Source of the DNA: Bacteroidaceae bacterium
Lineage (GTDB): Bacteria; Bacteroidota; Bacteroidia; Bacteroidales; Barnesiellaceae_A
Assembly (NCBI GenBank): GCA_017532725.1
Contig: JAFXIZ010000072.1
Coordinates: forward strand, 9,956-73,955
Length of the DNA: 64,000 bases
Reading direction: 5' to 3'
Positions 1-64,000 of the stretch are shown here, in pieces (the stretch's first letter is position 1; each line of letters starts with the position of its first letter). The translations under genes and the position numbers were made by a program. Under the pieces are notes generated by a model. The model was not told the origin of the DNA and did not search any database. It saw nothing but the letters and a program-made list of their open reading frames with translations.

Positions 1-363
<363 letters not shown>

Positions 364-390
364 TCCTTCGATTTTACGTTATAGTAGCAA

Positions 391-418
391 GCCTCGCACT
401 CGGTGCGAGGCTTTTTTT
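391..418 (+). terminator. rho-independent terminator after gap
   Basis: GC-rich hairpin gcctcgcac/gtgcgaggc (391-411) followed by a T7 run. Confidence 0.7.
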
Positions 419-596
419 ATGTACTACCTATGGCCGGTTGCTGCTTATATAATACTGCTCACACAAAGGGTCGATATGCAAACGCTTGTTATCGAATAAC
501 AATAATTATGTACTTAAATATTGTGTTATTGCAGAATATTATTTTCCTTTGCAATAAGTAAACATTGCAATAATCATAGAAATAGCAAGAAAATTT

Positions 597-1520
597 ATGT
601 ATTATCTCGAAGCAAAAAACATTGTCAAGCAATACGCCTCGCATAAGGCGCTTGATGATGTAACGATTCAGGTTCCCGAAAATTCTATTTACGGATTGTT
701 GGGGCCCAATGGCGCAGGTAAAACTACGCTTATACGCATTATCAATCATATAACAGGCCCCGATAGTGGCGAAGTGTACATCAATGGCCGATTGTCAGTG
801 CCTTCTGATGTAGAGCATATCGGATATCTGCCCGAGGAACGTGGACTTTACAAGAAAATGAAGGTGGGCGAGCAACTTATGTACCTTGCCCGATTGAAAG
901 GTCTGTCGCGCCTTGATGCCAAGGAGCGCATTAAGTATTGGTTGGGAAAATTCGATATCGCCGATTGGGATAAGAAGAAAGTTGAAGAGTTGTCGAAAGG
1001 TATGCAGCAAAAAATACAGTTTATCGCAACTGTGATACACCGTCCTCAACTACTTATCTTCGATGAGCCTTTCAGTGGATTTGACCCTGTTAACGCCAAT
1101 CTGTTGAAGAGAGAGATTCTCGAGTTGCGCAAAGAGGGTGCTACCATTATATTCTCGACACACAATATGAGTTCGGTCGAGGAGATATGCGATGAAATTA
1201 CCCTCATCAATCGTTCGCGCGTCGTGTTGCAAGGCGAGATTAACGGCATACGCCAATCGCATAAAAAGCATCTGTTTAAAGTCACATTCGCCAACGATGC
1301 TCGTATAGAGAGCAACCAACTATATGATGTGCTTGAGCAGAATGTTTTGGCCGGTCATAACACTGCCATTGTGCGCAAAAACAACGGTGCTATTACCAAC
1401 AACGAACTGATAACTGCCCTGATGCAACATAATGAACTCGCCACATTCGACGAGATATTGCCTTCGATGAACGAAATATTTATCGATACTGTGGGCGAGA
1501 ATACAAATGCAACGGTTTAA
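597..1520 (+). CDS. ABC transporter ATP-binding protein (ABC-2/NatA-like exporter subunit)
   Basis: Walker A GPNGAGKTT, signature LSKGMQQK, Walker B LLIFDEP. The ABC-2 permease gene starts 20 nt downstream. Confidence 0.9.
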   Translation: MYYLEAKNIVKQYASHKALDDVTIQVPENSIYGLLGPNGAGKTTLIRIINHITGPDSGEVYINGRLSVPSDVEHIGYLPEERGLYKKMKVGEQLMYLARLKGLSRLDAKERIKYWLGKFDIADWDKKKVEELSKGMQQKIQFIATVIHRPQLLIFDEPFSGFDPVNANLLKREILELRKEGATIIFSTHNMSSVEEICDEITLINRSRVVLQGEINGIRQSHKKHLFKVTFANDARIESNQLYDVLEQNVLAGHNTAIVRKNNGAITNNELITALMQHNELATFDEILPSMNEIFIDTVGENTNATV

Positions 1521-1540
1521 TGTGATTAAATGTACAGATT

Positions 1541-2869
1541 ATGAGTAAAATACCTCTTATTATAGAAAGCGAATATATGTCGCGTGTGAGAAAGAAATCG
1601 TTTCTTGTTATGACGCTGCTCACACCCATACTTATGGTATTGCTGTGTTGCATACCGGCATTTATAACACTCTTCTCGGGTGCCGATATGCGCAATGTTA
1701 CTGTTGTTGACCAAACAGGGCTGTATAAGGATGTGTATCAAAGTAATGATGAATATACATACACTTATCTCAACATCGAAACTACTGCCGAGCAGATGCG
1801 CTCGGATGTAGAGCCTTATGCATACATCGTTATTACGGATAACTTGCTGAATAATGCCAATGCGATGACCATATATTCGCACAAGCAAACGACTGCTACT
1901 TTCGAAATGGATGTGGTGGATCGTATGGAGGAGTATCTGCGTGAGGAGAAACTTGCCTCGTTCGATATTCCCAACTTGCAACAAATTATCGACGAAAGCG
2001 ATGTTGATATAAATGTAAGTTCTATCCGATTCGATGATGAGGGCGAAACACAAACCTCGGCCGGACTTGCTACCATAGTGGGTATGATATCGACATTCCT
2101 CATCTATATGTTCCTCTTTATGTATGGCAGTATGGTGATGTCGAGTGTGATGCAGGAAAAGACCAACCGTATTGTCGAGGTGATGGTTTCGTCGGTTAAG
2201 CCCTTCGAACTGATGCTGGGTAAAATTATCAGTGTGGGACTTGTGGGCTTGACGCAGATAGGTATCTGGGTGTTGCTTATCGTTGGCTTGGGCTTGGGTG
2301 TGAGTGTGGCCTTCGGCATACCTTTGGTGGCCGGCAACGAGGCCGAGGTGTTGGCGCAAGCATCCAATATGGGTGGTATGAATACACCGATGGGTACCGA
2401 AATAGACCCCGATATGCTCGAGGCAATGCAGACATTGGCCGGTATTGACTTTACACAGATTGTCGTATGTCTTATCCTTTACTTCATAGGTGGATATGTG
2501 CTATATGCCTCTCTCTTTGCTGCTATTGGCTCGGCTGTTGATAATGAGGCCGATACCAACCAATTTATGATACCTATTACGGTGATAATTCTCTTTGCAT
2601 TCTATGTAGGTGTATTCAGTGCCGAAAATCCCGAAGGTGGTATGGCTTGGTGGTGTTCGATGATACCCTTCACATCGCCTATCGTGATGATGGTGCGCAT
2701 ACCCTTTGGCGTGGCAATATGGGAGATTATTCTATCACTCGTTCTCTTGTTTGCCTCATCGATAGGTATGACTTGGGTGGCTGCCCGTATATATAGGGTG
2801 GGTATCTTGCTCTATGGCAAGAAGCCTTCGTACAAGGAACTCTTCAAGTGGATAAAATATAAAGCCTGA
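1541..2869 (+). CDS. ABC-2 family transporter permease (NatB/YhaP-like)
   Basis: 442 aa with one N-terminal TM segment, a large extracytoplasmic loop and a C-terminal cluster of about 5 TM segments. Operonic with the ATPase. Confidence 0.8.
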   Translation: MSKIPLIIESEYMSRVRKKSFLVMTLLTPILMVLLCCIPAFITLFSGADMRNVTVVDQTGLYKDVYQSNDEYTYTYLNIETTAEQMRSDVEPYAYIVITDNLLNNANAMTIYSHKQTTATFEMDVVDRMEEYLREEKLASFDIPNLQQIIDESDVDINVSSIRFDDEGETQTSAGLATIVGMISTFLIYMFLFMYGSMVMSSVMQEKTNRIVEVMVSSVKPFELMLGKIISVGLVGLTQIGIWVLLIVGLGLGVSVAFGIPLVAGNEAEVLAQASNMGGMNTPMGTEIDPDMLEAMQTLAGIDFTQIVVCLILYFIGGYVLYASLFAAIGSAVDNEADTNQFMIPITVIILFAFYVGVFSAENPEGGMAWWCSMIPFTSPIVMMVRIPFGVAIWEIILSLVLLFASSIGMTWVAARIYRVGILLYGKKPSYKELFKWIKYKA

Positions 2870-2873
2870 TGAT

Positions 2874-3290
2874 ATGAAGCGTATTCTATTATTTGTGGCA
2901 ATGGTATTGACTGTGCTTGCTCTTGCGACTGCGTGCAAGAGTAAGCAAGCAGTCGCCTCGGGCTTGCCTGCGTGGCTGCAAGAGAAGGTAACCACGCTCA
3001 ATGAGCGTTATAGCGAGATAACACGCTACGAAATGGATGGCACAACCTATTATGCCGTCTTTGTGAAAGGCCCTGAAAAGTCGTTCGATATGAATCGTAC
3101 TACCATATACGATGCCAACGGTGAGGTGTACCTGTTGCTGGGTGGCCTGCGTAAGAAGAGCGATAAAGAGAATCAATTTTTTCGCAATGCCATAAATAAA
3201 GGCATCGTGTGGCAATCGGATGTTGTCAAAGAGAAAAATCGTACACTTGAGGTGGATATGCAAATGACCACCCCCGACAGCCATAAATGA
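2874..3290 (+). CDS. small lipoprotein, function unknown (third gene of the ABC-2 operon)
   Basis: Signal peptide plus lipobox (LALATAC). Starts 4 nt after the permease stop. Confidence 0.6.
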   Translation: MKRILLFVAMVLTVLALATACKSKQAVASGLPAWLQEKVTTLNERYSEITRYEMDGTTYYAVFVKGPEKSFDMNRTTIYDANGEVYLLLGGLRKKSDKENQFFRNAINKGIVWQSDVVKEKNRTLEVDMQMTTPDSHK

Positions 3291-3370
3291 TGTGATGAGG
3301 CCGGCGTCTATATATAGGCGAGGCTTCTTAATGACGGTGAGTGAGGCAAGTACCTCTACCGAATAAAACA

Positions 3371-3398
3371 AGAGAGCAATCCACACGGATTGCTCTCT
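3371..3398. terminator. perfect 12-bp stem hairpin between convergent genes (probable bidirectional terminator)
   Basis: agagagcaatcc-acac-ggattgctctct. On the minus strand it is followed by tgttttatt. Confidence 0.5.
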
Positions 3399-3593
3399 CC
3401 CATTTACCCCACTTCTCAGTGGCATTTGGCATTATGAAACTGAATTTACTCTTTTTGCTTTTGTTGCAAGACAAAGATACAAGACATTTGCCAAAATTTA
3501 CAAGAAAAACACTCTTTTTTATAGTTATAATTTGTAAATGCGATTGGCTGTTTTTTTGAATAATGTTTATATGTCGAGCCGGTAAAATGGTAT

Positions 3594-4721
3594 TTAACCC
3601 ATTCTGCCCTTATAGTCTTGGTAGGTGTAATGTTTCCATATTTCTACATCGCCATTGGTTTTTATTACAGCCAATGAGGGATGTGGCACGCCGTTGAACA
3701 TCGTTGTCTTTACAATCGTGTAGTGTATCATATCTTCAAAAATGATGCGTTCGCCTATCTGCAACGGGTGGTCAAAACTCCAATCGCCCACAAAGTCGCC
3801 ACTGAGGCAGGAGTTACCTCCCATACGGTAGTTGTAGGGTAGGACATCGGCCTCTTCGGCACCCCGAATAGCCGGCTTGTAAGGCATCTCAAGGCAGTCG
3901 GGCATATGGCAGGCAAATGAGGCATCGAGAATGGCTGTCTTGATACCGTGATTTTCCACAATATCTACTACGGTGGTGTGCAGTGTGCCTGTTTGCCAAG
4001 CAAAGGCACTGCCGGGCTCCATAATGATATGTAGGTGTGGATGACGTGAACGGAATTCGGTGAGTATCTTTATAAGATGTTCGGTATCATATCCTTGTCG
4101 TGTCATTAAGTGACCACCTCCCATATTGAGCCATTTTATTTGCGACAGCCAAGGGGCAAAACGCTTCTCAACAACGGCAAGCGTGCGTTCAAGGTCGTAT
4201 GATGTCGATTCGCATAGCGTGTGGAAGTGCAGTCCCTCAATTCCGGCAGGCAGTTTCTCGGGCAGGAGGTCGGCAACAACACCCAATCGTGAGCCGGGTG
4301 CGCAAGGGTTGTATAGGTCGGTTTCTACATCGGAGAACTCGGGGTTGATGCGCAGTCCACACGATATGTGGCGTTCGTAGGCCTCGACACGGGGTATAAA
4401 TCGCTCAAATTGTGTCAGCGAGTTGAACGTAATGTGGCTGCTGTATCGCAGTATGTCGTCGAATGTTTCATCGGTGTAGGCCGGTGAGTAGGTGTGAGCC
4501 AAGCAGCCCAACTCCTCGTAGGCGAGTCGGGCTTCGTGTATCGAACTTGCTGTCGAGGTGGGGATATATTCGCGTACGATAGGGAAGGCTTCCCACAGGG
4601 CAAATGCCTTGAATGCAAGTATGATTTCGACTCCGGCGCGTTCCTTTACCGACTTGATGAGGGCAAGGTTGCGACGCAACAGCGACTCCTCGAGAACATA
4701 ACAGGGTGATGGTATTTGCAT
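3594..4721 (-). CDS. nspC: carboxynorspermidine decarboxylase
   Basis: MQIPSPCYVLEESLLRRNL... with the typical NspC length and motifs (LNMGGGH). Start moved to the internal ATG at 4721, because the 4817 start would overlap the upstream helicase gene. Confidence 0.85.
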   Translation of the reverse strand: MQIPSPCYVLEESLLRRNLALIKSVKERAGVEIILAFKAFALWEAFPIVREYIPTSTASSIHEARLAYEELGCLAHTYSPAYTDETFDDILRYSSHITFNSLTQFERFIPRVEAYERHISCGLRINPEFSDVETDLYNPCAPGSRLGVVADLLPEKLPAGIEGLHFHTLCESTSYDLERTLAVVEKRFAPWLSQIKWLNMGGGHLMTRQGYDTEHLIKILTEFRSRHPHLHIIMEPGSAFAWQTGTLHTTVVDIVENHGIKTAILDASFACHMPDCLEMPYKPAIRGAEEADVLPYNYRMGGNSCLSGDFVGDWSFDHPLQIGERIIFEDMIHYTIVKTTMFNGVPHPSLAVIKTNGDVEIWKHYTYQDYKGRMG

Positions 4722-4749
4722 ATTGATAGCGTATTTATTGATTTTGAAT

Positions 4750-7074
4750 TTATAGTATTGTAAATTTTGCGAACTTAAGCAGCAACTGTTTGCGACCAAC
4801 GTTGTCGAAGGTGACACTTACCTTGCAGTTGTCGCCTGCGCCTTCTATTGCCTCGACAGTGCCTAACCCGAATCGGTCGTGGCGAATGCGCGCTCCCACA
4901 AGCAATGTCCCTGCTGCCGATGCCACGCTGCTGTGTTGTGCCGATGTGTCGGGGTGCTTGTCGGCTGTTACTATGCGACGCGAGTTTTCGATGGGTCGCA
5001 TATTCGATGGCTTTGTGGGGGCTATGAATTCGTGTTCGTGCATATCGAATCTGCTGCGCCAAGGTGTTTCGTTGTAGCGCGATTCTGATGCCGATACCGG
5101 AGCGTTGTCGTGCTTGTCGACATACTTCGAACTGAGGTCTTTGATAAATCGGCTGGGGCGACAACTATTGGTCTTGCCGTTGCGAAAACGTGTTTGTGTG
5201 TATGTGAGTATGCAGTTTTCTTGTGCGCGCGTAATGGCTACATAGAGCAATCGGCGTTCCTCCTCAATTTGTTGCAGGCTCTCTACACACATAGCCGAGG
5301 GGAACAAGTCCTCCTCAAGACCGGTGATAATTACGTTGCGAAACTCCAATCCCTTGGCCGAGTGGATAGTCATAAGTGTTATCTTGTCGTTATCATCTTC
5401 ATCGCCCTTGTCTTGGTCGGTGATGAGCGATATTTCGGCAAGAAAGTCCGACAATGTTGTCGATTCGATTCCCTCCTCCTCACGCTGCGTGTAGAACGCT
5501 TGCACGCCATTGAGCAACTCTTGGATGTTCTCTTGTCGGCTTATATTCTCGGGCGTGTCGGATGAATATATATCGGTAATGATGCCCGATAGTCGTATGA
5601 TGTGTTCCACCAAGTCGTATATCGACATCTTGGTGCTTGCGTCGATAAAGCCTTGTATCAAATCGCGAAAATGGGTGAGTTTGGCGCGAGTGCCGGCATT
5701 GACGGCCAAGTTGTACTCGAGAGGTTGCGACAGTACCTGCCACACTCCTACGTTGTGCAGTTGTGCGCAGGATAGTATCTTGCCCACAGTCGTTTCGCCT
5801 ATACCTCGTGCCGGGTAGTTAACCACGCGCTTGAAGGCCTCCTCGTCGTTGGGGTTGATGGTAAGGCGCATATATGCCACGGCATCTTTTATCTCCTTGC
5901 GTTGGTAGAATGATAGTCCACCATATATGCGATAGGGCATATTGCGCTTGCGCAGAGCCTCCTCAAGTACACGCGACTGCGCATTGGTGCGATAGAGTAT
6001 GGCAAAGTCGTTGTAGGGCGTCGTGTTCAGCAAGTGCATCTCTTTGATGCGATTGGCTACGAGGTAAGCCTCATCATAGTCGGAGTATGATGAGTAGAGT
6101 GCCACCTTGCTGCCTCGTTCATTCTTCGAGAATACACGTTTCTCTATCTGTTCTTTGTTCTTGCTTATGAGGCTGTTGGCTGCATCGACAATATTTTGTG
6201 TGGAGCGATAGTTTTGTTCCAACTTGTTGATGTGTAGGTCTTTATATTCATTCTTAAGGTTGAGTATATTGCCTATATTGGCACCTCGGAATGAGTAAAT
6301 ACTCTGCGCATCATCGCCCACAACACACAATCGACCGTGGTCGCGGCACAACTGATTGACTATGAGGTGTTGCGAGAAGTTGGTGTCTTGATACTCATCT
6401 ACCAGCACATAGCGAAACAGGTCGCGATACTTTTGTGCCACATCGGGGTGATCGCGAAAGAGGATGTTGGTATATAGCAGCAAGTCGTCAAAGTCCATTG
6501 CTCCGGCACGGAAGCAACGCTCCCAATAGGTGCGATATATATTGTGCATCATTGGGCGTTTCTGCTCGTCGTCCATCTTGCGCAACTCGCGGTTGGAGGT
6601 ATATGACGACGGCGTGATAAGGGCATTCTTGGCATTCGATATGATGCTCTGTACCGTTGCCGGCTTGTATAACTTGTCGTCGAGTTGCATCTCCTTGATG
6701 ATAGTCTTCAGGAGCGAACGCGAATCGGCAGTGTCGTAAATGGTAAAGTCCTTGCGAAACCCCAATCGCTCGGCGTTGGCGTGCAGTATGCGCGAGAAGA
6801 TTGAGTGGAATGTTCCCATCCACAGGCGTGATGCCGTGTCACGGCCTACCAATTGGGCTATACGTCCTTTCATTTCGTTGGCAGCCTTGATGGTAAATGT
6901 GAGCGCAAGTATGCGCCAAGGCTCATAGCCTTGCGATAGCAGATAGGCTATCTTGTATGTGAGTACGCGAGTCTTGCCCGAGCCGGCTCCCGCAATGACC
7001 AATTGGGGGCCGTCGGTGTATAAAACGGCTTCGCGTTGTGCTGTATTGAGGTTTTGTAAGAGTTCTTGTTCCAC
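4750..7074 (-). CDS. ATP-dependent DNA helicase, UvrD/PcrA/Rep family
   Basis: Walker A AGAGSGKT, motifs DEYQDTN, TIHSAKGLEF and VAITRA, plus a C-terminal Tudor-like tail. Confidence 0.9.
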   Translation of the reverse strand: MEQELLQNLNTAQREAVLYTDGPQLVIAGAGSGKTRVLTYKIAYLLSQGYEPWRILALTFTIKAANEMKGRIAQLVGRDTASRLWMGTFHSIFSRILHANAERLGFRKDFTIYDTADSRSLLKTIIKEMQLDDKLYKPATVQSIISNAKNALITPSSYTSNRELRKMDDEQKRPMMHNIYRTYWERCFRAGAMDFDDLLLYTNILFRDHPDVAQKYRDLFRYVLVDEYQDTNFSQHLIVNQLCRDHGRLCVVGDDAQSIYSFRGANIGNILNLKNEYKDLHINKLEQNYRSTQNIVDAANSLISKNKEQIEKRVFSKNERGSKVALYSSYSDYDEAYLVANRIKEMHLLNTTPYNDFAILYRTNAQSRVLEEALRKRNMPYRIYGGLSFYQRKEIKDAVAYMRLTINPNDEEAFKRVVNYPARGIGETTVGKILSCAQLHNVGVWQVLSQPLEYNLAVNAGTRAKLTHFRDLIQGFIDASTKMSIYDLVEHIIRLSGIITDIYSSDTPENISRQENIQELLNGVQAFYTQREEEGIESTTLSDFLAEISLITDQDKGDEDDNDKITLMTIHSAKGLEFRNVIITGLEEDLFPSAMCVESLQQIEEERRLLYVAITRAQENCILTYTQTRFRNGKTNSCRPSRFIKDLSSKYVDKHDNAPVSASESRYNETPWRSRFDMHEHEFIAPTKPSNMRPIENSRRIVTADKHPDTSAQHSSVASAAGTLLVGARIRHDRFGLGTVEAIEGAGDNCKVSVTFDNVGRKQLLLKFAKFTIL

Positions 7075-7122
7075 GTTATGTCGTTGGTTGTAGCCTGTTT
7101 AAAGGGTTGTTGCGATACTGTG

Positions 7123-8487
7123 TTATTTGAGGAATTTTTTTACCAATCGTAGTTTGTCACGATAGGGGGCGCACTTGATATCCAAGTATAATCGGGTGGT
7201 AGTCTTTACCACCGACTTGGCGTGGCTGAATGTTTCGAAACTGTGCTTGCCGTGGTAGCATCCTATGCCACTTGCTCCCACGCCACCGAAGGGTAGTCGG
7301 TTGTTGGCAACGTGTACAACGGTGTCGTTGATGCATATACCACCCGACTCGGTGTGATTGATGATATATCGGGCTTGCTTCTTGCTCTGCGTGAAGTAGT
7401 AGAGTGCCAACGGGGTGGGGCGTGTGTTGATGTACTCTACGCAGTCGTCTATATCGTCGAAAGGTATGATGGGTAGGATAGGCCCGAAAATCTCGGTAGT
7501 GAGCAGGGGCGATGTCTCTGCAACGTCGGTAATGAGCGTGGGGGCTATGTACCGTTGCTCACGGTTGGTTGCGCCTCCCGATATGATTGTTCCATCGCCG
7601 AGCATTGCCGACAAACGGTCGAAGTGACGCAAGTTCACTATGCGAGGGTAGTCGGGGCTTTCGATGGGGTTTTCGCCATATTGGTTTCTAATCTCTTGTT
7701 GGAGTAACTCAATGAAACGCTCCTTGACCGATGTGTGCAACATCAGGTAGTCGGGGGCGACGCACGTCTGCCCACAGTTGACAAGTTTGCCCCATATAAT
7801 GCGTCGTGCAGCAGTGCGCAGGTCGGCATCTTTATCGACTATACAAGGCGTCTTGCCTCCGAGTTCGAGTGTTACGGGTGTGAGGTGTCGTGCTGCAGCC
7901 TCCATAACGTGCTTGCCGTACTCCTCGCCACCGGTGTAGAAGATGTAGTCCCATTGCAGTTTCAGTAGTTCCTCGGTGATGCTGTTGTCGGGTAATGTGG
8001 CTGCAATGTATTCATCTTCATAGCACTCATCTATAATCTTCTTGATTACGGTAGCCGTGTGAGGAGCATCGGCCGAGGGCTTGACAACGGCACAGTTGCC
8101 GGCTGCAATGGCACCGATAAGGGGCGACAATGCGAGTTGCAAAGGATAGTTCCAAGGGGCTATGATAAGTACAACACCACGAGGCTCGTAGTGTATGCTG
8201 CTGCGAGAGCCGAAGAGGGTAATGGGGGTCGATACGCGACGGTCGGCACTCCATTGGCGCAGGTTGTTCTGCATATAACTTATTTCGTTGAGCAGGATGC
8301 CTATCTCGGTGGCATAACTCTCAAATGCCGATTTACCCAAGTCGCTTTGTAACGCATCGGTCAACTCCTGTTCGTGGTCTTTTATCCCTTCACGAAGGCG
8401 ATCTAATGCCGTGAGTCGGTAGGGCAACTCGCGTGTGATATGCTCTACATAAAAGAGGCGTTGGCGTTGGTGTAAATCGGAGTACAT
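7123..8487 (-). CDS. NAD(P)-dependent aldehyde dehydrogenase (ALDH3-like)
   Basis: ELGGKTP and catalytic Cys motif CGQTCVAPD; 454 aa. Confidence 0.9.
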   Translation of the reverse strand: MYSDLHQRQRLFYVEHITRELPYRLTALDRLREGIKDHEQELTDALQSDLGKSAFESYATEIGILLNEISYMQNNLRQWSADRRVSTPITLFGSRSSIHYEPRGVVLIIAPWNYPLQLALSPLIGAIAAGNCAVVKPSADAPHTATVIKKIIDECYEDEYIAATLPDNSITEELLKLQWDYIFYTGGEEYGKHVMEAAARHLTPVTLELGGKTPCIVDKDADLRTAARRIIWGKLVNCGQTCVAPDYLMLHTSVKERFIELLQQEIRNQYGENPIESPDYPRIVNLRHFDRLSAMLGDGTIISGGATNREQRYIAPTLITDVAETSPLLTTEIFGPILPIIPFDDIDDCVEYINTRPTPLALYYFTQSKKQARYIINHTESGGICINDTVVHVANNRLPFGGVGASGIGCYHGKHSFETFSHAKSVVKTTTRLYLDIKCAPYRDKLRLVKKFLK

Positions 8488-8528
8488 ATTATTGTAGTTG
8501 TTTTTATGTTATGATATATTGGTTAAGA

Positions 8529-8574
8529 GAGGGCGTATCAAAATTCAGGTAATTTTCAATTTTGATACACCCTC
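8529..8574. terminator. 17-bp stem hairpin downstream of the DUF1460 gene
   Basis: gagggcgtatcaaaatt / aattttgatacaccctc with one mismatch. No strong T tract on the minus strand. Confidence 0.45.
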
Positions 8575-8610
8575 CTTTTATTAACAAATCCCCAATGAGT
8601 ATAGGCTTGC

Positions 8611-9474
8611 TTACAATCGTATGATGCGAATGCCTGTTGCTGCTTTTTGTGCTGCAAGGTAGTTGTATAGTGGTGCAGTGTCTATTAAGACAGCCTTACC
8701 CTTCGATGATGCGTGTAGCAAGTAGGGGCGTGAGTTCTTTGTTACGATAATTCCCATATGGGTCACATCAAGACCTTTTGTCGATGTGGTTATCAGCACA
8801 ATGTCGCCCTCTTTCAGTTGCTTTTGGGCTGTTGTGCTTGATAATACGTTTGTAGGAATATAGTAGTTGCTGTAAAGTGAGCATTTCTTCTCTATCTCTT
8901 TTATCTCTTGGTAGGCAGTGTCGTTATTGACCAAGGCCGGATAACTGCGACGATGCATCGACATATAATTGATAGACTTTTGCTGCTTGGTGGCACGAGG
9001 AAGTTTGTCGGTCACTTCGTAGAAATTGCCACGCGCCACATTGTCGGCTACCCAATCGCTTGCGTAGTGCAAGCGCGAGGTGTATCCACCGACAATACCG
9101 TTGCGATAGCGTATGTCGCGCAGGTTGTCGATAAAGTCTTGCACTGTAGCCGTGTCGATGGCAGCAGTTTGAGCAAGGGCTATAACATTCTCGACAAAGG
9201 TTGTGCAGTCGAGTTGCGACAGGTTGATGGTGAGTTGTTCGGTATCTCCCTCGAGGGTGGCTGCTTCGTAGGGTGTGCCTATAAATTGCTTGGCTATAAA
9301 TACCACGCGCTCGGCAGGTGTCTTGAGCGAGGCTTTGCGACTCTTATTCAAGATGTCGTTTATAGTGGCTGTATCGGTGGCCTGATGGTGGTAGCGTACG
9401 CTATCGGGGGTGGCTGCTACTGCATTAATGGCTATCGCGATTGTTGCTATAATGCTGAAAATAAACTTCTTCAT
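8611..9474 (-). CDS. secreted DUF1460 family protein (N-acetylmuramoyl-L-alanine amidase-like fold)
   Basis: Signal peptide MKKFIFSIIATIAIAINAVA. FIGTPYEAATLEG...LDCTTFVENVIAL is the characteristic DUF1460 block. Confidence 0.7.
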   Translation of the reverse strand: MKKFIFSIIATIAIAINAVAATPDSVRYHHQATDTATINDILNKSRKASLKTPAERVVFIAKQFIGTPYEAATLEGDTEQLTINLSQLDCTTFVENVIALAQTAAIDTATVQDFIDNLRDIRYRNGIVGGYTSRLHYASDWVADNVARGNFYEVTDKLPRATKQQKSINYMSMHRRSYPALVNNDTAYQEIKEIEKKCSLYSNYYIPTNVLSSTTAQKQLKEGDIVLITTSTKGLDVTHMGIIVTKNSRPYLLHASSKGKAVLIDTAPLYNYLAAQKAATGIRIIRL

Positions 9475-9575
9475 AATTGATATTATAATTATTGTTTTGT
9501 TGTGAGTATGGGAACAAAAGTAATAAAGAATTATGATATTTCAAAGTGAAAAATGGTGTCATAACCCACAAAATA

Positions 9576-11471
9576 CTACGACCTGCCCGAGGGTTGTTGC
9601 GACAATTGTTCCATTGCTTGCATAGCCATTTGCTGCTGCTCGGCATCGATGCGTTGTAACAGTTTGTCGGCAAAGGGGAATGAGCCTGTCTCGAGCAGTG
9701 TAGGCAATGAAATCTGCCCGTTGCGGAAGAGTGCCAACAGAAATTCGTTGGATGACTGACGAAATGCCGGTGCTGTAGCCGATTCGCTGATGACAAGGTC
9801 GAGTTCGGCGTAACGTACCTGTTCGGGAGTAACTTGAGTAAGCAGTACACTATCCTCACCCAATATGCGCTCGTATCGTTGCTCGCTGTAGTATTGTTGA
9901 ATGGTTTTGAGTATCTTGTTGTCGCGCTCTTCTCGGAATGTCTTGAACGACTCGAAGATGTCGAGCAGGTTGGTAGCCGAGTATTGCACTTGCTGTGCGT
10001 ATAGCGATGAGGGTGTGCCACTTGAAACGGCCTTGCCCTGCATAGCACTGTGTACCCCCGATATATCCTCAAGCAGTCGCATCTGCAACGACAGTAGTTC
10101 GTAGGCTCCCACGTTGGTGGCATTGACCGATATTTGTTGGGGTATGGAACTGCCCGGCTTGGGACGGAACAATATCACACCGTTGTAGCGAGTCCACTCC
10201 GATGCAATCTCCTCGAGGGTCATACCGTCGGGTATTTGGTCTTCGGGGAATAACAAGACACCCTTGGCACTGCTACCCATTATAAAGTCTATCATCGTAA
10301 TGAGGCGATTGATGTAGCGTTGTTGGTCGATGACGTCTTCGACAAACGAGTGTACCTCGCCATCGAGCAGTGGATATAGATGAAAGCAGTAGGGGTGTTC
10401 GCCGTGCCAATAGGGTGTTTCGCCCTCGTCGAGTATATCTCCCGTTGGGGCAAAGAATCGGTAGTACCAATAGTGGTCGATAAACCATTCGCTCTCTATC
10501 AGAGGTACTTCGGCTGTGTCGGTACCCTGTTGCGTGGCTTGCGCCATACGTCTTTTATTCTCCTTGTCGATGCTATCCTTTTCCGATAACTCGATTTTGT
10601 AAAAGTCGCCCGTAAGCGTGTCGTGGCAGCGCAATCGCTCGCGCGACTCCAATCGCCACACCTCTATGACGCGACAGCGTTCGGGGGCTGTTGAGGTGAA
10701 GAAGTGCAGTGTGTCTTTATTTTTGCCCGACAGCATATCGTGGCTGCTGTAGCGTGTTTCGTTCGATATATCTCCATAAATTTGTTTCAGCGTTTGTGCT
10801 TTCTCCTCGTTGCCTTGACTGAAACGCGCTACCACATCGGGCAGCGACATATCGTGCAACTCGCCAATCATCGTGCAGTCCCACAACCTGCAATCCTCGA
10901 TGTTGTTGAAGAAGATGCGCGATGGTTGTACGGTATCGATCCACACATCGGTCTTGCCGTGGCGTGTATTGTATCCTATTTTGTGAAAGCACGAGCCCGA
11001 AATGAGGTATTCCTCAAGGGTGCGACTGTCGAGTTCGTTGAGGCGATTGTGCTGATATACATATTGCATAACACTGCTCATCAGTTCGCCCAACTGCTGT
11101 TCGTTACGGTCGCGAGCGATGCAGGTAGGCTCGGTCTGTGCGCTGCGAAATTGCCCGAGTACACTCTTGATGAGTTGTCGTATCAAGTTGTTCTTGAGGG
11201 GTACTTTGCCTTGTTCGCGCAGATAGTGTTCCTCGCTTACAACACGCCCGTCGGGCAGTTCGACGGGGTCGCACCACTGCTTGCCAAACGTGTAGTTGCG
11301 ATTGCGTGTACGTTGTGCGCGATAGTGCGATAGTGCCTCCCACGCCGAGCAGGCCTCTTGCAGTATGGTGTGGTCTTGCTTGCTGAAGTCCGACGCAGCC
11401 TTGCGCTCGGCATTGTCCGATTGTGGCATAAGCCTCTTGCGATTGAATGTGCGATAATCAATGGTGTTCAT
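9576..11471 (-). CDS. phage portal protein homolog (P22/T7-like), solitary
   Basis: 631 aa. N-terminal NYTFGKQW motif followed by NNLIRQLIKSVLGQF. Mid-protein blocks RVIEVWRLE and GEHPYCFHLYPLLDGEVHSFVEDVIDQQRYINRLITMIDF. Gln-rich C-terminal helix. The block order parallels P22 gp1-type portals as I recall them. Confidence 0.65.
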   Translation of the reverse strand: MNTIDYRTFNRKRLMPQSDNAERKAASDFSKQDHTILQEACSAWEALSHYRAQRTRNRNYTFGKQWCDPVELPDGRVVSEEHYLREQGKVPLKNNLIRQLIKSVLGQFRSAQTEPTCIARDRNEQQLGELMSSVMQYVYQHNRLNELDSRTLEEYLISGSCFHKIGYNTRHGKTDVWIDTVQPSRIFFNNIEDCRLWDCTMIGELHDMSLPDVVARFSQGNEEKAQTLKQIYGDISNETRYSSHDMLSGKNKDTLHFFTSTAPERCRVIEVWRLESRERLRCHDTLTGDFYKIELSEKDSIDKENKRRMAQATQQGTDTAEVPLIESEWFIDHYWYYRFFAPTGDILDEGETPYWHGEHPYCFHLYPLLDGEVHSFVEDVIDQQRYINRLITMIDFIMGSSAKGVLLFPEDQIPDGMTLEEIASEWTRYNGVILFRPKPGSSIPQQISVNATNVGAYELLSLQMRLLEDISGVHSAMQGKAVSSGTPSSLYAQQVQYSATNLLDIFESFKTFREERDNKILKTIQQYYSEQRYERILGEDSVLLTQVTPEQVRYAELDLVISESATAPAFRQSSNEFLLALFRNGQISLPTLLETGSFPFADKLLQRIDAEQQQMAMQAMEQLSQQPSGRS

Positions 11472-11572
11472 AGTCGATGTTTTTTTGATGAATATTTTTC
11501 GACCACAAAGTAATTATCGCTGTGCAAGGCGTTGTTGCGATAGAATGAATAATGGCCTTATGGAAACGACAA

Positions 11573-11601
11573 GAGGCTATGCCAAATTTTGGCATAGCCT
11601 C
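11573..11601. terminator. hairpin terminator downstream of the Nif3/Zn-ribbon operon
   Basis: gaggctatgcc-aaatttt-ggcatagcctc, a perfect 11-bp stem. Confidence 0.6.
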
Positions 11602-11728
11602 TCCTGCAATCAAAGATTTTTTTTTGACTTTATCTCTTAAGACCTTATTTCCTGCGATAAGCCACAGTCGAACATCGGTCTTGCTCTATTCTTCAACTAT
11701 TGTTGCAACAATGCAACAGGGTAGTTTC

Positions 11729-12487
11729 TTATTCGGTTACGCCGGCAAGTTCGGGATCAACCATAATACGACCACAATACTCACAAACGATTATTTTCTT
11801 GTGCATCTTGATGTCGAGTTGGCGTTGGGGAGGAATACGGTTGAAGCAACCACCACAGGCGTCACGTTGGATGTAAACAACAGCCAAACCATTGCGTGCG
11901 TTCTTGCGAATACGCTTGAAGGCTTGCAACAAGCGAGGCTCGATTTGCTCCTCTACTTTCTTTACTTTCTCGCGTATCTTCTCTTCGTCTTGCTTGGTCT
12001 CGGCTATGATACCTGCCAATTCCGACTTCTTCTCTTCAAGAAGTTTCGAACGGTCCTCGAGGTTTTCGCGACATACGGTCAACTCGTCGTTACGACGGTT
12101 GATGATGTTGTTTGCTTCGCGTATTTTCTTTTCGAGGGCTTGGATTGAGAGGTCTTGGAACTCGATTTCCTTGTTGAGTTTGTCAAACTCGTGGTTGTTG
12201 CGTACCTCGTCGAGTTGTGTTTTGTAACGCTCTATTTTGTTTTTTGCAACGTGTATCTCTTCATTGTAAGAGGTGATGTCTTTGCGGCTTGCATTGATTG
12301 CCTCTTCAAATTTTTCGATACGAGTTTGCAGACCTGTTACCTCGGCCTCAAGGTCTTCTACCTCAAGGGGTAATTCGCCACGAAGGGTTTTGATACGGTC
12401 TATTTCCGAATGTAATGTTTGCAATTCGTAGAGTGATTTGAGTTTTTCCTCTACGGTGTACTCTTTTTCTTTTGTCTTTTCTGCCAT
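11729..12487 (-). CDS. coiled-coil C4 zinc-ribbon protein (DUF164/COG1579 family)
   Basis: Long coiled coil plus C-terminal CGGC...CEYC. Forms the conserved pair with the upstream Nif3 gene. Confidence 0.8.
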   Translation of the reverse strand: MAEKTKEKEYTVEEKLKSLYELQTLHSEIDRIKTLRGELPLEVEDLEAEVTGLQTRIEKFEEAINASRKDITSYNEEIHVAKNKIERYKTQLDEVRNNHEFDKLNKEIEFQDLSIQALEKKIREANNIINRRNDELTVCRENLEDRSKLLEEKKSELAGIIAETKQDEEKIREKVKKVEEQIEPRLLQAFKRIRKNARNGLAVVYIQRDACGGCFNRIPPQRQLDIKMHKKIIVCEYCGRIMVDPELAGVTE

Positions 12488-12490
12488 CGC

Positions 12491-13582
12491 TTACAGATAT
12501 TTTATCGGATTTGTTTCTACAGTTGCGTAGTGGGTTGCAAAGGTAGGGAATTTTTTTGTAATTACCTCACAAAAAATCTCTTTTGTGTGTTGCTCGCTTT
12601 CGTAATGTCCTATTTCTGCCAGAATCAATTTGTTTTCGTAACCGAAAAAGGGATGATAACCTATCTCTCCGGTAATGAAAATATCGGCTCCGGCTGCAAG
12701 AGCCTTGTTGATGAGCGAACTGCCTGAGCCTCCACATAGTGCTACTCGTTGCACTTGTTGTCCGGCTGTCGCATTGTGGCGTATCGAGCCGCAATGCAAC
12801 TCATCCTTGAGTTGTTGCAGCAGGGCTATGGCATCGGTTTTGTGAGGCAGATTTCCTACAACGCCCATACCGGCTTGCGTGTAGTCGTTGGCTATGGGTA
12901 TGAGGTCGTATGCAGGCTCTTCGTAGGGGTGTGCTTGTAACAATGCGCGAATGACACGACTCTGCAAGTAGCGAGGCATTATCACCTCGATGCGGCTTTC
13001 GGCCTCGTGGTGTACCTCTCCTTTGTTGCCACAATAGGGGTGGGTGTTCTCTCCTGCACGGAAAGTGCCTACTCCTTGTGTGTTGTAACTGCAACAGTCG
13101 TAGTTGCCTATCGTTCCTGCGCCGGCATCAAAGAGGGCTTGACGCACACTGTCGGCGTTGTCGTGTGGTGCGTAAGTAACCAATTTGTACAGCATATCGG
13201 CTGTGGGTTGCAATACCTCGACATCGGTAAGGGCAAGTTGTTGCGCCCAACGATGATTGACGGCTACGGCATCGAGGTTGGTGTGCGCTGCATAGATGGC
13301 TATGTCGTTGCGCAGTGCTTTTATCACTATTCGCTCGATGTAGTTGCTGCCGGTAATGCGCTTGAGTGGCCTGAAGAGTAGGGGGTGGTGTGCTATGATG
13401 AGGTTGCACCCTTTTTGTATGGCTTCATCGACAACCTCTTCGGTGACATCCACACACAGCAATGCTCCGGTGGCTGCAAGTGAGGCATCGCCCACTTGCA
13501 GTCCGGCATTGTCGTAACTCTCTTGAAGTGCCAATGGGGCAAACTCTTCAATAGCGGCTGTTATTTCGCGTATTGTTGGCAT
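12491..13582 (-). CDS. Nif3-like dinuclear metal centre protein (YbgI/GTP cyclohydrolase 1 type 2 homolog)
   Basis: NAGLQVGD, IIAHHPLLF and HTNLD motifs, with an inserted PII-like domain; 363 aa. Confidence 0.9.
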   Translation of the reverse strand: MPTIREITAAIEEFAPLALQESYDNAGLQVGDASLAATGALLCVDVTEEVVDEAIQKGCNLIIAHHPLLFRPLKRITGSNYIERIVIKALRNDIAIYAAHTNLDAVAVNHRWAQQLALTDVEVLQPTADMLYKLVTYAPHDNADSVRQALFDAGAGTIGNYDCCSYNTQGVGTFRAGENTHPYCGNKGEVHHEAESRIEVIMPRYLQSRVIRALLQAHPYEEPAYDLIPIANDYTQAGMGVVGNLPHKTDAIALLQQLKDELHCGSIRHNATAGQQVQRVALCGGSGSSLINKALAAGADIFITGEIGYHPFFGYENKLILAEIGHYESEQHTKEIFCEVITKKFPTFATHYATVETNPIKYL

Positions 13583-13585
13583 AAG

Positions 13586-15349
13586 TTATGCTTGCTCTTC
13601 TTTGAGGCATACGTCGATGCACAACTCCTCGAGTTGCTCGGGGGCAATTGTCGAGGGTGCATCCATCATTACGTCGCGACCCGAGTTGTTCTTGGGGAAT
13701 GCGATACAGTCGCGTATCGAGTCGAGGCCGGCAAAGATTGATACAAAACGGTCGAGACCGAATGCCAAACCACCGTGAGGGGGTGCACCGTACTTGAAGG
13801 CGTTCATCAAGAAACCGAATTGTGCTTGTGCTTGTTCGGGGGTGAAGCCGAGCAACTTGAACATTGTATCTTGCAACTTGCTGTCGTGGATACGGATAGA
13901 GCCTCCACCAAGTTCAACGCCGTTCACTACCATATCGTAGGCGTTGGCGCGTACTGCACCGGGGTCACTTTCGAGTAGGTGTATATCTTCGGGTTTGGGC
14001 GATGTGAAGGGGTGGTGCATTGCGTAGAAACGTTGTGTTTCGTCGTCCCATTCAAAGAGGGGGAAGTCGATAACCCACAGGGGCGAATATACGTTCTTGT
14101 CGCGCAATCCGAGGCGGCTACCCATCTCGAGGCGTAGTTCGCACAAGGCTTTGCGTGTCTTCATTGTGTCGCCGGCAAGGATGAGCATAAGGTCGCCGGG
14201 GGCTGCATCGAAACGCTCGGCCCAAGCACGCAACTCTTCGGGGCTGTAGAACTTGTCAACCGACGACTTGAAGTTGCCTGCTTCGTCGTATCTTACCCAT
14301 ACGAGGCCTTTTGCGCCTATTTGGGGACGTTTTACAAACTCGGTCAACTCGTCGATTTGCTTGCGAGTGTAACCGGCACAACCTTTACAGCAGATACCTC
14401 CCACATAGGGAACGCTGTCGAATACTACAAAGTTCTTGCCTTCGGTAAGGTCTTTCAACTCGACAAACTTCATCTCAAAGCGAGTATCGGGCTTGTCGCT
14501 ACCGTAGTATTTCATTGCATCGGCCCACGCCATACGGGGGAAGGGCTCGGTAAAGTCGATGTTCTTGATATATTTGAAGAGGTGTTTGGCCATACCCTCA
14601 AATACGTTGAGTACGTCTTCTTGCTCTACAAACGACATCTCGCAGTCGATTTGTGTAAACTCGGGTTGACGGTCGGCGCGCAAGTCCTCATCGCGGAAAC
14701 ATTTCACGATTTGGAAGTAACGGTCGAAGCCCGACACCATAAGGAGTTGTTTGAGGGTTTGGGGCGATTGAGGCAGGGCATAGAACTCACCGGGATTCAT
14801 ACGCGAGGGAACGACAAAGTCGCGTGCGCCTTCGGGTGTCGATTTGATGAGTACGGGGGTTTCTACCTCAAGGAAGTTTTGAGCATCGAGATATCGACGT
14901 ACCTCGAATGCCATTTTGTGGCGCAACTCAAGATTGCGACGCACTGCGTTACGACGCAAGTCGAGGTAACGGTATTGCATACGCAAGTCGTCGCCACCAT
15001 CTGTTTCGTCTTCGATGGTGAATGGAGGCACGATAGAGGCGTTAAGCACATTCAGTTCGCTTACGATTATCTCTATTTCGCCTGTATCTATGCGTGCGTT
15101 TTTGTTGCTACGCTCGGCTACTTCACCGGTTATTTGTATTACATATTCGCGTCCGAGTTTGTTGGCTTGCTCGCACAAGGGTGCATTTACTTCTTGATTG
15201 AAAACCAATTGGGTAATGCCATAACGGTCGCGCAGGTCAACGAATGTCATACCTCCCATTTTGCGAGTGCGTTGCACCCAACCACACAGGGTTACGGTTG
15301 TTCCGGCATCGCTCAAGCGCAACTCGCCACAAGTTTTTGTCCTGTACAT
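13586..15349 (-). CDS. aspS: aspartate--tRNA ligase
   Basis: [11 protein letters not shown]..., class II motifs [18 protein letters not shown] and GGGSIRIH. Start set at the ATG at 15349, a typical AspS N-terminus. Confidence 0.95.
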
Positions 15350-15469
15350 TTTGTTAGTTATTTTAGGTTTATTATTCTCTTTGTTTGTATGCTGCAATAT
15401 ATACAACCTGTTACATTACAGTTGTTATATAGCCACTTTTGCTGCAAACTATACAACCTGCAAAAATAC

Positions 15470-15503
15470 AAAAAAATCGGCACTATATATCATATATTGC
15501 CGA
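15470..15503 (-). terminator. rho-independent terminator of dnaG
   Basis: Hairpin tcggcactatat/atatattgccga followed on the minus strand by a T7 run. Confidence 0.6.
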
Positions 15504-15577
15504 GTATTTTCGTTCTTTCGCTCAATAGTTACTCTATTTTGCGATGTGGGGTTGAGTTTTTTAATATGTGTGCAGGG

Positions 15578-17899
15578 TTACTTGCCGCTCTTGGCCGGTA
15601 CGATGCGGTCGCCTATGTATTGGGCAAGTTCTTTGCGCACCTTCATATAGTGCGAAATCTCTTCCAATACGAATATCATATCGTCGAAATGTCCCGACGA
15701 CTGCATTGTGCGCATTGTGCCACGAAGTGCCTCGATGCGACGCATTATAATGGCATCTTTCAACTCAAATACGGCACGAGGTATCAGTTCGTTGAGTCGG
15801 TCGATGTCGCGCTCTACTACCTGATACTTGGTGTGTATCTTGCTCAATTGGTGACGGTCGCTCACCAAGTCGATGGCTTGGGTGCTTAATTCTATATCGG
15901 GGCTGTTAACAAAAGTGTGGCCTATGTACGATATTTGTGCTTCGTAGCGAACTTGTTGGCACGCATCTTGGAAGCGTTCTTCGGCTATCTTTATCAACTT
16001 TTCGTCGGGCTCTTGCGCTTTGTTTATCTCATCCAATTCTTGCTGTAGAGCCTCGCGAAGTCGTGGCAGACTGTTTTCCAATTTTATCTCGCCGTAGTGT
16101 GTGGCTGCATCGCGACTTATCGAGTGGGCGTCCTCAAAGAATCGGGCATAGATGGGGTGATTTATCTTTACCTCATCGGCCTCCAACTCTTGTGTAATGT
16201 AGTCTAATACATCGCATTCCGATATGTTGCCTTCTTCGTCCGACCGGTTAATTCGGGCAAAGCCGTAGCGTAGTATGTAACGAGCAATGGTGCGCTCGCA
16301 TTTTTCTATTATCTTGTCCTCCTTCGATGCTGTGGGTAGTTCTACGCGAGGAGGCTCGGCTGGTGCCGGCTCTTCGGGGGTAGGGGGTACTTCGTATTGG
16401 TCGAGGGGGATGTCGGTTATGTTGTTGCCTGCATCTGTGGGTTGCGCCTCATTGGGTATGGGTGGCTCAGTATGGGGCGCATCGGGCTGTGTGGCAGGCG
16501 TGGGGATGTTACTGCCGGGCTGTTTTGTGCCTGTTGCCTGATTATCTCTCGGCGAACGATATTTGTTACCCGTAGGTGTTGTCTCCTGCTCGCGCTTGTC
16601 GCGTCGTATCTTGTTTACTTCGCGCATAAGCATCTTTTCGTCAACGTCGAGTAGTCGGGCGCAATCCTGCACATACACCGAGCGCAATATGTTGTCGGGT
16701 ATGATGGCTATAGAACGCACTATGTCGCCTATCAAGGTGGCTCGCTTGATGGGGTCGTTGCCTGCCCCCTCCAATAGCAAGTTGGTCTTGAAACGGATAA
16801 AATCGGTTTCGTGGGCCTTGATATAGGCTGTAAAGTCGCTTGCACTCTGTTTCTTGGAGAAGGAGTCGGGGTCATCACCGTCGGGTAGTAGCACCACCTT
16901 GATGTTCATACCCTCTTGCAAGATGAGGTCGATACCACGCAACGAAGCCTTGATACCGGCAGCATCGCCGTCATAGAGTACGGTGATGTTGTTGGTAAAA
17001 CGGTGTATCAGTCGTATTTGTCCCGGAGTGAGTGATGTACCCGATGAAGCCACAACATTCTCTATGCCGGCTTGATGCATCGATAGTACATCGGTGTAGC
17101 CCTCTACAAGATAGCAAAAGTCGTTCTTTACGATAGCCTGTTTGGCGTGATAGATGCCATACAGCACATCGCTCTTGTGGTACACTTCCGATTCGGGCGA
17201 GTTGACATACTTGGCAGCCTTTTCATCTTTCTTCAGGATGCGACCACCGAAGGCTATTACTTTGCCCGACAGGCTATGAATGGGGAAGATGACACGACTC
17301 TTATAACGGTCGTAGAGTGAGCCTTGTTGCGACTCAAGGCACAAGCCGGTCTTGAGCAGATACTCCTTCTTGTATCCCTTGCGTATCGCCTCTTGAGCAA
17401 GAGCGTCGCGCTTTTCGGGCGAGTATCCGAGTCCAAACTTCTTGATAATATCCTCGCCAAAGCCACGCTCACGAAAGTAACCCAAGCCTATAGAGCGACC
17501 CTCGACATTCTCCAGCAGATTGGTAGTGAAGAATTTTTGTGCAAAATCGTTCACGATGAGCATACTCTCGCGATCGGTTTTGCGTTGTTTCTCCTCTTCG
17601 GTAAGTTCCTTTTCCTGTATCTCTATGTTGTACTTGCGAGCAAGGTACTTCAGTGCCTCGTAGAACGAAACCTGTTCGTGTTCCATTACAAAGTGTACCG
17701 AGTTACCACCCTTGCCACAACTGAAACACTTGCATATACCACGCGCCGGCGATACCGAGAACGAAGGCGTCTTTTCATCGTGAAACGGACACAGACCCAC
17801 ATAGTTAGCACCACGTCGGCGCAACGTAACAAAGTCCGATACCACCTCCACAATATTGGCAGCATCAAGAATACGGTCTATGGTATGTTGGTCTATCAT
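15578..17899 (-). CDS. dnaG: DNA primase
   Basis: Zinc finger CPFHDEKTPSFSV...CFSCGKGG and a Toprim block LVEGYTDV...YDGDAAG. A long Pro/Thr-rich linker precedes the C-terminal domain. Confidence 0.9.
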   Translation of the reverse strand: MIDQHTIDRILDAANIVEVVSDFVTLRRRGANYVGLCPFHDEKTPSFSVSPARGICKCFSCGKGGNSVHFVMEHEQVSFYEALKYLARKYNIEIQEKELTEEEKQRKTDRESMLIVNDFAQKFFTTNLLENVEGRSIGLGYFRERGFGEDIIKKFGLGYSPEKRDALAQEAIRKGYKKEYLLKTGLCLESQQGSLYDRYKSRVIFPIHSLSGKVIAFGGRILKKDEKAAKYVNSPESEVYHKSDVLYGIYHAKQAIVKNDFCYLVEGYTDVLSMHQAGIENVVASSGTSLTPGQIRLIHRFTNNITVLYDGDAAGIKASLRGIDLILQEGMNIKVVLLPDGDDPDSFSKKQSASDFTAYIKAHETDFIRFKTNLLLEGAGNDPIKRATLIGDIVRSIAIIPDNILRSVYVQDCARLLDVDEKMLMREVNKIRRDKREQETTPTGNKYRSPRDNQATGTKQPGSNIPTPATQPDAPHTEPPIPNEAQPTDAGNNITDIPLDQYEVPPTPEEPAPAEPPRVELPTASKEDKIIEKCERTIARYILRYGFARINRSDEEGNISECDVLDYITQELEADEVKINHPIYARFFEDAHSISRDAATHYGEIKLENSLPRLREALQQELDEINKAQEPDEKLIKIAEERFQDACQQVRYEAQISYIGHTFVNSPDIELSTQAIDLVSDRHQLSKIHTKYQVVERDIDRLNELIPRAVFELKDAIIMRRIEALRGTMRTMQSSGHFDDMIFVLEEISHYMKVRKELAQYIGDRIVPAKSGK

Positions 17900-17963
17900 T
17901 GTCCTATGATGAATTTGACCTACAAAGGTAAGAATTTAGTTGTATTTTGCCTACTTAACACAC

Positions 17964-18000
17964 AAAAAAAAGACTGCCCAACTTTTGTTGTTAGACAGCC
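17964..18000 (-). terminator. possible terminator of aspA
   Basis: On the minus strand, a 7-bp stem that needs G:U pairs, followed by a T8 run. Confidence 0.4.
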
Positions 18001-18027
18001 TCTTGGCTTATGTTCTATCTCAAACGA

Positions 18028-19452
18028 TTAGTGTTTGGGCTTGATGTCGAACTTAACGGGGTGCAACATATTCTCGGGGCTGAGGATAGTGTCGAGTTCC
18101 TCTTTGGTGATGATGTCGTGTTCAAGAACGAGATCATATACGCTGCGACCTGTTTCGAGTGCCTCTTTGGCAATCTTGGTTGAGTTCTTGTAGCCGATAA
18201 CGGGGTTGAGGGCTGTTACGATACCGATACTGTTGTGTACCATTGTGCGGCAGTGATCGGCGTTGGGTGTGATACCCTCGATACAACGTGTTACGAGTGT
18301 GTCGAAACCGTTGCGCATCAAGTCGATTGACTCGAAGCAACATTGTGCCATAACGGGCTCCATTGCGTTCAACTCCATTTGTGCAGAGTCGCCGGCCATT
18401 GTTACGCACAATTCGTTACCCATTACTTTGTAGCATATTTGGCTCATTACCTCGGGGATAACGGGGTTAACCTTACCGGGCATAATTGACGAACCGGGTT
18501 GCATAGGAGGCAAGTTAAACTCTGCCAAGCCACAACGAGGACCACAAGCGAGCAAACGAAGGTCGTTACATATTTTGTTTACTTTCACAGCCAAGCGTTT
18601 CAAGGCCGATGCGTAACCTACCATACAAGATGTATCGGATGTAGCACCTACGAGGTCGCCCGAGAGTTTAAACTCAAGACCTGTGATGTCGCACATAGCC
18701 TTCACGCACTTCTCGGCATAGCCCGGCTCGGCGCAGATACCTGTACCGATGGCAGTAGCACCCATATTTACAGTGAGGAAGTCCTCGGCTGCGTGGTTGA
18801 GGTGGGCTATCTCATCGGTAAGGATGCTTGCAAAACCGTGGAATGTTTGACCCAGAGTCATAGGTACGGCATCTTGCAATTGAGTACGACCCATCTTGAT
18901 AACGTGGGCCATCTCATCGCCCTTCTTGTTGAGGGCATCGATAAGGCGTTGCAAGTGGGGCATAAATTCTTGGTGCGAGTAGTAAAGACCTACGTGGATA
19001 GCAGTAGGATATGCGTCGTTGGTCGATTGGGCACAGTTAACGTGATCGTTGGGCGAGCAGTATTGGAATTCGCCACGCTTGTGACCCATAAGGTCGAGCG
19101 CATGGTTGGCTATTACCTCATTGGCATTCATATTGGTAGTAGTACCGGCACCACCTTGTATCATATCGATGGGGAATTGGTCGTGGTGTTGACCATCGAG
19201 TATCTCTTTGCAAGCAGCGATGATGGCTTTGGCTTGTTCATCGGTAAGCAAGCCAAGTTCGTGGTTGGCCATAGCGGCAGCCATCTTGGTTATAGCAAGA
19301 CCGTTGATAAACTTGGGATACTCATTCAAGTGAAACTTACTGATAGGGAAGTTTTCGATACCACGAAGTGTTTGTACACCGTACAAAGCATCTGCGGGAA
19401 TTTCACGCGCACCGAGCAAGTCGCTCTCAATGCGAAATTCTGTCTCTTTCAT
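18028..19452 (-). CDS. aspA: aspartate ammonia-lyase
   Basis: Fumarate-lyase signature GSSIMPGKVNP. The N-terminus EFRIESDLLGAREIPADALYGVQTLRGIENFPIS is typical of aspartase. Confidence 0.85.
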   Translation of the reverse strand: MKETEFRIESDLLGAREIPADALYGVQTLRGIENFPISKFHLNEYPKFINGLAITKMAAAMANHELGLLTDEQAKAIIAACKEILDGQHHDQFPIDMIQGGAGTTTNMNANEVIANHALDLMGHKRGEFQYCSPNDHVNCAQSTNDAYPTAIHVGLYYSHQEFMPHLQRLIDALNKKGDEMAHVIKMGRTQLQDAVPMTLGQTFHGFASILTDEIAHLNHAAEDFLTVNMGATAIGTGICAEPGYAEKCVKAMCDITGLEFKLSGDLVGATSDTSCMVGYASALKRLAVKVNKICNDLRLLACGPRCGLAEFNLPPMQPGSSIMPGKVNPVIPEVMSQICYKVMGNELCVTMAGDSAQMELNAMEPVMAQCCFESIDLMRNGFDTLVTRCIEGITPNADHCRTMVHNSIGIVTALNPVIGYKNSTKIAKEALETGRSVYDLVLEHDIITKEELDTILSPENMLHPVKFDIKPKH

Positions 19453-19551
19453 TTTAGTTTAGATATTTAAGGTTAAATCTGTTCTCTCTTTCGCAGCGCA
19501 CCACAGCAGGGCTCTTATTATCCTTGCACAGCCTCACTGCACTTTGCTTTG

Positions 19552-19559
19552 CAAAGTTA
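19552..19559 (-). promoter_or_regulatory. -7 box TAACTTTG upstream of aspA
   Basis: Exact match to the Bacteroidetes TAnnTTTG consensus, about 100 nt upstream of the aspA ATG. Confidence 0.4.
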
Positions 19560-19635
19560 CACCCAAAGAGTGAATAAAGCAAATTTTATTGTGAGATAAT
19601 TTGAACGTATTTATTATGAGTGTTTTATTGCCTTT

Positions 19636-20766
19636 TTACTCCACTACAAACAGGTCGCTGATGATGCTGTCGCTGATGAATAGCCCTTGTCGGGTGATGC
19701 GCAGGTAGCCATCGGTGCGCTCCATATTGCCACAGGCTATGTGTGGTGCTGCCATTTGCTGCATATAGTCGATATATCGGGGTGCGAATTTGTCCGACAG
19801 TGTGCGCTCGTCGATGCCTTGTCGGGTGCGTAGGCGCGTGAGCAGCATATCGTTGTAGCGATCGGTTTCCGACAGTTGCTCCTCTTCGTAACAGCACTTG
19901 TGTTGCTCTATGGCGTGGATGTAGGCGCGAGTGTCGGCAGGGTTGTATCGGCGTGTTGCGCCGTCGTAACTGTGGGCTGCGGCTCCCAGCCCGAGGTAAG
20001 GGGTGTCGTTCCAATAGGACGAGTTGTGCGCTGCCTCGCGCGAGGGTAGGGCGAAGTTGGATATTTCGTATTGTCTGTAGCCCGACCGTTCGAGCCGTTC
20101 TATCAACTCCCTATACATTGCCAACGACAACTCCTCATCGCACTCCGTTACCTTGCCTTGTTCTTTGAGGCGCATCAAGGCTGTTCCCTCCTCATAAATA
20201 AGGGCGTAGGCCGATATGTGTTGTATGCCCAGCGATAGTGCTGTGTCGATGTTCTGCCTCCACGCATCGAGCGACTGTCCGGGCAGGCCGTATATAAGGT
20301 CTATGCTGATGTTGTCGTAGCCGGCCGATTGACATCGGGCAATGGCGTCGATAGCACCTTGTGCCGAGTGTCGGCGACAAAGAAATCGCAGGTCGTTGTC
20401 ATCGAAACTCTGTATGCCCATACTGATGCGATTGATGGGCAGTGTGCGCAGTGTGGCAATGTATTGTTCCGAAAGGTCGTCGGGGTTGCACTCGATAGTA
20501 ACCTCGTGACATTGTTGCCAATCGATATACTTGCTCAAGTGGGTGAACAGTCGTTGCAGCGACGCAGCCGAGAGTTGCGACGGTGTGCCACCACCTATAT
20601 ATAATGTGTATATGGGTGCGCCTTGCAATTCGGCAATGCGCATATCCAACTCGGTGCATAGTGCATCGATGTACTGATCTTGTACCGACATATCGGTACC
20701 CGAGTGAAAGTCGCAATAAATACAGCGTGTGCGACAAAATGGAATATGTATATACAATCCTGCCAT
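19636..20766 (-). CDS. hemW: radical SAM heme chaperone HemW (coproporphyrinogen III oxidase-like)
   Basis: MAGLYIHIPFCRTRCIYCDF (CxxxCxxC). Start set at the ATG at 20766. The alternative upstream ATG at 20832 cannot be excluded. Confidence 0.85.
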   Translation of the reverse strand: MAGLYIHIPFCRTRCIYCDFHSGTDMSVQDQYIDALCTELDMRIAELQGAPIYTLYIGGGTPSQLSAASLQRLFTHLSKYIDWQQCHEVTIECNPDDLSEQYIATLRTLPINRISMGIQSFDDNDLRFLCRRHSAQGAIDAIARCQSAGYDNISIDLIYGLPGQSLDAWRQNIDTALSLGIQHISAYALIYEEGTALMRLKEQGKVTECDEELSLAMYRELIERLERSGYRQYEISNFALPSREAAHNSSYWNDTPYLGLGAAAHSYDGATRRYNPADTRAYIHAIEQHKCCYEEEQLSETDRYNDMLLTRLRTRQGIDERTLSDKFAPRYIDYMQQMAAPHIACGNMERTDGYLRITRQGLFISDSIISDLFVVE

Positions 20767-20926
20767 AGCGACTAACCGATAGTGAGTGGACGGCAATCTT
20801 ATAGAACTACTGCCACTCTTGGTGCTACCCATCGTTCAACGAGATGCTCTATATTGTTATTTTGTGGTAACTTGAAATGCACCTTCGTTCATAAATTTTG
20901 ATTTTAATCCTTTATTACACTTTGGG

Positions 20927-20958
20927 CAAATATAGTGAAAGGCGAGCGAAGATGCAAA
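20927..20958 (-). promoter_or_regulatory. complete Bacteroidetes-type promoter (TTTG-N20-TATATTTG) pointing toward hemW
   Basis: On the minus strand: gaTTTGcatcttcgctcgcctttcacTATATTTGccc. It forms the gene-proximal end of tandem repeat unit 1. Confidence 0.5.
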
Positions 20959-21156
20959 TCAAACTTGTTTGAATTTGCTCTTCCGAGCCGCATCCTATAT
21001 TATGGAAATATAGTGAAAGAGAGTGAAGATGCAAATCAAACTTGTTTGAATTTGCTCTTCCGAGTCGCATCCTATATTATGAAAATATAGTGAAAGAGAG
21101 CGAAGATGCAAATCAAACTTGTTTGAATTTGATCTTCCGAGTCGCATCCTATATTA
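20928..21156. repeat. 3 tandem copies of a 77/78-bp unit
   Basis: Units start at 20928, 21006 and 21083. Each contains the imperfect hairpin gaagatgcaaatcaaac-tt-gtttgaatttgctcttc. Only a few substitutions distinguish the units. Confidence 0.9.
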
Positions 21157-21431
21157 ATTATGTGTAGCGACGGTTGTGATAGAGAGTTGCTATCCGACCT
21201 CTACGAATGTGCAATAAATATTTATTATATATGTAATATTTTGTCGTTTTAAACCTCTATCAAATAATAGAATATCGCTTTGTCTTGGAGGTTGGCTGAA
21301 AAAATATGTTATTTAACATATAATTGAAATTTGCATATTGTTTGTAATTTTTCTAATTTGCGACGCTTTTGTAAAAAAATAGCCAAAAGCAGAAAATAGA
21401 ACCAATCTTAAAACCTTAAAAAAATAATATT

Positions 21432-23588
21432 ATGAAGGTCTACAATTCGCACGAAATCAAAAACATTGCCCTTTTGGGTAGTAAAGGAGCCGGTAAGACC
21501 ACACTCGCCGAAGCAATGCTTTACGAGTGTGGTGTGATAAAACGTAGAGGTAATATCGAAAGTGGTAATACCGTAACAGACTATTTCCCCGTTGAGAAAG
21601 AGTATGGTTACTCGGTATTCCCCACTGTATTCTATGCCGAGTTCCTCAATAAAAAATTGAATGTTATCGATTGCCCCGGAGCCGATGACTTTGTTGGTGG
21701 TGCTATCACAGCATTGAGCATTACCGATACAGGTGTTATCGTTGTCGATTCACAATACGGTGTTGAGGTAGGTACTCAAAACATTTTCCGTACTGCCGAG
21801 AAATTGAAAAAACCTATCCTCTTTGCAATGAACCAACTCGATGGCGAGAAAGCCGATTATGACAATTCGTTGGAGCAATTGCGCGAAGCATTTGGTAACA
21901 AAGTTGTTCAAGTACAATATCCTATCTCTTGTGGCGCATCGTTCAATGCAATGATCGACGTGTTGCTTATGAAGATGTACAGTTGGGGTCCCGATGGTGG
22001 TGTGCCTACTATCAGCGACATCCCCGAGAGCGAAATGCCCAAGGCTTTGGAATTGAACCAAGCACTCGTTGAGGCTGCAGCCGAGAATGACGAAACACTT
22101 ATGGAGAAATTCTTCGAACAAGGCTCACTCACCGAAGATGAGATGCGCGAAGGTATCCGTAAGGGTCTTGTTACCCGTAGCATATACCCCGTATTCTGCG
22201 TGAGCGCATTGCGCGATATGGGTGTGCGTCGTATGATGGAGTTCTTGGGTAACGTTGTTCCCTTCGTCGATGATATGCCTCTGCCCGTAACAAATAACGC
22301 CGAGGAAGTTGCTCCCGATGCTAACGGCCCTGTAAGCCTCTATGTGTTCAAGACAACTGTTGAGCCTCACATTGGTGAAGTTTACTACTTCAAGGTAATG
22401 TCGGGTACACTCAAAGAGGGTGACGACTTGGTAAATATGAATCGTGGCAGCCGCGAGCGTATGGCACAACTATACTGCGTATGTGGTCAAATCCGTAATA
22501 AAGTAGAACAATTGGTAGCAGGTGATATAGGTGCCAGCGTGAAACTCAAAGACGTACGCACCGGTAACACGCTTAATGAAAAAGGATGCGAATATGTATA
22601 TGACCTCGTTCAATATCCTGCTCCCAAATATCAACGTGCCGTACGTCCTCAAAACGAGGCCGATGCCGAGAAGTTGAGCGAAATACTTACTCGTATGCAC
22701 GAGGAAGATCCTACTTGGGAAGTTGAGCAATCGAAAGAACTCAAACAAACCATCGTTTCGGGTCAAGGTGAATTCCACTTGCGTACACTCAAATGGCGTA
22801 TCGAAAACAACGATAAGTTGCCTATCGAATATCAAGAGCCTCGCATTCCTTATCGCGAAACAATCACAAAGGCTGCGCGTGCCGACTATCGCCACAAAAA
22901 ACAATCGGGTGGTGCCGGTCAATTTGGTGAAGTTCACCTCATTGTTGAGCCTTACTACGAGGGTATGCCTGCTCCCGATACTTATAAATTTGGTAACCAA
23001 GAGTATCGAATGAGCGTGCGTGACACTCAAACTATCGACCTCGAGTGGGGTGGTAAACTTGTTGTTATCAACAGTATCGTGGGTGGTGCTATCGATGCAC
23101 GTTTCATCCCCGCTATCGTTAAGGGTTTGATGGATCGTATGGAGCAAGGTCCTCTCACCGGTTCGTATGCTCGCGACGTGCGCGTATGTATCTACGACGG
23201 TAAGATGCACCCCGTTGATTCAAACGAAATCTCATTCCGTTTGGCCGCTCGTAATGCCTTTAGCGAGGCGTTTAAGGCTGCCGGCCCCAAGATTTTGGAA
23301 CCCGTTTATGATGTCGAAGTGCTCGTTCCCAGCGACAAGATGGGTGATGTAATGAGCGACTTGCAAGGCCGTCGCGCCATCATTATGGGTATGACCAGCG
23401 AAAAAGGCTTCGAGAAACTCTCGGCCAAAGTGCCTTTGAAAGAGATGGCTTCTTACTCTACAGCATTGAGTTCATTGACCGGAGGTCGTTCATCGTTCAC
23501 TATGAAGTTTGCTTCGTACGAACTCGTTCCCGGCGATGTACAAGACAAACTCCTCAAGGCTTACGAAGCCGAAGAAAAAGAAGAATAG
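21432..23588 (+). CDS. elongation factor G paralog (EF-G2-like, degenerate GTPase motifs)
   Basis: 718 aa with full EF-G domain architecture. P-loop GSKGAGKTT. G3 reads DCPGADDF (no catalytic His). G4 reads NQLD. Confidence 0.9.
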   Translation: MKVYNSHEIKNIALLGSKGAGKTTLAEAMLYECGVIKRRGNIESGNTVTDYFPVEKEYGYSVFPTVFYAEFLNKKLNVIDCPGADDFVGGAITALSITDTGVIVVDSQYGVEVGTQNIFRTAEKLKKPILFAMNQLDGEKADYDNSLEQLREAFGNKVVQVQYPISCGASFNAMIDVLLMKMYSWGPDGGVPTISDIPESEMPKALELNQALVEAAAENDETLMEKFFEQGSLTEDEMREGIRKGLVTRSIYPVFCVSALRDMGVRRMMEFLGNVVPFVDDMPLPVTNNAEEVAPDANGPVSLYVFKTTVEPHIGEVYYFKVMSGTLKEGDDLVNMNRGSRERMAQLYCVCGQIRNKVEQLVAGDIGASVKLKDVRTGNTLNEKGCEYVYDLVQYPAPKYQRAVRPQNEADAEKLSEILTRMHEEDPTWEVEQSKELKQTIVSGQGEFHLRTLKWRIENNDKLPIEYQEPRIPYRETITKAARADYRHKKQSGGAGQFGEVHLIVEPYYEGMPAPDTYKFGNQEYRMSVRDTQTIDLEWGGKLVVINSIVGGAIDARFIPAIVKGLMDRMEQGPLTGSYARDVRVCIYDGKMHPVDSNEISFRLAARNAFSEAFKAAGPKILEPVYDVEVLVPSDKMGDVMSDLQGRRAIIMGMTSEKGFEKLSAKVPLKEMASYSTALSSLTGGRSSFTMKFASYELVPGDVQDKLLKAYEAEEKEE

Positions 23589-23617
23589 TATAATAATATG
23601 TTTTCATAATAGAATTT

Positions 23618-23651
23618 CCCTACGCCGCAGTGATTGCGCCGTGGGGTTTTT
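23618..23651 (+). terminator. terminator after the EF-G paralog
   Basis: Imperfect GC-rich hairpin ccctacgccgc...gcgccgtgggg followed by ttttt. Confidence 0.55.
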
Positions 23652-23860
23652 CTTAAATTTAAGGTTAAAAATATTAAATACACCAATTTTTTTAAGAGTT
23701 TGTTTGCTATTAAACATTTATTTGTTAATTTTGCAGTGAATTGTTAATAGTAAAATATCCTATTAAAAGAAAAAAATAAACATAACTACAAAATAGTTTG
23801 TTTATTTCATAAAAAAGCCTTGCTGCAACTGTAGTTAACATTCTTACAAAAGAGTACGAT

Positions 23861-25405
23861 ATGAAAAAATCGACGATATGGTTTCTTACGATAACGATGG
23901 TAGTCACCTTCGTCGGGTTGCTCTTTACGCAATTTATGTATATGGAGGATATGATAAGAATGCGTATGGAGCAGTTTAAGGAGGCTGTACAGCGCAGCCT
24001 TTACACCGTATCGACTCTGTTGGAGGAGGATGAGGCACAGGAGTTTCTTACCGAAGCAATCGAAGAGGACTTGCTGTCGCATCACGGCGATGATATGAAC
24101 AGTGTGATTGTGCAGCCACAGTTGTCTATCACACGACCCGACGGCTCGGTAACAACCTTTACTTACAATTCGTTCAAGGAGCGTGTCAAAGCACTGCAAG
24201 ATGTACCCTCGTGGAAGGATGTGGGCAAGATGCCTCCTCCTATGATGATTGCCTACAAGAATATGCAGGATATGCTCAAGAATCAGTACCTGTATCAGCG
24301 CGCTCTCATCGATAATGTTATTATCAACCTATTGGGGCAGGCTGCTGCACGACCTATATTGGAGCGTGTCGATACACACAAATTGGGCACATATCTCAAG
24401 ACCGAGTTTGAAAACAACGGCCTGAATTTCCCCTTTGAATATGCCCTTATCGATAACAAAGGTAAGGTGGTATATCACAGCGAAGGATACGATGCCGCTG
24501 TGTCGGATAAGATGCTCTTCTCGCAGATAATCTTCCCCAACGATCCCCCGGGACGTCGCAATGCGTTGAGGGTATATTTCCCTACGCAGAACGATTATAT
24601 TCTCGATTCGGTGCGTTTTATCATTCCCTCTATCATCTTCACGCTTGTGATGTTGGTAACATTTACATTCACGATAATAGTCGTATTCCGTCAGAAGAAA
24701 CTTACCGATATGAAGAACGACTTTATCAACAATATGACGCACGAGTTTAAGACACCTATATCTACTATTTCGTTGGCTGCGCAAATGCTCAACGACCCTG
24801 TTATGACCAAGAGTCCGGCTATGTTCAGCCACATTTCGGGCGTTATCAACGACGAGACCAAGCGTCTGCGTTTGCAAGTCGAGAAGGTATTGCAGATGTC
24901 GATGTTCGACCGTCAGAAGACACAACTCAAGTTGCATAATGTCGATGTAAACGACCTCATAGCCAGCGTGATGAGTACCTTCAAGATTAAGGTCGAAAAG
25001 TTTGGTGGTACAATCGATGCCGACCTCCCTGCCGAGGATATGATTGTTGCCGTCGATGAGATGCACTTTACAAACGTTATCTTCAACTTGCTCGACAATG
25101 CCGTCAAGTACCGACGTGAAGAAGTACCCTTGTCACTCTTTATCAGCACCCGTATTATTGCCGATGATAAGGTCGAAATTTCAATCAGCGACAATGGTAT
25201 AGGTATAAAGAAAGATGATTTGAAAAAAATATTCGATAAGTTCTACCGCGTTTCTACCGGCAATCGCCACGATGTCAAGGGCTTTGGTTTGGGTCTTGCT
25301 TATGTTTACAAGATTATAAAAGACCACAAAGGCGATATCCGTGCCGAAAGCGAATTGAACTCCGGCTCGACATTTATAATAACATTACCATTAATAAAAG
25401 ATTAA
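23861..25405 (+). CDS. two-component sensor histidine kinase (RprX-like)
   Basis: Two TM segments flank a periplasmic domain. H-box FINNMTHEFKTP. N/G boxes LLDNAVKY and DNGIGI...GFGLGL. Confidence 0.9.
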   Translation: MKKSTIWFLTITMVVTFVGLLFTQFMYMEDMIRMRMEQFKEAVQRSLYTVSTLLEEDEAQEFLTEAIEEDLLSHHGDDMNSVIVQPQLSITRPDGSVTTFTYNSFKERVKALQDVPSWKDVGKMPPPMMIAYKNMQDMLKNQYLYQRALIDNVIINLLGQAAARPILERVDTHKLGTYLKTEFENNGLNFPFEYALIDNKGKVVYHSEGYDAAVSDKMLFSQIIFPNDPPGRRNALRVYFPTQNDYILDSVRFIIPSIIFTLVMLVTFTFTIIVVFRQKKLTDMKNDFINNMTHEFKTPISTISLAAQMLNDPVMTKSPAMFSHISGVINDETKRLRLQVEKVLQMSMFDRQKTQLKLHNVDVNDLIASVMSTFKIKVEKFGGTIDADLPAEDMIVAVDEMHFTNVIFNLLDNAVKYRREEVPLSLFISTRIIADDKVEISISDNGIGIKKDDLKKIFDKFYRVSTGNRHDVKGFGLGLAYVYKIIKDHKGDIRAESELNSGSTFIITLPLIKD

Positions 25406-25409
25406 AACT

Positions 25410-26120
25410 ATGGACGAAAAATTGCGTATTTTGCTTTGCGAAGACGACGAAAATCTCGGTATGTTGCTTCGTGAATATTTGCAAGCCAAGGATTATGATG
25501 CCGACTTGTTCTCGGACGGTGAGGCTGGCTATAAAGCCTTTTTGAAAGGAAATTATGACTTATGTGTTTTGGACGTGATGATGCCTAAAAAAGATGGTTT
25601 TACATTGGCACAAGAGATTCGTGCTATGAATGCCGATGTTCCCATCATTTTCCTCACTGCCAAGTCGTTGAAAGAAGATATTTTGGAAGGCTTCAAGATT
25701 GGTGCCGACGACTATATCACCAAACCCTTCTCTATGGAAGAACTCGTATTCCGTATCGAGGCTATCTTGCGTCGTGTAAAGGGTAAAAAAGGCAAAGAAG
25801 TTACTTTCTATCGCATCGGTCAATTTACATTCGATACACAGAAACAAGTGCTTGCCATCGGCGATAAGACTACCAAACTCACTACCAAGGAGTCGGAACT
25901 CTTGAGCCTCCTCTGCGCTCATATCAATGAGATATTGGAGCGTAACTATGCGCTCAAAACCATCTGGATTGATGACAACTACTTCAACGCGCGTAGTATG
26001 GACGTATATATCACCAAGTTGCGTAAGCACTTGAAGGATGATCCCTCAATCGAGATTATCAACATCCACGGTAAGGGTTACAAACTTATCTCTCCCGAGC
26101 CTGCCGAGGTAAAAGCATAA
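25410..26120 (+). CDS. OmpR/PhoB-family response regulator (RprY-like)
   Basis: Receiver domain (DD...D...K) plus winged-helix output (...IHGKGYKLI). Starts 4 nt after the kinase stop. Confidence 0.9.
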   Translation: MDEKLRILLCEDDENLGMLLREYLQAKDYDADLFSDGEAGYKAFLKGNYDLCVLDVMMPKKDGFTLAQEIRAMNADVPIIFLTAKSLKEDILEGFKIGADDYITKPFSMEELVFRIEAILRRVKGKKGKEVTFYRIGQFTFDTQKQVLAIGDKTTKLTTKESELLSLLCAHINEILERNYALKTIWIDDNYFNARSMDVYITKLRKHLKDDPSIEIINIHGKGYKLISPEPAEVKA

Positions 26121-26205
26121 CGATAAAGTCATTCTATCGCAAGAGGTTGTGTCAGATTTTAATGTATTTTGGCACAACCTCTTGTTGCAAAAAAAATAAG
26201 CCTCA

Positions 26206-27639
26206 ATGAATAGGTTGTTGCACATATTCTTGTTGTGTTGCCTTGTCACATCGGTGCGCGCCATCGATGTGGCCGGTACGTTACTGACGGGTAGCACGAT
26301 GCGACACGCCTCGGTAGGTGTACATATTGTCGATGTCGATACACGCGAGGTTGTTGCTTCCTATCAAGCCGATAAGGCTCTCTCGCCGGCATCTGTTGTC
26401 AAGGTGCTTACTGCTGCAACGATACTCGAATGTTATCCCGACACGACTCGTTGGTACACTACGATGGGGTATGACGGCACTCGCTCGGACAGTGTGCTGC
26501 AAGGTAACATCATTGTGCGTGGTGCTGCCGACCCGGCATTGGCGCACGACAAGATGCAACAGTCGCGCACTGCCTTGCTCGATGCTATGGTGGCTGCTGT
26601 CGAGCGTGCCGGTATAAAGCGTGTCGAGGGCGATATTATAGTTGATGCCTCGATATGTGCAATGGACATCAATGGCAGTTGGATGCTTGAGGATGTGGGA
26701 CACGCCTATGGCGCAAGTTGCTATGGATTGAACTATTGTGGCAACGAGTATAAGTTATATCTTCGTACCGGTGCTGTAGGCAGCCGACCCCACATAATAG
26801 GAGAGTCGGACTATATCTATCCTATAGAGCATCACAACTATCTGACGGTCGATACCGACGATACCTCGTTGGTGCAATCGATGCCTTATGCCGATGATTG
26901 TTACTTGTGGGGTACGGTACCACAAATGCGCGACTCCTTTGAGTTGAAGTGTGCAGTGCCCGACCCACCCGCACTCTTGGCCTACGACTTGCGCAATGCT
27001 TTACTTGCTGCCGATATAGCCGTGAGTGGGCAGGCTGTTACCCATCGCGATTGCATCGATAAGGGTAGGGCTGTGCCGGTGTGGCACACACACCTATATA
27101 CGCACGCTTCATTGCCCTTGTATCCGATGTTGCGCTATATGATGCATCGTAGCAACAATCTCTATGCCGAGGCTATGTTGGCATACATAGGTCTTTCGCA
27201 AGATAGCGTGGCTCGCAGCGAACAATCGTTGCAAACAATGTGCGCAATGTGGCGCGATAGAGGGCTTGATGTAAATGGTCTGAAGTTGTATGACGGCTCG
27301 GGCTTGTCGCGAAAGAATCTTATGACACCTCGTTTTATGGCATCCCTATTGGTCGAGGCGTACCACGATAGCCGATTGGGGCAGGATTTTGTCAACCTCT
27401 TTCCACGAGCCGGTCGAGAGGGGTCGGTACGTTCCTTCTTTGCCAAGAATCCTCTCCCCGGCGTGTTGCGCGTAAAGAGTGGCAGTATGGGTGGTGTGCT
27501 ATGTTATGCCGGATATTATACCTATCGCAATAAGACTTATGCAGTTGTGCTGATGAGTAACAATCACACTTGTAAGGCCTCGGAGGTAAGGCGTAGATAT
27601 GAAAAATTGCTGCGTGACCTGTGGGCTGCAAAGAAATAG
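26206..27639 (+). CDS. dacB: D-alanyl-D-alanine carboxypeptidase/endopeptidase (PBP4 family)
   Basis: Signal peptide, SxxK (SVVK), SxN (SNN) and KxG (KSGS) motifs in PBP4 order. Confidence 0.85.
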   Translation: MNRLLHIFLLCCLVTSVRAIDVAGTLLTGSTMRHASVGVHIVDVDTREVVASYQADKALSPASVVKVLTAATILECYPDTTRWYTTMGYDGTRSDSVLQGNIIVRGAADPALAHDKMQQSRTALLDAMVAAVERAGIKRVEGDIIVDASICAMDINGSWMLEDVGHAYGASCYGLNYCGNEYKLYLRTGAVGSRPHIIGESDYIYPIEHHNYLTVDTDDTSLVQSMPYADDCYLWGTVPQMRDSFELKCAVPDPPALLAYDLRNALLAADIAVSGQAVTHRDCIDKGRAVPVWHTHLYTHASLPLYPMLRYMMHRSNNLYAEAMLAYIGLSQDSVARSEQSLQTMCAMWRDRGLDVNGLKLYDGSGLSRKNLMTPRFMASLLVEAYHDSRLGQDFVNLFPRAGREGSVRSFFAKNPLPGVLRVKSGSMGGVLCYAGYYTYRNKTYAVVLMSNNHTCKASEVRRRYEKLLRDLWAAKK

Positions 27640-27732
27640 TGCTATAAAGCAAAAAAAAGAGGCACTATTGCGTTAGAAATATTTTAAGATTAGTTATTTT
27701 TGTAATGTGATTATACCAATTCTATAAGAGAG

Positions 27733-28797
27733 ATGAACGATACAAAATACATAGCCGAGCAATTATCACAGTTGCGTGACCTGCTCATCGTTATTGAGCG
27801 TGGTGGCGATAAGTCGCCCGACGTGCTGTATAAACTCGCCATAGAGAAGTCGCAGAAGATAACATCGTTGGTCGAGCAGTGGCGCAATGATGCAGCACCG
27901 GCACAGGTAGAACTCCCCGAGGAGTATGCTCTGTGGCTCGATGGTTGTACCGAGGAGGAGGCTGCCGAGGATGCTCAACCCGAAGAACTCCCTGCCGAGG
28001 ATGAGGTAAGCCACTCCATCGACTTTGCACTTGAGCCTATGCCCGAGCAACCCCAAGAGGAAGAACCGTTTGTTGAGGCTGAAAATGAGGTCGAGAGTGA
28101 GGGTGCCGATGATGTCGATGAAGACGATGATGAATACATCGCCCCCTTTGTCGAGGATAGTTACGAGGTATCGTCCACACCCCCAAGCGAGGTAGTAGTG
28201 GAAATAGAACAGCCGACAATAGTTGTCGGGGATGAGCCTGCAACTATAGAGGTGGAGCAACCCGAACAACCCTTCGCTCAAGAAGATAATGTGGCTGATG
28301 ACTTTATCGAGATAAGCGAGTCGGAGCCTGTTGAGGTAGAGGAGTTTGTCGAGGATAATGCCGTCGATTTCTTTGTCGATGAAGTTGTCGATGAGGTTGA
28401 CTCCGACTATGGCTTTGTGCCCGATGATGATGAAGCAGAGGAGGATGAGCCGGTCGATGTCGAGCCTCAAGACTATGCAGAGGATGATGAGGAGCAAGAC
28501 CTATACAATCGAGGCGAGCCCTTCGATGTCGAAACTCCCGTTACGGTGGGCGAGATGATGAGCGTTCGCCAAGCCAAGGAGTTGCGCAAAGCACTCAGTC
28601 TCAACGACCGTTTCCGTTTCCGTCGTGAGTTGTTTGGCAACAGCGACATAAATATGAATAACACCCTCAATCTGCTTGACACTATGAACGACCTTGCCGA
28701 AGCACGAGAATACCTCTTGCAAGACTTGGGGTGGAGTACCGATGAGCCTGTAGTGCAAGAGTTCCTTTCACTTGTCGAGCGACATTTCAAACAATAA
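27733..28797 (+). CDS. hypothetical protein with a long Asp/Glu-rich low-complexity core
   Basis: Helical N-terminus of about 60 aa, about 200 aa of D/E/V/P-rich sequence, and a structured C-terminal domain of about 90 aa. Confidence 0.6.
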   Translation: MNDTKYIAEQLSQLRDLLIVIERGGDKSPDVLYKLAIEKSQKITSLVEQWRNDAAPAQVELPEEYALWLDGCTEEEAAEDAQPEELPAEDEVSHSIDFALEPMPEQPQEEEPFVEAENEVESEGADDVDEDDDEYIAPFVEDSYEVSSTPPSEVVVEIEQPTIVVGDEPATIEVEQPEQPFAQEDNVADDFIEISESEPVEVEEFVEDNAVDFFVDEVVDEVDSDYGFVPDDDEAEEDEPVDVEPQDYAEDDEEQDLYNRGEPFDVETPVTVGEMMSVRQAKELRKALSLNDRFRFRRELFGNSDINMNNTLNLLDTMNDLAEAREYLLQDLGWSTDEPVVQEFLSLVERHFKQ

Positions 28798-28801
28798 GAG
28801 T

Positions 28802-29536
28802 ATGGGTAAACTATATTTAGTACCTACACCGGTAGGCAATCTTGAGGACATAACATTGCGAGCCTTACGCATCTTACGCGAGGTGGACACCATTTTGGCC
28901 GAAGATACGCGCACAAGTGGCATCCTGCTCAAGCATTACGACATACAGGCTCGGTTGCAGTCGCATCATAAATTCAACGAACACAGCACTGCCGATGCCG
29001 TAGTAGCACGCCTGCAAGCCGGCGAAACGATAGCACTCATTACCGATGCCGGCACTCCCGCAATTTCCGATCCCGGTTTTCTGCTTGTGCGCGCTTGTTG
29101 TCGTGCAGGTGTCGAGGTCGAGTGTCTGCCCGGTGCTACAGCCTTTGTTCCGGCATTGGTTATGTCGGGATTACCCAACGAGAAGTTCTGCTTTGAGGGC
29201 TTCTTGCCACAAAAGAAAGGCCGTAACACACGACTTGATGCACTTGCCGCCGAGGAGCGTACGATGATTATCTATGAGTCGCCCTATCGACTTGTCAAGA
29301 CCCTCTCGCAACTCGCCGAGGTGATGGGAGAGGAACGCGAAGCCGCCGTGTGTCGTGAGATATCGAAGTTGCACGCCGATACCCAACGAGGCACACTCGC
29401 GCAATTGGCGCAACATTACACTGAGAACGAGCCCAAGGGCGAGATTGTTATAGTTGTTGCCGGTGCGCCCGAACAGCCTCGTATGAAGAAAGATAAATAT
29501 GCCCATAAAAAAGAGAATAAAGAAATTATCGATTAA
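28802..29536 (+). CDS. rsmI: 16S rRNA (cytidine1402-2'-O)-methyltransferase
   Basis: MGKLYLVPTPVGNLEDITLRALRIL...DAGTPAISDPG is the tetrapyrrole-methylase-fold RsmI signature. Start set at the ATG at 28802. Confidence 0.9.
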   Translation: MGKLYLVPTPVGNLEDITLRALRILREVDTILAEDTRTSGILLKHYDIQARLQSHHKFNEHSTADAVVARLQAGETIALITDAGTPAISDPGFLLVRACCRAGVEVECLPGATAFVPALVMSGLPNEKFCFEGFLPQKKGRNTRLDALAAEERTMIIYESPYRLVKTLSQLAEVMGEEREAAVCREISKLHADTQRGTLAQLAQHYTENEPKGEIVIVVAGAPEQPRMKKDKYAHKKENKEIID

Positions 29537-29555
29537 TCCATTAATAAACAAACGT

Positions 29556-30434
29556 ATGAAAAAGAGTCTTTTTTTAGTCATACCTGCACTGCTCGCACTT
29601 GCTGCTTGTGGAGGTAATGCATCGAACGGTGGTAGTACATTGCAACAAGAGAACGACTCGTTGCGCCAAGCCAACGCCGAGATACGCAATTACTACGAAG
29701 AGATAGTAAGTTATATGACCGAGATTGATGCCGATATGCAGGCCATCAAATCCGCCGAAAACTTTGTTGTAGAACAACGCAACGACACAGGCGACATCAC
29801 TGCATCGACACAAAGTCGCATCAAGGCCGATATAGAGTTGATGTCGAATACTTTACAACGCAATCGCGAGCGCATTGCCGAGTTGGAGAAGAAGCTCAAT
29901 TCGAGTTATGCCAACTCTTCGGCGTTGAAAAAAGCCATTGAGCAACTCAAGACTCAAATTGCCGAGAAGGATTCACTCATCGTAGGATTGCAAGAATCTC
30001 TTGCCCGTCGCGATGTGCGCATTGCCGAGTTGGATGCTGCTGTAAGTAACCTCTCGACTCAAGTTGCCGACTTGTCTGATATTCGTGCCAAGCAAGAGAA
30101 TGTCATTGCATCGCAAGATGCTGCCCTCAACGAAGTCTATTATGTATATGCCTATACCGATGCTTTACGCGAGAACAATATCCTTACCAAAGGTGGGCTG
30201 TTCAGCAAGAGCGAGGTAATGAAAGGCGATTTCAACAAAGACTTCTTTACCAAGGCCGACAAGCGTGCGCTGCAATCGATTTTCCTCGAAAGCAAGAAAG
30301 TTAAAGTATGCACATCGCACCCTGTAGGCAGTTATGAGATTGTAAAAGATGGCGAAGGATTCTCTACCCTCAACATCCTCGACCCCGACAAGTTCTGGGC
30401 TACATCACGCTATCTTGTAGTAGAATTGAAGTAA
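29556..30434 (+). CDS. coiled-coil lipoprotein, function unknown
   Basis: MKKSLFLVIPALLALAACGG lipobox followed by a long heptad-like region. Start set at the ATG at 29556. Confidence 0.65.
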   Translation: MKKSLFLVIPALLALAACGGNASNGGSTLQQENDSLRQANAEIRNYYEEIVSYMTEIDADMQAIKSAENFVVEQRNDTGDITASTQSRIKADIELMSNTLQRNRERIAELEKKLNSSYANSSALKKAIEQLKTQIAEKDSLIVGLQESLARRDVRIAELDAAVSNLSTQVADLSDIRAKQENVIASQDAALNEVYYVYAYTDALRENNILTKGGLFSKSEVMKGDFNKDFFTKADKRALQSIFLESKKVKVCTSHPVGSYEIVKDGEGFSTLNILDPDKFWATSRYLVVELK

Positions 30435-30534
30435 AAAAAAGAACAGCACGCCATCTGTCGCTGCTGTCCTATAACGCAAAGTCCTCACTTTACATCGTAG
30501 TAGAGTGGGGGCTTTTTATATAGTTTTCCTCTTT

Positions 30535-31359
30535 CTATGCCTTGCGTAAGAACTTGGCAAAGACAAATATCAACACGGCTGTTGTTACGCTGCTGATGAC
30601 AAATGTTAGTGTTGTAGGCTCTGTACCTATCCACGGCATTGTCTCTATACTCTTGTCGTAGTAGGCTGCGACAGCGACGCTGTTGTTCAGGGCGTGAGCC
30701 AATATGGGTAGCCACAGGCTGCCACTCCACACGGCCAAGTATCCGAAGTATGCACCCAATAGCATACGAGGCACAACGCCAAAGGCCTGCATATGTACGA
30801 CGCTGAATATAAAGGCTGTTATCCATATCGCTGCGTGTCGGTTCATATTTTGCTCAAGTAGCAGGCGTTGCAGTGACCCTCTGAAGAAGAACTCCTCGCC
30901 TATACCCGTCAGCACACCCACCAACAATATGGCAACAACGAGGCGACCTACAGATGTAAGCGACAACATCTGCTCGGTGGCTGCCATCGCGGCATCCTCC
31001 ATATCGCGCAGCCACGACAGCCATTCGGGTAGTTGCCAACCCTCGTTCCACAATACTATACCGTTCATCATAGGTGCCGATGCAACGTATATGAGCAGTA
31101 CCATAGCAATCTGCATCACATTGGGGCAACGGTTTATTTGCATTACACGCATAGCCTTGCCGGCGTTGAATATGCGTGCCACGATTACTGCCGGTATGAT
31201 AAACATACCTATGTTTTGCAACGCACTCATTGCCATCAACATTCGCCATTGTTCTACGCCTTTCATCTGGAATATTACCATTGCAACCATTATGAGCAGG
31301 TAGAACAACATTACAAGTGCCAAGAGCGACAATATCTGTGTACCTAATTTTCGTTTCAT
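30535..31359 (-). CDS. CPBP family intramembrane glutamic endopeptidase (CAAX protease-like)
   Basis: EEFFFRG, FSVVH and HALNN motifs in a polytopic membrane protein. Confidence 0.85.
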   Translation of the reverse strand: MKRKLGTQILSLLALVMLFYLLIMVAMVIFQMKGVEQWRMLMAMSALQNIGMFIIPAVIVARIFNAGKAMRVMQINRCPNVMQIAMVLLIYVASAPMMNGIVLWNEGWQLPEWLSWLRDMEDAAMAATEQMLSLTSVGRLVVAILLVGVLTGIGEEFFFRGSLQRLLLEQNMNRHAAIWITAFIFSVVHMQAFGVVPRMLLGAYFGYLAVWSGSLWLPILAHALNNSVAVAAYYDKSIETMPWIGTEPTTLTFVISSVTTAVLIFVFAKFLRKA

Positions 31360-31465
31360 ATCCTATTTTATTAATTGTTTGCGATAAAATGTTATGTTTT
31401 CGGTCAATACTGCCTACAATCGCTAAATTCCATTGCAAACTTACAAAATTACAACAAATAATATG

Positions 31466-31473
31466 TAACTTTG
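31466..31473 (+). promoter_or_regulatory. -7 box TAACTTTG for the symporter gene
   Basis: Exact TAnnTTTG match 21 nt upstream of the ATG at 31494. Confidence 0.5.
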
Positions 31474-31493
31474 TCACACTAAAATTCGATACT

Positions 31494-32663
31494 ATGAAGT
31501 TTAAGAAACCTACATTACTCGTACAAGTTCTCATTGCCGTTGCTTTGGGTATCTTAATGGGTCAATTCTTGCCCGAAGCGATTGCTCGCATTTTTGTTAC
31601 ATTCAACTCTATATTTGGCAACTTCCTTGCTTTTGCCATTCCTCTCATTATCGTGGGGCTTATCATTCCTGCCATTGCCGACTTGGGTAAGGGTGCCGGT
31701 CGTATGCTGTTGCTCACTGCTGTTATGGCATACGTCTTTACGCTATTCTCGGGTTTCTTCACATTCTTTGTATGCGATCCCATATTCCCCTCTATGATAA
31801 ACAGTGGACAGGGAGTGGGGGCTATTAGCGAAGCCAACGAGGCACTAAAGCCCTATTTTACGGTTGCAATGCCTCCTTTGATGGATATTATGACTGCACT
31901 GTTGTTGGCGTTCAGCGTGGGATTGGGGCTGTCGGTTATCGAGGGCGAAACGCTCAAGCGTGCCACCGAGGACTTTCGCGATATTGTTACACTCATTATT
32001 ACCAAGGTGATAGTACCCCTGTTGCCGTTGCACATATTTGGTATTTTCCTCAATATGACCGTTACAGGACAAGTGGTATCGGTAATGTCGGTGTTCCTCA
32101 AGATTATCATTGTAATATTTATCCTGCACGTTTTGTTGCTCATCTTGCAGTTTGTCATAGCCGGTGTGGCAAGTCGCAAAAATCCCTTTAGGTTGTTGCG
32201 CAATATGTTGCCGGCATACTTTACTGCATTGGGTACGCAATCATCGGCTGCAACAATACCCGTAACCTTGCAACAGGCTATCAAGAACGGTGTTACTCCC
32301 AATATTGCCACGTTTGTCATTCCCCTGTGTGCCACAATACACCTATCGGGTAGTACGATGAAGATTGTGGCTTGTTCGATGGCTGTGTTGCTTATGAACG
32401 GTATGGGTATCGACTTTGGCAGTTATGCAGGATTTATATGTATGCTGGGTATCACTATGGTGGCTGCCCCGGGTGTGCCCGGTGGTGCTATTATGGCTGC
32501 CCTCGGCGTGCTGGAGGGTTTCCTCGGATTTGGTGAGATGGAGCAGGCCTTGATGATAGCCCTATATATAGCAATGGATAGTTTCGGTACGGCTTGTAAT
32601 GTAACAGGCGACGGTGCTATTGCTGTGATAATAGACCGCATATCGCATCACAAGAATGATTGA
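31494..32663 (+). CDS. dicarboxylate/amino acid:cation symporter (DAACS family, SstT/GltP-like)
   Basis: MKFKKPTLLVQVLIAVALGILMG... is polytopic and carries the conserved SSAATIPV and ATIHLSGS-type blocks. Start set after the promoter. Confidence 0.85.
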   Translation: MKFKKPTLLVQVLIAVALGILMGQFLPEAIARIFVTFNSIFGNFLAFAIPLIIVGLIIPAIADLGKGAGRMLLLTAVMAYVFTLFSGFFTFFVCDPIFPSMINSGQGVGAISEANEALKPYFTVAMPPLMDIMTALLLAFSVGLGLSVIEGETLKRATEDFRDIVTLIITKVIVPLLPLHIFGIFLNMTVTGQVVSVMSVFLKIIIVIFILHVLLLILQFVIAGVASRKNPFRLLRNMLPAYFTALGTQSSAATIPVTLQQAIKNGVTPNIATFVIPLCATIHLSGSTMKIVACSMAVLLMNGMGIDFGSYAGFICMLGITMVAAPGVPGGAIMAALGVLEGFLGFGEMEQALMIALYIAMDSFGTACNVTGDGAIAVIIDRISHHKND

Positions 32664-32710
32664 TAGGTCGTTTGGAGTGAATATATAAGTAGTAAATTAA
32701 ATAATACACA

Positions 32711-34612
32711 ATGAAGAAAACATTAGTCGATCTCTTTGAACAGTCGGTACAACAGTATCCCAATAATACTTTCTTATTGGAGAAAACCGACAAGGTGTTT
32801 GAACCAACAACTTATACACAAGTAAAGGAACAAGTATATCGCATAGGTGCCGGATTGCAAGCACTCGGCGTGAAGAAGGGCGATACTATGGCATTGCTCA
32901 GCGAAGGCCGCAATATGTGGATTATTGGCGAGTTGGCTATGTTCTATGCCGGTGCTGTCAATGTGCCTCTCTCTATAAAACTTGAGGAGAGTAACGACCT
33001 GCTCTTCCGTCTTATACACGGTGATGTGCAGTATATAATGGTATCGGCACAACAACTCAAGAAGATACGCCTTATCAAAGACAAGTTGCCCGAGGTGAAA
33101 AAGATTATCGTTTTTGATGACGTTAAAGAGTATCAAGAGCGTGAAATGTCGCTCGCCGAATTGCAAAAGATGGGCGATGAATTTCTTGCATCGCATTCGC
33201 TCGACGAGTTTCTTGCTGTAGGTCGCTCTATCCAAAACGACGATTATGCCACTATCACCTACACAAGTGGTACTACAGCCGACCCCAAGGGCGTGGTGCT
33301 GACACATCGCAACTATACAGCCAACGTGGAGCAAGCACTCACATTGGTGGCGATAGACCAAACGTGGCGCACACTTATCATCCTGCCTCTCGACCACTGC
33401 TTTGCGCACGTTGTAGGTTTCTACATTATGATGTCGCGTGGTGCTACGGTTGCCACTGTGCAAGTAGGTCGCAACGCACTCGAAACTCTCAAGAACATCC
33501 CCAAGAACATCAAGGAGGTACGCCCTCATTTCATATTGAGCGTACCGGCTTTGGCCAAAACCTTCAAGAAAAACATCGAAGGCGCTATCCGTGCCAAGGG
33601 TGCTACTACCGAGAAACTCTTTAACCTTGGACTGAAAACCAAGCAACTCTACTATGGCGATAGCAACCTCGACCCCAAAGGTTGGCGCATTATTCTCAAA
33701 CCCATTGTGGCGCTCTTCGACAAAATTATTTTCTCGAAAGTGCGTGAAAACTTTGGTGGCGAGTTGCGTTTCTTCATCGGTGGTGGCGCATTGCTCGATA
33801 AGGACTTGCAAAAGTTCTATGTAGGCGTGGGTATGCCTATGTATCAAGGCTACGGCTTGTCGGAGGCTACGCCGGTAATATCGTCAAACGGCCCCGAAAA
33901 GTATCGCTTCGGATCGAGTGGTAAGTTGGTAAAACCCATCGAGTTGAAGATATGCGACAGCGAGGGCAAGGAGTTACCTCTTGGCGAGATGGGCGAAATC
34001 GTTGTCAAAGGCGAGAACGTGATGGCCGGATATTGGAAAAATCCCGAATCTACTGCCGAAACCGTACGCGACGGATACCTATATACAGGTGACCTCGGTT
34101 ATATGACTGCCGAAGGTTTGCTCTATGTCAAGGGTCGTTTCAAGAGTCTGCTCATATCGAGCGACGGCGAGAAATATAGCCCCGAGGGTATCGAAGAGTC
34201 GTTGGTGGAGTTGTCCGAGTATATCGACCAAGTGATGCTCTACAACAACCAATCGCCCTATACGACAGCACTTATCGTGCCCAACAAGGAGCGTTTGCGC
34301 GCTACACTCAAGGAGCAAGGTCTGGGTCTTGACACCGAGGAGGGTCGCAAGGCTGCCCTTAAACTCATTGATGCCTCGGTAGCCCGATTTAAGAAGGGTG
34401 GCGACCTCGAGGCTATGTTCCCCGACCGTTGGTTGCCCACCGGTTTGGCCATCCTTGCCGAGCCGTTTACCGAGCAAAATCAGATGATAAACAGCACGAT
34501 GAAAATGGTGCGTGGTAAGATTGAAAAAGCCTACGCCGAGCGTATCGAATACCTATACACCCCCGAAGGCAAGCAACTGCTCAATCAACAAAACATCGAT
34601 GCATTGAAGTAA
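32711..34612 (+). CDS. long-chain fatty acid--CoA ligase (AMP-binding family)
   Basis: AMP-binding signature YTSGTTADPKGV, plus GYGLSE and the GDLGYM...K core motifs. Confidence 0.85.
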   Translation: MKKTLVDLFEQSVQQYPNNTFLLEKTDKVFEPTTYTQVKEQVYRIGAGLQALGVKKGDTMALLSEGRNMWIIGELAMFYAGAVNVPLSIKLEESNDLLFRLIHGDVQYIMVSAQQLKKIRLIKDKLPEVKKIIVFDDVKEYQEREMSLAELQKMGDEFLASHSLDEFLAVGRSIQNDDYATITYTSGTTADPKGVVLTHRNYTANVEQALTLVAIDQTWRTLIILPLDHCFAHVVGFYIMMSRGATVATVQVGRNALETLKNIPKNIKEVRPHFILSVPALAKTFKKNIEGAIRAKGATTEKLFNLGLKTKQLYYGDSNLDPKGWRIILKPIVALFDKIIFSKVRENFGGELRFFIGGGALLDKDLQKFYVGVGMPMYQGYGLSEATPVISSNGPEKYRFGSSGKLVKPIELKICDSEGKELPLGEMGEIVVKGENVMAGYWKNPESTAETVRDGYLYTGDLGYMTAEGLLYVKGRFKSLLISSDGEKYSPEGIEESLVELSEYIDQVMLYNNQSPYTTALIVPNKERLRATLKEQGLGLDTEEGRKAALKLIDASVARFKKGGDLEAMFPDRWLPTGLAILAEPFTEQNQMINSTMKMVRGKIEKAYAERIEYLYTPEGKQLLNQQNIDALK

Positions 34613-34628
34613 ACGAATGTAAATAAGT

Positions 34629-34662
34629 GAGCCTGTTGGTAATATACGAGCAGGCTCTTTTT
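34629..34662 (+). terminator. terminator after the acyl-CoA ligase gene
   Basis: Hairpin gagcctg...caggctc followed by ttttt. It argues against the GTG start at 34627 for the next ORF. Confidence 0.65.
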
Positions 34663-34686
34663 CTAACACCTAAATTAAGTAATACT

Positions 34687-35013
34687 ATGTACCCTTGGAG
34701 TGATGAAATGAACTGTGCCGTAACGGTATGCGATACCGAAGGCATCATATTGTATATGAACGAGAAGGCTCGCCAAACATTTGCACGTCACGGCGACCTT
34801 ATTGGTAAGAATATGTTCGATTGCCACAGCCCTGCCTCGCAAGAGAAGATTCGCAACCTGCTCGCTACCGGTGGCTCCAATGCCTACACCATCGAGAAGG
34901 AGGGGCTTCACAAAGTGATATATCAGACAGCGTGGCGCGAAAACGGTGTGGTAAAAGGCCTTGTGGAAATCTCTATGATTGTCCCTGCCGAGATGCCCCA
35001 CTATGTACGATAA
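34687..35013 (+). CDS. small stand-alone PAS domain protein
   Basis: 108 aa; AVTVCDTEGIILYMNEKARQTF...GKNMFDCH is a PAS fold pattern. Confidence 0.65.
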   Translation: MYPWSDEMNCAVTVCDTEGIILYMNEKARQTFARHGDLIGKNMFDCHSPASQEKIRNLLATGGSNAYTIEKEGLHKVIYQTAWRENGVVKGLVEISMIVPAEMPHYVR

Positions 35014-35031
35014 TAATGATTGTAATAAGAA

Positions 35032-35073
35032 ACACATAGCGCATAGCCCTTACGCTATGCGCTGTGTGTTTAT
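35032..35073. terminator. bidirectional terminator between convergent genes
   Basis: 16-bp stem acacatagcgcatagc / gctatgcgctgtgtgt with one wobble pair. Confidence 0.65.
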
Positions 35074-35085
35074 GTAGTATCTCAC

Positions 35086-36735
35086 TTACTCATCGCCTTG
35101 TGTAGCCTCCCACCTCTTGTGTACAAAGGGTATGGGCAGGCGACGATATATCTTCAGGCTGTTCTTGAATCCCTTGCGAATGGTGCTCCACTTGGGATGT
35201 ATAGCCGAGGGACGTATCGTATCGGTTGCCACTGCCAACAGCATTACTACCATTATAATTGCTATCATCAGCAACCAACCAAACACCTCTTTCATCGACA
35301 CTATCATTGCGTGCTGTTGCACCATTCCGTATAGTTGTCCTATACCTATGTGTGCTATATCGGGGTTAACGGCAGTCATCTTGCTACCTATCAGCATCGC
35401 ATTCTTGGCTATCGTGTGTTCAAATATCTCGCCCAATACAGCCGGCCCTATGGTACTACCCAATACGGCACTTGCAAATCCGTTTATCGTAAGTGCTTGT
35501 GCAAAGTTGGGGAAGGGGAGTCCTGCTTGCGATATAGCCGTCAGGAAGCATATCGAGCAAGTTACAACAGCCACGCCTCGGCAGAATAGTGGTATGATGA
35601 GCATCTCTTTGCTCAAGTTGTAGTCGATGAAAAAGTAGAAGTATGCCAAGTAGATGGCTGCAAACGTAAAGCCCATTACGGTCATTCTTCTGTAACTCCA
35701 CCTGCGCTTGGCAAAGAAGATGTAGCAGAACGCACAACTGAATATCACACCGGCAAAGGTAAACCAATTGAGCGAAATGGCATTTAACGAGTCGTATCCC
35801 AATATAGCCTCGCTGAATGCGTGTTCAAATACGTGCTCGGTCGATACAAGAAAATCGATGAGAAGATACAGTATTGTTGTCTTTATTATTATCCTGTTCT
35901 TCCACACGATAGGGGCTATGTAGGGGTGTCGCAGCAACTTCATTCGCCACACATTGATTGCTATTCCTATTATGGCAAAGAGTGTGGCTGTGCGTATATG
36001 CACCGAGTACCACCAATCGTAATGGTCGCCATAGAGGCAAATGAACACGATACACAACATCACACCTCCCCACAGTGCCGAGCCGAGCCAATCGATGCCG
36101 AATAGTGGCAACTTGGGCATACTGCGATGGTGGCGTATGAGCAGTGTGGTGAGCAGGAATATACAACTCAGCAGGCCTATGACAAGCCAGTGCATATATC
36201 GCCAAGATGTCCAGAAGGTGGTATATACAGCCACAATTCCATCGAGTTGCATACTGCCCTGCACAATCAGGTAGATAAAGCAAAACCACTCTGCCATATC
36301 GCGCTTGGGGGTTATCCACAGTTGTATCGTGGTGTTGCAGGCAAATGTTCCCCACATCCTGAACCATCCTGCCACAAAGCAAGTAGCCACAAGCAATGGC
36401 ACATTGGTTGTGTGCAAGCATATCAGGTTGCAGATGATAAGGGCTATACTGCACGTCTTGAGGCTTGTTCGCAGTGAAAAGCGAAACTTGAGCCTGAACA
36501 TTACGGCAAAGTTGAGCGACATACCTACCAGCGAGGCATATCCGGCCATCATAATATCCTCGTGCATCAGTGCCGTTGAGCCTACCATATTGGTCGCTGC
36601 TGCCAGATATACGCCTCCCGATAACTGAAATATCAGCACAAAGGCAATGAATATCCAAGGCTTCAGCCGCCGTGGTACAAAACCTCTTACGTCGGGAATG
36701 TCAAACATTCCCTTGGGTATCAATGGTGCTCCCAT
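35086..36735 (-). CDS. polytopic efflux permease, probably MFS (EmrB/DHA2-like)
   Basis: 549 aa with about 14 hydrophobic segments. Last gene of the TolC-HlyD operon; its start overlaps the HlyD stop by 1 nt. Confidence 0.65.
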   Translation of the reverse strand: MGAPLIPKGMFDIPDVRGFVPRRLKPWIFIAFVLIFQLSGGVYLAAATNMVGSTALMHEDIMMAGYASLVGMSLNFAVMFRLKFRFSLRTSLKTCSIALIICNLICLHTTNVPLLVATCFVAGWFRMWGTFACNTTIQLWITPKRDMAEWFCFIYLIVQGSMQLDGIVAVYTTFWTSWRYMHWLVIGLLSCIFLLTTLLIRHHRSMPKLPLFGIDWLGSALWGGVMLCIVFICLYGDHYDWWYSVHIRTATLFAIIGIAINVWRMKLLRHPYIAPIVWKNRIIIKTTILYLLIDFLVSTEHVFEHAFSEAILGYDSLNAISLNWFTFAGVIFSCAFCYIFFAKRRWSYRRMTVMGFTFAAIYLAYFYFFIDYNLSKEMLIIPLFCRGVAVVTCSICFLTAISQAGLPFPNFAQALTINGFASAVLGSTIGPAVLGEIFEHTIAKNAMLIGSKMTAVNPDIAHIGIGQLYGMVQQHAMIVSMKEVFGWLLMIAIIMVVMLLAVATDTIRPSAIHPKWSTIRKGFKNSLKIYRRLPIPFVHKRWEATQGDE

Positions 36736-37769
36736 CAGTAGTTAACTTCACATTCTACATTCAGTCCGGCACGCAAGCGTTTCATATCTTCTACCTTGTT
36801 ATCTTCGGTAAATTCTATGCGCACAGGCACACGCTGTTCTATCTTTACAAAGTTGCCGGCCGAGTTGTCTTGAGGCAACAACGATACACTCGCTCCGGTC
36901 GATGCCGACAATGATTTTACCTTACCTTTGAAGGTCACTCCGGGTACGGCATCGACACTTATCTCTACATCCATACCCTCCTCGATGTTGGCTGTTTGGG
37001 TCTCCTTGTAGTTGGCTATTACCCACACTTCGCTTTCATCTACAACCTCTACCATTGTCTGTCCGGGTTGTACAAGTTGACCTACTTGTATGTTCTTGTG
37101 CGAGGTATATCCGTCGCAAGGTGCTGTGATGATAGTATATGAGAGATTGAGTTCGGCAAGGTCGAGTGCTGCCTGAGCAAGTTCTATTCCGGCATTGTTT
37201 TGTGTGAGGCGTTGCGACAACTCCTCACGGGCAAGGGCTGTCGATTGGCGTTGGCGTTTCAGTGTTTCGTACTTGGCCTTCATCGCCTCATAGTTGGTCT
37301 TTACACCGTCATATTGTTGGCGTGTTACAGCGTTCTGCGCCAATAGGTTTTCGTAGCGATGAAAGTCCTTCTCGGCATTCTCCATTACAATACGAGCCTC
37401 CTCGATGGTAGCCTCGTTTACAGCAATATTGTTGCTGATGGTCGATATGGAGCTACCCGTTACGTTCTTGCCGGCGAGGGCGTTGGCATAGTCGGCCTTG
37501 GCTTGGGCAAGGTGCAAACGAAACTCGCTATCCTCTATGATGACAAGTGTATCGCCCTTCTTGACGTGGGTATATTCTTCAAATCGTATCTCCTTGATAA
37601 AGCCCGGTACACGGCTGTTTACGGGAACAATATGCTGGTTGACTTGTGCGTTGTCGGTATATTCAACGTTGCCCAAGTGGATAAACTTGGATGCAACCCA
37701 AGTAACGCCTACCAATAATACAATGATTACCAATACTCCCGATAAGATTTTTTTGACTCTTTTTTTCAT
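36735..37769 (-). CDS. HlyD/EmrA-family membrane fusion protein
   Basis: N-terminal TM segment, lipoyl/biotinyl-like hairpin, coiled-coil and beta-barrel blocks. Confidence 0.9.
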   Translation of the reverse strand: MKKRVKKILSGVLVIIVLLVGVTWVASKFIHLGNVEYTDNAQVNQHIVPVNSRVPGFIKEIRFEEYTHVKKGDTLVIIEDSEFRLHLAQAKADYANALAGKNVTGSSISTISNNIAVNEATIEEARIVMENAEKDFHRYENLLAQNAVTRQQYDGVKTNYEAMKAKYETLKRQRQSTALAREELSQRLTQNNAGIELAQAALDLAELNLSYTIITAPCDGYTSHKNIQVGQLVQPGQTMVEVVDESEVWVIANYKETQTANIEEGMDVEISVDAVPGVTFKGKVKSLSASTGASVSLLPQDNSAGNFVKIEQRVPVRIEFTEDNKVEDMKRLRAGLNVECEVNY

Positions 37770-39118
37770 AATACGCCTGTTATGTATAGTAGTTTATAGT
37801 AATAGTAAATAATATTGATTTGTGCATTGACCAACTTTTGCTCGGCATCCAACTTGGCATTAGAGGCATCGAGCATATCGGTAATGAGTGCCATATCGTT
37901 GCGATAGCGATTGGATGTAACGTCGTAATTTTGTTGAGCAAGTTCTACACTCTTTTGTTGTGTCTTAAACTCTTCCAACGACTCAAGGTATCGTGTATAG
38001 TCGGCATTGATGGCAAGGGCGATTTGCTCCTCGGTGGCATCATACTCCTCCATAGCCTTGTGGGTGGTTGCTCGGTTGCGACTCAATTTTTTGTTGGTCT
38101 TGAACAACGATGATATGTTGTAGTTGATACCTACGCCTACATACCAATAGTTGAAGTTCTTGTCGATAGGGGGTACCTCGATGGTGATAGGGCCGTCCAT
38201 CTTGTAACCGGCAAATAGTGCTATGTGAGGCAATCGCTCGGCTTTGATAATCGACTCATTCTTCCGGCTCATCTTTACCCCTGTTTCGGCCATCTTCAGC
38301 ACCGATGAGTTGCTCTTGGCATTGTCCAACCAATAGTTGTAGTCGGATGTAGGAATGGTAAGTTGCAAGATTGTAGAGTCGGGGATAATGGTATAGTCAT
38401 CCGACAGCCCCAGCGATGTAGTCAGGTTTCTGTTCAGTATCGACAGCGTGTTGTCGATTTGCGTGAGATTCAACTCAAGATTGGCCAACAACAATTCGTA
38501 GCGAGTAATATCGTTTCGTAGCACGATACCCTCATTCTCGCGCGCCTTCATTTCCTTTATTACCTCGCGCGTTTGACCGATATTCTCCTCAAGCACAAGC
38601 CTCATATTACGGCATTTGTACAGGTCGAGATAGTAACCTATAAGCATAAAGTGCAAGGCATTACGCTTGTCCTCCAACTGCAATCGCGCCATATCGTGTT
38701 GCAGTTGAGCCATTCCTATACCGTGCTTGATAGCACCTCCGGCAAAGATTACCTGATTGGCTTCCAATGCAAAGTTGTTGCCAAAGTGGGGCATAGGAGC
38801 CTTCTCGAAGTTTGTAAAATCGCGATTGGTAATAAAACCATCGCCCAAATAACTCGCCGAAAGGCTGGCATTCAGGTCGGGCAATCTGTTCGATTTTGCC
38901 ACACTCACACCGGCTTCGGCCTCTTGCACACTACTCAATAGTGGGCGCAATTGCTTGCTGTTGGCATCGGCAAGTCGAAACATCTCCTCGACAGTGAGTA
39001 TGCTGTCGCTACACGCAGTATCGGGTGTAGTTTCGGCTGTTGCCATATCCTGTGGCAAGGCACTTTCGGCGCATAGCATTACACACAGTAACACTATGAG
39101 CAATCTTAAATTGTTCAT
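37766..39118 (-). CDS. TolC-family outer membrane efflux protein
   Basis: Signal peptide and two internal repeats typical of TolC. ATGA overlap with the HlyD gene. Confidence 0.9.
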   Translation of the reverse strand: MNNLRLLIVLLCVMLCAESALPQDMATAETTPDTACSDSILTVEEMFRLADANSKQLRPLLSSVQEAEAGVSVAKSNRLPDLNASLSASYLGDGFITNRDFTNFEKAPMPHFGNNFALEANQVIFAGGAIKHGIGMAQLQHDMARLQLEDKRNALHFMLIGYYLDLYKCRNMRLVLEENIGQTREVIKEMKARENEGIVLRNDITRYELLLANLELNLTQIDNTLSILNRNLTTSLGLSDDYTIIPDSTILQLTIPTSDYNYWLDNAKSNSSVLKMAETGVKMSRKNESIIKAERLPHIALFAGYKMDGPITIEVPPIDKNFNYWYVGVGINYNISSLFKTNKKLSRNRATTHKAMEEYDATEEQIALAINADYTRYLESLEEFKTQQKSVELAQQNYDVTSNRYRNDMALITDMLDASNAKLDAEQKLVNAQINIIYYYYKLLYITGVL

Positions 39119-39338
39119 AAAAAATAAAGATTATAGAATTTATTGAAATTGACGAAATGAAACGTTGGAGGGTATGACCTATATTACCCTCTGTTAGCCT
39201 TTAAGATGTCCCGTACTCTTCCACTTTTCCATACAACAATGCTTGGGTAAGATATTACCCGATAGTAGGTTGAGAGAGTGTAGTTTGGATATTGCTTGTT
39301 TCATTTTTCTGTACTGAACTTTTCGTTCTTATCGGCTG

Positions 39339-39346
39339 CAAAATTA
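39339..39346 (-). promoter_or_regulatory. -7 box TAATTTTG for the efflux operon
   Basis: Exact TAnnTTTG match on the minus strand, about 220 nt upstream of the TolC ATG. Confidence 0.4.
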
Positions 39347-39516
39347 GTGATTTTTTTACTCCCTTACAAGCCTTAATAATCATTATTTTATAGTAATAAT
39401 GCAATATGTATAATGGTAAATAATTGATAATTAATATTGTAAACTACTGCTATGCGCGACAAATTTATATATCTATTGCCACTTACTCTCCTTATCGCCA
39501 TTTGCCCACCTCGGTT

Positions 39517-39580
39517 GCGCTCGGGATAAAAAATAAGTAAACTTATTTTGTTCTCCTCTCGCTTATCGCTATCTTTGCAA
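39517..39580 (+). promoter_or_regulatory. promoter cassette A (palindrome + TTTG-N19-TATCTTTG) upstream of ygiQ
   Basis: gcgctcgggat-AAAATAAGtaaaCTTATTTT-gttctcc...TATCTTTGcaa. -33 at 39547-39550 and -7 at 39570-39577. A near-copy lies at 41596-41659. Confidence 0.6.
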
Positions 39581-39595
39581 CAAAAGAAATTCGTT

Positions 39596-41545
39596 ATGCA
39601 GGAGTATCGCATTGAAGATTGGTTGCCTACGTCGCGTAAGGAGATGGAGGCGCGTGGATGGGATGAGGTTGATGTTGTTTTCTTCTCGGGTGACGCGTAT
39701 GTCGATCATCCTTCGTTTGGCGCGGCTGTAATAGGTCGCGTGCTGGAGGCTGAGGGCTATCGTGTGGCTATTGTTCCTCAACCCAATTGGCGTGATGACC
39801 TGCGCGACTTTCGCAAGTTGGGTCGTCCTCGATTGTTCTTTGCCGTATCGGCCGGTGCGATGGACTCGATGGTGAATCATTACACAGCCAACAAGCGTCT
39901 GCGCAGCGATGATGCTTACACGCCCGATGGTCGCTATGGTATGCGACCCGATTATCCTACGATTGTTTACAGCAAGATTCTGAAGGAGTTGTTTGGCGAT
40001 GTGCCGGTTGTTGTGGGTGGTATCGAGGCTTCTCTGCGACGTGTCACTCATTATGATTATTGGCAGGATAGGTTGTGCCCTTCGATTCTTACGGAGTGTG
40101 GAGCCGACTTGCTGGTGTATGGTATGGGCGAACGTCCTATACGCGAGATTGCTCGCCGTCTTGCCGAGGGCGAATCGGTTGCCTCGTTGCACGACATTCC
40201 TCAAACGGTTGTTTTGGAGCCTGCCGATGCTATTCCTACCGAAGGCGACACAGATGTTGTGCTGGCTGCTCACGAGGAGTGCTTGCGCGATAAGCGTGTA
40301 CAGGCTGCCAACTTCAGGATAGTTGAGGAGGAGTCGAATGCCTTGCGCGCCCGACATTTGTGGCAACGTTGTGGCAATGTGGCGGTACATATCAATCCTC
40401 CATACCCTCCTATGACTACGGAGGAGGTGGATGCTACGTTTGACTTGCCGTTTACTCGACTGCCTCACCCTCGATATAAGGGTAAGACTATCCCTGCTTA
40501 CGAAATGATACGCCACTCGGTGTGCTTGCACCGTGGGTGCTTTGGTGGTTGTGCTTTCTGCACCATATCGGCACACCAAGGCAAGTTTATATCTTCGCGT
40601 TCTACTCAATCTATTATGCGTGAGGTAAAGGCTGTTACCGAGATGCCCGACTTCAAGGGGTATATCAGCGACCTTGGCGGCCCATCGGCCAATATGTATA
40701 TGATGCGTGGCGAGAATGGCGAGGCGTGCAAGCGATGCCGTAGAGCGTCGTGCTTGTTTCCGGCTGTCTGCCCCAATCTTGTTACCGACCACCGTCCGTT
40801 GCTCGACCTCTATAGGCAGGTCGATGCATTGCCCGCTGTGAAGAAATCGAATGTGGGCAGTGGTGTGCGCTATGACCTTGTGTTGCATCGACATCGCAAT
40901 ACCGATATTGCCGACAGTGGCCGACTCTATGCCGAGGAACTGATAGCGCACCACGTTTCGGGCCGATTGAAGGTTGCTCCCGAACATACTTCCGACACAG
41001 TGTTGCGTTATATGCGCAAGCCTTCGTTTGCATTGTTTCACAGTTTCAAGTCGCTGTTCGACAAGGTTAACAAGCGCGAGGGACTGCGTCAGCAACTTAT
41101 CCCTTACTTCATATCGAGCCACCCGGGTTGCAGCGAGGAGGCTATGGCCGAGTTGGCTGTTACGACCAAGTATCTGAACTTCCACCTTGAGCAAGTACAG
41201 GACTTTACGCCTACTCCTATGACACTCGCCACCGAGATGTACTATACGGGCATCGACCCTTATACGGGCGAGAAGGTTTTTACGGCGCGCAGTGCCGAGC
41301 AGAAATTGGGTCAACGCAAATACTTCTTCTGGTATAAGCGTGAGAATGAGGAGGATATAAGAAACTCGCTCAATCGTATGCATCGTGCTGACTTGATACG
41401 ACAACTCTACGGCGACCGACCGTTTAAGCCCATTCAAAACTTTACTCCACAGCAAGAACCCAACAGGCGAGCCGGATATAAGTCAACCAAAACTCAAGGC
41501 GAAGCGTTCAAGAAAAAGGGAACTCCCCGAAAGAAGAATAAATAG
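39596..41545 (+). CDS. ygiQ: YgiQ family radical SAM protein
   Basis: MQEYRIEDWLPTSRKEMEARGWDEVDVVFFSGDAYVDHPSFG is the YgiQ N-terminal domain, with the cluster motif CFGGCAFC. Start set at the ATG at 39596, because the promoter lies inside the longer ORF. Confidence 0.9.
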   Translation: MQEYRIEDWLPTSRKEMEARGWDEVDVVFFSGDAYVDHPSFGAAVIGRVLEAEGYRVAIVPQPNWRDDLRDFRKLGRPRLFFAVSAGAMDSMVNHYTANKRLRSDDAYTPDGRYGMRPDYPTIVYSKILKELFGDVPVVVGGIEASLRRVTHYDYWQDRLCPSILTECGADLLVYGMGERPIREIARRLAEGESVASLHDIPQTVVLEPADAIPTEGDTDVVLAAHEECLRDKRVQAANFRIVEEESNALRARHLWQRCGNVAVHINPPYPPMTTEEVDATFDLPFTRLPHPRYKGKTIPAYEMIRHSVCLHRGCFGGCAFCTISAHQGKFISSRSTQSIMREVKAVTEMPDFKGYISDLGGPSANMYMMRGENGEACKRCRRASCLFPAVCPNLVTDHRPLLDLYRQVDALPAVKKSNVGSGVRYDLVLHRHRNTDIADSGRLYAEELIAHHVSGRLKVAPEHTSDTVLRYMRKPSFALFHSFKSLFDKVNKREGLRQQLIPYFISSHPGCSEEAMAELAVTTKYLNFHLEQVQDFTPTPMTLATEMYYTGIDPYTGEKVFTARSAEQKLGQRKYFFWYKRENEEDIRNSLNRMHRADLIRQLYGDRPFKPIQNFTPQQEPNRRAGYKSTKTQGEAFKKKGTPRKKNK

Positions 41546-41547
41546 TT

Positions 41548-41583
41548 TTATTTTGTTCTCCTGCCTTCTTGCATTATCTTTTG
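41548..41583 (+). repeat. degenerate copy B of the promoter cassette
   Basis: ttattttgttctcc...tatcttttg. The -7 box carries an extra T. It starts directly after the ygiQ stop codon. Confidence 0.5.
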
Positions 41584-41595
41584 ATAAGATATGCT

Positions 41596-41659
41596 GCGCT
41601 CGGGATAAAAAATAAATAAATTTATTTTGTTCTCCACTCGATTTGCATTATCTTTGCTC
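41596..41659 (+). promoter_or_regulatory. promoter cassette C upstream of relA/spoT
   Basis: gcgctcgggat-AAAATAAAtaaaTTTATTTT-gttctcc...TATCTTTGctc. -33 at 41626-41629 and -7 at 41649-41656, about 30 nt before the ATG. Confidence 0.6.
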
Positions 41660-41685
41660 TTCAAACTATATAGTTATAGTTTCAA

Positions 41686-43932
41686 ATGGAAGAACTGAAC
41701 AGTCATAAAATAGACGATGAAAGGTGTGTCGATGAGGCTTTTCAAGATTTATTGGAAGGTTATCTACGATCAAATCATCGCAAAAAGATAGATATCATAA
41801 AACGAGCCTTCAACTTTGCGCGCGAGGCTCATAAGGGTGTGCGCCGTCGCTCGGGCGAGCCTTACATTATGCACCCCATTGCAGTAGCACGCATCGTGAG
41901 CCAAGAGATAGGATTGGGCTCTACATCGATATGCGCGGCATTGCTTCACGATGTGGTGGAAGATACCGACTATACTGTAGAGGATATTGAAAACCTCTTT
42001 GGCGCAAAGATAGCATCAATCGTTGAGGGTTTAACCAAGATATCGGGTGGTATAGTTGCCGACCATATTTCGCTACAGACGGAGAATTTCCGTAAGTTGC
42101 TGCTTACGATGTCCGAAGATATTCGCGTGATAATCATTAAGATTGCCGACCGTCTGCACAATATGCGCACGTTGGACTCTATGTCAACTGCCAAGCAGTA
42201 TAAGATAGCCGGCGAAACGATATACATATACGCTCCGTTGGCTCACCGACTTGGATTGTATGCCATCAAGTCGGAATTGGAGGACTTGAGTTTCAAGTTT
42301 GAGCATCCCGAATCATACGAAAAGATTAAACGCCAAATAGCCGACAGCGAGAGCAATAGGCACGAAATGTATGCCCACTTTGCCGGCCCCATTGAGAAAC
42401 GATTGAAAGAGCGTGGCTTTGTCTATACGATGAAGGCGCGCGTCAAGTCGGTATATTCGATATGGAAGAAGATGCAAGCCAAGCACATCAACTTTGAAGA
42501 GGTGTACGACTTGTTTGCCGTACGCATTGTCTTTGAGTGTCCCGAGGGTAACGATGAGGCCGATATGTGCTGGGCTATATACAACATCATAACGCAGATA
42601 TATCATCCACACCCCGAGCGTACTCGCAACTGGCTGGCTACCCCCAAGCCCAACGGATATAAAGCGTTGCACGTTACGGTAATGGGTCCCGACGGCAATT
42701 GGATAGAGGTGCAGATACGCTCGCAGAGGATGGATGAAATAGCCGAGCGAGGTCTTGCAGCGCACTGGAAGTACAAGACGGGCGACCACTCGGAGGATAG
42801 CGAACTGAATGTATGGATAGAGAACATCAAGAATGCGCTCGACAACCCATCGCCCGATGCGATGGATATGCTGTCGAACATTAAGATGAATCTATACAGC
42901 AACGAGATATTTGTCTTTACCCCCAAGGGCGACTTGATAACCCTGCCCAAAGATGCCACCGTACTCGACCTCGCATTTACACTGCACAGCGACTTGGGAT
43001 TTCACTGTATCGCAGCCAAGGTAAATCATAAGTTGGTGCCAATGACTCAAAAGTTGCGCAGTGGTGACCAAGTGGAGATATTGACATCGAAATCGCAATC
43101 GCCCAAAGCCGATTGGATAGAACACGTTACAACAGCCGTTGCCAAGTCGCGATTGGCTGCCTCCTTGCGCAAGGATCGCCGACAAATCATTGCCATTGGC
43201 GAGAAGATGTTTAACGACTTCTTGACCGAGTGTGGTATGAAACCCGGCAACGAAATTATAAACCGTGCATTGGGTCGATTGGGCTTCAAGACTCCCGATG
43301 CTATGTTCTATAAAATAGGCAGTGGTGGTATTACCATCGATGACAACTTGCGTAAGCAGTTGCAGTACAAGAACAGTGGCAACAAACTGATGCAATACCT
43401 CACGCTGGGATTGGCGCGCCCCAAGGAGGATAGCCTGCCCGAACTGACCGACGACCCCAAAGAGAGCATCGACCGTAAGCAGACCTACATTCTGCGCAAT
43501 GAAAACGGAGTACCCAACTACCATATAGCCGAGTGTTGCCACCCCATACCGGGCGATGAGGTGTTGGGCATAGTGGAGCCGGGCGAACAGAGTGTAATTG
43601 TACACAAGCAGGAGTGCCCCGAAGCGATGAAGATAAAATCGAGTTACGGCTCACGCATCGTTTCCACAATGTGGCAAGCCGACAACGAGCAGTCGTTCCC
43701 CGTTATGATAGAGATACGAGGTATCGATCGCAAAGGTATGCTCAACGATATAACCAACGTTGTTACAAACGGCCATAACGTCAATATGCGTTCACTCAAT
43801 ATCAATGCCGAGCAAGGGGTGTTCATAGGTAAGTTGAGCATCAATGTTCACAACACATCGGATGTAACCAAACTATGCACCGACTTGCGCAAGATAAAGG
43901 GTATGAAAAACGCCGTAAGAATAAATGAATAA
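41686..43932 (+). CDS. bifunctional (p)ppGpp synthetase/hydrolase, RelA/SpoT homolog
   Basis: HD hydrolase (HDVVEDT), RelA_SpoT synthetase block, and TGS and ACT domains in order. Confidence 0.9.
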   Translation: MEELNSHKIDDERCVDEAFQDLLEGYLRSNHRKKIDIIKRAFNFAREAHKGVRRRSGEPYIMHPIAVARIVSQEIGLGSTSICAALLHDVVEDTDYTVEDIENLFGAKIASIVEGLTKISGGIVADHISLQTENFRKLLLTMSEDIRVIIIKIADRLHNMRTLDSMSTAKQYKIAGETIYIYAPLAHRLGLYAIKSELEDLSFKFEHPESYEKIKRQIADSESNRHEMYAHFAGPIEKRLKERGFVYTMKARVKSVYSIWKKMQAKHINFEEVYDLFAVRIVFECPEGNDEADMCWAIYNIITQIYHPHPERTRNWLATPKPNGYKALHVTVMGPDGNWIEVQIRSQRMDEIAERGLAAHWKYKTGDHSEDSELNVWIENIKNALDNPSPDAMDMLSNIKMNLYSNEIFVFTPKGDLITLPKDATVLDLAFTLHSDLGFHCIAAKVNHKLVPMTQKLRSGDQVEILTSKSQSPKADWIEHVTTAVAKSRLAASLRKDRRQIIAIGEKMFNDFLTECGMKPGNEIINRALGRLGFKTPDAMFYKIGSGGITIDDNLRKQLQYKNSGNKLMQYLTLGLARPKEDSLPELTDDPKESIDRKQTYILRNENGVPNYHIAECCHPIPGDEVLGIVEPGEQSVIVHKQECPEAMKIKSSYGSRIVSTMWQADNEQSFPVMIEIRGIDRKGMLNDITNVVTNGHNVNMRSLNINAEQGVFIGKLSINVHNTSDVTKLCTDLRKIKGMKNAVRINE

Positions 43933-43952
43933 GCACCTTAATACCAACAATT

Positions 43953-46013
43953 ATGAATAAGCCCAAAGAGAACAGCAACAAAATAAGTTTGTGGTTTGTG
44001 CGCATCACACTGCTTATCCTTGCAGTGACCATCCTTACTTATTTCTTCCCCCGCCAAGGCAAGACCCACTATGTTTTTCAAGAAGGTCGTCCGTGGAACT
44101 ATGGCTTATTGACAGCACCATTTGACATCCCTATATACAAGGACGATGCTCAAATACAGGCCGAGCGCGATAGCATTATGCGCGATTTTCGCCCCATTTT
44201 CAAGATCGACCGTAAGGTGTCGTCGCAGATGGTGAGCGATTTCGACCAAGCGTTACGCGAGCATCAACAACCCACTATCGAGGCTGCTCATCGCAACGCC
44301 TACGTCAAGGCCTTGCAAGATATATATAATGGTGGTATTATCGCTGCCGAAAGTTTCAATGCACTGAACAACAAAGAGATAGCGGGGATACGCGTATTGG
44401 AGAACAACGTAGCCAAGAACAAGGCAACCGAAGAGTTGTACTCGCCCAAGACGGCATACGAAAAGATGCAGACAACGTTTACCGATACCTACTCGCGCCA
44501 TATATTGCAGAGTTGCAACCTCAACAAGTATCTGGTAGCCAATATACTGTATGACAGTGTAACCACCAACAAAATACGCGATGAGTACCTGCAAAACATA
44601 GCACTCTCGGAGGGCTTGGTTCAGGCCGGCGAGCGCATCATTGACCGAGGCGAGATAGTAACCCCCGAAACATATCGCATCCTGTTGTCGTACGAAATAA
44701 TGCTTGCCAAGCATCAAGGTACCGATACCCAACACGAGCATTTTATGCTGTTAGGTCGCATTGTGGTGTTTGGTTGCATCATCGTGTTTATGTATGTGTT
44801 TATGGCATTTTTCCGTCCACGGTATTGGAACGACAACCGAGCGATGGCACTCTTTATGCTGCTTATAACACTCATTTCTACAGCAGCCTTTGTTGCATCG
44901 ACACACGGATTTCACGCCATATTTCTTGTGCCTGTAACCATTGCTGCTATCATAGTAGTAACATTCTTCGACTCACGCACGGCTATGTATGTGCATCTTA
45001 TCACAACTGTTATCTGCTCGTTTGCAGCCCCTGCGCCTATGCAATACTTCTTCTTGCAGTTGGTAGCCGGTATGGCAGTAATCGACAGCCTCAACAACTT
45101 ATCGAAGCGTTCACAACTATTCCGATGCTCGGTAATAGTATTTGTGGTGTATGCCATAACATACGCCGGATATATACTCTTTACCGAGGGCAATATTGCC
45201 GATGTATCAACAACAATGCTCATATATATAGGTATCAATAGTGCGCTATTGTTGTTCTCGTATTTGTTGATATACATCTTCGAGCGAATGTTTGGTTTCC
45301 TCTCATCGGTAACCCTTGTGGAACTGTCGGATATCAACTCGCCCTTGTTGCAACGTCTGTCGGAGGAGGCTCCCGGCACATTCCAACACGCTATGCAGGT
45401 GTCGAACCTTGCCGCAGCAGCAGCGCATCGAGTAGGTGCCAACGCCCAATTGGTGCGAACAGGTGCGTTGTATCACGATATAGGCAAACTTTCCAACCCA
45501 TCGTTCTTTACCGAGAACCAATCGGGAGCAGATAGTCCTCACAAGAACTTGGCACTCGAAGAAAGTGCACGCATCATTATATCGCACGTCGATGAAGGCT
45601 TAAGAATGGCCGAGAAGACCGGATTGCCACGTCAAGTGCAAGAGTTTATCGCCACGCACCACGGACACGGCAAGGCCAAATACTTCTACAACACCTATTG
45701 CAATCAGCATCCCGGCGAGCCTGTCGATGAGTCGTTGTTTACATATCCCGGACACAACCCCCAAAGCAAGGAAACCGGTATTATGATGATGGCCGATAGC
45801 GTAGAGGCTGCCTCGCGCAGCCTTAAAGAGTATAACGAGCGCACAATATCGGAACTTGTCAACCGTATTATCGATGCGCAAATTTCGGAAGGTCTGCTCA
45901 AGGAAACACCATTGAGTTTCAGAGATGTAGAAACTATCAAAGAGACATTTATCGAGAAGTTGATGACTATCAACCACACTCGCATCGCTTACCCCACTCT
46001 CAATAATAAGTAA
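43953..46013 (+). CDS. 7TM-receptor HDIG phosphohydrolase (PgpH/YqfF-like)
   Basis: Extracellular N-domain, 7 TM segments and a C-terminal HD domain (FQHAMQVSN...YHDIGK). Confidence 0.85.
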   Translation: MNKPKENSNKISLWFVRITLLILAVTILTYFFPRQGKTHYVFQEGRPWNYGLLTAPFDIPIYKDDAQIQAERDSIMRDFRPIFKIDRKVSSQMVSDFDQALREHQQPTIEAAHRNAYVKALQDIYNGGIIAAESFNALNNKEIAGIRVLENNVAKNKATEELYSPKTAYEKMQTTFTDTYSRHILQSCNLNKYLVANILYDSVTTNKIRDEYLQNIALSEGLVQAGERIIDRGEIVTPETYRILLSYEIMLAKHQGTDTQHEHFMLLGRIVVFGCIIVFMYVFMAFFRPRYWNDNRAMALFMLLITLISTAAFVASTHGFHAIFLVPVTIAAIIVVTFFDSRTAMYVHLITTVICSFAAPAPMQYFFLQLVAGMAVIDSLNNLSKRSQLFRCSVIVFVVYAITYAGYILFTEGNIADVSTTMLIYIGINSALLLFSYLLIYIFERMFGFLSSVTLVELSDINSPLLQRLSEEAPGTFQHAMQVSNLAAAAAHRVGANAQLVRTGALYHDIGKLSNPSFFTENQSGADSPHKNLALEESARIIISHVDEGLRMAEKTGLPRQVQEFIATHHGHGKAKYFYNTYCNQHPGEPVDESLFTYPGHNPQSKETGIMMMADSVEAASRSLKEYNERTISELVNRIIDAQISEGLLKETPLSFRDVETIKETFIEKLMTINHTRIAYPTLNNK

Positions 46014-46037
46014 GAGTGGCAGGGTGTGAATATAAGC

Positions 46038-46067
46038 AACGAGGCTGTGTCGTGACACAGCCTCGTT
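46038..46067. terminator. perfect 14-bp stem bidirectional terminator
   Basis: aacgaggctgtgtc-gt-gacacagcctcgtt, between convergent genes. Confidence 0.7.
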
Positions 46068-46094
46068 CTATTATTATGCGACTACCAAAAGAGG

Positions 46095-49000
46095 TTACGA
46101 GCCACTTACCTGACGCTTGCAGATGGTCTTGAAGTTGCAATGTTCACAGTGTTTAATGTTATCGGTCTGCACAAAAGGTATCGATTCATCAAAGAGTTCC
46201 TCAAGACATTTGTTGAGCATCTCCTCGTACTCCTCTTTCACATCATCATAATTATTCACCCCCGTTTTTTCTATCGACAACGTAGGTGCTAAATCGGAGA
46301 AGGCTGTACGCAACTTGTAGATAAGAGGTTGCAAAGGAGTATTGTCACTGCCATTGGCAGGATATTTGATGCGATACAACTTACAATACATGAGTACTTG
46401 AAATATTGCGCCCAACTTGCTGCTTTGAGGTGAATTGAAAATATTTTCGAGATTCGAACATTTAACCTCATCTTTACCTGTTTTGTAGTCGATTATTCGT
46501 ATCCGTTCCTCCTTATTCTTATCGGGTGTAGTAATCATTGCTCTATCTACACGGTCGATAAGTGCCTTGAAGCGCACCTCTTTGCCGTTCTTGAGAGGTA
46601 GGAATAGGTCACCGTCAAGACGCATCTCGGAATGCTCATATACAAACGGTGCAAACATATCGCGATCGTACTCAAGTGTACGCACAACGTATAGATAAAT
46701 GGTGTGTGCAACAATCTGATTCTTACCCGTAGGCTTGATGAATCTTTCTTTATTCTTGCGACGGAGGAATATGATGTTGAAGTGCTCATCGATTTTGCCT
46801 TCGATGTAGCCTTCGCGATTTAACACCTCATCAATTATTTCGCGAGTGACAGTAACACTCTCCTTACCGGCTTTCATTTCATCGTAAATGTCGGCCATCA
46901 CATTGTGGTATATACTACCAAATGCACTGCTATCGACCGACTCACTTATCTCGTCGTCAGTCTGCATCTTCTCGACGTGTTGCAGGTAGAACTGCAACGG
47001 ACAGTTGATATAAGTCTTTACGCTGCTGGCCGATAGGGGGCGTGGCGAATTGGAGTCCTTGAGGAATTGTCGCAAGCGTTGGGCTACACCTCCTTCCTTG
47101 GGAATAGAGATGGGTGTTACAGTATCAATAGATACATCGTGAGCAACGGCATACTCTTCAATTTTGTACTGTGGTAACAGGTGGGCGTAATGGTGCTTAA
47201 GTTGATATACAAAGCGACTCATTTCGCCACGTTTCAACCCTGTGGTACGACTATCGTACAACATATACACTCGCTTGGCTCGCGCTATAAGTCGATAGAA
47301 ATAGTAGGCATAGATGCTATCTTGATGCTCGGTTGTAGCCATTTTAAATCCCTTACGCAAGTTGTAGGGGATAAAGCCTGCCGAAATGCTTTTGGTGGGG
47401 AATGTACCTTCGTTCATCGACAAGATAATAATATTATCGAAGTCGAGTGCGCGTGTTTCCAATACACCCATTACTTGCAATCCCGACAAAGGCTCGCCTA
47501 CGAAGGGGATAGAGAGCGACAGTTTGCCCAACAGCGTAAAGTAGGTATTGGTATTCATCGATACCCCCTCGTGCGAGGCAATAACATCGTTGAGCCTCGA
47601 TACCATATTGCTGTAGTGGTAGGCATATTCGTGTTCGAGGTTGCGTATATTCATAGGCGTTTCATCCTGTTGCTCGGCACTTGCATCGTAAGTGGCATCG
47701 ACAAGATATTGCAATATATCCTCCATATAATTACCGGCTTCGGCATCGTGAGCAATGGGGGCAAATACAAGTTGCAAGAAGGGGTGTCGATGGGCTGTAA
47801 GGAAGTCGGATGAAACATACGCCATATTATTACTGTTCATAGACGCTATAATGGCTTCGATGTTGCGCATATCTACCAACGTGCGTACAATGCGATGATT
47901 GAGGATAGCCTCTACTTCGGTATGATAGTACATTGCCCGGCCTTCCGACCAACGGCAGTGTCGTTGCAACTTAAATACCGTATCGAAAAACGAGGCTACC
48001 GACGTATTGCGCAGCGAGTAACCCATCGTAATGTTTATATCCTTGATATCCTCGGGGATGGAGTATATCATAGGCATAAGCAACTCCTCATCGGGCAATA
48101 CGATGGCTGTATTGATGGCATTCTCGGTATTGATAGTGCCTTCATTGACAAGTGTTTGCAATATTTCGCCGGCTTGTTTCACCTGTCCTATACCCGATGA
48201 TACCGACAAGACCGTCATCCGAGGAGCCGACGTGATAACCTGCTCACCGACGAGGGTATGTTTTGAGGGAAACTGATCTCGGTTTTGTTTAATAAAGTAA
48301 TTGGCTCTGTTCAGGTCGTCATACTGCATTGTGGGTGCATAATAGTCCCAATAGAAATCGCCTTGCCCCGATTTACGGAAGTACTGCATAAGGATGCGCT
48401 CAGCCTCGGTGATAGCATTGAAGCCCACGAATACTATTTTTTCGCAATGTGAAGTGCAGTGCAACGATGCCAAGGGGGGCAATTCATCGCGTTGCGCCAG
48501 CGTTGCCACCTTACGGAATATCATACCCTCATATCCCACACCCTCATTGCTGAGTCGCTGCTGTATGTTGGTATATAGGGTGTACATAATACTCCATAGA
48601 GAGTTGAATTCCACTTTCTTTTCGCTGTCGGCATCGGGCAGGAAAAAGGAAGTCCAGAATTGTCGAATAACCTCAATCTGCTCGGGCTCAAGATATAGTT
48701 GTTCGAGGTCTTTAAGGTCCTTGATGTTGGCAAAGAGTTGGCGTGCATCCACCATATACTTATCCACATCGTCAAAGTCGGCAATAAGCATCTCGCTCCA
48801 CGAAACGAAGTGGTCGAACGACTCATTGGTTTGTCGCAGTTTGATGTACTCCTCATATAAGGTAAATATCAAATCGATACGGTCGATTGGCTGCATACGA
48901 GCCAACTCGGTCATCAGCGAATTTATGGTGATAATGCGTGGAGAGAATTGTGGCTTATTACCGGCAAGTTGGGTAAGATAATTCTGAAAAAACTTACCAC

Positions 49001-49136
49001 TGCGTCGGTTGGGAAAAACGAACGCTATATGTTGCAGATTATCGCCCTCATTGCGATAAAATGTTTCGGCTACTTGATGAAGAAAAGGTTTCATACGACC
49101 TATTGATTTGATGTGGTAAAATGGTTGTTGCGACAA
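46095..49136 (-). CDS. PD-(D/E)XK nuclease family protein (AddB-like, Fe-S cysteine staple)
   Basis: 1013 aa. C-terminal nuclease block IDRVDR...IIDYKTGK. Cys pattern CPLQFY ... CEHCNFKTIC. Confidence 0.75.
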   Translation of the reverse strand: MSQQPFYHIKSIGRMKPFLHQVAETFYRNEGDNLQHIAFVFPNRRSGKFFQNYLTQLAGNKPQFSPRIITINSLMTELARMQPIDRIDLIFTLYEEYIKLRQTNESFDHFVSWSEMLIADFDDVDKYMVDARQLFANIKDLKDLEQLYLEPEQIEVIRQFWTSFFLPDADSEKKVEFNSLWSIMYTLYTNIQQRLSNEGVGYEGMIFRKVATLAQRDELPPLASLHCTSHCEKIVFVGFNAITEAERILMQYFRKSGQGDFYWDYYAPTMQYDDLNRANYFIKQNRDQFPSKHTLVGEQVITSAPRMTVLSVSSGIGQVKQAGEILQTLVNEGTINTENAINTAIVLPDEELLMPMIYSIPEDIKDINITMGYSLRNTSVASFFDTVFKLQRHCRWSEGRAMYYHTEVEAILNHRIVRTLVDMRNIEAIIASMNSNNMAYVSSDFLTAHRHPFLQLVFAPIAHDAEAGNYMEDILQYLVDATYDASAEQQDETPMNIRNLEHEYAYHYSNMVSRLNDVIASHEGVSMNTNTYFTLLGKLSLSIPFVGEPLSGLQVMGVLETRALDFDNIIILSMNEGTFPTKSISAGFIPYNLRKGFKMATTEHQDSIYAYYFYRLIARAKRVYMLYDSRTTGLKRGEMSRFVYQLKHHYAHLLPQYKIEEYAVAHDVSIDTVTPISIPKEGGVAQRLRQFLKDSNSPRPLSASSVKTYINCPLQFYLQHVEKMQTDDEISESVDSSAFGSIYHNVMADIYDEMKAGKESVTVTREIIDEVLNREGYIEGKIDEHFNIIFLRRKNKERFIKPTGKNQIVAHTIYLYVVRTLEYDRDMFAPFVYEHSEMRLDGDLFLPLKNGKEVRFKALIDRVDRAMITTPDKNKEERIRIIDYKTGKDEVKCSNLENIFNSPQSSKLGAIFQVLMYCKLYRIKYPANGSDNTPLQPLIYKLRTAFSDLAPTLSIEKTGVNNYDDVKEEYEEMLNKCLEELFDESIPFVQTDNIKHCEHCNFKTICKRQVSGS

Positions 49137-49151
49137 GTGCTAATGGGCATA

Positions 49152-50063
49152 CTAAAGAATGAGCCTTAGTATGAGAATTAACTCATTGGCAAACATTGCC
49201 GTTAAAACAAGCAACGTGAATATGAGGAGATTGAAAGAGGTCTTACCCAAAATAGGATTGAGTTCGGCACCTTGCAAACTGATAAGTTTCTTATAGGTGG
49301 ATATGTGTATTGCCAAGTAGATGCACGGCAAAATACACACTAACAACGACTCTCTACACCACAATGGGTAGGTACACAACACTGCAACAAAGCCATTGAG
49401 CAGATACCACGTTGAGGCAAATCGGCGACCAAACAACACAACTGTAGTGCGCTTGTTTGATGCTGCATCTTCCTCCATATCGCGGTAGTTATTGACTAAC
49501 AAAATATTTATAGACAATACCCCATACGCTATTGACGCCAAGAACACAGGCAGTGTGAATGCACCGGCTTGCACATAGTAGGTAAAGTTGACAGCAATGA
49601 GCCCGAAGAAGATAAATACCGTAACATCGCCCAATCCATAACGTGACAAGGGGTAGGGGCCTGCCGAGTAAGCCATTGCAAATAGGGCGATTACAGCCCC
49701 TACGGGAATGAGTTGCCACCCTCCGTAATATACCAAGCCCAACCCCACGCAACAGGCTGCTGCCAACACAGCAAGTGTGGCAATGAGCATTGCTCGGGGC
49801 GAAATGAGTCCCGATACTACAGCACGTTGGGGGCCTACACGTTGGTCGGTATCACCTCCCTTCTTGTAGTCAAAATAGTCGTTACCCATATTCGATGCTA
49901 TCTGCGCCAATATGGCAAAGAGCAGACATAATATGGCTGCCCCCCATACCGGCACACCGTCGTACCAAGCGTAAGCAGTAGCCGCCACCACAGGAGCAGC
50001 CGATGCCGGCAGTGTGCGTGGGCGAGTGGCGTCAATCCACGCTTTTCGGGTTTCTTGTTTCAT
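49152..50063 (-). CDS. menA: 1,4-dihydroxy-2-naphthoate polyprenyltransferase
   Basis: UbiA-fold membrane protein with NDYFDYKKGGD and YRDMEED motifs. Confidence 0.9.
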   Translation of the reverse strand: MKQETRKAWIDATRPRTLPASAAPVVAATAYAWYDGVPVWGAAILCLLFAILAQIASNMGNDYFDYKKGGDTDQRVGPQRAVVSGLISPRAMLIATLAVLAAACCVGLGLVYYGGWQLIPVGAVIALFAMAYSAGPYPLSRYGLGDVTVFIFFGLIAVNFTYYVQAGAFTLPVFLASIAYGVLSINILLVNNYRDMEEDAASNKRTTVVLFGRRFASTWYLLNGFVAVLCTYPLWCRESLLVCILPCIYLAIHISTYKKLISLQGAELNPILGKTSFNLLIFTLLVLTAMFANELILILRLIL

Positions 50064-50075
50064 AATGCAGGGGTA

Positions 50076-50771
50076 TTAGAAGACTTCGGTTACAACGCGA
50101 ATTTCGGGCAACTCATCGCAGGTAACAACAATCCACGCAATGCCGTCGTAGATTTTTTGTACCTCAATTTTGTCGCACAAATAGTAATTGGTTTCACCAC
50201 CATTGCATATAGCCACCTTGCCATCGGGATAAGTACCACGCGTCGAGAAGTCGCCCTTGGCCGAGATACGACAGAAATTGCCCGTCTCTATCTCATAGAA
50301 ACCAAACGTCGTAGAGCCTTCCATTACATACCCGTCGGCATCGACATTCCTCTCGCGCGAAACTTGCAGGCCGGCTGTGGTCTGTGTATATACGGTGTGT
50401 TGCAACCAATTCTCGATGCGAGGTGTGCGATCGGTAATAAAATTCTTCTGGGCATCGCTCTTGGTAACGGTAATGGTACAAGATAGTTGAGTACCACCGT
50501 TGTCGCTTACGGTGAGCACGGTTGTACCCACCTTGGCACCTGTCACCTCTATGGCGTTGCTTTTCTTGACACATACGGCATTGTTGTTGTTTGTCTTGAT
50601 AGAAAAATCGCCACCTCCATTAACCTGAATTGTCTGAACAGCGCCCTCGGCAATGGTAAGTTTATCGCCACAAGAGAGTGAGAAACCATCCGACTCGGGC
50701 TTACACGCCGACAGTAACAATATCAGCGAGAGGGTAAGTGCGAATGATAGAATATTTATATCTTTTTTCAT
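50076..50771 (-). CDS. lipoprotein with an N-terminal Ig-like (Big_2-type) domain
   Basis: Lipobox LLLSAC and an Ig-like block TIQVNGG...VTGAKVGTTVLTVSD. Immediately downstream of the nuclease gene. Confidence 0.55.
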   Translation of the reverse strand: MKKDINILSFALTLSLILLLSACKPESDGFSLSCGDKLTIAEGAVQTIQVNGGGDFSIKTNNNNAVCVKKSNAIEVTGAKVGTTVLTVSDNGGTQLSCTITVTKSDAQKNFITDRTPRIENWLQHTVYTQTTAGLQVSRERNVDADGYVMEGSTTFGFYEIETGNFCRISAKGDFSTRGTYPDGKVAICNGGETNYYLCDKIEVQKIYDGIAWIVVTCDELPEIRVVTEVF

Positions 50772-50782
50772 CGTGAATATAT

Positions 50783-52180
50783 TTACTTGGTTATAGAAAC
50801 TCTGACGCGACCACTGATACCGGCAGTCTTGAAATCGATAGTGTGCATACCCTCGGCAAGTTGCGACGGAGAGAATATGTTACCCGATATCCGAGTGCCG
50901 TCGATGTACCAAGTAACGGCCTCGTTACAGTTGCGCAAGGCGAGTGTAACATCGGCATCGGTACGTTTATAAGATGACTTGAGATTATCGACATAGACAA
51001 TAAGAGGCGTCTTGTTCATACACAATCCACGCAGTTGCAACACCACGTCGTCGGGAAAATCGGCACTCGACAAGCGCAACTGTGCAGTGTGTGTACCATA
51101 CGCCACAGGATGATAGTCAATAGCAATAGTAACACCTTGCGACGACATTACCTCCTGCTTCGACAGTGTAGTAGTGGCAATACTGAAGTTGCCGGCTTCA
51201 TCTACCACCGTTACATCTATATCGGTAGTAATATTCTCGCCCTTGAGCGTGAACGGCAAGGTGTGGCTGCTACCCAATGATTCGCTACCCAATGATATGA
51301 TATCGCCCGACTTAACATTGAGTTTGGGCACAGCAACAGCATCGCCATTAAACTTGAAAGCATACTCGGTGCGATCGCCCCATATATGCTCGGCCAAATG
51401 AGGATAGTCGATAAAAGGGTTACGATTGTTCTGGTGGCGATATACGGCATCATTACGATTAATCTCCTTGATACTTACAGGGTCCTGACGGTGCCACTTA
51501 AGCAACAAGTTGCGCGAATATTCGTTGAGCGTAGGATATGCACCCGTAGTAAACATAATAGGGCCCGACGATACCCAAGTATAATCCTGATAACAAGTTA
51601 CAAAATACATATACATACGGGCAAAGTCGCCTTTATATTGGTCGGCCGGCTCAAAGACATTGTGCGAATAACCCTTGGCCTTACCCACCTTCGACACCCC
51701 GTTGTCAAATTTAGGAGTACCATCAACCTCACCCAGCGCATAATTCGACTTGGCAGAATTGGCATCGGCATCAGAAGGCACAAGGTGATGCAAGTCGAAC
51801 GAGGCATCTACCGTATAAGGATAGTCGTCGCCCCACCAACTTTTGGGTACACTGTGTTCGATATTCATATCGCGATGCGCACCCGAATAAGGGAAATATC
51901 GCGTAGCATTCGAATACATATCCCATATTGTACCATCCTCGCGAATATCACTTTCGCGAAATACTACCCAAGTACCCTTACTACCGTACTCGATACGAGT
52001 ATGCACCTTAATAAGTTTGTGCAACTCGGTCTTAAGGTCCTCCTTGCTACGACCCTCAAGGTTGTCGGGATAATAGTCGCGAGGCATCTCCGTCGCAGCA
52101 CACAATGTGCAAACAAGAGTTATCGCTGATAAAAGACTTTTCAAATTCAACATAAATAAAACAAGTATAATTATAAGCAT
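50783..52180 (-). CDS. secreted endonuclease I family nuclease with C-terminal Ig-like domains
   Basis: NIEHSVPKSWW and DLHHLVPSDADANSAKSNYALGEV are the endonuclease I (EndA/Vvn) motifs. The start may instead be the ATG at 52153. Confidence 0.8.
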   Translation of the reverse strand: MLIIILVLFMLNLKSLLSAITLVCTLCAATEMPRDYYPDNLEGRSKEDLKTELHKLIKVHTRIEYGSKGTWVVFRESDIREDGTIWDMYSNATRYFPYSGAHRDMNIEHSVPKSWWGDDYPYTVDASFDLHHLVPSDADANSAKSNYALGEVDGTPKFDNGVSKVGKAKGYSHNVFEPADQYKGDFARMYMYFVTCYQDYTWVSSGPIMFTTGAYPTLNEYSRNLLLKWHRQDPVSIKEINRNDAVYRHQNNRNPFIDYPHLAEHIWGDRTEYAFKFNGDAVAVPKLNVKSGDIISLGSESLGSSHTLPFTLKGENITTDIDVTVVDEAGNFSIATTTLSKQEVMSSQGVTIAIDYHPVAYGTHTAQLRLSSADFPDDVVLQLRGLCMNKTPLIVYVDNLKSSYKRTDADVTLALRNCNEAVTWYIDGTRISGNIFSPSQLAEGMHTIDFKTAGISGRVRVSITK

Positions 52181-52556
52181 ACAAAGTTATAAAAAACACC
52201 CGAATAATCAACCGAAATAGAAATATTAGTAAGCAATAATAACAGATTTGGGGTCATATTCAACGCTTTCATAGAATTTACTGTAGAAAAATATTCATTT
52301 AATAGTAATATATCAATGCGTGGTGACGATGATGACGATGCTGACGGTGATGACTCGGTAACTTTTTTGCATTGAAGTCATTAAGTCAGAGTAAATTTAT
52401 TTTGAAGTATCATTCAAATATGGGAATAGATAGTTATTTCAAATCTTGCCAAAAGATTTAAAATGACTGTATTTATAATTGGGTATTTGCAAGGAGTACT
52501 TTGCTTCGTGCCTCTATTTGACTATGCAGTCGTTGGTGAGGATATCTTTTAGGCGG

Positions 52557-52748
52557 GTGGCGATACTGCGTTCAATCACTATGTGTGGGAAGAGAATGTG
52601 CTGAAGCACAATTTCAAGCCATTGCCCGATATGTTCAAGCTAACTTGCTTAGACAAGGAAAATAACCTTTATGATATTGATGTCTTGGACTGCAAGTCAA
52701 GCCCGATTTTCGGTTATGTCATCAATACAAGCCGGCTGCACTGGCGTA
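52557..52748 (+). pseudogene. 192-bp internal fragment of a primase-helicase gene, paralogous to 60772-60963
   Basis: 184/192 identical by hand count. It encodes GDTAFNHYVWEENVLKHNFKPLPDMFKLTCLDKENNLYDIDVLDC(K/M)SSPIFGYVINTSRLHWR. Homology stops abruptly on both sides. Confidence 0.85.
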
Positions 52749-52894
52749 GCATTGATGTGGTCTGCTACTTGTTGTCCGTAGAAAGGAATTTGCATGTATG
52801 TGCTACCTGCTGTTGTATTCTTAATTTCTACAACAAGATTTTCACCTCCATACACATAGGGCGTAGTAAATATTTGTTTGTATTTATTTGACAT
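52749..52894 (-). other. orphan N-terminal coding remnant abutting the fragment
   Basis: MSNKYKQIFTTPYVYGGENLVVEIKNTTAGSTYMQIPFYGQQVADHINA then reads into the antisense of the primase fragment and stops. No function recognised. Confidence 0.3.
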
Positions 52895-53136
52895 TAGTCA
52901 AAAAAACACGCTTTGAGTTTGCTTTTTGATTATAGTTGTGTGGCGAAATTCCCTTTATCAGTACTTGCTTATGTGACGCAGTTATTGTTCGTTGAGTATT
53001 TTATTATTCTACTGTCAAGGACTCGGTCAAGCTATCCCGAATGCATCTTGGGTAAGATTGACTATACGAGTTTCCGAGTGACATGTAAAATATTAAAGAC
53101 AGATATTTATGCTTGATGTTGTTGCAATTATTGAAA

Positions 53137-53152
53137 TTTGATATATATCAAA
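53137..53152. promoter_or_regulatory. perfect 16-bp palindrome containing the FNR-box consensus TTGAT-N4-ATCAA
   Basis: TTTGATATATATCAAA, centred about 83 nt upstream of the S8 peptidase ATG. Confidence 0.45.
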
Positions 53153-53227
53153 AAAAATAATAAAGTGTTGGTATATTTTGATATATTTTATATATTGCAA
53201 CAAATAATGTAAAATGGTGGATTTAAA

Positions 53228-55423
53228 ATGAAAAAGCTGTTATTCGTGGTGGCAATGTTTGCCTTTTATTCAGTATCGATGGCACAGGTCGATTATAGTA
53301 AACTCTCATCACATTTGGCTACTATGTTGTGCTCGAAGAACAATGATTTACCCAAGCGTGCTTTGGGTACAGCATCTCAATCGTATGTGCTGGCTCTTGT
53401 TGCTCTAACCGATAGCAACCGAGATGTATCGGTCTTTGAAGAATATGCTTGCCAATTGGTAGATAGTATAGGTCGCATATACATTGTAAATATACCTATA
53501 GATAACATTTTGCCACTCTCTACTGATTCCCGTATTGAGAGAATTGAGGCCGAGCGTATGCCTCGTATAGCTGTAGATGATACCAAGGACTATATAAATG
53601 CTACCGATATATATAAAGGTGTTAATCTACCTCAAGCATTCACTGGTAAAGGTGTGGTAGCGGGTATATTCGATTGTTATTATGACTTAACCCACCCTGC
53701 ATTTTATGACGAAGAAGGCAATTGCCGTATAAAGTATTATTATGACTTCTGTTGGCCCAATAGTGATGGTACAAAGGGGCGTGAAATAGATAATCCCAAG
53801 GAGATATCGCAACACCAACACTCAAAATATACATATAATGTTACTCATGGTACGCATGTGGCAAGCACTATGGCAGGTTCGAGTGTCAATGGTAGGTATG
53901 GTGGTATAGCATGTGAAAGCGACATATACTTGGCCGATTTCAATTCGGACAGAGCCGATTTTGAAAATCCCGGTATGCACACATCTGCCACTGCAGTATT
54001 GGGATTTAAGTACCTATTTGATAAAGCCGCAAAGGAACAAAAGCCTTGTGTCATCAATTTCAGTAGTTGTGAAAGCATAACATTGTCGCGCCAGCGTATT
54101 CTTGAAGGTGAGGCTATTGCCCAGTTGGTAGGTCCTGGACGAATCATTGTAGCGGCATGTGGCAATATGGGGCATCAGGTGCCTTATATGGAGAAACCAA
54201 CCGATATGCCACAAGCCGGTGTCGCTATTACCAATGGCATTGGAGGTGGAAATATCATAGATATGGATATTGTAACACCTGTCAATCAGTCGGTTCGCTT
54301 CGATTTCTTAAGTATCAAGTTGGTCGATCAGTATATTGAGGGTACAATTATTTTCAACACCGATAGTATAAAAAAACTTGGTAAGGATACATGTGTATTG
54401 AATGCAACGGTAAGTGCCGGCGATATAGAACTGAGAGTATATAAAAGTGACTATGAAGATGCCCGCGGAGATGTTTTTCATATAGATGGTAGTTTTCCTA
54501 ATATGGCCTATTTGATGCTATATGGTGCTACATGCTTGCTTTCTGGTAACGGACCTGCTTGGATGTATAGCGATTTGTTTTACTCTCCGTTTGCCAATAT
54601 AGAAGGTATTCCTGAGTATGAATGTGTGCAACCCGGATATTCTGTATCATGGCCGGCAACTTTACCTTCTGTCATTGCGGTAGGAGCTACAGGATACACA
54701 TCTACTTTTACCAACATTGATGGTAATGAAAACACAGATGTTGATATATTCCGACCCGATGCACCCGGTTGCATAGCAAAGTTTTCTTCGTTAGGTCCTA
54801 CATTTGATGGATTGATAAAGCCCGATGTTGTGGCTCCAGGAATGAATATCAATGCTGCATATAATAGTTTCTCTGCTACACCAGATGTTGATAGAAAATC
54901 GCTCACCGATAGAGTGAAATATAATGGTAAAGACTATTATTATATGGCACAATCAGGTACTTCTATGGCATCGCCGGTAGTAGCCGGAACGATAGCTTTG
55001 TGGCTGGAGGCCGATCCAACACTCACACCTCAAGATATCTTGAAAATTATAGCCTATTGTGCCGAGCAACCCGACGAGACAATGGAATATCCCAACAATA
55101 CTTATGGGTATGGTGAGATAGATGCATACAAGGGTTTGTTGTATGTGCTCGAAATGAAGGCTAATATTCCGGAACTATACGAGCATCAGCCTCTTAAGGC
55201 TTATTTTAAAATTGATGGGTCTACATTGAAAGTTTTCTTCGCCGATGACGTAACACCGGAAGATAGCAAAGTGTCAATATCGATATACTCAATGAATGGA
55301 ATAAAGGTTGCTGAAGCGAGAGGTTGTACAGTAGATGTATCGCAGCTATCTGGTGGTATATATGCAATACAACTCAACACCGGTGATACAGCTACTTCAG
55401 GTTCTACTCTTATAAGATTGTAA
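53228..55423 (+). CDS. S8 family (subtilisin-like) serine peptidase with a T9SS C-terminal sorting domain
   Basis: Signal peptide. D-H-S triad blocks VAGIFDCYYD, HGTHVAS and SGTSMASPVVAG. C-terminal beta-rich tail ...SIYSMNGIKV...GIYAIQLNTGD...LIRL. Confidence 0.9.
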   Translation: MKKLLFVVAMFAFYSVSMAQVDYSKLSSHLATMLCSKNNDLPKRALGTASQSYVLALVALTDSNRDVSVFEEYACQLVDSIGRIYIVNIPIDNILPLSTDSRIERIEAERMPRIAVDDTKDYINATDIYKGVNLPQAFTGKGVVAGIFDCYYDLTHPAFYDEEGNCRIKYYYDFCWPNSDGTKGREIDNPKEISQHQHSKYTYNVTHGTHVASTMAGSSVNGRYGGIACESDIYLADFNSDRADFENPGMHTSATAVLGFKYLFDKAAKEQKPCVINFSSCESITLSRQRILEGEAIAQLVGPGRIIVAACGNMGHQVPYMEKPTDMPQAGVAITNGIGGGNIIDMDIVTPVNQSVRFDFLSIKLVDQYIEGTIIFNTDSIKKLGKDTCVLNATVSAGDIELRVYKSDYEDARGDVFHIDGSFPNMAYLMLYGATCLLSGNGPAWMYSDLFYSPFANIEGIPEYECVQPGYSVSWPATLPSVIAVGATGYTSTFTNIDGNENTDVDIFRPDAPGCIAKFSSLGPTFDGLIKPDVVAPGMNINAAYNSFSATPDVDRKSLTDRVKYNGKDYYYMAQSGTSMASPVVAGTIALWLEADPTLTPQDILKIIAYCAEQPDETMEYPNNTYGYGEIDAYKGLLYVLEMKANIPELYEHQPLKAYFKIDGSTLKVFFADDVTPEDSKVSISIYSMNGIKVAEARGCTVDVSQLSGGIYAIQLNTGDTATSGSTLIRL

Positions 55424-55530
55424 GTGTTTCATTATCAATATATAGAGTTATATTGATAGTGAACAAACAAAATGCAGATGGAGTGAGCCTCTAAAATAAG
55501 CTCATAATCAAATACAATGACTACTCAATA

Positions 55531-56231
55531 TTATCCATATTTACTAATGCGTCGCAACTCTTCTTCATTGATAATTATTATTTTGCGACCATCGACAGTG
55601 ATGAGGTTTTCGGTAGCAAATGTAGTGAGCGTGCGAATGGCATTGGAGGTTGTCATGTTTGACAAATTGGCCAAATCTTCTCTCGACAAGTATATGTTGA
55701 GAGTTGTGCTATTGGTTTCATAACCATAGTTTTCGAGAAGAACGATGAGGGCTTCGGCAAGTCGGCCGCGAATATGTTTCTGGGAGAGGTTTACGGTGCG
55801 AGTGTCCGATTGTCCCAAGTAATTGTCAAGACTGCGAATGAAGAAGAAAGCCAGGTCGTTATTGCGGCGCACATGATCTTCGACAATGGTCATGGGCAAG
55901 AAGCCAATCTGTGTGTTCTCTATGGCAGCGCTCGATGTAACATAGTTTTCGTTGGCAAAGTAGGTACGGTTGCCAAAGTATTGCCCCGGACGCACCATGC
56001 GAATGCTCTGGTTGCGGTTGCCATTGCTTTTTTGTATACCTTCACCTTGCCTTTGAGCAAAAACATAAGGTGCGTGGGCTTTTCGCCCTCGCTATATATA
56101 ACCTCATTTTTGCGGAAGTTCTGAATCTGAAAATTGCTTGATATGATTCGTTTCTCTTCGTTACTCAATACAGCCCAAAAGTCGGACATCTCATTTTGCA
56201 ACACAGATTCTAAAGTGCTCTCTTTTACCAT
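55531..56231 (-). pseudogene. Crp/Fnr family transcriptional regulator interrupted by a -1/+2 frameshift in an A6 tract
   Basis: ORFs 55920-56231 (cNMP-binding N-terminus ...KGKVKVYKK) and 55531-55998 (...SIRMVRPGQYFG... plus the C-terminal HTH). They join into one normal-length Crp/Fnr protein if the A run at 56028-56033 had 7 A. Confidence 0.8.
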
Positions 56232-56255
56232 TTGTACCTATTTCATTAGCGGGCA

Positions 56256-56263
56256 CAAAAGTA
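56256..56263 (-). promoter_or_regulatory. -7 box TACTTTTG for the Crp/Fnr gene
   Basis: Exact TAnnTTTG match 25 nt upstream of the ATG at 56231. Confidence 0.5.
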
Positions 56264-56440
56264 GCGAAAAAAAATGATATGAATAAAAATTTATATCCAC
56301 AAAAATGCTTTTCAACATAATTTTAGGACATAGTTTTATAGCATAGTCTTTATATGGCAGTGATGTTGACAAAATAGAGTAGAGAGGTTGGTTGCTTGCG
56401 ACACCTCGTCACATGCTATTACACAAAATACAAACTCAAC

Positions 56441-56650
56441 CATCTTTAATTCATAGGTGGCTTGTTTTTCGATAGCCTCTGTAGCAAACAATCCTGCTTT
56501 CCATTCGGCTGGTGAGCATTCTCCAATGGTAAGATATTTTCTACATTCTCTATTTAAGCGAATGTATAATTCAATTTTTCCTTTTCCACTCTTGTTCGTG
56601 TTCGCTTTCTTCTTTCGGTCGAACACTACCGATACATAGTTCTGCGTCAT
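56441..56650 (-). pseudogene. N-terminal fragment (Arm DNA-binding domain) of a tyrosine integrase
   Basis: MTQNYVSVVFDRKKKANTNKSGKGKIELYIRLNRECRKYLTIGECSPAEWKA fits the Bacteroidetes integrase arm-domain pattern (V.V.F...G.G.I.L.I..NR...T.....P.EW). The frame degenerates and stops after about 70-100 aa, with no SAM-like or catalytic domain. Confidence 0.55.
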
Positions 56651-56749
56651 AGCTTTTTCCTGTTGTGGACACAGAAAGACAACTTCAACAAAGATTAACT
56701 ATTTTCCACCCCAATTTTGCTCGTTTTTGACCGATTTTCCCTCTTTTGC

Positions 56750-57107
56750 TTACCTACCACTTTCAAAAGTGGTAGGTAAAAGTGGCAAAAAGTGGTAGGT
56801 AAGTGTCTTTTTCAGTCTTTGGCTGTCTCGCTCTGTCCTCGTTAGACTTTTACCTTGACTACTTTCTTAAATGCCTATGTATCAATGTGATAATCGTTAG
56901 TTCTATTTCGTTTGGAGCAAAAAAAAGGAGTTCGTGTGAACTCCTTTTCGTGATCCGCCTGGAGTAACTTCAATTTGATGACCAAATCAACGATAGGAAC
57001 TCACTTATATCTTTAGCTACTAAGAAGTAGTCAATTCATTTTAATGATCTCGTTTTTGCTTCCATTTTTGTGGTAGATAATGGAAAAATCCTTAGGTGGT
57101 AGGTAAG
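56750..57107. repeat. cluster of GTGGTAG(G/A)TAA motifs, including a 14-bp perfect inverted repeat
   Basis: TTACCTACCACTTT-ca-AAAGTGGTAGGTAA (56750-56779). Direct copies at 56789-56802 and 57096-57107. A one-mismatch copy at 57070-57080. Partial copies at 56780-56786 and about 57176-57183. Confidence 0.8.
56919..56946 (-). terminator. strong rho-independent terminator (minus strand)
   Basis: aaggagttc-gtgt-gaactcctt, followed on the minus strand by a T run (A8 at 56919-56926 on the plus strand, partly shared with the stem). Confidence 0.7.
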
Positions 57108-57183
57108 CAATTTCTTGCTTTTAGGCTCATTTCAGTTGATTGTTAAGGGGTGTTAATATATTAACGTGTATTTCCCACTTACC
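56919..57183 (-). ncRNA. candidate ~265-nt noncoding transcript or long structured 3' UTR of the repressor mRNA
   Basis: -7 box TAACTTTG on the minus strand (57190-57197) just after the repressor stop. No ORF longer than 12 codons. Ends at the terminator at 56919-56946. Confidence 0.3.
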
Positions 57184-57208
57184 AACTAACAAAGTTAATA
57201 CAAAAAAA

Positions 57209-57820
57209 TTATATCATCGGTATTCTGCCGTGAAATATTACACGGTATATACTTATCACATTCTCTTTTCTTATCTTGAACGGTTCGTAATCTGCATTGT
57301 CTGATGTCAATGTGATGTACGGACTATTTGCTTTGCCAAGTTCAATGTGTTTCAGCATACGTTCATTATCCCTTGTTATTATTAAATATATGTGCTTCGC
57401 TTTAATTTCCTCGAAATTGTCTATCTCAACTACTCCAACAAGGTCGCCCTCTTGGATTGTCGGGTACATCGAAAATCCTTTAACCGGGAAGAATGCGTCT
57501 GCATCTACTCCTGGAATGTAAATACGCTGTGGCTTCGCTGTGGTGTTGGCAAACTCGATTCGCCCTGCACTTACTTCCAATTCCTTATAGAAGAGATTTG
57601 TTCCCTTTGGAAACATATTACCTTCTCCGAAAAACAGCCACCTTTCAGAAAGGTTATCACAAACTGATAATATTTGTGTCTTAGCTGCTGCCGGTATAGA
57701 GTTGCGGCTTATCCAGTTGGCTACTGCCGACTGACGAACGCCTAATAGCTTTGCAAAAGCTACCTGACTACCGCCAAACTCCTTTATTAGAGCCAAAACC
57801 CTATCTTTTTCTGATACCAT
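57209..57820 (-). CDS. CI/LexA-type repressor (XRE HTH + S24 peptidase domain)
   Basis: HTH SQVAFAKLLGVRQSAVANWISR. S24 nucleophile block VKGFSMYPTIQEGDLVGV and a downstream Lys (ERMLKHI). Confidence 0.85.
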   Translation of the reverse strand: MVSEKDRVLALIKEFGGSQVAFAKLLGVRQSAVANWISRNSIPAAAKTQILSVCDNLSERWLFFGEGNMFPKGTNLFYKELEVSAGRIEFANTTAKPQRIYIPGVDADAFFPVKGFSMYPTIQEGDLVGVVEIDNFEEIKAKHIYLIITRDNERMLKHIELGKANSPYITLTSDNADYEPFKIRKENVISIYRVIFHGRIPMI

Positions 57821-57867
57821 TGTACATATTTTTTTTCGCTTGATGAAAAATTTTTTATCGCTAATAC

Positions 57868-57899
57868 TTTGTTTTGTATCACAAGGTGTGATAACTTTG
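57868..57899 (+). promoter_or_regulatory. rightward early promoter (TTTG-N20-TAACTTTG)
   Basis: -33 TTTG at 57868-57871 and -7 TAACTTTG at 57892-57899, in the divergent intergenic region. Confidence 0.5.
57877..57893. promoter_or_regulatory. candidate operator palindrome TATCACA-agg-TGTGATA
   Basis: Perfect 7-bp arms that occupy the promoter spacer and touch the -7 box. Confidence 0.5.
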
Positions 57900-58020
57900 C
57901 ACTATCAAACTAACCGACTAAGTTAGTTTTATAATCACAGATAAGTTGCGAAAGCGTTCTCATCAAAGAGTTTCACAACGCAAAATTAGCGACTTTTCTC
58001 CATATAACAAAATATTTACA

Positions 58021-58266
58021 ATGAAAAATAGAACCAACGACGAAGATTTTGCGCATATCCGCAAATTAACACACTCCCAAGTATTATGGCTTATTGCCAA
58101 TTATCACAACTTGACGAATGAAGAGTGTGCTGAACGCTTAAACCTTAAGCCGAAAACCTTAATAAACTACGCTTTTAAGCTTGATTTGAGAAAGTCGCCT
58201 GAACATATTTCAAGACTTCGCAAGCAACAAGCGATTAACACAAATAAGAAAAGATGGAAAAAGTAA
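58021..58266 (+). CDS. small HTH protein (Cro/early regulator-like)
   Basis: 81 aa with probable HTH LTNEECAERLNLKPKTLINYA. First gene divergent from the repressor. ATG at 58021 chosen over the TTG at 57946. Confidence 0.55.
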   Translation: MKNRTNDEDFAHIRKLTHSQVLWLIANYHNLTNEECAERLNLKPKTLINYAFKLDLRKSPEHISRLRKQQAINTNKKRWKK

Positions 58267-58478
58267 AATGTAAAATCGAATGGCTACGAAGTCTCAAACG
58301 TGGAGAATCTAAAGTCGGACAGTTCGACTCTCCTAAAGAATGCCATACTCTTTCTACTATTATCGCACGATATAATGTAGAGGAAGGTCGCTACCAGGGA
58401 ATTAAAATATCGGCTGTTTACAACAAGGCCGAAAGTCAAGTAACTATTACAGCGAATAAGATTCCTGTTTGTAAGTAA
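58254..58478 (+). CDS. hypothetical protein
   Basis: 74 aa. 13-nt overlap with the upstream gene suggests translational coupling. Confidence 0.45.
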   Translation: MEKVKCKIEWLRSLKRGESKVGQFDSPKECHTLSTIIARYNVEEGRYQGIKISAVYNKAESQVTITANKIPVCK

Positions 58479-58497
58479 CACTTAAACATTCTAAACT

Positions 58498-58728
58498 ATG
58501 AATATTCTTCGCTCGGCAGACATTAAGGCTATCGCTAAACAGGTAGCTCATGAAATGAACGAATTAAGCGACAAACTGCTTAATGTTCAAAATGTGGCTG
58601 AAATGCTCGGTAAAACTGAGGGTGCTGTTTCTAAGATGTGTCAGCGTGGGCAGTTGCCACACCACAAACACCACGGCGCAATCTATTTCAGCCAAAGAGA
58701 ATTGGAAAACTACCTATTAAATAAATAG
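58498..58728 (+). CDS. excisionase-type helix-turn-helix protein (HTH_17/MerR-like)
   Basis: LLNVQNVAEMLGKTEGAVSKMCQRGQLPHHKHHGAIYFSQRELENYL matches the excisionase-family DNA-binding pattern. Confidence 0.65.
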   Translation: MNILRSADIKAIAKQVAHEMNELSDKLLNVQNVAEMLGKTEGAVSKMCQRGQLPHHKHHGAIYFSQRELENYLLNK

Positions 58729-58767
58729 GTATCAATGTAATAATCTCGTAAATGTGTTTTTCATGGT

Positions 58768-58808
58768 CCATTCGGTTAATCCGTGAGGACAAGCCGAATG
58801 GCTTTTTT
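58768..58808 (+). terminator. intrinsic terminator between the early and replication genes
   Basis: ccattcgg...ccgaatgg stem followed by cttttttaa. Confidence 0.6.
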
Positions 58809-58831
58809 AATCTCTAAAATTTCTATTTCGT

Positions 58832-59074
58832 ATGGACTCAATATTAAACTACCTGCTCGGTAAGAGCAAACGAGTAAGCATCATGTTTGATGCCGAAGTG
58901 TCAAGATGGACGGCTATAATCGGTCTTATCTGTTCTCCGACATTCTTCTTTGCCGGAATATCTGTGGAAAACGAACACGGACTTTTGGTCTATGCACTGC
59001 TATTCTATGGTGCAGCTGTCCTAATGTTCATTCCTTTCTTAATCGAAGTATCTAAAACATCTAAATTTGAATAA
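58832..59074 (+). CDS. small membrane protein (2 TM)
   Basis: Two hydrophobic helices (WTAIIGLICSPTFFFAGI and LLVYALLFYGAAVLMFIPFLI). Confidence 0.45.
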   Translation: MDSILNYLLGKSKRVSIMFDAEVSRWTAIIGLICSPTFFFAGISVENEHGLLVYALLFYGAAVLMFIPFLIEVSKTSKFE

Positions 59075-59276
59075 TATGGAAGAGAGACAAATCGCTTTAG
59101 CTCCTAAACTTTACAAGGAACTCCTAACAGTTGTGTATAACCACAACTTACCTATCAATATCCAAGTGCAAAAGAACGAGGGACGATTGAAAATGCTTAC
59201 CCTCTCTTATGACGAGAGAGATGAAAAGCTTATTGATTGGATAATCGAAAGAGTCGAAAACATTGACTACCTATAA
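59067..59276 (+). CDS. hypothetical protein
   Basis: 69 aa. 8-nt overlap with the upstream ORF; tightly packed with the primase gene. Confidence 0.45.
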   Translation: MNNMEERQIALAPKLYKELLTVVYNHNLPINIQVQKNEGRLKMLTLSYDERDEKLIDWIIERVENIDYL

Positions 59277-59282
59277 ACTGAA

Positions 59283-62105
59283 ATGATAACCGTAGAAAAA
59301 CTTTATGCCGCTACTCATGGTGGACTGGATATTATCCTTTACTACTATCCACAAGCACAAGAGGTAGTCGGCACGAAAAATAAGTTTAGGGCAAGGCCGA
59401 GCGAGAAAACGGCTTCGGCTTGCCTACGGCTATCGGGCGATGTTTGGAAAGTGGTTGACTTCGGCGACGACGGACACGCCATGTCGCCTATCGACATCTG
59501 CATGAAAGAGGAAAACATCACTCACTTCTACGAAGCGGTTCTTCATCTTGCTCGCATTTTCAATGTGCAAGATGAATTGAATCGCTCGATAAACAAGCCT
59601 CGTATCGAAAAACGCCGTGCCAACGCTGATGAGAAAGAGGGAACAAAGGTGTTCTCTTTCCTAAATTCAATTCCGGACGCACACCTAAAGGTGCTGGGCC
59701 CGAAAGTGAAGCGTGAGCATGCTGAAGCTCTTAACTGGCACGAGGCTGAATACATCGGCTATGTTAAGGACGGAGAAGTGACGCTGAAATACTCTACCGA
59801 TGATTATCCTATACTTATGCGTGAATGTCGCACGGAAGACAACAAGGTCTTCTATAAGATATACGAACCACTTAACCCCGAAAAGCAATGGCGTTTCTCT
59901 TACACTCCTGAGGGTGTAAAGCCTAAGAACTTTATCAATGGCTTACGAGAACTGCAAGAATTGTTCGGTAAACTTAACGCCCAAGCCGATGATGAAGAGG
60001 ACGCTCCGGCTCGTGAACAGAAAATCGACGAAGTGATTATTTGTTCAGGAGAGCGTGACGCTCTATGCTGTCGCTCCATGGGCTATCAGCCTATATGGTT
60101 CAACTCTGAAACATACCAGGTTACTGAAGAGGATATAAATCTGCTTTTTCGCTACGCTAAAGTTATTTATAACATTCCCGATATTGATAGCACAGGCGTG
60201 AAGAAAGGCACGGAATTGGCTCTTCGGCACATTGATGTATATACCATTTGGCTACCCGAATGGCTATCTACTTTTCGTGACAATCGTGGCAAACCTCGAA
60301 AGGATCTGCGCGATTGGCAAGAAATGCGTCGTGACATCAATGACTTCCGTGACCTTCTCAAAATGGCTCTCCCTGCCAAGTTTTGGACGGAGACAGTGAA
60401 TGAGAAATCGGGTAAGAAAGAAATAACTATCAGTGCTGTTCGCCTATATTATTTCCTTCAACTCAATGGCTTTAGAACGCTCCGTGATATTAACGCTGCC
60501 AATACTCGCTACATTCAGGTTACTAATAATGTCGTGAAGCAAATCAAGGCGAAAGATGTTCGCCGTTTCGTGCGTGAATGGAGCGAAGAGCGTTGCTTGA
60601 ACGAGAATGTGCGAAATCTCATAGTGAACTCGATGAAGTTTTCTGAAACATCACTTGAAAACTTGAAAGAAGTGGAACTCGATTTCTCTAATTTTACGCA
60701 TAACACACAGCTGTTCTTCTTCCCGAATAACAATGTGGAAGTTACGCCTAAAGAGATTATCGTTCATCAGCGTGGAGATACTGCGTTCAATCACTATGTG
60801 TGGGAAGAGAATGTGCTGAAGCACAATTTTAAGCCATTGCCCGATATGTTCAAGCTAACGTGCTTAGACAAGGAAAATAACCTCTATGATATTGATGTCT
60901 TGGACTGCATGTCAAGCCCAATTTTCGGCTATGTCATCAACACAAGCCGGCTGCACTGGCGTAAGGAAATGGAAGAGCGATTTGAAGACAATCCCGAAGA
61001 GGCAAAAGCCTATGCTGAAAAGCACCGTTTTTGCATCAATGGAGAGGGATTGACTGAAGATGAAATCCGTGAGCAGAAGCAGAATCTTGCCAACAAGATT
61101 TTTGCTATCGGATATATGCTTCATCGCTTCAAATCTCCCTCGCGTGCATGGGCTCCACAAGCTATGGATAACAAAATCGGTGAGAATGGCGAATGTAATG
61201 GTCGCAGTGGTAAGTCGTTCCTTTTCAAAACACTTTCGCTGTTTATGAAATCGGTAAAACTTTCGGGGCGTAATCCTAAACTAATGGATAATCCCCACGT
61301 TTTTGACCAAGTTAATGTGCATACCGATTTTGTACTTGTCGATGACTGCGCTCAATATCTCTCAATGGGGCTGTTCTATGATATTATTACTTCGGATATG
61401 ACTATCAACCCGAAGAATAATCAGTCGTACTCTATTCCGTTTGAGCAAAGCCCAAAGTTTGCGTTTACAACGAACTATGTTCCGGCCGACTTTGACGCTT
61501 CGACGGAAGCTCGCTTGCTCTACATGGTGTTCTCTGACTATTACCACCAGCAGACGGAATCGAACGACTACATAGAAACACGCTCTATTCGTGACGATTT
61601 CAATCGTGACCTCTACACTGCCGACTATCCTGAAAAGGATTGGAATGCCGATATAAATTTCTTACTGCAATGCCTACGCTTCTACTTGTCATTGTGCGAA
61701 AGCAATGTGAAGATTTATCCACCTATGGATAATATCATTCAAAGAAAATATCGTCAAGACCTCGGCAATAACTTCGAGGATTGGGCTGACTCTTACTTCG
61801 CAGAGGGTTCGAGCAACCTTGACAAACTACTGATTCGTCGTGAAGTCTTTGAGACATATCGCAATTATGCGAATGTGAAAGGCCTGACTATGCAGTCATT
61901 CACAAAGAAATTGCGTGCATACTGCTGTTTATGCCCACATATTGCCGAACTAAATCCGACTGATATGTGCAACACACAAAATCGCATATCTCGACGAATT
62001 GAGGGTGTTATGGAAGATATGATTTATGTCAAGGCAGCTCCCAAAAAGGAAGAAGAGCCACCTAAAAAAGATAATAAACTTGTAGATGTTGAACTCCCAT
62101 TTTAA
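59283..62105 (+). CDS. bifunctional primase-helicase (Toprim domain + P-loop NTPase, P4/D5/VirE-like)
   Basis: Toprim Glu (CSGERDAL) and DxD (IPDIDSTG). Walker A GECNGRSGKSFLF and Walker B FVLVDD; 940 aa. Confidence 0.85.
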   Translation: MITVEKLYAATHGGLDIILYYYPQAQEVVGTKNKFRARPSEKTASACLRLSGDVWKVVDFGDDGHAMSPIDICMKEENITHFYEAVLHLARIFNVQDELNRSINKPRIEKRRANADEKEGTKVFSFLNSIPDAHLKVLGPKVKREHAEALNWHEAEYIGYVKDGEVTLKYSTDDYPILMRECRTEDNKVFYKIYEPLNPEKQWRFSYTPEGVKPKNFINGLRELQELFGKLNAQADDEEDAPAREQKIDEVIICSGERDALCCRSMGYQPIWFNSETYQVTEEDINLLFRYAKVIYNIPDIDSTGVKKGTELALRHIDVYTIWLPEWLSTFRDNRGKPRKDLRDWQEMRRDINDFRDLLKMALPAKFWTETVNEKSGKKEITISAVRLYYFLQLNGFRTLRDINAANTRYIQVTNNVVKQIKAKDVRRFVREWSEERCLNENVRNLIVNSMKFSETSLENLKEVELDFSNFTHNTQLFFFPNNNVEVTPKEIIVHQRGDTAFNHYVWEENVLKHNFKPLPDMFKLTCLDKENNLYDIDVLDCMSSPIFGYVINTSRLHWRKEMEERFEDNPEEAKAYAEKHRFCINGEGLTEDEIREQKQNLANKIFAIGYMLHRFKSPSRAWAPQAMDNKIGENGECNGRSGKSFLFKTLSLFMKSVKLSGRNPKLMDNPHVFDQVNVHTDFVLVDDCAQYLSMGLFYDIITSDMTINPKNNQSYSIPFEQSPKFAFTTNYVPADFDASTEARLLYMVFSDYYHQQTESNDYIETRSIRDDFNRDLYTADYPEKDWNADINFLLQCLRFYLSLCESNVKIYPPMDNIIQRKYRQDLGNNFEDWADSYFAEGSSNLDKLLIRREVFETYRNYANVKGLTMQSFTKKLRAYCCLCPHIAELNPTDMCNTQNRISRRIEGVMEDMIYVKAAPKKEEEPPKKDNKLVDVELPF

Positions 62106-62109
62106 AGCT

Positions 62110-62445
62110 ATGAACGAAGAAATGAGAGCTAAACTGCATGCTTTCCGCATGGAAGATTTTAATATCCTCTATCGTGAGAATGAGGAGTTCAAGGAATATG
62201 CTCTTAAGGTGTATGAGTATTGTTGCCGTATGAAAGCCGGCACTTGCATAAACCTTACTCGCTATTCCGGGCAGAAGCTGGACTGGACTCTGCTAACCAT
62301 TGCAGCGTTCTATTGTTCGGGTGCTAACCATATCGAGTATTACATCACTGATGACTATACTCGCTTTGCAAGAAAGGTCTATGATCCTGTGCAGCTGCAA
62401 AAGGACATTGACGCTTATCTTAACTTCAGGAATCAAAAAAAGTAA
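62110..62445 (+). CDS. hypothetical protein
   Basis: 111 aa. The ATG at 62110 lies 5 nt after the primase-helicase stop. Confidence 0.45.
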   Translation: MNEEMRAKLHAFRMEDFNILYRENEEFKEYALKVYEYCCRMKAGTCINLTRYSGQKLDWTLLTIAAFYCSGANHIEYYITDDYTRFARKVYDPVQLQKDIDAYLNFRNQKK

Positions 62446-62557
62446 CATAGTCAGTAAAAAAGTTGGTAAAAGTGTTGAATGGCTTCGTTGTGAAACGCGG
62501 CCATTTTTTGTGGGGCAAGGTTTCGGCTTAATCTTATTATCTTATTTTTGTACTAAT

Positions 62558-62808
62558 ACTTTGTATCTTTGTATCAAATAAGAAAATAAGAATGTAAATA
62601 TCTTATAATAAATAAGATAGATAAGATACAAAAGTGATACTAATCTGATACAAATCACTTGCTTGATTTTTTTGTATCACTCCGTCGCCCCCCTTGTTTC
62701 TTCCGTTTAGTTTTGTATCATACTTTGTTTCAAGTTTGTGTCAAAAATAACGCTCTATTATATAGGACTTTAATACCCCTTTGACACAATGATACAAAGA
62801 TACAAAGT
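62558..62808. repeat. iteron/inverted-repeat region (candidate replication origin or multi-operator)
   Basis: Perfect 19-bp inverted repeat ACTTTGTATCTTTGTATCA (62558-62576) / TGATACAAAGATACAAAGT (62790-62808). Eight TTGTATC/GATACAA copies in total. 49-bp AT-rich stretch at 62576-62624. Confidence 0.7.
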
Positions 62809-62900
62809 TTTTTAACCTTATTACTTGGTAAGGTTCGGGAGTGTTTAAGGCACTCGAAAAGTAGTGTCGCTAACTCTCTATTTTTCTGCCGTTTGTGTCG

Positions 62901-62908
62901 TAACTTTG
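62901..62908 (+). promoter_or_regulatory. -7 box TAACTTTG
   Basis: Exact TAnnTTTG match 22 nt upstream of the ATG at 62930. Confidence 0.5.
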
Positions 62909-62929
62909 TATATAAACATAGTTCTATTT

Positions 62930-63478
62930 ATGAGTAATATTTGCGTTTATCTACAAAACATCGAACCTTATCTTAAGCAATGGTTCATTCACGAACATGG
63001 GGGCGAATACCCGGTGTCACTGGTGCGTGGCTCAGTTGAAAGTTGTATGCTCAAACAATTCATCGAAAAACGGAATCAAGAGGAAGCTGCAAACATCGAC
63101 GAGAGAACGCTGGCGATATATATCCCAACTTTCAAGGATAAAGACCCTCGCACTTACTTCTATCTGCCTGATAGAGCAAAGGTGGCTTTGCACAAATGTA
63201 TCAAAAATCGCTTTGACATACAGATGTGGCAAGACCTACATCAGTTCAGCAATCTCGGTTTGCAGATTGATGATATTATCTATGCGTGGATGGAACAGCA
63301 CGGCATAGAACTATCAGAAATGAATTGGAACGCGATAGCCAAAAGGTATCAGCGTAAAAGAAGAGGATATCTTGACTACGAATTGAAAAAAATTAAACGA
63401 CTTCAGAGCAAAAAAGTTACCAAGTCCGTAATGTCCGTAAATTCCGTAATGTCCGTAAATCAGGACTCCGAAGATTAA
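62930..63478 (+). CDS. hypothetical protein
   Basis: 182 aa starting MSNICVYLQNIEPYLKQWFIHEHGG..., with a basic C-terminal part. Start set after the promoter. Confidence 0.5.
   Translation: MSNICVYLQNIEPYLKQWFIHEHGGEYPVSLVRGSVESCMLKQFIEKRNQEEAANIDERTLAIYIPTFKDKDPRTYFYLPDRAKVALHKCIKNRFDIQMWQDLHQFSNLGLQIDDIIYAWMEQHGIELSEMNWNAIAKRYQRKRRGYLDYELKKIKRLQSKKVTKSVMSVNSVMSVNQDSED
63425..63460 (+). repeat. in-frame 18-bp tandem duplication (4 x 9-bp sub-repeat)
   Basis: tccgtaatgtccgtaaat x2, encoding SVMSVNSVMSVN near the C-terminus of the ORF. Confidence 0.85.
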
Positions 63479-63495
63479 CCTTTTAATTGTTTGCT

Positions 63496-63921
63496 ATGGA
63501 AAACTTCAATCACTCATTACCGGGTATCGCACAAATCGGCTACTGCCTCTGCGAGAATATTCAGCCCAACATCGTTCTCAAACATTCATCGGGCATTCCT
63601 GTCGGCATCTTCACTGAGATTACGCCTGTTCACTTCTTCGGTCAGCCGTCATACGAAGCCGTAGAGGAATACGACAACAATGGGCGTAAGGTGCTTTGCA
63701 CGCTTAAATTTGTATCAAACGACAACATTCCACTTCATAAACACCTCGCTTTCGTAATCACGGACGCGTCGGGAACTTCCGTTATCATCGGCTCTCGTGA
63801 ACGACCGTACCCTGTCGTCAAATCTTCTGCCACAAGTGGCAATCCTTCAGGTGAATCTAATGCCAATACCTACGAAATTAAGTGGTCATCGGTTGGTATG
63901 CCTATTTGTTGTGCCATATAA
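63496..63921 (+). CDS. hypothetical protein
   Basis: 141 aa; ATG at 63496 preferred over the TTG at 63487. No recognisable motif. Confidence 0.45.
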   Translation: MENFNHSLPGIAQIGYCLCENIQPNIVLKHSSGIPVGIFTEITPVHFFGQPSYEAVEEYDNNGRKVLCTLKFVSNDNIPLHKHLAFVITDASGTSVIIGSRERPYPVVKSSATSGNPSGESNANTYEIKWSSVGMPICCAI

Positions 63922-63961
63922 AGCAGTATCACTTTCTTCTTTTTATTCATAGTTCTCTTGT

Positions 63962-63995
63962 GGTCGAGCAGTGATTTCATTGCTTGACCTTTTTT
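63962..63995 (+). terminator. rho-independent terminator
   Basis: ggtcgagca...tgcttgacc followed by a T6 run. Confidence 0.6.
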
Positions 63996-64000
63996 GTTAT

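Follow-up and report, generated by a model that had tools for sequence, protein, structure and literature searches.

The portal gene under study, one open reading frame in the 64-kb stretch of contig JAFXIZ010000072.1 that was analysed as a whole and is here called the window, encodes a genuine, intact, full-length homolog of the P22-type portal proteins (Table 1), and it is inherited vertically, like a core gene, under strong purifying selection. Judged from gene content, promoters and phylogeny, the best explanation, to which a probability of about 0.6 is attached, is that this portal is one part of a dispersed, co-regulated and phage-derived set of capsid and packaging genes that resembles a gene transfer agent (GTA) and that a lineage group of gut Bacteroidales has retained. 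The set was read from the genes of relatives, from which we infer the partner genes in the window's own genome. The portal itself probably works neither alone nor with the amidase encoded next to it.

Identity and surroundings of the portal gene

A P22/T7-type portal had been recognised in this frame by a sequence-only reading, and profile and structure comparisons agree on a P22-type portal. The frame matches the Pfam family P22_portal (PF16510, E = 9.9e-46) over residues 43-627 and profile positions 7-573 of 594, a near-full span that scores 156.9 bits against a cut-off of 26.1 and places the protein in the portal family; all 37 diverse relatives match the same profile. The frame is likewise assigned to the portal family PHROG_156 (6.5e-80), and the profile of its own family matches the solved portal 8jov (1e-20). 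An AF2 model built from a 70-sequence alignment has a pLDDT of 70 and a pTM of 0.62, with only 45-60 pLDDT in the stem/tunnel region (an earlier run on a 13-sequence alignment, at pLDDT 45, was discarded). When this model is compared with the PDB by Foldseek, the top 50 matches are podovirus portals only (E from 1e-19 to 1e-9, TM up to 0.60), including those of P22, Sf6, SU10, N4 and crAss001. The portal fold is thus confirmed, and the objection that none might be found falls away. The likeness to the family of P22 gp1 (PF16510) consists in a full-length match and in a predicted fold shared with the solved portals of P22, Sf6, SU10, N4, crAss001, GP4 and Pan3, whereas identity to the solved portals is only about 11-17% and the gene lies outside any phage genome. 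The peptide blocks quoted in the sequence-only reading all occur in the translation and fall on columns that do not vary in the family alignment. In the window's clade the portal has not lost any of its length, the C-terminal helical region included, and neither a signal peptide nor a membrane segment was read in the translation.

Table 1. Features at the portal locus, in coordinates of the window
Feature	Position	Strand	Description or evidence
Portal protein gene, P22-type, 631 aa	9576-11471	(-)	Pfam, PHROG, structure model, clade, selection
Secreted AmiA-like/DUF1460 (NlpC/P60-like) amidase gene, 287 aa	8611-9474	(-)	PF07313, 5e-50
Consensus -7 box of the amidase	9515-9522	(-)	TACTTTTG, about 41 nt 5' of the amidase ATG
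Composite promoter of the portal	11506-11542	(-)	TATCGCA (11542-11536), N22, -7 box TTACTTTG (11513-11506)
Perfect 15-bp hairpin with U-rich tail	11572-11602	(-)	-26.8 kcal/mol, z = -5.3

The portal locus sits among housekeeping genes, as had been stated: genes for ALDH and a UvrD-like helicase lie in one direction, those for a Zn-ribbon protein, Nif3 and AspRS in the other, and the GC content of the gene equals that of its surroundings, in keeping with the core-like composition described earlier. Its description as solitary holds for the window: profile HMMs of 25 partner and phage families detect no other phage-structural gene in the 64 kb at E ≤ 1, and tblastn likewise returns nothing. No att-like repeats surround the portal, and Rfam and tRNA scans of the window are likewise empty. 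The hairpin that had been noted 5' of the portal at 11573-11601 was found again with a 15-bp stem; it likely serves the Nif3/Zn-ribbon operon upstream as its intrinsic terminator, and in ending that operon it would insulate the portal promoter from read-through. At 56-64 kb, the window also contains the edge of a prophage of a BT-TP2-like phage family, which was considered as the portal's partner and rejected because it belongs to that different family.

The amidase gene had been singled out as the co-directional neighbour about 100 nt downstream, and this is so, with 101 nt between the two frames and no predicted terminator. The arrangement had suggested that the portal was recruited by itself as a dodecameric channel, independent of any capsid and used with the DUF1460 amidase, for example in a cell-wall or envelope role, a proposal that can also draw on an adjacency kept in about 10 loci of group A, the sub-clade to which the window's portal belongs, and on the lack of any capsid or terminase gene in the 64 kb. 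It is nevertheless very improbable. The amidase is not always found beside the portal: within the scan, adjacency is confined to this one sub-clade, and it is missing in L007, L008, L038 (L-numbers denote loci of the scan) and all other lineages of the portal clade, where the portal is equally conserved. The amidase sequence changes far more quickly, with 49-61% identity compared with 67-79% for the portal, and it has a canonical, ordinary promoter of its own, whose -7 box is conserved in group A as aaaaaaatagtgTATTTTTGttc and which lacks the special portal-type box at the right spacing. The missing signal peptide and membrane segment in the portal also weigh against a channel, as does the conservation in the clade of partner head genes that carry the portal's promoter. 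A degenerate portal-type box that overlaps the portal stop codon was examined as a possible driver of the amidase and rejected, since it is not conserved. The amidase is thus probably a neighbour outside the portal system.

Inheritance and selection

In the phylogenetic tree, the portals of Barnesiellaceae-like Bacteroidales form a monophyletic chromosomal clade that excludes the real phages and whose sub-clades correspond to the synteny groups. Of 47 species genomes, 45 carry the gene intact. Its dN/dS, the estimation of which had been advised, is 0.03-0.09 over 15 pairs, indicating purifying selection, while dS is close to that of neighbouring core genes and is saturated between genera. Its divergence tracks that of the core neighbours (against L050,.79 for the portal,.83 for ALDH and.84 for UvrD), so that the earlier suggestion of selection, not decay, stands. 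Orthologous portal loci occupy orthologous positions between core flanks across species. Among the 2.9 million viral contigs of IMG/VR, the portal clade is absent, and the best matches, at 54-55% identity, are phages of 35-59 kb. Close relatives that carry a complete prophage at the same position, which had been named as an objection to domestication, were not encountered: the flanks are core genes, and the viral contigs reach 55% at most.

That the portal is a plain prophage remnant drifting to loss, or part of an active prophage, is a reading that its phage origin and isolation might invite, as might the BT-TP2-related prophage edge in the same window, and it is effectively refuted by the figures above. 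The frame is intact, with dN/dS below 0.1 and dS saturated between genera, it has no partners in the 64 kb and no flanking repeats, and it keeps an orthologous core position across species; a phylogeny that matches synteny argues against recent horizontal spread. As for the prophage edge, 45 kb of core genes lie between it and the portal, and phages of the BT-TP2 type have no match to the portal. More plausibly, the portal would be an ancient acquisition from a podovirus-like temperate phage akin to BS-TP4, BKO1-TP3 and BF1-TP2, and the acquiring lineage would be that of Barnesiella, Coprobacter, Ca. Caccoplasma, Ca. Gallibacteroides and related 'Bacteroidaceae' MAGs, to which a set in Muribaculaceae is sister.

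Dispersed partner genes and a shared promoter

The genomes of the clade also conserve, at separate core loci, scaffold-MCP-c101-c3, TerL, c1 and c6/c23 of the same phage lineage (c-numbers denote families of partner proteins), and the earlier idea of a portal kept alone is for this reason not supported. Members of the MCP family share 56-99% identity and occur on contigs of up to 3 Mb, in operons that lie between core genes with neither portal nor TerL within 10 kb; TerL is found near the portal in L019, L022, L025, L034 and L042, and c1 adjoins the portal in 23 loci. Dispersal within one genome is evident in Coprobacter tertius GCA_024330105.1, where the c1-portal pair follows sufBCDS on contig 11 and the MCP operon follows fumarase on contig 18. 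The partners evolve under dN/dS values of.009-.06 (MCP),.06-.07 (TerL),.04 (scaffold),.04-.12 (c6) and.05-.22 (c1), and the trees of MCP, TerL and c1 mirror that of the portal. Counterparts of the chromosomal set in phage BS-TP4 are gp1, gp3, gp4, gp7, gp10-13 and gp26. TerL retains its catalytic motifs, with both ATPase and nuclease intact, and c23 derives from giant virion proteins of phages.

Neither integrase nor replication genes stand beside the chromosomal modules in Pfam-annotated contexts. The clade thus presents phage-derived structural and packaging genes free of integration and replication functions, the window itself showing the portal only, together with vertical inheritance and purifying selection across the host clade, as is typical of GTAs. 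Beside head and packaging genes, just one lineage shows a receptor-binding-like protein, a holin and an M15 endolysin, and no tail tube, adaptor, nozzle or TerS gene was recognised among the modules examined. Families c1, c3, c6 and c23 have no relatives in Pfam or among solved structures, profile searches of PDB sequences with c1, c3 and c23 gave nothing useful, and Pfam and PHROG offer no function for c3, c6, c17, c22, c57 and c58. In the window's lineage, portal and MCP were not found in the same MAG, the MAGs being different and linked only through the same study series; the window's portal is connected with the MCP operons of L083 and L181 by the shared promoter box, its position in the tree and that study series. 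The portal representative of L026, a candidate for a Mb-scale contig with both portal and MCP, has its exact match only on a 3.6-kb contig.

The -7 box of the portal, described earlier as near-consensus, is indeed of the Bacteroidetes type (TTACTTTG) and lies about 35 nt 5' of the ATG. It belongs to a general architecture, consisting of a lineage-specific -33 box, 21-23 nt and then the -7 box, that precedes all modules. For group A, the composite promoter has 11 matches in 287 kb, all of them at modules, compared with a shuffle mean of 0.04; nine precede the portal (in the window and in eight other species) and two the scaffold-MCP operon (L083, L181). In the window, the portal promoter is the only composite match in the whole 64 kb. 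Three matches occur in 42 kb of C. tertius (0 in shuffles), before the portal, c1 and the MCP operon, and in the L019 group 14 of the 20 promoter matches precede the portal, c1, TerL or c6. The lineage boxes are TATCRCA, TGCCAYRA, TTKATAAA..CNCA, TTTATAACA and TTTTACCA. Since these very sequences were the source of the motifs, a motif that recurs at orthologous promoters does not count as independent evidence, whereas one shared between non-homologous loci does. A box shared at fixed spacing implies a dedicated activator or sigma-like factor that would co-evolve with it; the lineage box would take the place of the usual -33 element, and the modules would be held together in trans by this specialised promoter. 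A 12-mer of the portal box, TATCGCAACAAC, occurs also 5' of the UvrD-like gene, but it is unconserved in relatives and was not interpreted as a sign of the regulon.

The same evidence of conservation, dispersal and putative co-regulation would suit a capsid-like particle that serves some purpose other than the transfer of host DNA, such as the carriage of protein or RNA, programmed lysis with release of eDNA, or the supply of parts lent to or stolen by phages or satellites, and the descent of c23 from giant virion proteins can be counted in its favor. This is unlikely, however, since the intact ATPase and nuclease motifs of TerL argue for DNA packaging and the portal of the window's clade has not been shortened. 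Improbable, too, is an anti-phage role, in which the chromosomal head genes would act as decoys in superinfection exclusion and poison or mis-assemble incoming phages of the BS-TP4 type. Related temperate phages are common and infect Bacteroidales, some MAGs hold a second, phage-type portal locus in addition to the chromosomal one (L045, L055), and a single gene could act alone in this way, which would fit the solitary position; yet a decoy would not need catalytic TerL motifs to be conserved along with scaffold, c3, c1 and lysis genes, nor would it need a late-type promoter in common. Moreover, co-assembly becomes less likely at a divergence of 40-55% from the portals of known phages, and none of the portal, amidase, c1, TerL and MCP matches the PADLOC defence models.

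The proposed particle and its known counterparts

According to the favored GTA-like explanation, the set would comprise scaffold, an SU10-type MCP, c101 and c3; c1, divergent with the portal; TerL with c57; c6 with c22 or c58; and c23. Genome rearrangements would have scattered it among core genes, so that the portal of the window's lineage ended wholly on its own. When the system is induced, procapsids would be nucleated by scaffold, MCP and a dodecamer of the portal, TerL would dock on the portal and package DNA, and proteins of the c3, c1 and c23 types would close and arm the portal vertex, after which the particles would leave by lysis, the whole being a gene-transfer-agent-like element. 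Tentatively, and at somewhat less than even odds, this may be the first GTA-like system of the phylum Bacteroidota, a podovirus-derived particle domesticated before the Barnesiellaceae-like radiation, perhaps before the split from Muribaculaceae, then scattered to single-gene loci and unified by a dedicated transcription factor with a box that co-evolves lineage by lineage. The literature yielded no description of a GTA for the phylum, nor any publication on a GTA or on particles from these genera.

Bacteroidales are the dominant bacteria of the mammalian gut, and gene exchange among them is intensive, the known routes being conjugative elements and phages. If the GTA-like explanation is true, abundant gut commensals (Barnesiellaceae-like and Muribaculaceae) would possess a way of exchanging DNA that is under host control, or a further use for capsids, and the system would be an extreme case of a domesticated virus that is fragmented yet maintained. 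Prophage and GTA predictors look for gene clusters and would therefore miss a scattered system, while the lineage-specific box would provide a direct handle on the regulator and on the regulon as a whole. The question is immediately testable, since cultures exist of Coprobacter tertius, C. fastidiosus and Barnesiella viscericola DSM 18177.

Among known systems, RcGTA of Rhodobacter capsulatus (Alphaproteobacteria) likewise consists of chromosomal, phage-derived head and packaging genes at several loci, inherited vertically under purifying selection and without integration or replication genes alongside, with a common regulatory input that is implied here as well. RcGTA stems from a siphovirus-like HK97 ancestor, whereas the set described here would have arisen independently, in another phylum, from a podovirus-like Bacteroides phage with a P22-type portal and an SU10-type MCP; its genes are scattered to a far greater degree, down to single genes that stand alone, and in an arrangement that differs between lineages, and it is known from genes alone. 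FpGTA of Faecalibacterium (Bacillota) is a podovirus-like, GTA-like contiguous operon of 10.5 kb with packaging evidence from VLP long reads (PMC12946183). Like the present set, it is podovirus-like and combines TerL, portal, scaffold and MCP genes that gut commensals of one genus or family have conserved, but it is contiguous, whereas the genes in Bacteroidota are scattered and have been traced in genomes only. The closest true phages are the temperate Bacteroides phages BS-TP4, BKO1-TP3 and BF1-TP2 (PMC12694917), together with prophages of Segatella copri, at a portal identity of 41-46%. They encode homologs of gp1, a gp3 domain, TerL, scaffold, MCP, c101, c3 and c1, and their gene order, TerL / scaffold-MCP-c101-c3 (portal), resembles that of the chromosomal modules. 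Their genomes, in contrast, are contiguous, 64-68 kb long, and carry integrase, replication genes, a DGR and giant proteins of 2,600-5,400 aa, none of which lies near the window's portal, a member of a separate clade that tracks its hosts.

Identity and inheritance of the portal gene

In the window, the portal ORF and the amidase ORF are separated by 101 nt and flanked by aldehyde dehydrogenase (ALDH) and UvrD-like helicase genes on one side and by Zn-ribbon (CT398-like), Nif3, and AspRS genes on the other, as the sequence-only reading had placed them. Its assignment of the first ORF to P22-type portals is borne out by Pfam PF16510 (E=9.9e-46, nearly the entire profile covered), PHROG_156 'portal protein' (6.5e-80), and the solved portal 8jov, reached at 1e-11 by phmmer (PDB) and at 1e-20 by a family profile. 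A shallow-alignment AlphaFold model (pLDDT 45) was set aside; the usable one, from a 70-homolog alignment (pLDDT 70, pTM 0.62), recovers the portal fold, its best 50 Foldseek matches in the PDB being podovirus portals only (E 1e-19 to 1e-9), namely those of Pan3, GP4, KHP30, Pam1, crAss001, P22, Sf6, VP1, N4, and SU10. The terminator hairpin and -7 box reported 5' of the gene are present, and the GC content of the region is close to that of its surroundings, in line with the core-like composition claimed. Within the 64-kb window the portal is indeed solitary, as tblastn and profile HMMs of 25 partner or phage families found no second member of the set, and no att-like repeats were found flanking the gene.

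Features of the window and of related loci (L-numbers, related loci or genomes compared with the window; c-numbers and k64, protein families from clustering of neighbouring genes)
Feature	Position or location	Strand	Details
Portal ORF	9576-11471	-	631 aa, P22-type
Amidase ORF	8611-9474	-	287 aa, AmiA-like/DUF1460, E=5e-50
Hairpin	11572-11602		perfect 15-bp stem, -26.8 kcal/mol, z=-5.3; immediately 3' of Zn-ribbon gene
-7 box TTACTTTG	~35 nt 5' of portal ATG		
Portal composite promoter	11542-11506		sole composite match in window
TCGCAACAAC copies	7106-7117, 9591-9602, 11531-11542	-	3 copies in 4.5 kb
CI/LexA-like repressor	57209-57820	-	HTH + Peptidase_S24
DUF5906 primase-like protein	59283-62105	+	940 aa
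HTH_3 (XRE-type) gene	L182 775-1068		small
Fumarase locus	L092-L096 3100-21400		Gallibacteroides-like
BS-TP4 gp7	L088 20340-22436		GenBank 'tail spike protein'
c1, divergent from portal	between sufBCDS and rplU-rpmA-lysS		23 loci
TerL-c57 and c6-c58	4 genes from portal		5 species
c17-c6-c22-c23	near portal		Barnesiella
c3-c101-MCP-scaffold-(OMP)-c1/portal	still adjoining		Ca. Caccoplasma-like genomes
Box TATCGCA			window's group and Muribaculaceae
Box TATC(G/A)CA			Coprobacter
Box TGCCAYRA			Barnesiella-type
Box TTKATAAA..CNCA			L019 group
Box TTTATAACA			Gallibacteroides group
Box TTTTACCA/TTATAACA			Caccoplasma group

More than 7,000 database proteins match the portal, many from chromosome-scale contigs; in Barnesiella viscericola DSM 18177 (3.08 Mb), a 63%-identical ortholog is likewise solitary, with an OMP gene on one side and ferritin/H+-PPase genes on the other. 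A one-genome-per-species scan yielded 306 portal relatives, the best 80 of which were examined, their neighbours clustered and a portal tree built (trees are neighbour-joining on p-distances). Three groups emerged. One, chromosomal and monophyletic, unites Barnesiella, Coprobacter, Ca. Caccoplasma, Ca. Gallibacteroides, and unnamed 'Bacteroidaceae/Bacteroidales' MAGs, its portals sharing 54-79% identity with the window protein. Its sister clade, likewise chromosomal, is found in Muribaculaceae (41-47%), and true phages and prophages (36-46%), namely Segatella copri prophages and Bacteroides phage BS-TP4, fall outside both. The closest portals among 2.9 million viral contigs are 54-55% identical and come from phages of 35-59 kb whose portal is preceded by a giant ~3,300-aa protein. 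Among GenBank phages, the best matches (41-46%) are BS-TP4, BKO1-TP3, and BF1-TP2, all temperate phages of Bacteroides.

Synteny groups match sub-clades of the chromosomal clade. The window portal groups with that of L050 (78-80%), with which it has Nif3 5' and amidase-ALDH-UvrD 3' in common, and the downstream run is also found in ~10 further species. Portal divergence keeps pace with the flanking core genes, identities for portal, ALDH, and UvrD being 0.79, 0.83, and 0.84 against L050 and 0.70, 0.74, and 0.79 against L003. The portal dN/dS is 0.03-0.09 (Nei-Gojobori, 15 genome pairs), with dS close to that of adjacent core genes and saturated for the most distant pairs, and a single unbroken reading frame is kept in 45 of the 47 species genomes of the clade. 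The rival explanation of a prophage remnant does not fit these values, and close relatives carry no prophage at the orthologous site; the portal is a resident, selected gene. Its domestication, already proposed in place of prophage decay, and its maintenance under selection are very probable.

Partner phage genes dispersed over the clade

The view that the portal had been kept alone is not supported for the clade, which conserves other genes of the same origin at other loci. Recurrent portal neighbours in other lineages are phage genes with an origin in common with the portal: an SU10-type major capsid protein (MCP; c2, PF17236, 2.6e-53), the large terminase (TerL; c8, phrog_2, 7e-20), a protein at the scaffold position (c29), small head-module proteins (c3 and c101), and an 870-aa protein (c1) with a weak 'virion structural protein' match. 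True phages are arranged as TerL / scaffold-MCP-c101-c3-(portal); the chromosomal clade has these families split into separate small modules (table). An MCP search returned 2,820 relatives (56-99% identity) in the same taxa as the portal clade, on contigs of up to 3 Mb, with a conserved scaffold-MCP-c101-X-c3 operon amid core genes (pepP/ligA, fumarase/mutS2, PFK, and others) and, in the contexts inspected, no portal or terminase within 10 kb. Dispersal of the modules within one genome is shown by the cultured isolate Coprobacter tertius (GCA_024330105.1), where c1-portal lies on JANDHW010000011 and the MCP operon on JANDHW010000018.

In a Gallibacteroides-like species, the MCP operon is longer and also encodes a tail or receptor-binding-like protein of 1,159 aa (phrog_1330, 4e-22), an M15 endolysin (phrog_894, 2e-31), and a holin-like protein, and a c57/c6/c23 module lies across the fumarase gene from it. 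The resulting locus, a housekeeping fumarase flanked by c57/c6/k64/c23 and scaffold-MCP-...-holin-endolysin, illustrates the interleaving of core genes with domesticated genes.

The partners are likewise under purifying selection (dN/dS: MCP 0.009-0.06, TerL 0.06-0.07, scaffold 0.04, c6 0.04-0.12, c1 0.05-0.22, c3 0.07-0.24, and c23 0.15-0.29), and their trees mirror that of the portal. Ten chromosomal families have BS-TP4 counterparts (gp1, gp3, gp4, gp7, gp9-13, and gp26), and c23 is homologous to one domain of the giant protein preceding the portal in phages; in Pfam-annotated contexts, no BS-TP4-type integrase, replication, or recombination genes lie beside any chromosomal module. TerL keeps a Walker-A-like KARQWGGST and 108 near-invariant columns in common with phage TerLs. 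Two less probable rival explanations are a decoy or defence role for the portal and a use of the capsids other than that of a gene transfer agent (GTA).

Promoter boxes and the amidase neighbour

In aligned upstream regions, all modules are preceded by a normal Bacteroidetes -7 box (TnnnTTTG), and the usual -33 TTTG is replaced by a lineage-specific box 21-23 nt 5' of it. Because the patterns were read off these same sequences, their recurrence at orthologous promoters carries no independent weight; their recurrence across different modules does, and within one lineage non-homologous modules are preceded by the same box. For the window's group, 287 kb contain 11 matches to TATCGCA-N22-T[TC]nCTTTG (dinucleotide shuffles, 0.04), nine before the portal and two before the MCP operon (L083 and L181), always with identical spacing. 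In C. tertius, 42 kb contain three matches to the pattern (shuffles, 0), located 5' of the portal, c1, and the MCP operon, and 14 of 20 matches in the L019 group precede portal, c1, TerL, or c6; over all groups, just two matches precede any other gene. In true phages the layout 5' of the scaffold gene is analogous, although the box differs again; this suggests a retained phage late-gene activator co-evolving with its site.

On the most economical reading, the window's portal would be one scattered part of an old head and DNA-packaging gene set of phage origin, passed on vertically, run as a regulon, and amounting to a GTA-like element. That it acts with dispersed MCP, TerL, and other partners, predicted for the window's genome from the clade, the box, and the tree position, is given a probability of about 0.6. 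Transfer of host DNA by the putative particles is a more tentative proposal. In the literature searched, whose coverage is incomplete, no account was found of a GTA or of capsid-gene domestication in Bacteroidales, Barnesiellaceae, or Muribaculaceae; recent papers based on VLP sequencing describe GTA-like packaging for Ruminococcaceae and Oscillospiraceae, not Bacteroidota (PMC12946183; bioRxiv 10.64898/2026.07.08.737213).

The rival explanation of a stand-alone channel working with the amidase, put forward in the sequence-only reading, draws on the adjacent DUF1460 gene, whose product does begin with a signal-like sequence. This adjacency is confined to the window's sub-clade: in the close relatives L007, L008, and L038 the portal is directly followed by ALDH with no amidase between, and all other portal-clade lineages have different portal neighbours. 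The amidase (49-61% identity between relatives) diverges much faster than the portal, and its own promoter, conserved as aaaaaaatagtgTATTTTTGttc, lacks the special box at the proper distance. Given these three features, the pairing is regarded as positional; a role of the amidase as lysis enzyme, though possible, finds no support.

A 12-mer from the portal promoter box, TATCGCAACAAC, is found again just 5' of the UvrD-like gene, and the portal ORF carries TCGCAACAACCC at its 3' end. The TCGCAACAAC copies, all on one strand, exceed chance and are not conserved in related genomes. Several genomes of the window's group carry the HTH_3 gene two genes 5' of the portal, between genes for a PIF1/RecD-like helicase and Omp85; the window's flank lacks it.

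Other phage-related loci

In the Muribaculaceae sister clade (L058-L082), c38-MCP-c3-portal forms a compact operon among core genes (near mutS and others), with the TATCGCA-type promoter box of the window's group and no terminase within 10 kb; its portals are shorter at the C-terminus (460-494 aa; dN/dS 0.03-0.06). The low-GC right end of the window (56000-64000) resembles a prophage or mobile-element boundary, with a repressor and a primase-like protein 59% identical to that of Bacteroides temperate phage BT-TP2; its phage family is not that of the portal, and 45 kb of core genes lie between them.

Two BS-TP4 annotations can be revised: gp7 is a large terminase homolog (TerL family HMM, 1.9e-205), and the SU10-type major capsid protein is gp11, labelled 'DUF2951 domain-containing protein'. 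Two MAGs of the window's group have short contigs with an additional portal of phage type (47-50% identical), adjoining c1, TerL, or c6: L045 (JAGBHF01, same MAG as L005) and L055 (JAFZDG01, same MAG as L037). Their copies of c1 and TerL do not belong to the chromosomal clade, and each locus is probably a related prophage or a phage contig binned with the MAG. Bacteroidales-type phage/portal contigs binned as Methanolobus (L057), Oscillospiraceae (L046), and Clostridium (L052) MAGs are likely mis-binned phage or Bacteroidales contigs.
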